Shown here: in pieces, positions 1 to 32,000 of the stretch
Numbering within the stretch: the stretch's first letter is position 1
Layout: each line of letters opens with the position of its first letter
Assembly (NCBI GenBank): GCA_965261025.1
Contig: OZ253438.1
Span: 720,001 to 752,000 of the forward strand
Length of the DNA stretch: 32,000 nt
Direction: 5' to 3'
Source: Chlamydiales bacterium
GTDB taxonomy: Bacteria > Chlamydiota > Chlamydiia > Chlamydiales > SM23-39
The notes under the pieces: generated by a model
What the model saw: only the letters and a program-made list of their open reading frames with translations
Told to the model about the DNA's origin: nothing
Databases searched by the model: none
Made by a program: the position numbers and the translations under genes

Positions 1-323
1 TCAAAGAAGAAAACCCAGGAGTTTGGACAGAAGCTTTTCAAAATCATATTGTAGAAAAAATTGATCAAGCTGTAGAACTAGAAATTCTCTATGCCCAAGA
101 CTGTTTGCCTAAGGGAATTCTGGGACTTACTTCTGCTATGTTCCGAGAGTATGTGCAATATATTGCCGATCGTAGATTGGAAAGAATAGGGTTAAAGGCT
201 CGCTACTTCTCTAAAAATCCTTTTCCTTGGATGAGTGAGACCATAGATCTAAATAAAGAAAAAAACTTTTTTGAAACCAGAGTTACTGAATATCAATCAG
301 CATCTACTCTGGACTGGAACTAA
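1..323 (+). CDS. nrdB: Ribonucleotide reductase class I beta (R2) subunit, C-terminal fragment; 5' end lies outside the window
   Basis: Frame 3 is open from the window edge to TAA at 321-323. The translation ([42 protein letters not shown]...[16 protein letters not shown]...[11 protein letters not shown]) matches the conserved C-terminal part of R2 proteins. The TTG at 105 in the ORF track is internal. Confidence 0.85.
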
Positions 324-326
324 AAA

Positions 327-617
327 ATGGTACGCAACCTGAAAAAAGATCCCGAGGAGTTTTATGCAAAGAAGTATACCCGCGACTTTTCCTCTTCTAA
401 CGAGCTCTTACGTAAGGAGTTAGACGTGTTAGAGCAGGAGAAAAACTTGCTTTACCAAAGGATAGCAACTATTAAGGAAACGCTTTCTACTTTAGAGATT
501 CATGATCCAGAATATGATTTTATACACTCTCAAATCCAAAGAGATGAAATAGAGCTTGATGAGATTGAAAAGAGAAAAGAGTTTCTTGTAACCCAGTTAA
601 AAAAACTAAATCCATAA
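327..617 (+). CDS. Hypothetical small coiled-coil protein (96 aa)
   Basis: ATG lies 3 nt after the nrdB stop and the stop lies 3 nt before the next ATG, so it is packed in an operon. The sequence is E/K/L-rich and heptad-like (LRKELDVLEQEKNLLYQRIATIKETL). No family recognised. Confidence 0.5.
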   Translation: MVRNLKKDPEEFYAKKYTRDFSSSNELLRKELDVLEQEKNLLYQRIATIKETLSTLEIHDPEYDFIHSQIQRDEIELDEIEKRKEFLVTQLKKLNP

Positions 618-620
618 AGT

Positions 621-3554
621 ATGTCCCCTTTGAATAAAATAGGCTCCTCTTATAAGGGCTTCGTTCTTTCTAAAAAACTGTTTTTAGAAGAGATAGAAGC
701 CACTCTTTTCGAACTGGTTCATACACAAACAGGAGCTACTGTACTGCATCTTTGCTGTGAAGATGAAGAGAACGCCTTTTGTTTTGCTCTTCCTACCTAC
801 CCTAGCTCTTCCAACGGCGCCCCTCATATCTTGGAGCACATTGTTCTTTGTGGTTCTAAAAAATATCCTGTCAAAGATCCTTTTTTTGCTATGACAAGAA
901 GGAGTGTAGCTACTTTTATGAACGCGATGACGGGGCCTGATTTTACCCTTTACTTAGCAAGCTCCCAAGTAGAAAAGGACTTTTTTCATCTCATGCAAGT
1001 CTATTTAGATGCGGTATTTTTTCCCGAACTAAAAAAGATGAGTTTTTTACAGGAAGGACATAGACTTGAGCTAAAAGATCCTAAGGACATGAATTCCCCT
1101 CTTATTTTCCAGGGAGTTGTCTTCAATGAGATGAAAGGTTCTATGGGCTCTTCTGATTCTAGATTATTTCACCACCTCTTAGAAAATCTTTTTCCCGATC
1201 TCCCTTACGCCTATAACTCAGGAGGAGATCCTGCAGAAATCCCTCTTCTAAGCTACCAAGAGCTGTTGGAATTTCATAAAACCTTTTACCAGCCCTCTCA
1301 CTGCCTTTTCTACTTCTATGGCAATATTGCTCTGGAAAAGCATCTTGATTTTCTCCAAGAAAACCTGCTGAGTAAAAAGGAAAAAAGTAATTATCTTGCC
1401 CCTTTCCCTTTACAACCAAGATTTACCTCCCCTGTTTTTGTAGAAAAACCCTATCCCATCTCAAAGGAGCAAAAAAAAGAACCTCATACAATAGTTTCCT
1501 TTTCCTGGTTAACTTCCCCCTTAAACGAACAAAAAGAGATTTTAGCTCTTTCTCTTTTAGATACTATTTTAATGGAGCATGATGCTTCCTTGCTAAAAAA
1601 AGAGCTTTTAAAAGCAAATTTAGCAGGAGAGTTCTATGCTTTTTTAGATACCGAACTGAGTGAAGTTCCTTGGATTCTTATAGCTAAGGGAGTAGAAAAG
1701 AAAAAGGTAGAAAAGTTGCGCCTGCTTATTTTCGAAACACTCGAAAAAATAGCCTCTTCTTCTATTGCCAAGGAAAGAGTAGAAGCGGCTATGCATCAAA
1801 TGGAATTTTCCCGATTAGAAATCTCAGGGGGAGGTCTTCCTTACGGTCTTTCCCTTTTTATGAGAGCAGGCCTTTTAAAAATGCAAGGCTCCAAAGCAGA
1901 AGAGGCTTTAAAAATTCATACTTTATTGCAAGCGCTAGAAAAAGACCTAAAAGACCCTCTATATCTACCTTCTTTAATCGAAAAGTATTGGATCATGAAC
2001 CCTCATTTTGTTCAGTTAACCTTGACAGGAGAAGAAACTCTTTTGAAAAAAGAGGAAGAGGAAGAAAAAAGAGTTTTAGAAAAATTACAACAGGATCTTA
2101 CCAAAGCGCAAAAACAGAAAATCCTTTCTCAGATGGAAGAGTTAAAGAGTTATCAAGAAAAGCAAGATAGACAAGATGTAAATCTTCTTCCTTTTATCTC
2201 TTTAGAAGATCTTCCCCGAGAACCAAAAAACTTTTGCTTACAGCAGGAAGAAATTCTTTATTTTCATGACAGCTTTACCAATCACATCACTTATGTAGAT
2301 ATAGTTTTTGCTCTTCCCGATCTTTCAGAAAAAGAGCTTACCTACCTCCCTTTTTTTCTTTTCCTCTTGGGAAACTTAGGCTCGTGTAAAAAGGGCTATG
2401 AAAAACTCTTACAGGAAAAAGAGCGTTATACAGGAGGGGTCTATAGCTATCTATCCTTGAATAAACAAGCGACAGACGTTTTTTCCTTTATCCCTACCTT
2501 TACTTTGAGAGGAAAAGCCTTAGACAAATATGCTCCCCTTCTTTTCTCTCTTCTAAAAGAAATTCTTTTTGAAACCATTTTTACCGAAAAAGAAAGAATC
2601 CAAGAACTTCTTCTACAGGAAAAAACCTATCTAGAAAGCCAGCTAGCTAAAAATGCGATGAACTATGCTTCCTCTCTTGCTGCTTCTTCTCTTTCCAAGG
2701 CAGATTTTTTGCAAGATCTTTGGTATGGCTATGGATTTTTGCAAACGATTCGATCTATCTTTGCCAAAGAAAAAGAACTCGAAAGCCTTCTTCCCCTCTT
2801 GCAAAACCTTTATAAGAAGATTTTCCTCGATGCTCCTTTTGAGATTGTTATAGCAGCAGAAGAAAAAACCTTTTTTTCTTTAAAAAAAGACGTCCTGGAA
2901 GGATTTGTACAAAGACCCTCCCCTTTCCCAGAAAAAAAATGGGAAGGAAAAAGGACTTCCCCTACAAAAAGGGAAGCCTATACCTTTGCTGTCCCTGTCT
3001 GCTTTACAGCAAGCGCTTTTCTCTTAGCAAAATATACCGAAGAAGAAGCTCCTTGCTTATGCGTTATAGCAGAGCTTTTACAAAATCTTTTTCTCCATCC
3101 AGAAATTCGAGAAAAAGGGGGAGCCTATGGGGGAGGAGCTACCTTTGATCCTCTGTCAGGAAAGTTCTCTTTTTACGCCTACCGAGATCCTCACTTAGCA
3201 AAAACTCTTTTCGCCTTTGAAAACTCGGTAAAAAATCTCGCAAAAGGATCTTTTACCAAAGAAGAGATTTTGGAAGCGAAATTGGGCCTTTTTCAAAGTT
3301 TAGACTCTCCTGTTTTGCCCAAAGATAGAGCGCAGGTAGCTTTCTTTTATAAAAAAAAGGGAAAAAGCTTCGAAGCTAGATCTATATTTCGGCAAAGACT
3401 TGCTTCTTTAGAAAAAAAGGATATCTTAAGAGTGTTGGAAGAAAGACTTATTCCTAATATGAAAAATTTTCATACAGTAACATTTACTTCTGAAACTCTT
3501 TTGGAAAAAGAAAAAATGGGTATGAAGGAACCTTTTTCTTCAAAGAGGGCCTAA
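621..3554 (+). CDS. M16-family zinc metallopeptidase (pitrilysin/PreP-like, about 977 aa)
   Basis: Inverted zinc-binding motif HxxEH is present as HILEH (APHILEHIVLCGSKKYP). The four-domain length is typical of M16C enzymes, and the 977-aa ORF is uninterrupted. Confidence 0.9.
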   Translation: MSPLNKIGSSYKGFVLSKKLFLEEIEATLFELVHTQTGATVLHLCCEDEENAFCFALPTYPSSSNGAPHILEHIVLCGSKKYPVKDPFFAMTRRSVATFMNAMTGPDFTLYLASSQVEKDFFHLMQVYLDAVFFPELKKMSFLQEGHRLELKDPKDMNSPLIFQGVVFNEMKGSMGSSDSRLFHHLLENLFPDLPYAYNSGGDPAEIPLLSYQELLEFHKTFYQPSHCLFYFYGNIALEKHLDFLQENLLSKKEKSNYLAPFPLQPRFTSPVFVEKPYPISKEQKKEPHTIVSFSWLTSPLNEQKEILALSLLDTILMEHDASLLKKELLKANLAGEFYAFLDTELSEVPWILIAKGVEKKKVEKLRLLIFETLEKIASSSIAKERVEAAMHQMEFSRLEISGGGLPYGLSLFMRAGLLKMQGSKAEEALKIHTLLQALEKDLKDPLYLPSLIEKYWIMNPHFVQLTLTGEETLLKKEEEEEKRVLEKLQQDLTKAQKQKILSQMEELKSYQEKQDRQDVNLLPFISLEDLPREPKNFCLQQEEILYFHDSFTNHITYVDIVFALPDLSEKELTYLPFFLFLLGNLGSCKKGYEKLLQEKERYTGGVYSYLSLNKQATDVFSFIPTFTLRGKALDKYAPLLFSLLKEILFETIFTEKERIQELLLQEKTYLESQLAKNAMNYASSLAASSLSKADFLQDLWYGYGFLQTIRSIFAKEKELESLLPLLQNLYKKIFLDAPFEIVIAAEEKTFFSLKKDVLEGFVQRPSPFPEKKWEGKRTSPTKREAYTFAVPVCFTASAFLLAKYTEEEAPCLCVIAELLQNLFLHPEIREKGGAYGGGATFDPLSGKFSFYAYRDPHLAKTLFAFENSVKNLAKGSFTKEEILEAKLGLFQSLDSPVLPKDRAQVAFFYKKKGKSFEARSIFRQRLASLEKKDILRVLEERLIPNMKNFHTVTFTSETLLEKEKMGMKEPFSSKRA

Positions 3555-3601
3555 AAAAATTTCCTTCTACAGACAAGATCTAGCTAGGAGATAGGAGTTA
3601 A

Positions 3602-3664
3602 ATGGAGAAAGTGTTTGTTGGTTACTCTTGTTTTCTTTACAATCCTGGTTCAGGAAAATGGTAG
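3602..3664 (+). CDS. Candidate 20-codon upstream ORF / leader peptide (MEKVFVGYSCFLYNPGSGKW)
   Basis: A tandem Shine-Dalgarno GGAGATAGGAG (3587-3597) sits 4 nt before ATG 3602. The TAG stop at 3662-3664 lies 6 nt before the htrA ATG at 3671. It is very short, so it could be chance. Confidence 0.2.
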   Translation: MEKVFVGYSCFLYNPGSGKW

Positions 3665-3670
3665 GTGGTT

Positions 3671-5212
3671 ATGTCTAGTATAAAGAAAATAATTTTTCTC
3701 CTTTCTTTCTCTCTTATTGCAAGCCCTTTATTCTCTCTCAGCTTCAAAAGCTCTCCCGGACTCGAATATTTAGAACAAACCTCAAAGGCTTTTACAGAGA
3801 TTGGGAAAAAAGCCTCTTCTTCTTCCGTGTTCATCAAAGCCAGACAAAAAACCCAAAATCGCTTTCAAGGCTATAACTATCCTCCTAGAAATTTTGATCC
3901 CTTTGACGATAGCCCTTTGGAAGAGTTTTTTGACCATTTTCCTAGATTTCCCTTTTTTGGACAGTATAACTCTGTTCCTTTTTCTAAGCATTTCAACCCT
4001 TTTTTTACCCTTCCTCTCTCCATTGCTTTTCCTCTAACAGAGAAATTACAAGCGGAAGAGACCGTAGGAGGTGGCTCTGGACTAGTTGTTTCTGAAGATG
4101 GCTATATTCTCACGAACTATCATGTGATTAAGGATGCTGACTCTATTGCTGTTCTTTTCAACAATGGCAAAGAATATAAAGCCAAGGTAGTGGGAACTGA
4201 CCATAGAACAGACCTTGCCGTACTAAAAATTGAAAAAAAAGGTCTTTCTTACTTGAAGTTTGCTGATTCAAGCCAGCTAGAAAAGGGAGAATGGGTTATT
4301 GCTATAGGAAATCCTTTTGGCCTGGAGTCTTCTTTAACAGTAGGGGTAGTAAGCGCAATAGGAAGACAAGATCTAGGAATTGCTGCCTTAGAGGACTACA
4401 TCCAAACGGATGCCGCTATCAATCCAGGAAATTCCGGTGGGCCTCTTTTAAACCTAAATGGAAACGTTATTGGCATTAATACGGCTAAGGTAAGAGGAGG
4501 CATGGGGATAGGCTTTGCCATTCCTAGTAATCTAGCTAAGCGCATTTTTGATCAAATTGTGGAAACAGGCACAGTAAAAAGGGTCTATCTAGGGGTAATT
4601 TTGCAGGAAGTAGACCCAGAGCTTGCTCACGCTATGGATTTGGAAGAAACATCAGGAGTTTTAATCGCAGAAGTAGTTCCTAACTCTCCTGCTGAAAAAG
4701 GAGGATTAAAGCAAGGAGATATCGTTCTTGCTTTAGATGGCCAACCGGTAAAAAGTATGACCAAGCTAAGAAACCAGATTTCTTTAATGGAGCCTGATGC
4801 AAAGATAACTTTAAAAATTCTTAGAGGAAAGAAGTCTTTGAACCTTCCGATCCAGTTAGGTACTCTAACCGAGTCCGAGGTAGCCTCTGCAGAGCTTTCA
4901 GAAAAGCTGGGTATGACCGTAGAAAATCTACAAGATCTACCATCAGATGTACTACACAAGCTAGGGCCTTTAGCCAAACAAGAAGGAGTAATTATTACCA
5001 AAGTAAGGCCTGGCTCTCCCTCTGCTTTATCAGGTCTTAGGCCTTATTTTCTGATTACCAGTGTAGTCACCCAAGATAACGAGCACAAAAAAATTACTAA
5101 TACAAAAGACTTCAACGATGCTTTAAAAGGGCTTGGAGATAAAAAGTATCTCGTCGTGATTGTAAGACACCAAAACTATCAGAAATATTACACCATAAAG
5201 CTGCAAGATTAA
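3671..5212 (+). CDS. htrA: Periplasmic serine endoprotease/chaperone HtrA (DegP family)
   Basis: Signal-peptide-like N-terminus (MSSIKKIIFLLSFSLIASPLFS). Catalytic triad contexts are NYHVI, DLAVLKI and GNSGGPL, followed by two C-terminal PDZ-like regions. I chose ATG 3671; the in-frame GTG at 3665 (ORF-track start) is also possible. Confidence 0.92.
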   Translation: MSSIKKIIFLLSFSLIASPLFSLSFKSSPGLEYLEQTSKAFTEIGKKASSSSVFIKARQKTQNRFQGYNYPPRNFDPFDDSPLEEFFDHFPRFPFFGQYNSVPFSKHFNPFFTLPLSIAFPLTEKLQAEETVGGGSGLVVSEDGYILTNYHVIKDADSIAVLFNNGKEYKAKVVGTDHRTDLAVLKIEKKGLSYLKFADSSQLEKGEWVIAIGNPFGLESSLTVGVVSAIGRQDLGIAALEDYIQTDAAINPGNSGGPLLNLNGNVIGINTAKVRGGMGIGFAIPSNLAKRIFDQIVETGTVKRVYLGVILQEVDPELAHAMDLEETSGVLIAEVVPNSPAEKGGLKQGDIVLALDGQPVKSMTKLRNQISLMEPDAKITLKILRGKKSLNLPIQLGTLTESEVASAELSEKLGMTVENLQDLPSDVLHKLGPLAKQEGVIITKVRPGSPSALSGLRPYFLITSVVTQDNEHKKITNTKDFNDALKGLGDKKYLVVIVRHQNYQKYYTIKLQD

Positions 5213-5219
5213 GAAAATA

Positions 5220-5261
5220 AGCCTTCAAAATAAGCGCTTCCTGCTTCTTCTTCTGAAGGCT
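5220..5261. terminator. Inverted repeat between convergent genes (possible bidirectional terminator)
   Basis: AGCCTTCA (5220-5227) pairs with TGAAGGCT (5254-5261). The 26-nt loop contains the palindrome AAGCGCTT. It lies between the htrA stop (5212) and the stop of the minus-strand ORF (5270). The large loop makes it weak. Confidence 0.25.
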
Positions 5262-5269
5262 CTTATAAT

Positions 5270-5785
5270 CTATTCTCCTTCTGCTTTTCCAATAAACTTC
5301 GCCTTGTATTCTTGATAAGCTTCTCCTTGCTTTAGCGCTTTTTCCATTTCTTCCATAAGGCGTTTTTTCTCTGTAGAAAAGCCTGATACTTCAAAGAAGA
5401 TCTCCGCTACTAATCTTACTATTTTTCCTATGAAAGAAAACCCCCCTTTAGAAGGCATATTTTTTGCCACATCAAAAACTCGATAAGAGATCGATTTTTG
5501 GGAGTTTTCTACTCTTTTAAAGAGAGTAGCTGTATTCGTAAGCCATTGAAAAACCTCTTGGGAGTTTGTAACGGAAAAGCCATCCTGAGTTTGAAGCTCA
5601 TAAGCCATTGAATAGTTATAACTAGACGGCAAATACCCAGAAGCCTTTTGATGATCTTGCACTATGCTATCTCTATCTTCGCGGAAGATTCCCTCAGAAG
5701 GATCTTCACCTAGTTCACAAAAATTTTCCTGCAATAAACTTATATGGGCCAATACCCTCTTAATATGTATAGAATCTACACTCAT
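5270..5785 (-). CDS. Hypothetical 171-aa protein; size and N-terminal helix are compatible with a class I type III secretion chaperone, but this is unproven
   Basis: ATG at 5785 is preceded by AAAAAGGAGATAGA (GGAG, 5-nt spacer). The ORF-track TTG start at 5836 would read through this SD. No motif recognised. It follows a roughly 440-bp extremely AT-rich upstream region. Confidence 0.6.
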   Translation of the reverse strand: MSVDSIHIKRVLAHISLLQENFCELGEDPSEGIFREDRDSIVQDHQKASGYLPSSYNYSMAYELQTQDGFSVTNSQEVFQWLTNTATLFKRVENSQKSISYRVFDVAKNMPSKGGFSFIGKIVRLVAEIFFEVSGFSTEKKRLMEEMEKALKQGEAYQEYKAKFIGKAEGE

Positions 5786-6143
5786 TCTATCTCCTTTTTC
5801 TTGTAAAAGATTCGAAATAAATTTTAACAAATTCAAAGAAATAAAAAAAGAATATAATCAAAAAAATACTATTTTATTACTATTTTTAAAAAAACTATAA
5901 AAAACTAATATTTTCTTTATATTTTTAAAAATTTTATTTGCTATTGTATTTTTATCTCTCTCTAAAGAACATCTCTAAAAAAAGAGATAACTTATTGAAA
6001 ATGAAAGGAATATAGATTTTTAGGAAGAAGTTATACTCTCTTTACAAAAAGAGGCGATCTTTTTTAGACACTATAATCTTCAAAATAGCCTTTTAATCCT
6101 TCGAACTCTAAAAAGAGATGGATCTACTAGCTGGAAAGGAAAG

Positions 6144-6161
6144 GCCCCCTAAAAAGGGGGC
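6144..6161 (-). terminator. GC-rich hairpin, probable intrinsic terminator of the 6228-7163 gene
   Basis: The minus strand reads GCCCCCT-TTTT-AGGGGGC (7-bp stem, 4-nt loop) followed by CTTTCCTTTCC, 67 nt downstream of the stop at 6228. Confidence 0.5.
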
Positions 6162-6227
6162 GTAACCTCTTTATACTTAAAAGACAAGAAAAACCCAGAG
6201 AGATCTATCCTCTCTTCAGAAAAAGGC

Positions 6228-7163
6228 CTAGTTAATTGTAGATCGATCATATCGGATTTTCAGAGAAAAACCCTCAAGAGCCTTAACTTTTGACACTTGC
6301 TCTCCAGGATTACCCGTAGCTGGAGAAAACAAGGATACGATCTCGGTTAGAGATTCTTGTGGATTAAAACTTCCTTCATCAAACCGGTATTTAGAAAAGA
6401 GATGAAATAAAACCCAGCAAATAGCAAAAACGCTTGCCACCAGTCCGGCTACTTTTAAGGCAGAGCTAGCCGCTAAAGAGCCTAAAAAAACAGCACTAGC
6501 GCCGAAGAATATCACAGCACAACTTTTCAGCAGATGTCCTTGGTACTCTAATCGCTCTTTAATTGCCCTTTGATAATAAACTAAATCTCTAGATACAGAC
6601 CCTACCCAATCCTGAATCTTCTGCAATTCTCCTGATGGACAGAACTCAAGTTTCCCTTGTTTCTGTAAGGTGACCTCAAAAGCACCCTGTTCTGGATTGA
6701 AAAAATCCCTCGCCGCTGTAGGTCCTGATTCAACTTTTTCAAAAAAACGAACCTTCGTTTTATAATCTCCTCCCTGAAGAGCGGCCAAAAGAGAATCTAT
6801 CTTAGACTCTAACTCCTTGTAGTATCCAAAACTTCTATGGTAATTCCATCCCCCAAAGAGGGTGGCTGCCACCATAGCAAGAGCGGCATGAAAAGCATCA
6901 CTGCGATCTTGCTTCTCCTTTCTTTCTTCTTTACCTGAGGAAGAGCTATTCACATTAATCTGTACGTTCTGGTCTCTTCTTCCTAAAAAAGAAAGAGCTA
7001 GAAGGGAAGGAAGATTATCAAAAAGACCTCTGCGAAAACTAGAGCTCTCCCCTTGGGAATTTGAAGCAGACTCATCAGGATTTGGTAGCTCGCCTAATCT
7101 TTTGGCGACATCCTCTAAATTTATGAGTCTTGTATTAGATGAATCAACAAAACATGGCTGCAT
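6228..7163 (-). CDS. Hypothetical membrane protein with a bilobed hydrophobic domain (Inc-like, candidate type III secreted inclusion-membrane protein)
   Basis: GGAG lies 8 nt upstream of the ATG. The N-terminus is Ser/Asn-rich, unstructured and has no Sec signal. Two adjacent TM segments are separated by a 2-residue turn (SCAVIFFGASAVFLGSLAASSA-LK-VAGLVASVFAICWVLFHLF), which is the hallmark of chlamydial Inc proteins. Confidence 0.6.
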   Translation of the reverse strand: MQPCFVDSSNTRLINLEDVAKRLGELPNPDESASNSQGESSSFRRGLFDNLPSLLALSFLGRRDQNVQINVNSSSSGKEERKEKQDRSDAFHAALAMVAATLFGGWNYHRSFGYYKELESKIDSLLAALQGGDYKTKVRFFEKVESGPTAARDFFNPEQGAFEVTLQKQGKLEFCPSGELQKIQDWVGSVSRDLVYYQRAIKERLEYQGHLLKSCAVIFFGASAVFLGSLAASSALKVAGLVASVFAICWVLFHLFSKYRFDEGSFNPQESLTEIVSLFSPATGNPGEQVSKVKALEGFSLKIRYDRSTIN

Positions 7164-7297
7164 ATCCCTTTCTCCTTTTTAAAAAACTGGAGGAACTTTA
7201 CAACAAAAGGAGAAAAAAAAGAACCTATTTTTATTTTACACAAATCCTTTGTATTAAATACATTGCCTTATTTTTGGCTAAAACTACCCAGATTTTT

Positions 7298-8446
7298 TCA
7301 GGAATGCAGGTTTTTTATCTGTTTTAAAAATGTTTCTTGTTTTTTCACTGCAGAAAAAGCTTCTTCTTGAAGCAGCTTTTCTACGTCAAAGTGATGATGA
7401 CTCCAAGCCCTTTGAAGCCACCCAGCAGAAGGAAGGGCTTTTTCGAGTCTAGCAAAGGCCCTAGCATTTCTGAGAGCTACTTCTTGAGTGGGAGAAAATT
7501 CATAGCACGAAGAAGAAAGCTCCGCCACAAGAGCGTCATTTTTTTCCTCCTCGGCTAAAAAATGTAAAAGGGAAAGTGCTTCTTGCCCTACTTGTTCTTT
7601 AGAAGAGAGTAAAAGCTCATAGGCTTCCTTTTTTTTCCCTTCTTCAAAGTATAAAAAGGCCAAATACTGGGTTGCTGTATAGAAAAGCATTCCTTCCTTA
7701 GCTTCTCCTCTGAGCTCTTCTAAAAGAAGTTTTGCCTTCTCTTTTTCCTTTCCTTGAAGCGCTTTTTCTGCTTGTAGTAACTTTTCTTTCAAGTGGCTAT
7801 CTTGATCTTGAGAAGAGAAAAACTTTGCCTTCCGAAAATGGTCAAAACTTTGAAAAGCAAAAAGAAAGAAAAGAACGCCTAAGATAAGATTTTGGTATAA
7901 AAAAGCAAAAAGAGCTATCCCTAGAGAAACAACCATCCCTATCAATAGAGAAACTCTAAACCCTTTAGGACCCCAAATACCTTCCAAAAGAATACGCAAA
8001 AGCTGTCCTCCATCTAAAGGAAGAACCGGAAGGAGATTTAAAATAGTCCAAAAAAGATTCACAAAGACAAAAACACGCAAACTGGAAAAGAGAAGGAGAG
8101 AGCTTTGGAAAAAAGAAAAAGTAGACAAATAAAGAGAGGCTAAAAAGAGAAAAAACCCAAATAAGGGTCCCGCAAATACAATTAAAAACTGTTTTTTATA
8201 ACTTAACCCCCCCAAGGGATAAGAAGTAACGCCTCCAAAAGCCACTAAATCAATCCGGGCTGGTTTTTTAAATAAAGAAGCAGCAAGAGCATGCCCTAAT
8301 TCATGAACTAAAAGGGAAACAAAAATTACGATTACCCAAATTGAGGTTCCTAAAAAACTTTGTGAATTAATAAAACCAATAAAACCCGCTGTAAGCCAAA
8401 ACCAAGGGTGAATAAAAATAGGAATTCTTCCAGGAATCTTTAACAC
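7298..8446 (-). CDS. M50-family site-2 metalloprotease with a C-terminal helical-repeat (TPR-like) domain
   Basis: HExxH is present as HELGH (LLVHELGHALAAS), and a second S2P motif as NLLPVLPLDGG. The N-terminal half is multi-TM. The GTG start lies 1 nt after the sucD TAA, with GGAG 5 nt upstream inside the sucD 3' end. Confidence 0.85.
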   Translation of the reverse strand: MLKIPGRIPIFIHPWFWLTAGFIGFINSQSFLGTSIWVIVIFVSLLVHELGHALAASLFKKPARIDLVAFGGVTSYPLGGLSYKKQFLIVFAGPLFGFFLFLASLYLSTFSFFQSSLLLFSSLRVFVFVNLFWTILNLLPVLPLDGGQLLRILLEGIWGPKGFRVSLLIGMVVSLGIALFAFLYQNLILGVLFFLFAFQSFDHFRKAKFFSSQDQDSHLKEKLLQAEKALQGKEKEKAKLLLEELRGEAKEGMLFYTATQYLAFLYFEEGKKKEAYELLLSSKEQVGQEALSLLHFLAEEEKNDALVAELSSSCYEFSPTQEVALRNARAFARLEKALPSAGWLQRAWSHHHFDVEKLLQEEAFSAVKKQETFLKQIKNLHS

Positions 8447-8447
8447 A

Positions 8448-9326
8448 TTATCTCCTCTGCAAGGCTTGCTGCATCGCGTGTCCCATATGAGCTGGATTTT
8501 TGGTCACTACAACACCTGCTTTTTCCAAGGCTCTTATTTTCTCTTTGGCGCTCCCTTTTCCTTGAGAAATAATAGCCCCCGCATGTCCCATCCTTTTGCC
8601 TTCTGGAGCGCAGCTACCTGCAATAAAAGCCGCTACCGGTTTTTTCCCTTCTTTTTGAATCCACTCTGCTGCCTCTTCTTCTGCATCCCCTCCTATTTCC
8701 CCTATCATTAAAATTCCTTGCGTCTGAGGATCTTTTTCAAATGCTTCGAGCACCTCTATAAATCCCGTTCCGTTTAAAGGATCCCCTCCAATTCCTACAC
8801 AACTAGATTGTCCCAGCCCGAGTTCTGTAGTTTGAAAAACCGCCTCGTAAGTAAGCGTTCCTGATCTAGAAACGACTCCTATATTCCCTTTCTTATGAAT
8901 TTCTGCGGGCATGATTCCTATTTTACATTCTCCTGGGGTTATAATACCGGGACAATTAGGACCAATCAACCGGGATTTTTTTGAACTTCCTATAACCTGC
9001 TTTACTTTTAGCATATCCTTTATAGGAATCCCTTCTGTAATACAGATGATCCATTCTACCCCTGCCTCTTCTGCTTCTAAAATAGCCTCTAAAGCAAAAG
9101 CAGGGGGTACAAAAATAAGAGTAGCTGAAAATACAACTTCTTTTTGGGCTTCTTTTACTGTATCAAAAACAGGGAGATTTAAAACCTTATCCCCCCCTTT
9201 TCCGGGAGTAACTCCCCCTACGATAGAAGTTCCATAAGCAAGGCATTTTTCTGCATGAAATCTTCCAGAAGAACCAGTTAGGCCTTGAACCAACACCTTT
9301 GTCTGTTTATTTACCCAAATGCCCAT
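8448..9326 (-). CDS. sucD: Succinyl-CoA ligase (ADP/GDP-forming) alpha subunit
   Basis: N-terminus [18 protein letters not shown]. Other family blocks are [17 protein letters not shown] and the phosphohistidine loop MGHAGAI. Confidence 0.95.
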
Positions 9327-10485
9327 TTCGTCCCAATTGTACTACTTTTTCTGCTGCCTCTTCCAAAGTGGTTGTAGCCTGGATTGGTAAAGAAGAGCCC
9401 TCTAAAAGTTTTGTCCCCTTATCCGCCCGATTTCCCTTCATTCTAACCACAATAGGAACCTTTACCTGTAATTCTTTTGCAGCATGCAAGATTCCCTCTG
9501 CTATCAATTCACAATTCATGATCCCTCCAAAAATGTGGACGAAAAGGGCTTTTACCTTTGAGTCTGACAAAATAATCCGAAATCCCTCAGCAATTTTATC
9601 TTTGGAAGCTCCTCCTCCCACATCTAAGAAATTAGCAGGCCTGCCTCCATAAAGCTGAATCATATCCATAGTGGCCATAGCAAGGCCTGCTCCATTTACC
9701 ATACATCCGATATTCCCTTCCATGGCTATATAGGAGAGATCAAACTCTTTTGCTACCGCTTCTCTTTTAGTAAGTTGTGAAGGATCATAGTAAATGGCTA
9801 GTTCTGGATGACGAAATAAAGCATTGTCATCTACCGTAAATTTGGTGTCTAAGATCCAAAAAAGCCCTTCTGTATCCTCAACAAAGGGATTGATTTCCAA
9901 AAGAGAAGCCTCCGTTTCCATAAAAAAAGCAGCCAGTCTCGTAAAAATCTTTTTTCCTTGCTCTTTTTTCCTTCCTTCCCAATGCATAAATTTACAAAGC
10001 TCTAGCAAATGATACGAATAAAACTTTCCTTCTATAGAGAAGGGGATATACAAGATATCTTGAGGCTTTTTCTTTGCTACTTCCTCAATCTCTACTCCCC
10101 CCGATTTACAAGCCATAAGGGTAGGTTTTGCTTTTTTTCGATCGATAAAAAAACTAAAGTACATCTCTTGTACTATATCGATGGGCTTTGTAATCAACAC
10201 TTTTTCCGATATAATCCCCTCTTTTCCTGTTTGCTCATTTACGAGTTTCATCCCATGCAGTTTTGAAAAGCTAGAAAGGATTTCTTTTTTCCCCCTCGCC
10301 ATTTTCACTCCACCCCCTTTTCCTCTTCCCCCTGCATGCACTTGAATCTTCATGACAGCGCTTTCTAGATTCAGCTCTTCCAGAATAGTTTCTACTTGAG
10401 CAGTAGTAGAGGCCACACCAAAATCTGGGATAGGGAGCCCCTTTTGGTGTAACAATTTTTTTACCTGGTATTCGTGCAGATGCAT
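9307..10485 (-). CDS. sucC: Succinyl-CoA ligase beta subunit
   Basis: N-terminus [12 protein letters not shown], an ATP-grasp region with GGRGKGGGV, and a 392-aa full-length ORF. Its 3' end overlaps the sucD start by 20 nt. Confidence 0.95.
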
Positions 10486-10547
10486 TTTGCGGAGCCTTTC
10501 TTTGAATTTCCTTATCTGTTACACTCCCTTTTTCCTTCAACCAGAAA

Positions 10548-11459
10548 ATGGCTATGTTTCAATCCGTTTGGGAAAAACTTAAAAATTCTTTTCAAAAGAT
10601 CCGCTCTCAGCTGGGATCTAAAATTAGACATCTGTTTTCTAAAAAGGCAGAAGAGACCTCTTTTGAACATTTGGAAAAATTGCTTTTTGAAGCAGATTTA
10701 GGATCTTCCCTGTCTTTAGAGCTAGTAGATAAAGTACGAGACCTTTTCACTCAATCCAAAGATCCCTCTCAAGAAGAGGTTATTGATCTTTTAAAAGAAG
10801 AACTTTTAGCACTTTTTGATACCCCTAACAGGGCTGAGAAAAAGGGGTTTCCTCACGTTGTTTTACTAGTAGGAGTAAATGGCTCTGGAAAAACAACCAG
10901 TACAGCAAAACTAGCCGAAAAGTACAAGCAAGAGGGAAAAAAAGTACTCCTAGCAGCCTGTGATACTTTCCGAGCTGCAGCAATTGAGCAACTGCAAAAA
11001 TGGGCTAACCAAATAGGAGTGGATATAGTCTGCTCCAAACCTCATAGCGACCCCTCCTCTGTAGCTTTTGATGCAATTAGTTCTGCTATAGCAAAAAAGC
11101 ATGATGTGGTCCTCCTCGATACGGCAGGAAGACTTCACACTAAAGTAGACCTTATGAAAGAGTTAAATAAAATTTACCGAGTTTGCCAAAAAAAACTGCC
11201 TGAAGCCCCTCATGAAACGCTTTTGGTACTGGATGGAACTACAGGACAAAACGCGCTAGATCAAGCTCGTCTTTTTCATAAATTTGTTCCCCTTACAGGG
11301 ATTATCTTAACCAAACTGGAAGGAACAGCAAAGGGGGGAATTGTTGCGGCTATTAAAAGAGAACTTCAATTGGATACTTTATGGGTAGGAATGGGAGAAA
11401 AAAAAGAGGACCTCCTCCTTTTTGAACCGAAGGCCTTTGTAGAAGCCCTTCTACAATAA
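10548..11459 (+). CDS. ftsY: Signal recognition particle receptor FtsY (short form, N+G domains only)
   Basis: GTPase motifs GVNGSGKTT, DTAGR and TKLEGTAKGG. The N-terminus is amphipathic (MAMFQSVWEKLKNSFQKI). At 303 aa there is no acidic A-domain. Confidence 0.92.
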   Translation: MAMFQSVWEKLKNSFQKIRSQLGSKIRHLFSKKAEETSFEHLEKLLFEADLGSSLSLELVDKVRDLFTQSKDPSQEEVIDLLKEELLALFDTPNRAEKKGFPHVVLLVGVNGSGKTTSTAKLAEKYKQEGKKVLLAACDTFRAAAIEQLQKWANQIGVDIVCSKPHSDPSSVAFDAISSAIAKKHDVVLLDTAGRLHTKVDLMKELNKIYRVCQKKLPEAPHETLLVLDGTTGQNALDQARLFHKFVPLTGIILTKLEGTAKGGIVAAIKRELQLDTLWVGMGEKKEDLLLFEPKAFVEALLQ

Positions 11460-11483
11460 AACTACTTCTGCTACTTTCTATCT

Positions 11484-12224
11484 ATGGAATACGTAAAACT
11501 CATACAGGATACGCTTTATTGGATACAGCAGGAAAAAAAGACTTTCCTCTATTCACAAAATCTTCTTTTCTCTCCCCAAAAACCGTTAAGTTCTTTTCGT
11601 TCTACTGCGAAACAACCCCTTGCGGTAGAAGGGTCTTTGACAAAAGAAAACTTGCTCGAGAAAAAGGAAAAAGACAAAATCCTCTCTATTCCAGAAAAAA
11701 AAATCCTAAAAGAGCAAAGGGTTTTTACCAAAGATCTCTCCCTCTCCTTTTCCAAAATCAGAACTTTTTACAAAACTTACTACCCTTCTATGAAGCTTTT
11801 AGAAAATCCCCTGGAAGATGGTTTTAGCAAAAAAATAGCCAAAGCCTACATCTATAAAAATCAGGCTAGTGAAATAACCCTTTTAGCCTACTGTGTGAAA
11901 GAAAAAGATCTCCTTTTTCTAAAAGCACTTGCCAAGGCCATCTCCCTCTATTTCTTCCCTTGCAAAGTCTTAGAAAATACAAAAGAGATGGATTGGCTAT
12001 CTTTTCTTACAACACCCCATCTTAAAGGTATCATTGCTACTGAATACGCCCTTTGGGAAAAGGGATCTCCCCAGTCTTTTGTAAAGGAAATTCCCAGTCA
12101 ATCAGAATGGTTCCTCCACAATACTCCTCTCTTTTTTCTAGATAAGCTTTCGAGTTACTATAAAAATCCTTACAAGAAAAAAACTCTGTGGAATGAGTTA
12201 TGCCAAAAACTGTCAAACCTATAG
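11484..12224 (+). CDS. Hypothetical protein (246 aa)
   Basis: Long ORF in the same orientation as ftsY and priA. Its 3' end overlaps the priA start by 25 nt. No motif recognised. Confidence 0.55.
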   Translation: MEYVKLIQDTLYWIQQEKKTFLYSQNLLFSPQKPLSSFRSTAKQPLAVEGSLTKENLLEKKEKDKILSIPEKKILKEQRVFTKDLSLSFSKIRTFYKTYYPSMKLLENPLEDGFSKKIAKAYIYKNQASEITLLAYCVKEKDLLFLKALAKAISLYFFPCKVLENTKEMDWLSFLTTPHLKGIIATEYALWEKGSPQSFVKEIPSQSEWFLHNTPLFFLDKLSSYYKNPYKKKTLWNELCQKLSNL

Positions 12225-14443
12225 AACCCCTTTTTTGTTCTGTTGTTCTGGATGAAAGATTTCCTAAACCTCTAGAATATGAGATCCCTTTCTCTTTGCA
12301 TTGTAAAGCCTCTATAGGCTCTAGAGTCGAGGTTCCCTTAAAGGGAGGAAAAAAAAAAGGGTATATTGTCTCTTTTCATAAGAAAAAAAACTTCCCTTCG
12401 GTAAGACCTATCTTACAAGTGCTTTCTCAAGAACTTTCCTTTCCTAAAGAGCTTTTTCCCCTGGCTGAGTGGATCTCCTCTTATTACGGATGCTCTCTAT
12501 CCAAGGCATTCCACTCTATGATTCCCAAAAGTGTGAAGGAAGAAATTCGTCCCAAAAAACGTCTTTTTATAACACTAAAATCCCCTAGAAAAGAGATAGT
12601 AAAAATCCTCCCCTCTTTTCGAGAAAAAAAACCCCAAAGAGCTTTGGTTTTAGATTTTCTTTTAAAACAAAAAAAGAGTGCCTATCTGCAGGAAATCCTA
12701 CAAGCTACTAAAATATCTAAAGCACCCATTGAAGCTCTTGTTCGAGAGGGGATTCTCCACTCCCAGGCTTTACTCTCTTCTGAGGAAGATTTTTTTTCTG
12801 ACGTAGAATTTTTCCCTACCGAAAAAAAGCCGTTAAATGAGCAGCAGAAAAAAGCCTTAGAATCGGTGCAAAAACAACTACATACTTTTGCTGTTTTTCT
12901 TCTATACGGCATAACAGGAAGTGGAAAGACTGAAGTATATTTACAACTCATCCAAACTGTTTTACAAAAAAAAAGAAGCGTTCTTATTCTAGTTCCAGAA
13001 GTGGCCCTTACCTCTCAGCTCATAGAAAATCTACGTTCCAGGCTTCAAAAGCCTATTCATGTGTTCCATCATAAAAAAAGCCAAGGAGAAAAATACCAAA
13101 GCTGGCAAAAAATTCAACAAGAAGAAGGAGAAATTCTTATAGGAGCTCGATCTGCTGTTTTTGCCCCTTTGAAAAACTTAGGGCTTATCGTAGTAGATGA
13201 AGAACATGAGTCTTCGTATAAACAAACTGAAGAGAGTCCCACATATCACGCAAGAGATATCGCCGTCATGAGAGGTAAATGGCAAAATATCCCCGTTCTC
13301 TTGGGAAGTGCCACTCCTTCTTTAGAAAGCTTTTATAATACCCAAACAGGAAAATACCAACTTCTTACTCTCCTTAAAAGGGCAAATAACCAGCCCCTTC
13401 CTAAGGTAAAAATTGTCTCACAAAAAAAAGAATGGGAAAAACAGGGAAGCTTTACCCATTTTTCCCAAGAGCTCCTACAAGGCATACAAAAGAGGGTTTC
13501 TCTAGGGGAGCAAACCCTTCTTTTTTTGAACAAAAGAGGATTTTACTCTTGTAAAATTTGTAAGGGCTGCTTAAAGCCCTACAACTGTCCTCACTGCTCT
13601 TTGTCTTTAACTTTTCATAAAAAAGAAAATACCTTGCTTTGTCACCTTTGCGGGTATAGAGCTTCTCTTTTACAAAAATGTCCTTCTTGTAAGACTTTCC
13701 AAGCAGGAGATTTCAAAGGCTTTGGAACCCAGCATGTAGAAGCTAGTTTACAAGCCCTACTGCCTGATATTCGCGTGATTCGAATGGATCGAGATACAAC
13801 ACAGAAAAAAGAGTCCTCTGAAAAGATCTTTCAAGAGTTTCGAGCAGGAAAAGCTGACGTGTTAGTTGGAACGCAAATGATTGCTAAAGGACTTCATTTT
13901 CCCAAAGTAACCATGGTAGGCATTTTAAACCCTGATTTTTTATTCCATATCCCGGATTTTCGAAGTTCTGAAATGCTTTTTCAACTCCTTACTCAAGTTT
14001 CAGGTAGAGCTGGAAGGGAGGAAGTAGCAGGAGAGGTAATGATTCAGACTTTTTTCCCAAACCACCCCCTATTTGCTTTAGCAGCAAAAGGAGACTTCCT
14101 CTCTTTTTATGAAGGAGAGATGAAACAAAGAAAGCTATTTTCTTATCCTCCTTATCAAAGGATAATCCGCCTTATCTTTTCAGGAGTGGAAGAAAGCAAG
14201 GTGGCAAACAAATCCGCAACTTTCTTTCAAAAACTAAAAGAAGAACTTAGCCCAGAGGTAAAAATTTTACCTCCTCTTCCCTGCGGCCATGCAAAGATTA
14301 AAGATAAATTCCGATTTCATATTTCTGTTTTTACAAAAAACGTAACAAAAACGATGGCCTCTATTCTTCCCTTAAAAGAAAAATACACCAGTTCAAGTCT
14401 TTTCATTTTTCTCGATGTGGACCCCTCTCAGCTATATTTTTAA
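12200..14443 (+). CDS. priA: Primosomal protein N' (replication restart helicase PriA)
   Basis: Walker A GITGSGKT and DEEH box (VVDEEHESSYKQ). A Cys-rich zinc-binding insertion is present (CKICKGCLKPYNCPHCSLSL...CHLCGY...CPSC). Length is 747 aa. Confidence 0.92.
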   Translation: MPKTVKPIEPLFCSVVLDERFPKPLEYEIPFSLHCKASIGSRVEVPLKGGKKKGYIVSFHKKKNFPSVRPILQVLSQELSFPKELFPLAEWISSYYGCSLSKAFHSMIPKSVKEEIRPKKRLFITLKSPRKEIVKILPSFREKKPQRALVLDFLLKQKKSAYLQEILQATKISKAPIEALVREGILHSQALLSSEEDFFSDVEFFPTEKKPLNEQQKKALESVQKQLHTFAVFLLYGITGSGKTEVYLQLIQTVLQKKRSVLILVPEVALTSQLIENLRSRLQKPIHVFHHKKSQGEKYQSWQKIQQEEGEILIGARSAVFAPLKNLGLIVVDEEHESSYKQTEESPTYHARDIAVMRGKWQNIPVLLGSATPSLESFYNTQTGKYQLLTLLKRANNQPLPKVKIVSQKKEWEKQGSFTHFSQELLQGIQKRVSLGEQTLLFLNKRGFYSCKICKGCLKPYNCPHCSLSLTFHKKENTLLCHLCGYRASLLQKCPSCKTFQAGDFKGFGTQHVEASLQALLPDIRVIRMDRDTTQKKESSEKIFQEFRAGKADVLVGTQMIAKGLHFPKVTMVGILNPDFLFHIPDFRSSEMLFQLLTQVSGRAGREEVAGEVMIQTFFPNHPLFALAAKGDFLSFYEGEMKQRKLFSYPPYQRIIRLIFSGVEESKVANKSATFFQKLKEELSPEVKILPPLPCGHAKIKDKFRFHISVFTKNVTKTMASILPLKEKYTSSSLFIFLDVDPSQLYF

Positions 14444-14465
14444 AACGCAAAATCAAAACGAAAAA

Positions 14466-14494
14466 TTGCTAAGAATTTTTCTATCGTTTAAAGT
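14466..14494 (+). promoter_or_regulatory. Putative sigma-70/66-type promoter of the 144-aa ORF
   Basis: TTGCTA (14466-14471), a 17-nt spacer, then TAAAGT (14489-14494), about 30 nt upstream of ATG 14525. It overlaps an AT-rich hairpin GAAAAATT-gctaag-AATTTTTC (14460-14481) that could instead be a weak priA terminator. Confidence 0.25.
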
Positions 14495-14524
14495 CTCCCC
14501 AAACTTTTAAAAAAGGAGTAATAA

Positions 14525-14959
14525 ATGTCCCCCGTAGAAAATAGCGCCCATTATACTGTTGGTTTTGAATTATACGACGAAGAATTTACTTCAAAGAGAC
14601 TTGAAGAGGAAGAGAAGCAGGAAAGTCAACTTGCTACTCGGGATGGACTACTGAAAAAAATATCATCAGGACCTGCTCATATCATAACGGTTGTGACAGA
14701 CGAATTCGATCCTACCTGCACCTGCGTAAATGCAGTTTCCGCTCACTATTTACTCCAACAGGGGCTGCTTTTCGTTTCAGCTACCCCTTCTAAGAACAAG
14801 ATAACGATAACAAGACACTACGACCTTTATTCGAGTGCAGAAGACACAACCAAAATGACAAACCTTAACAACTTAACAAAGCGGTTTCCTTTTGCTAAAC
14901 AAGTCTCCTCCCGAGAAGTGGTTATCGACCGAGTGGACTCTGCTGCTAACCTGAAGTAG
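14525..14959 (+). CDS. Hypothetical acidic protein (144 aa), orphan
   Basis: GGAG lies 6 nt upstream of the ATG. Codon and amino-acid usage (T, V, D, R, C-rich) look different from the flanking K/L/F/E-rich housekeeping genes. No motif recognised. Confidence 0.6.
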   Translation: MSPVENSAHYTVGFELYDEEFTSKRLEEEEKQESQLATRDGLLKKISSGPAHIITVVTDEFDPTCTCVNAVSAHYLLQQGLLFVSATPSKNKITITRHYDLYSSAEDTTKMTNLNNLTKRFPFAKQVSSREVVIDRVDSAANLK

Positions 14960-14984
14960 TCCCTTTCAATTTCCTACACGCTTA

Positions 14985-15009
14985 GGACCTAGACAATCCT
15001 GCTAGGTCC
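14985..15009. terminator. Hairpin between convergent genes (possible bidirectional terminator)
   Basis: GGACCTAG (14985-14992) pairs with CTAGGTCC (15002-15009) around a 9-nt loop. The downstream arm overlaps the TAG stop of the minus-strand dioxygenase gene. On the plus strand it is followed by CTTTCGATCTT. Confidence 0.35.
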
Positions 15010-15916
15010 CTTTCGATCTTCCCCTGGTCGGAGTGGCAAAATGAAAAGCTGGATTATCGGAATCTTCCCGTTTTTTTTGGTAATAAGTGGCCCTGTGCTC
15101 TCCTTCTGCTCCTCGATTTAAGGTAAAGAGCATAGCTCTTCTAGGCGTAGAACTGGCGTTTGGTTCTGAGTAGTGAGGGACAAAAGAAGTTATCAAGATC
15201 ACGTCCCCAGGCTGGCTTTCTAAAGGAATCCACTGTATCTGATCTGAAAATCTTTTTTCGATAGAGCCATGAGCTTTACCCCCTTTCACATAGGGCAAAA
15301 TTGCTTTACCTTGTCTTAACTTATCAGACTCCACTTCTGGATTTTCCATAAAAGTACTTTTCCAATCCTGAGCTACTTGCAGGCATCCGTTTTCCACCGT
15401 TGCCTCATCAATTGCAACCATGGCTGTTATATGGACTTTTGGTCCAAAAAAATCATAGGCTGGAAAATCCTGGTGAGGCAAAAAGGCTCCCCCTCCTGGC
15501 CATTTGAAATTTAACTTATCTTTAAATGGTATGTAAGATTCTCCCATCAAATTAGCAATAAAGGGAAGTAAGGTTCTTTCAATCAAGGAACACAGCCCTG
15601 GATAGCAGCTAAGCATATCTTCTGATCTACAAATCTGTTTTTGATTCTCTACCTCTGGAACAACGATTAAAGAACGAGGCATCTGATAGGCCAAGGCTTG
15701 CGGCGTAGTATCTAATCTCTCAGCCAGTTCTAACAACTGCTTTGATTCTTTGTGAATTTCTTCAGAGTATTCTCTCAAAAGCCTTACCTGCTCTTTTGAA
15801 TAAAAATTTCGGACTACCAGGTAGCCGTACTTATTAAAAAATATTTTCTGTTCCTCAATTTCTGAAGCCCAAGTATGAGCTAATCCCAGAAGTAAAATAA
15901 CCCATCTATACCTCAT
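15002..15916 (-). CDS. PhyH-family (phytanoyl-CoA dioxygenase-like) Fe(II)/2-oxoglutarate dioxygenase with an N-terminal signal peptide
   Basis: HxD motif in LPHQDFPAY. Family blocks ITAMVAIDEATVENGCLQVAQ and GDVILITSFVPHYSEPN...PRRAM are present. The N-terminus MRYRWVILLLGLAHTWA/SE looks like a cleavable Sec signal. GGAG lies 7 nt upstream, and the ATG overlaps the upstream stop (ATGA). Confidence 0.85.
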   Translation of the reverse strand: MRYRWVILLLGLAHTWASEIEEQKIFFNKYGYLVVRNFYSKEQVRLLREYSEEIHKESKQLLELAERLDTTPQALAYQMPRSLIVVPEVENQKQICRSEDMLSCYPGLCSLIERTLLPFIANLMGESYIPFKDKLNFKWPGGGAFLPHQDFPAYDFFGPKVHITAMVAIDEATVENGCLQVAQDWKSTFMENPEVESDKLRQGKAILPYVKGGKAHGSIEKRFSDQIQWIPLESQPGDVILITSFVPHYSEPNASSTPRRAMLFTLNRGAEGEHRATYYQKKREDSDNPAFHFATPTRGRSKGT

Positions 15917-16389
15917 TGAAATTCTCCTTCTTTATGTCTTTCGATAATTCTATTGATGATTTCTGTAGTAGAAATTCCTTTTGTATAAGGAACTGTCCGG
16001 AAGATACCCGCTTTCAAAGCAGCTCCATACTGATCTTCAATAAGAGCCTGATCAAAATCGTCTCCATGAATTACATAGTCAATTTCCCACTCTTTTATCA
16101 TTTCTTTTGTCAGCCTAATCGGGGGGGCTTCAATCACTTCATCTACTAAAGAACAGGCTCTAATTGTTCTTACCCTTTCTTCCAAGGTAAGCACAGGAAT
16201 CCTTTTGTATTCTCCTACACTCTCATCTGCAAGCACTCCTACTATCAAGTAATCCCCAAAAGATTTAGCTTGTTTTAAAAACTCAATATGTCCTGCATGA
16301 AATAAATCTCCTACGATATCCACATAAACCCGCGTCTTGGCTTGAAGCATGCTACAAGCTGCAAGAAAACAAAAAAACCATCGAACCAT
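15913..16389 (-). CDS. Cytidylyltransferase of the CCT/ECT/GCT (HxGH) family with a hydrophobic, lipobox-like leader
   Basis: GDLFHAGH supplies the HxGH motif and KGISTTEIINRI the RTxGISTT signature. Blocks RVYVD, YLIVGVLADE, VDEVIEAP and IDYVIHGDD align with eukaryotic choline/ethanolamine-phosphate cytidylyltransferase cores. N-terminus is MVRWFFCFLAAC. SD GAGAGG lies 7 nt before ATG 16389. Confidence 0.8.
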   Translation of the reverse strand: MVRWFFCFLAACSMLQAKTRVYVDIVGDLFHAGHIEFLKQAKSFGDYLIVGVLADESVGEYKRIPVLTLEERVRTIRACSLVDEVIEAPPIRLTKEMIKEWEIDYVIHGDDFDQALIEDQYGAALKAGIFRTVPYTKGISTTEIINRIIERHKEGEFQ

Positions 16390-16480
16390 AAAAAAACCTC
16401 TCGCTAAATTATCAAGAAATAGAAAAGCCTACCCTTTTTAGGAACAATATAGCATCAGATGCCGCACAGAACTGTTTTAT

Positions 16481-16489
16481 CCCCCCCCC
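16481..16489. repeat. Homopolymeric C9 (G9 on the minus strand) tract
   Basis: Nine consecutive C, 92-100 nt upstream of the minus-strand cytidylyltransferase start, inside a 507-bp ORF-free spacer. Confidence 0.9.
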
Positions 16490-16748
16490 TTCCTAAAAGC
16501 CCCTATATCGTCATCCGATCAAAAAGACTCATCCTATCCACTACAACAAAAAAGTAAGGGTAAGCAAATAAAGATAAATTAATCCCACTATGCGCATAAT
16601 TCCCCCTCAAACCAATTCACTAAAACCAAGCTGCAAGGTTCTCGGCAAGGGATTTTATACCCTTCCCAAGATTTAGGTTGCAATCGCAAAAGTTTTCTCT
16701 TGGGAAAATTTATGACAAAAGCGGGAAAGACCAGGACTTCCACCCTAA

Positions 16749-16771
16749 AAGATCACATATTTTGTGATCTT
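16749..16771. repeat. Perfect 9-bp inverted repeat (operator- or hairpin-like)
   Basis: AAGATCACA-tattt-TGTGATCTT. It lies about 80 nt upstream of the putative tRNA-His promoter. No U-tract follows on either strand. Confidence 0.5.
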
Positions 16772-16851
16772 GCCTAGACATCAAAACCTTCTACCATCCC
16801 CAATAGACAGAAGTATAGGAGAAGGGCCTCTAGCTTGTCCCCCTATTTCCT

Positions 16852-16881
16852 TTGACCAAAAACCTCTCTTTACGGTATAAG
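16852..16881 (+). promoter_or_regulatory. Putative sigma-70/66 promoter of tRNA-His (and possibly uppP-ftsK)
   Basis: TTGACC (16852-16857), an 18-nt spacer, then TATAAG (16876-16881). The predicted start lies about 8 nt before the tRNA 5' end. Confidence 0.45.
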
Positions 16882-16896
16882 GGTTCTGCTTTCTGT

Positions 16897-16971
16897 GGCG
16901 ATTGTAGCTCAGTTGGTTAGAGCGCTGGATTGTGGTTCCGGAGGTCGCGGGTTCGAGCCCCGTCAATCGCC
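16897..16971 (+). tRNA. tRNA-His (anticodon GTG) with genomically encoded G-1 pairing to C73; no encoded CCA
   Basis: Hand-folded cloverleaf. Acceptor stem is GCGATTG/CAATCGC, D arm GCTC..GAGC and anticodon stem CTGGA/TCCGG. The anticodon loop TTGTGGT gives GTG. Variable loop is AGGTC and the T arm GCGGG-TTCGAGC-CCCGT. An extra 5' G at 16897 faces C at 16971, as expected for bacterial tRNA-His. Confidence 0.95.
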
Positions 16972-16994
16972 CTTTTATTTAGGTAAGGTGCGCT

Positions 16995-17732
16995 TTGTCT
17001 TATTGGGAGGCGGTCCTATTGGGGGCCCTGCAAGGAATTACCGAATTTTTCCCTGTAAGCTCCTCAGCACACCTGAAGATTTTGCGGCTATTTTTTCACA
17101 TTGATACAAAAACCCCCCTATTCTTTGATCTTGTATGTCACTTAGGAAGCCTTTTTTCCCTACTATGGTTTTTTAAAAAGGAGCTTTTCTCCCTTCTATT
17201 CTCTCCTAGAAGCTGGCCTCCTTATTTTTTGGCTTTACTTCCGTTAATTCCTGCCTATCTTTTTTTCAAGCAGTATCTCCCCTTATTTTCTCCTTGGTTT
17301 GGTTTTTTTCTCATGGTAACGGGGACTTTGCTTTTTTTAGCTTCTTATAGCAAAGAGGCTCCTTCGCAAAAGAGATACCGAGATGTGTTATATATTGGGC
17401 TAATGCAATCGATGGCTTTATTTCCGGGTCTTTCCAGATCTGGAAGCACTATAGCAGCAGCTTGTTTTCGAGGATGGGAAATGAAAAAGGCGGTGGAATT
17501 TTCGTTTCTTTTGGCTATACCTACCGTTTTTGGGGGAATTATTTTAGAAAGCATCCAGGCCTTAAATGAAAACCCCTCTCTTTCTTTTACCCATTACGCC
17601 TTAGGCTTTTTTTTCTCTTTTTTTCTCGGCCTTTTTGCGGTACAACAGATTAAGAGACTCTCCAAAAAAAGGCTTTTGGGATTTGCTCTATATTGTTTAA
17701 GTATGGGACTCTTTAGTCTGGTTTATTGGTGA
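16995..17732 (+). CDS. uppP: Undecaprenyl-diphosphate phosphatase (BacA/UppP)
   Basis: Family blocks EFFPVSSSAHL and PGLSRSGSTI in a polytopic membrane protein. TTG start follows AGGTAAGG, only 23 nt after the tRNA. Confidence 0.88.
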   Translation: MSYWEAVLLGALQGITEFFPVSSSAHLKILRLFFHIDTKTPLFFDLVCHLGSLFSLLWFFKKELFSLLFSPRSWPPYFLALLPLIPAYLFFKQYLPLFSPWFGFFLMVTGTLLFLASYSKEAPSQKRYRDVLYIGLMQSMALFPGLSRSGSTIAAACFRGWEMKKAVEFSFLLAIPTVFGGIILESIQALNENPSLSFTHYALGFFFSFFLGLFAVQQIKRLSKKRLLGFALYCLSMGLFSLVYW

Positions 17733-17733
17733 G

Positions 17734-20061
17734 ATGAAAAAAAAGAAGAAAAAACGTGGTAAAAAAGGACTTCACCCTGAAGCTAAGGCTCTTTTCTATA
17801 CAGGGGGAGCCATTTTTTTGTTTCTATCTCTTTTGTCTTTTGTCTCTGCACACCCTGAGAAAAACTGGCTAGGGGTATCGGGTCACTATAGCGCTTTAGT
17901 TTTTCTATATTTTTTGGGACTCCCTAGTTTTTTTGTTCCCCTTTTCTTTTTGAGGGTAGCAAAATTTTATTTCTCCTTTACGAAGGGAGCCCTCTTAAAA
18001 AAAGAGGGGCTTCTTTTTCTATGGTGTCTTCTCTCTTTGTCTTTTTTATTAAACCAAATTGCGGAGCATTTTCCTGAAAAGGTCTCCCATTTCCAGAATA
18101 AAATTTATACAGAAAGCTTTGTCACTTTCTCTGAAGAACCCAAAATGAAAATCCGATACAATTTGGGAGGTCTTCCTACCTACTATTGCTACACAGACTT
18201 TCCTTTTTTCTCTTTACAAAGAATGCTCAGCGATGTGGGTTGCCTCTTACTAGGTTTAATTTCCACTCTTGCTAGTTTTTCCTTTTTAACCAAGATCCCT
18301 ATTGTAAAACCCTGGAAAACCCTCTGGGGCTATTTGAATAAACCAAGAACTTCCTCCCCTCGTCAAAAAAACCCCTTTTCTTCTTCTAAAAACCTTTTCT
18401 TTTACCTAAGAAGGTTTTGTAAAAAAGTTTTCCTAAGAAGAGAAAAAAAGCCTCCTATTTCTTTAAAGAAAGAACCCCTTTTATCTAAAAAAGCTTTTCC
18501 CTTTGAAGAGAAAAAGGAGGAAATAAATCCCCTTCTCGATACAGTAAAAATCCACACCGTCAAGCCCTTTACTCCTTCTACGATAGATACGAAACAGAAA
18601 ACTTTAGGAAAATATGATATTCCCTCTCCCGAATTTCTCTCTGACCCCAAACCTATTGACCATCCTACCTTGAAAAAAGATCTCACAAGGCAGGCCTCTA
18701 CTTTAGAAGAAACTTTAAAAAGCTTTGGAATTGAAGCCAAAGTAGTAGAAATTAATTGTGGGCCTTCTATTACTTCTTTTGAAGTACAACCTCCTATTGG
18801 AGTAAAAGTACAAAAGATCAAAGCATTAGAAAATGATATTGCTTTGAATATGGAAGCAAAATCCATTCGGATCTTAGCCCCTATTCCTGGAAAAGCGGTA
18901 GTAGGGGTAGAAGTACCTGCAGCCCATCCTCAGGAAGTAAGTTTCAAAGAGATGCTCCTTCATTACTTGCAGAAATCAAAAAAAATGCAAATTCCCATCC
19001 TTTTAGGAAAAACCGTAAATGGAGACTCGGTTATCTCAGATCTTGCTAAAATGCCACATTGCTTAATAGCAGGCGCTACAGGGTCGGGAAAATCTGTCTG
19101 TATCAACACTATTATCATGTCTCTTCTAATGACAGCATCTCCAGACCAGCTCAAATTCTTAATGATAGATCCGAAAAAAGTAGAGCTTACCCAATATTCT
19201 AATCTTCCCCATATGATAGCGCCTGTTATTTCAGAAGCCCACGGGGCTTACGCCGCCTTGCAATGGCTCGTAAGAGAAATGCAAAAACGATACGATATTT
19301 TAAAACACCTAGGACTTCGTAACATCACAGCTTTTAACTCTCGTAAAATTAAAGAAGACGTAGAAAGCTCTTATTCCACAGAAATTCCTGAAAAGCTTCC
19401 TCTAATCGTAGCTATCATTGACGAATTTGCTGATTTGATGATGGTCTCCAGCTCTGATCTAGAAACTCCTATTGCTAGAATTGCGCAAATGGCAAGGGCT
19501 GTAGGGATCCATCTCATTTTAGCTACGCAAAGACCTTCTAGAGAAGTAATTACCGGGATTATTAAGGCAAATTTTCCAACCCGCATTGCTTTCAAGGTAT
19601 CTTCGAGAATCAATTCTCAGATCATTTTAGATGAGGTAGGAGCTGAAAGTCTTTTAGGAAATGGAGACCTCCTTCTTTTACCCCCAGGAAGCTCTAATTT
19701 GGTAAGGGCACAAGGGGCCTATATTAGTGATGAAGATATTAATAAAGTGATCGACTGGATTTCTTCTAAAGCTCCTCCTAACTACTTAATTTCTTCCTTC
19801 GATAAAATGGCAAAAGAAGAAAAGGACTCTACCGATTTTACAGGAAAAGATTCCTTGTATAACAAAGCACTAGAAGTAGTAGTCAGTTCAAAGAACGCTT
19901 CTACTACTTTTCTGCAAAGAAAACTCAAAATCGGCTACGCAAGAGCGGCTTCTTTGATGGACGAATTAGAAGAAAATGGAATCATAAGTGCTGCTGAAGG
20001 AAGTAGGCCAAGGCAAATCCTTACCTCTTCAGAGGTATTATACGAGAAAGATCCTTCCTAA
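17734..20061 (+). CDS. ftsK: DNA translocase FtsK
   Basis: N-terminal TM segments are followed by a low-complexity linker. Walker A is GATGSGKS and Walker B IIDEFADLMM. A C-terminal gamma winged-helix is present (TTFLQRKLKIGYARAASLMDELEENGII). ATG lies 1 nt after the uppP TGA. Confidence 0.95.
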   Translation: MKKKKKKRGKKGLHPEAKALFYTGGAIFLFLSLLSFVSAHPEKNWLGVSGHYSALVFLYFLGLPSFFVPLFFLRVAKFYFSFTKGALLKKEGLLFLWCLLSLSFLLNQIAEHFPEKVSHFQNKIYTESFVTFSEEPKMKIRYNLGGLPTYYCYTDFPFFSLQRMLSDVGCLLLGLISTLASFSFLTKIPIVKPWKTLWGYLNKPRTSSPRQKNPFSSSKNLFFYLRRFCKKVFLRREKKPPISLKKEPLLSKKAFPFEEKKEEINPLLDTVKIHTVKPFTPSTIDTKQKTLGKYDIPSPEFLSDPKPIDHPTLKKDLTRQASTLEETLKSFGIEAKVVEINCGPSITSFEVQPPIGVKVQKIKALENDIALNMEAKSIRILAPIPGKAVVGVEVPAAHPQEVSFKEMLLHYLQKSKKMQIPILLGKTVNGDSVISDLAKMPHCLIAGATGSGKSVCINTIIMSLLMTASPDQLKFLMIDPKKVELTQYSNLPHMIAPVISEAHGAYAALQWLVREMQKRYDILKHLGLRNITAFNSRKIKEDVESSYSTEIPEKLPLIVAIIDEFADLMMVSSSDLETPIARIAQMARAVGIHLILATQRPSREVITGIIKANFPTRIAFKVSSRINSQIILDEVGAESLLGNGDLLLLPPGSSNLVRAQGAYISDEDINKVIDWISSKAPPNYLISSFDKMAKEEKDSTDFTGKDSLYNKALEVVVSSKNASTTFLQRKLKIGYARAASLMDELEENGIISAAEGSRPRQILTSSEVLYEKDPS

Positions 20062-20336
20062 TAGGAAACAGTTCACTGATAGCTGCTTCAATTCCTTGCC
20101 TACAAAGTAGCAACAAGCCAGTAGGAAAAAAGGAGTGTTAACTCCTGCTTATACCAACCAAATGTGTAGGAGCAGCGTAAAATGAGACGCTCTTACCAAG
20201 AGTTATTATGATACCCTTTCCAAAGAAGAATGGGGAGAAAAAAGCCCGAAGAGTTAGCATCCTGCAACAACTTGATAAAAAATTTTGACTTTAAGAGAAG
20301 CAAGTAGAAAACGTATCAATTAAGGTCAGTCAGTCC

Positions 20337-20359
20337 AGCTACTAAGCGCAGTAGCTTTT
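20337..20359. terminator. Hairpin at the convergence of ftsK and the 224-aa ORF
   Basis: AGCTACT-aagcgc-AGTAGCT (7-bp stem) is followed by TTTT on the plus strand. It abuts the TAA stop (20358-20360) of the minus-strand ORF. Confidence 0.4.
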
Positions 20360-21032
20360 AAGTGGTGGCCCCTTGAGACAAGCATTTTATCTCTAAAACA
20401 CAATCCTTAAACGCCGCATTTTGTATCTTTACCTTCTGCAGACGCAAGCTCACAAAAGAGTAGATTTTTAAAAGAAAAGTCCCAACAAATAGCCCTGATA
20501 AAAAGTACATTGGCATAGCAGTAATCCTGGATCTTCTCCCCTCTTCGGTAAAAAGTAAACTAGGTCGTATAACGGCCAAAAAGGCAAGAAAAAGGAGATT
20601 GCATGCCATACTAACCTTTGCTATAGCTTTAGAACGGTCACCGATTTTCTGATACTCCAAGCAATTTTTCACAGTGGAAGAGATCTTTTGGGAAGAACTA
20701 CGATCTAGCTTACTCCCAAAAAAAACTCGGGCGGTTTGTTCAGTCAAAGCACAAACATTCCGGTTTGTGAAAAAATCCTCAGGTAAACTCCCTAACGGGT
20801 ATCCAAAAAACTGGGAAAATTGCCCAAATTTATCGCACAATTCTTGTGTTTGAGGGATATCATCAAGTGTTTCACGGATATTAGAAGAAGCGCTTTTTTT
20901 AACCTTTTCAGAGATAGAGATCAGCTCTCCTAGGGAAACTTGTGAAGGATCCCTAGCACAAAGGTTTCCTAGTTCTAGAGCAAAAAAATACATCTGCTCT
21001 TTTGAGCTAACTGGATAGCAAGAAGAACTCAT
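20358..21032 (-). CDS. Hypothetical membrane protein (224 aa) with two C-terminal TM segments; possible Inc-like or secreted protein
   Basis: AAGGGAG lies 6 nt upstream of the ATG. The N-terminus has no Sec signal. TM pair is ACNLLFLAFLAVIRPSLLF ... MYFLSGLFVGTFLLKIYSFVSL with a 13-residue loop. No family recognised. Confidence 0.6.
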   Translation of the reverse strand: MSSSCYPVSSKEQMYFFALELGNLCARDPSQVSLGELISISEKVKKSASSNIRETLDDIPQTQELCDKFGQFSQFFGYPLGSLPEDFFTNRNVCALTEQTARVFFGSKLDRSSSQKISSTVKNCLEYQKIGDRSKAIAKVSMACNLLFLAFLAVIRPSLLFTEEGRRSRITAMPMYFLSGLFVGTFLLKIYSFVSLRLQKVKIQNAAFKDCVLEIKCLSQGATT

Positions 21033-21195
21033 ACCCCACTCCCTTCTCTGTTAAAGGGGCAATTTTAGCAAAATACTTACCCAAAAACCAGAGAATCTTT
21101 TATAGGAACTTTTTTTCTTCATAATCTCCTGAGTTATTCATAGTTATATTAAAAAAATATTTATAAATACATCGAGAATCAAAAGAGAAAAATAG

Positions 21196-21960
21196 TTATA
21201 AAGTAATTACTTCAGAATGTTTCTCTTGATAAGCAATAAGGAGCTTTCCAGAAAGAGCGGGATTACTTTCTAATACAACCTGTAAAGCAAGCTCTGGCTC
21301 ATTACATTCTTGGGAAAGGTGAGAAAGATAAACCGCTTGTAGATTCTTCTTTTGTAACCGACTGAGAAATAGAGCACATTGTTCATTCGAAAGGTGTCCT
21401 ATATTACTCAAAACCCTTCTCTTATAAACCAGAGGTCTTTTTGCTTCTTGTACCTTCCTTACATCATGATTTGCTTCTATTACCAAAAGGCTTAAGGACG
21501 AAAGCTTTGTTTCTAAAAAAGAAGAGGAAGTTCCGAGATCTGTGCATATTCCTATCTTTTTTCCCTCTACTTGTAATACCACTCCTACAGGATCTAGTGT
21601 GTCATGCTGGACGGAAAAAGGAAACACGGTAATATCGCGAAACAAAAACTCCTCATGAGTAGAAAAAATCTTAAGCTTCGGTTTTATATAAAGCGCGCTA
21701 TAAATTCCTTTTGCTGTTTCTTTATTGGTAAAAACAGGAACAGCCGTTTTCCCCAAAACTTTTAATCCCTGAATGTGATCCTTATGTTCGTGGGTAATTA
21801 AAATAGCATCAATTTCAGAAAGGGAAATCCCCAAAAAAGAAAGTCTAGCCTGCAAGCTCTTTGCAGAAAGACCACAATCCACTAAAAGGGTAGTTTCTTT
21901 TGTTTTAACAAGGTAAGCATTCCCTTTGGATCCTGACGCTAAGGGACAAAATAAAACCAC
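21196..21960 (-). CDS. MBL-fold metallo-hydrolase
   Basis: HxHxDH motif (ILITHEHKDHIQG). N-terminus FCPLASGSKGNAYLV is typical of YycJ/PhnP-like beta-lactamase-fold hydrolases. GTG start. Confidence 0.85.
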   Translation of the reverse strand: MVLFCPLASGSKGNAYLVKTKETTLLVDCGLSAKSLQARLSFLGISLSEIDAILITHEHKDHIQGLKVLGKTAVPVFTNKETAKGIYSALYIKPKLKIFSTHEEFLFRDITVFPFSVQHDTLDPVGVVLQVEGKKIGICTDLGTSSSFLETKLSSLSLLVIEANHDVRKVQEAKRPLVYKRRVLSNIGHLSNEQCALFLSRLQKKNLQAVYLSHLSQECNEPELALQVVLESNPALSGKLLIAYQEKHSEVITL

Positions 21961-22237
21961 ACATTCTCTCTATATTTCTCTTCATTTTAAAAAAAACCTT
22001 GAGAAAAGGAAATGGTTTTTTCTACTTTTTGCCTCCTCAAAAATAGCCTTCAGGGCTTTTATCATGCCTCTCTTTGCTTCCCCTGAATCGAATTGACTAT
22101 ACTTTCTTACTGAAAACGCCTAAAAGTAAAACGAAAGATTCCTATCAACCCGCTTTTTTCTTAGTTTATAAAAAATTTTTCTGTTTTTTAATAAAAAATT
22201 ACAGTCTTTTTATATAAAAAAATATTTTACATAAACT

Positions 22238-22314
22238 ATTTTTCGAAAAATTTTCATAGAGAAACATTTGAAAAATGGAGATTTTTAATTAAAAAAACAG
22301 TTTTTTTGAAAAAT
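22238..22314. repeat. AT-rich motif cluster: a 14-nt perfect palindrome plus two direct copies of TTTGAAAAAT
   Basis: ATTTTTCGAAAAAT at 22238-22251. TTTGAAAAAT occurs at 22267-22276 and 22305-22314. All lie inside a 410-bp divergent intergenic region. Confidence 0.4.
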
Positions 22315-22317
22315 TAT

Positions 22318-22346
22318 TTGACAAATAGTTTTGTTTAAAAAAAAAT
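22318..22346 (+). promoter_or_regulatory. Putative promoter of the 120-aa ORF
   Basis: Consensus TTGACA (22318-22323), a 17-nt spacer, then AAAAAT (22341-22346). GGGAG lies 8 nt before ATG 22371. Confidence 0.25.
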
Positions 22347-22370
22347 GAGGTTATAGCGGGAGTTTTTATC

Positions 22371-22733
22371 ATGATTATAGGAGAAGAGATTTTACAAGAA
22401 ATAGATCAAACCTTAGATCGTTTGGTAGAAAATGCGAAAGCTATGGAGAAAGCTTCAGAAAAAAGACTTACCTCTTATGAAAGGGGGCTTTTTCAAAAAA
22501 CTCAAGAGAGTCTTTTAGCTCATTTAATTCAAACAGATCACAAGCTTGCAGAAAGAAGAGAAACCTTAAAGCATTTTTCTTCCCAAGCACAAAAATTTCC
22601 TATACAGAAAAAGTGGATTCATCTGCACAGAATGCAAGGAAGAAATTTTGAAAACCTCTCAAAAAAGATGGGGGTATTTTCTTTACAAAGGGTCAAAAGA
22701 AAAAAACTTTCTAAAATGAAAAAAGTTCCCTAG
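22371..22733 (+). CDS. Hypothetical basic protein (120 aa)
   Basis: An SD-like GGGAG lies upstream. The N-terminal half is helical and acidic; the tail is strongly basic (QRVKRKKLSKMKKVP). The 3' end overlaps the convergent E1 gene by 23 nt. Confidence 0.5.
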   Translation: MIIGEEILQEIDQTLDRLVENAKAMEKASEKRLTSYERGLFQKTQESLLAHLIQTDHKLAERRETLKHFSSQAQKFPIQKKWIHLHRMQGRNFENLSKKMGVFSLQRVKRKKLSKMKKVP

Positions 22734-24795
22734 CCTTTTCCAGGATATCTTCCATTTGAGGGAGAACTTCTTCTTCCCAGTTTTTTGCATAAGGAACTAC
22801 ACAATCTTTCGCCCCTAATCGAACAACAGGAGCATCTAAATAAGAGAATCCTTTCTCCATGATTTGTGCGCTAATTTCTGCTGCAAAACCAGCTGTAATG
22901 GGAGCTTCTTGTATTACAAGAATCTTTCCCGTTTTTTTCAAAGAGGTAAGAACTGTTTCAAAATCTAAAGGAGCTAAAGTTCGTAAATCGATTACTTCTA
23001 CAGAGATCCCTTCTTTTAACATTAGATCGGCTGCTTGCACTGCTAACATAAGAGTAAAACCCCAAGAAACTACAGTAAGATCTTCTCCTTCCTTCACTAC
23101 TTTTGCTTTTCCCAAAGGCAAAACAGCCTCTTCTATAGGCTCTTTTCTCGCAGAAAAAGCTCTTTGTCTATAAAGCGCCTTGTGTTCTAAAAAAATGACA
23201 GGATTGGGATCTCTAATTGCTGCTTTCAATAACCTTTTAGCATCTTCTGCATTGCTAGGAATCACTACTTTTAACCCCGGTGTGTGACACAAGTGTGCTT
23301 CAATACATTGAGAATGATAAGGCCCTCCTTGAATATATCCTCCATAAGGCATTCGTAAAACTAAAGGACAATTCCACTCCCCATTTGATCTATAACAAAA
23401 GCTTGCTAATTCATTTATTATCTGATTCATACCTGTCCAGGAATAATCACAAAACTGGATTTCTGCTACGGGGCGATGCTCTCCATCTAAAGAAAGTCCA
23501 ATAGCAAGACCTACGATAGTTGATTCTGCTAAAGGGGTATTAAAACATCTCTCTTCTCCAAACAAGGTTGTGAGATGGTGGGTGATACCAAAAACCCCTC
23601 CTTTTCCTCTTGCTACATCTTGTCCAAAAACAACTACTCCGGAGTCTTTAGCCATTTCTTCTTTCAAAGCATGGTTTAAAGCATCCATCATAACTACTAC
23701 TTCCTGTTTTTCTCCTTGTACTTCTTCTACAGAAAAAGGAATAAAAACCCTCTCAGAAGCCTTTTCTTTCTGAGGAAAAGCCAATGCATCAGCAAATCTT
23801 GCCGCTTCTTCTACTTCTTTCTCTATTTCTTTTTGGATAGCTTCTAGATCTTTTTCTTCTACGATACCTTCTTCCTGCAAAAAAGCTTTCATGAGCACAA
23901 GGGGATCCCTCTCTTCATCTTCGGAAAGATCCTTTTCACTTTTATATTTTTTAGGATCATCACTAATACTATGAGGCCCTTGCCTTGCCACCTTAGCCAC
24001 CACTAAACTAGGTCCCTTTTGTTCTCTTGCTCTTGTAAAAGCAAGTTCCAACCCTTCTTGACAAGATAGGTAATCAAATCCTTTTATCTCAAAAATCTCC
24101 AAGTTTTCATACCCTCTTGCTATCTTAGCAACATTTTTTCCTGCTGTTTGTTCTTCTACAGGAACGGAAATAGCCCAGCCATTATCCTGAATTACAAACA
24201 CAATCGGAAGGCTATGAATACAAGAAAAATTTAAAGCCTCGTGAAAATCTCCTTGAGAAGTAGCTCCTTCTCCCGCAGAAACATAAACTACTTCTTTTTT
24301 TCCTCTCAACTGAATCCCCTTTGCCAGCCCCACAGCTTGCAAAAACTGAGAACCAACACAACTGGACTGGCAAGGAATTCGAAACTCTTTGTGAGAAAAA
24401 TGATCTGGCATCATTTTTCCTCCGGAATGGTGCAGAATATCTTTGCCTAATAAAGCACCGAAAAGCTCCCCTAAACAAAGATCAAAACCGATAGCAAAAG
24501 AGCGATCTCTATAGTAGGGAAAGGCCCAGTCTATTCCTTTGCGCAAACAAAGAGCAGACAAGACTCCGACCATCTCATGCCCCTTAGTAGAAAGGTGAAA
24601 AGTCCCCCCCTTATTCTGGCGAACCATTTTCGCCATTTTTTCATCTACAAGACGGACCTTGACCATCTTTTTGTAAACTAAAAGGGCTTGCTCAGAAACA
24701 GCTTTTTTCCGAGATACCTCCACGAGACCCTTCAAAGTTCGTGAAGGCACAGAAGTACATTTCAAGACCGGATCTAGTTTTGTATCCATAACCAT
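22711..24795 (-). CDS. Fused alpha-beta E1 component of a thiamine-diphosphate-dependent 2-oxoacid dehydrogenase
   Basis: The N-terminal half resembles E1-alpha (YRDRSF, SAGEGATSQGDFHEALNF). The C-terminal half resembles E1-beta/transketolase-like Pyr and C domains (VVFGQDVARGKGGVFGIT, FNTPLAESTIVG, FLEHKALY). It is a single 694-aa ORF. Confidence 0.9.
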   Translation of the reverse strand: MVMDTKLDPVLKCTSVPSRTLKGLVEVSRKKAVSEQALLVYKKMVKVRLVDEKMAKMVRQNKGGTFHLSTKGHEMVGVLSALCLRKGIDWAFPYYRDRSFAIGFDLCLGELFGALLGKDILHHSGGKMMPDHFSHKEFRIPCQSSCVGSQFLQAVGLAKGIQLRGKKEVVYVSAGEGATSQGDFHEALNFSCIHSLPIVFVIQDNGWAISVPVEEQTAGKNVAKIARGYENLEIFEIKGFDYLSCQEGLELAFTRAREQKGPSLVVAKVARQGPHSISDDPKKYKSEKDLSEDEERDPLVLMKAFLQEEGIVEEKDLEAIQKEIEKEVEEAARFADALAFPQKEKASERVFIPFSVEEVQGEKQEVVVMMDALNHALKEEMAKDSGVVVFGQDVARGKGGVFGITHHLTTLFGEERCFNTPLAESTIVGLAIGLSLDGEHRPVAEIQFCDYSWTGMNQIINELASFCYRSNGEWNCPLVLRMPYGGYIQGGPYHSQCIEAHLCHTPGLKVVIPSNAEDAKRLLKAAIRDPNPVIFLEHKALYRQRAFSARKEPIEEAVLPLGKAKVVKEGEDLTVVSWGFTLMLAVQAADLMLKEGISVEVIDLRTLAPLDFETVLTSLKKTGKILVIQEAPITAGFAAEISAQIMEKGFSYLDAPVVRLGAKDCVVPYAKNWEEEVLPQMEDILEKARELFSF

Positions 24796-24800
24796 AAAAG

Positions 24801-32000: not shown

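Follow-up and report, generated by a model that had tools for sequence, protein, structure and literature searches.

A coupled cytidylyltransferase–dioxygenase gene pair with predicted signal peptides in Chlamydiota: a candidate module for phosphonate head-group tailoring

Cytidylyltransferases (CTs) and PhyH-family dioxygenases normally work in the cytosol, the former requiring CTP and the latter Fe2+, 2-oxoglutarate (2OG) and O2. In the stretch of chlamydial DNA analysed here (32,000 nucleotides, hereafter the window), two overlapping genes encode one enzyme of each family and both products begin with a hydrophobic leader, which raises the question of what such a pair does and in which compartment. 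For Gram-negative bacteria, we know of no precedent for extracytoplasmic reactions that depend on CTP, Fe(II) and 2OG. Here, we report an analysis of the sequences, predicted structures, phylogeny and genomic context of this pair. We give an even chance to the interpretation that it is a two-enzyme phosphonate head-group tailoring module, fitted by Chlamydiota with Sec signal peptides and followed by LicD-type transfer.

Table 1. Features of the gene pair, in positions of the window
Feature	Position	Strand	Remarks
Transferase ORF, 158 aa with leader	15913..16389	minus	PF01467 cytidylyltransferase, phosphonate-tailoring CT clade; stop TGA 15915-15913
Dioxygenase ORF, 304 aa with leader	15002..15916	minus	PhyH-family Fe(II)/2-oxoglutarate dioxygenase, PhnY*-like phosphonate alpha-hydroxylase clade
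ATGA stop/start overlap, translational coupling	15913..15916	minus	read from sequence
Shine-Dalgarno GAGAGG	16397..16402	minus	7 nt 5' of ATG 16389
Shine-Dalgarno GGAG	15924..15927	minus	7 nt 5' of ATG 15916; within the 3' end of the transferase gene
Transferase leader, residues 1-17, MVRWFFCFLAACSMLQA	16339..16389	minus	predicted Sec/SPase I signal peptide, cleavage after LQA
Dioxygenase leader, residues 1-17, MRYRWVILLLGLAHTWA	15866..15916	minus	predicted Sec/SPase I signal peptide

The sequence-only reading of this locus described two minus-strand ORFs with a 4-nt ATGA overlap and a Shine-Dalgarno sequence for each, and all of these were found (Table 1). The -4 overlap recurs in three other chlamydial loci (L003, L007, L021); elsewhere the junction of the two genes is -1 (L016), 0 (L019), +1 (L096) or +4 (L024). 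Promoter and terminator scans gave no signal above that of shuffled sequences, and an Rfam scan returned tRNA-His alone. Of about 25 informative loci in chlamydial genomes, 11 have the CT gene next to the PhyH gene, and no other neighbour recurs; the two genes are unlinked in roughly half of the loci. Furthermore, 26 of the best 120 matches of each protein fall on equal-sized contigs. The APH-kinase and ExoD neighbours of one PhyH gene (L001) were dropped as not recurrent. These observations support a conserved, translationally coupled pair.

The family assignments made from the sequence hold in profile searches: the transferase matches PF01467 (CTP_transf_like; 5e-22, 78.9 bits, cutoff 21) and the dioxygenase PF05721 (PhyH; 1e-21, 78.5 bits). 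The HxGH and GISTT motifs reported for the transferase are present, the former as HAGH at residues 31-34, with H31-A-G-H34 invariant, and the latter within KGISTT at 137-142. Among solved structures, the best matches are ECT (3elb, 92 bits) and CCT (89 bits), at 36-40% identity and a TM score of about 0.7-0.8, with the Fom1 CyTase at 59 bits. The AF2 model (pLDDT 87.5) has a Rossmann-like CT fold and, as the structure comparison suggested earlier confirmed, retrieves CCT, ECT and Fom1 in Foldseek at E values of about 1e-13 to 1e-11. The chlamydial CT shares HxGH and GISTT with ECT (Pcyt2) and CCT but differs from both in architecture. Its 158 aa make up one domain, unlike the tandem N- and C-terminal CT domains of ECT, and its chain stops about 10 residues past the catalytic core, without the C-terminal amphipathic membrane-binding (M) domain and regulatory tail of CCT. 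In addition, the Arg of the RTxGISTT motif is replaced by Tyr135 (PYTKGISTT), a signature common to cluster-linked CTs and absent from ECT.

In phylogenetic trees, the ECT N- and C-domains each form a clade in 60/60 bootstraps, and a non-ECT clade is split from both in 58/60; the chlamydial CTs (60/60) are nested inside this non-ECT clade, among prokaryotic CTs that have no leader and are encoded in Ppm/Ppd/AEPT, CDP-OH-transferase and LicD loci. Genes for these relatives, at 50-55% identity, lie directly 3' of Ppm-Ppd-AEPT (L139, L147, L154, L157), between a CDP-OH transferase and LicD (L132, L133, L137, L138, L144) or next to LicD (16-17 loci). In one locus (L160) the order is CT, CDP-OH transferase, PhyH, and CTs of the same clade are also fused with LicD. 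The loci of this prokaryotic clade are phosphonate (2-aminoethylphosphonate, AEP) head-group tailoring loci, and the chlamydial transferase belongs with the phosphonate-tailoring CTs of the PF01467 type, Ppm-fused or -adjacent.

The resemblance to ECT and CCT nevertheless calls for weighing a role in phosphate-ester metabolism, in which the CT would make CDP-ethanolamine or CDP-choline in a lic-like route with LicD, and the dioxygenase would act on an amino-alcohol head group or something unrelated. Such substrates would fit the best solved-structure matches and the lack of a nearby Ppm gene; LicD in its classical role transfers phosphocholine, JGI names some chlamydial LicD proteins accordingly, and the chlamydial dioxygenases have conserved aromatic residues of their own (see below). 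The closest CT relatives, however, are encoded immediately downstream of phosphonate biosynthesis genes, the Arg-to-Tyr replacement is that of phosphonate-linked CTs, and all close PhyH relatives come from phosphonate biosynthetic or PhnZ catabolic contexts, so that we consider phosphate-ester substrates decidedly unlikely.

In the dioxygenase, the PhyH signature noted from the sequence is present; the HxD...H facial triad and the Arg for the C5 carboxylate of 2OG correspond to H148-x-D150, H248 and R259/R260, invariant across 33 homologues. The predicted structure (pLDDT 93) is a jelly-roll that matches PhyH-fold hydroxylases in Foldseek at about 1e-13; the matches in the PDB are generic PhyH-fold hydroxylases and give no substrate clue. 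By far the top NCBIfam match is NF052437, the PhnY* equivalog model (E 3e-39), at 135 bits against a cutoff of 500 and thus below equivalog level. Some homologues carry the source name 2-aminoethylphosphonate dioxygenase. The chlamydial, marine and Legionella groups have 38 invariant positions in common, among them the triad, R259/R260 and the K132/K134/N136/K138 strand.

The sister of the chlamydial dioxygenases is a leaderless enzyme (48% identity by tblastn, 51% over aligned columns; bootstrap 100/100) from a complete phosphonolipid-type cluster, L026, with the order Ppd-AEPT-PhyH...Ppm::NTP_transf_3, NTP_transf_3, CDP-OH_P_transf. A marine PhnZ-linked group joins the two in 88/100 bootstraps. 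The next relatives, in 33 non-chlamydial loci, always adjoin or are fused to PhnZ-type HD oxygenases (TIGR03276, 177-203 bits); PhnZ-linked homologues include those of amoeba-associated Legionella and Coxiellaceae. All of the nearest outgroups are phosphonate-context enzymes. By sequence, the dioxygenase is therefore a member of the PhnY*-type phosphonate alpha-hydroxylase clade. Residues D100, F137, W139, F151, W185 and H216 are conserved specifically in chlamydiae and may mean another substrate. Strand alternation suggests that F137 and W139 point away from the K134/N136/K138 face. We also weighed an aromatic cage for a quaternary ammonium substrate, formed by F137, W139, F151 and W185, and did not adopt it.

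The trees also bear on the description of the pair as eukaryote-type enzymes. Resemblance of the CT to ECT and CCT is real, but inter-domain transfer is not supported, since the CT lies outside the ECT clades, the dioxygenase falls among prokaryotic PhnY*-like enzymes, and the GC content of the pair matches that of its surroundings. The composition profile likewise carries no sign of recent transfer. On the basis of the trees, we rejected transfer of the two genes from eukaryotes.

Kinship with PhnZ-linked enzymes raises the possibility of phosphorus scavenging, the dioxygenase catalysing the first step of oxidative AEP breakdown, as PhnY* does, with PhnZ encoded at a separate site in the genome and the CT serving salvage or being linked incidentally. 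The occurrence of such relatives in amoeba-associated bacteria and the AEP dioxygenase annotation of some homologues would agree with this. We find it very unlikely, given that the sister enzyme is biosynthetic, that no PhnZ gene occurs in any chlamydial locus examined (+/-10 kb), and that the only recurrent partner is a CT, coupled through ATGA.

What sets the chlamydial proteins apart from these relatives is their N-termini. Leaders were called by a heuristic test for n-, h- and c-regions combined with alignments. Among the best ~120 chlamydial matches of each protein, 110/120 PhyH homologues (92%) and 106/119 CT homologues (89%) appear signal-peptide-like, compared with 1/31 of the PhyH relatives from outside Chlamydiota and 26% of the remaining ORFs of the chlamydial loci. 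Within the window, the heuristic flags the periplasmic HtrA but no cytoplasmic housekeeping enzyme; further proteins flagged are FtsK, one hypothetical ORF and a protein with a metallo-beta-lactamase fold. The leaders have basic N-termini, a median h-region of 14 residues, small residues at -3/-1 and acidic residues after the site. In 158-aa homologues of the transferase, identity is 34% in the leader versus 62% in the mature part, and in the model residues 2-13 form a helix detached from the fold. Leaderless CT relatives begin 2-12 residues before RVYVD, and the non-chlamydial dioxygenase relatives, including the L026 sister, begin at the predicted mature start.

Accordingly, the hydrophobic leaders pointed out from the sequence are real and far above chance, and orthologues lacking them are the exception. 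The lipobox-like LAAC reported for the transferase fares differently. A motif of this type ([LVI][ASTVI][GAS]C) occurs in 5/119 CT and 1/120 PhyH homologues, whereas an SPase-I-type site, ...LQA|ET or ...LHA|ET, is conserved just ahead of the first beta-strand (RVYVD) of the CT; we rejected a lipoprotein (SPase II) reading. The leaders are predicted to be Sec/SPase I signal peptides specific to the chlamydial versions of both enzymes, and their pattern predicts an N-in/C-out orientation.

Could the leaders exist without export, either as uncleaved tethers that hold cytoplasmic enzymes at the inner membrane or as an artefact of start-codon choice? The deposited annotation of the transferase begins at Met14 (P0121, 145 aa), the cofactor needs of both enzymes fit a cytoplasmic location, and the h-regions, although short, could insert into the membrane. 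Yet homologues at 73-77% identity align across all 158 residues, leader included, and the Shine-Dalgarno sequence precedes Met1, not Met14, which supports Met1 as the start and corrects the database start codon that hides the leader. The leaders moreover conform to the signal-peptide pattern from basic N-terminus to acidic residues and, for both proteins, persist in about 90% of the homologues. Leaders that do not lead to export therefore seem most improbable.

Under the tailoring interpretation, both enzymes would be exported via Sec and their leaders cleaved, and we infer that they would operate in the periplasm rather than in the inclusion lumen or the host. With Fe(II), 2-oxoglutarate and O2, the dioxygenase would add a hydroxyl group to C1 of AEP or of a close analogue, either free or conjugated, and the CT would convert CTP and AEP or 1-hydroxy-AEP into CMP-(hydroxy)AEP and PPi. 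No Ppm, Ppd or AEPT gene was found in the window or within +/-10 kb in any chlamydial locus examined, and the phosphonate source is therefore assumed. The substrates of the module are probably host-derived: AEP and CTP would come from the host, and a host supply of 2-oxoglutarate is assumed by analogy. Host NTPs enter chlamydiae through NTT carriers and must therefore cross the periplasm.

The activated head group would then be passed to an envelope glycoconjugate or lipid by a LicD-type phosphotransferase of the kind widespread in the same chlamydial lineages. The LicD family counts 570 members with names from Chlamydiales/Parachlamydiales, and its matches have 7 equal-sized contigs in common with those of CT and PhyH. 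In two chlamydial loci only (L018, L095), a LicD gene is adjacent to the CT gene, upstream of it; no CDP-OH transferase was found in the chlamydial loci examined. The membrane topology of chlamydial LicD is ambiguous. This family is the likely downstream transferase.

Secretion beyond the periplasm has to be considered as well. Following Sec, the two proteins might travel by type II secretion or in vesicles and act as effectors on host phosphonate, Kennedy-pathway intermediates or vacuole-lining lipophosphonoglycan, either in the lumen of the inclusion or in the host cytosol. Conserved Sec-type leaders would serve this purpose too, the host cytosol is rich in CTP, Fe(II) and 2OG, and the CT fold is nearly identical to that of ECT and CCT. 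AEP and HAEP are plentiful in hosts such as Acanthamoeba: lipophosphonoglycan makes up about 30% of the Acanthamoeba plasma membrane (PMC2109393), and HAEP has been found in Acanthamoeba polysaccharide as well as in lipids of Bdellovibrio stolpii (PMC8154272). Nevertheless, the sequences hold no sign of passage past the periplasm, free-living bacteria use the related enzymes to build their own surface, and self-decoration better fits co-occurrence of the chlamydial LicD family with the pair. We regard an effector role as unlikely. Head-group activation plus hydroxylation outside the cytoplasm, as proposed from the sequence, stays the best interpretation of the pair; the evidence now points to AEP-type phosphonates, with export and substrates being predictions.

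The proposed module has counterparts in several known systems. Oxidative AEP catabolism by PhnY* and PhnZ was reportedly described by McSorley et al. in 2012, with PhnY*/PhnZ1 of Gimesia maris as an example. The chlamydial dioxygenase belongs to the same PhyH subfamily, sharing the 38 invariant positions with their metal, 2OG and Lys/Asn strand residues, and the same chemistry is predicted, namely hydroxylation alpha to phosphorus; unlike PhnY*, it has a leader and a CT partner but no PhnZ, and is 34-42% identical to PhnZ-linked enzymes. The lic pathway (LicC/LicD) similarly passes a CDP- or CMP-activated head group to a LicD-family transferase, and LicD adjoins or is fused to CTs of the chlamydial CT's clade. 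In contrast, LicC has another fold, lic enzymes work on the cytoplasmic face, and the chlamydial pair comes without a linked kinase or transporter.

Closest in composition is the "Group 1" core of phosphonolipid gene clusters, which is said to go back to Yu et al. in 2013. This core (Burkholderiales_CDP-OH) consists of one or more CTs that use AEP, an alpha-KG/Fe(II) oxygenase whose predicted product is 1-hydroxy-AEP, and a transferase (Li & Horsman 2022, PMC8942020). The L026 cluster, source of the sister dioxygenase, has this architecture; the chlamydial loci examined differ from it in lacking Ppm, Ppd, AEPT and CDP-OH transferase, in the signal peptides on both enzymes, which the cluster enzymes lack, and in a CT of the PF01467 type where L026 uses NTP_transf_3 PntCs. 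CTP activation of a phosphonate is known from the Fom1 CyTase (PDB 5X3D) and PntC (Rice et al. 2019, PMC6697681), neither of which is exported. Fom1 CyTase has the PF01467 fold and matches the chlamydial CT in sequence and structure, but is fused to Ppm and acts on 2-hydroxyethylphosphonate, whereas characterised PntC has the LicC/NTP_transf_3 fold; 23.6% of Ppm proteins carry a fused PF01467 domain (PMC6697681). The assertion that no described system pairs the two families hence has to be narrowed: the predicted Group 1 core does so, and in the literature searched we came across neither an exported chlamydial version that stands alone nor phosphonate metabolism in Chlamydiota. Particular to the chlamydial pair is that it stands alone and that both proteins carry predicted Sec-type leaders.

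A more specific proposal, possible rather than probable in our view, is that in environmental chlamydiae CTP and AEP are converted into CMP-AEP in the periplasm, alongside Fe(II)/2OG-dependent hydroxylation, both fed by host CTP, 2OG and phosphonate in transit to bacterial importers, and that (hydroxy)AEP coats the envelope. If true, this would be NTP-driven head-group activation outside the cytoplasm of a Gram-negative bacterium and the first phosphonate metabolism assigned to Chlamydiota, possibly in mimicry of host lipophosphonoglycan. Conserved secretion signals on CTP- and Fe/2OG-dependent enzymes challenge the assumed absence of nucleotide-driven biosynthesis in the Gram-negative periplasm, an assumption that may not hold for an energy parasite that imports host NTPs. 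The pair also provides testable candidates for the unassigned phosphonate cytidylyltransferases of the PF01467 type and for the oxygenase that forms 1-hydroxy-AEP in phosphonolipid clusters. AEP-type compounds are plentiful in amoebae and ciliates, and the pair, together with the accompanying LicD family, suggests that many uncultured chlamydiae handle them.

The sequence-only reading of two overlapping minus-strand ORFs with an ATGA overlap and an SD sequence for each was borne out on the minus strand (table), and the catalytic motifs quoted with it were found in both proteins. The cytidylyltransferase (CT) belongs to PF01467 (CTP_transf_like, 5e-22) and the Fe(II)/2-oxoglutarate (2OG) dioxygenase (PhyH) to PF05721 (PhyH, 1e-21). 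In homologue alignments H31/H34 and the GISTT block of CT are invariant, as are H148, D150, H248 and R259/R260 of PhyH, and the AlphaFold models are confident (pLDDT 93 for PhyH, 87.5 for CT). The pair shares the GC content of its flanks and lies among ordinary chlamydial housekeeping genes (PreP, HtrA, SucCD, FtsY, PriA, tRNA-His, UppP, FtsK, E1 dehydrogenase, SerRS); the window contains no Ppm, Ppd or AEPT (the C-P bond-forming pathway), CDP-OH transferase or PhnZ. The roughly 500-nt region that separates the pair from tRNA-His yielded no Rfam match and lacks a consensus promoter, and the ORF convergent with the PhyH gene, 42 nt away, matches neither Pfam nor NCBIfam.

Features of the window and of loci carrying homologues (L-numbers)
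Feature	Location	Strand	Remarks
CT ORF	15913..16389	-	158 aa
PhyH ORF	15002..15916	-	304 aa
CT/PhyH stop/start overlap	15913-15916	-	ATGA
SD of CT	16402-16397	-	GAGAGG, 7 nt 5' of first ATG
SD of PhyH	15927-15924	-	GGAG, 7 nt 5' of second ATG
CT codons 1-14	16348-16389	-	
Intergenic region	16390-16897		
G9 run	near 16477-16485		
Convergent ORF	14525-14959	+	144 aa
Phosphonolipid-type cluster	L026:6101-17089		
B12-binding radical-SAM protein	L147:11084-12709		counterpart in L154
LicD gene	L018:7652-8755		just upstream of CT
LicD gene	L095:6201-7313		just upstream of CT
PhnZ::PhnY*-like fusion	L037:654-2099		
PhnZ::PhnY*-like fusion	L039:9446-10864		
PhnZ::PhnY*-like fusion	L045:6770-8116		

Both proteins had been said to begin with hydrophobic, signal-like leaders, and their homologues agree. 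Database searches returned hundreds of homologues per protein, the named ones all from Chlamydiales, Parachlamydiales, Rhabdochlamydiaceae or Simkaniaceae MAGs, and nearly all begin with basic residues, followed by a hydrophobic run of some 14 residues, a small-x-small site and then acidic residues. By a heuristic n/h/c test, 110 of 120 PhyH and 106 of 119 CT homologues are signal-peptide-like; the figures are 1 of 31 for non-chlamydial PhyH relatives and 26% for other ORFs of the chlamydial loci. Inside the window the test picked out HtrA, which is periplasmic, and spared every cytoplasmic housekeeping enzyme; FtsK, one hypothetical ORF and a protein with a metallo-beta-lactamase fold were flagged as well. 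Identity among CT homologues is 34% in the leader versus 62% in the mature part, as is typical for signal peptides, and leaderless relatives start at the predicted mature N-terminus of the chlamydial proteins. By these comparisons the leaders are genuine, conserved and specific to chlamydiae, and export of both enzymes is predicted. The proposed 'LAAC' lipobox did not hold up: a motif of this kind occurs in only 5 of 119 CT homologues, and the conserved site is of the SPase I type (...LQA|ET). The deposited CT annotation begins at Met14 (protein match P0121, 145 aa) and thus omits the conserved leader; we favour Met1 because homologues at 73-77% identity align across all 158 residues and an SD precedes it. 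A CT start at Met14, or leaders that are non-exporting membrane tethers, remains an alternative.

CT had also been taken for a eukaryote-type enzyme, a likeness that holds for the fold. Its best solved-structure matches are human ethanolamine-phosphate (ECT) and rat and Plasmodium choline-phosphate (CCT) cytidylyltransferases, followed by the CyTase domain of Fom1 (a phosphonate cytidylyltransferase), with TagD far behind. CT has neither the tandem domains and clade placement of ECT nor the M domain of CCT. Outside the chlamydial clade, an exhaustive representative search recovered two-domain eukaryotic ECTs (for example from Durusdinium and MMETSP; 35-43% identity) and single-domain or LicD-fused CTs (46-54%). 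A metagenome scan with a CT alignment proved decisive, splitting the loci cleanly into 41 with leader-bearing CTs of chlamydial type (neighbours: PhyH in 5, LicD in 1) and 29 with leaderless CTs at 50-55% identity, whose neighbours include LicD in 16 loci, a CDP-OH transferase in 6, each of Ppm, Ppd and AEPT in 4, and PhyH in a single one. The leaderless CT directly follows Ppm-Ppd-AEPT in L139, L147, L154 and L157, is flanked by CDP-alcohol phosphatidyltransferase and LicD in L132, L133, L137, L138 and L144, and in L160 begins the order CT, CDP-OH transferase, PhyH. Chlamydial CTs (60/60) nest within a leaderless prokaryotic clade that stands apart from the ECT N- and C-domains in 58 of 60 bootstraps, and both have Tyr for the Arg of the RTxGISTT motif. 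Because of the Ppm/LicD/CDP-OH contexts, the tree placement and this shared Tyr, CT, although ECT-like in fold, is best classed on sequence grounds as a PF01467-type phosphonate-tailoring cytidylyltransferase. Enzymes of the PF01467 type are fused to 23.6% of Ppm proteins (Rice et al., PMC6697681).

Several related architectures were encountered. In the Ppm-Ppd-AEPT-CT clusters of L147 and L154, a B12-binding radical-SAM protein between CT and LicD may methylate phosphonate head groups. LicD::CT fusions with N-terminal signal peptides or anchors (P0343, P0354, P0387 and, from EukProt, P0408; CT domain 44-49% identical to that of the window) are apparently further extracytoplasmic CTs, possibly of eukaryotic secretory pathways. 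In the metagenomic, chlamydial-type P0241 (293 aa) a leader precedes two tandemly duplicated CT domains, an independent mimic of the two-domain ECT architecture.

Of the NCBIfam models, only that of the methylphosphonate hydroxylase PhnY* matches PhyH strongly (135 bits, E 3e-39), far short of its equivalog cutoff of 500. PhyH is of the same subfamily as PhnY*, but lacks a PhnZ partner. Several homologues carry the source name 2-aminoethylphosphonate dioxygenase. A scan of species-representative genomes yielded three groups: Chlamydiota MAGs (45-62% identity), marine Oceanospirillaceae, Vibrio and Hyphomicrobiales (37-42%, leaderless), and Legionella, Coxiellaceae and Francisellaceae (34-38%, leaderless). 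The marine and Legionella-group enzymes adjoin or are fused to an HD-domain oxygenase of PhnZ type (TIGR03276, 177-203 bits) and are therefore members of PhnY*/PhnZ pairs that cleave C-P bonds oxidatively; for the chlamydial enzymes, a role in scavenging phosphorus, with PhnZ encoded elsewhere, remains an alternative. Invariant across the three groups are 38 positions, including the metal and 2OG ligands and the K132/K134/N136/K138 strand. D100, F137, W139, F151, W185 and H216, several of them aromatic, are conserved in chlamydial enzymes and differ in PhnZ-linked relatives, which might signal a shifted substrate. The closest non-chlamydial relative (48% by tblastn, 51% over aligned columns) is the leaderless enzyme of L026, a MAG locus labelled Candidatus Woesearchaeota, which holds a complete phosphonolipid-type cluster (FAD oxidoreductase, Ppd, AEPT (Aminotran_5), PhyH, Ppm::NTP_transf_3, NTP_transf_3, CDP-OH_P_transf). 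It is sister to the whole chlamydial clade; in NJ trees that clade received 95/100 and its union with L026 100/100.

Among the PhnZ-linked loci, those of Legionella, Coxiellaceae and Francisellaceae (L041-L066, L071) share a trio of MFS transporter (21 of 22 loci), PhnY*-like dioxygenase and PhnZ-type HD oxygenase, which suggests that amoeba-associated Legionellales use phosphonates oxidatively. PhnZ is fused with a histidine-phosphatase domain in L071, and marine gammaproteobacterial MAGs encode single-chain HD + PhyH fusions.

In chlamydial genome loci the sole recurrent neighbour of PhyH is CT, which lies next to it in 11 of roughly 25 informative loci, co-directional and upstream in 8 and divergent in 3. 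Junctions measure -4 (three loci and the window), -1, 0, +4 and +46 nt, the PhyH start of L018 being ambiguous; among the best 120 matches of each protein, 26 lie on contigs of equal size, including contigs of 1.8-2.8 kb. At the sequence level the pair is robust and widespread, and its predicted localisation is surprising. Ppm, Ppd, AEPT, CDP-OH transferase and PhnZ are absent from every chlamydial locus examined. LicD, a candidate downstream phosphotransferase, accompanies CT in L018 and L095; the chlamydial family (about 365 aa, 570 members, names from Chlamydiales and Parachlamydiales) shares seven contigs of equal size with CT or PhyH matches. Its members (P0416-P0535, L018, L095) are acidic at the N-terminus and contain one or two hydrophobic stretches, of ambiguous topology. 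A lic-like pathway with phosphate-ester substrates (P-Etn/P-Cho) remains an alternative here.

Having observed these clade placements, gene contexts and conserved motifs and leaders, we propose that the two enzymes form a module for tailoring phosphonate head groups, and infer its substrates, export, compartment and acceptor as follows. PhyH would hydroxylate 2-aminoethylphosphonate (AEP) at C1, and CT would make CMP-AEP or CMP-1-hydroxy-AEP (CMP-HAEP). In Chlamydiota the module would have been cut off from C-P bond synthesis and given Sec leaders; in the simplest account both enzymes would act in the periplasm on host-derived substrates, a LicD-type transferase then attaching the head group to a component of the envelope. 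2-Oxoglutarate is assumed to come from the host. Chlamydiae take up host NTPs via NTT carriers, and CTP must therefore pass the periplasm. AEP and HAEP are plentiful in protist hosts, Acanthamoeba among them (PMC8154272, PMC2109393). An alternative to the tailoring module is that the two enzymes are secreted as effectors and act on phosphonate or Kennedy intermediates of the host.

The combination of CT and alpha-KG oxygenase acting on AEP has already been predicted in phosphonolipid clusters, namely the 1-hydroxy-AEP 'Group 1' (PMC8942020); the literature searched contained no chlamydial form that stands alone and bears leaders. As a proposed tailoring module, the pair would be a first sign that phosphonates play a part in chlamydial biology.
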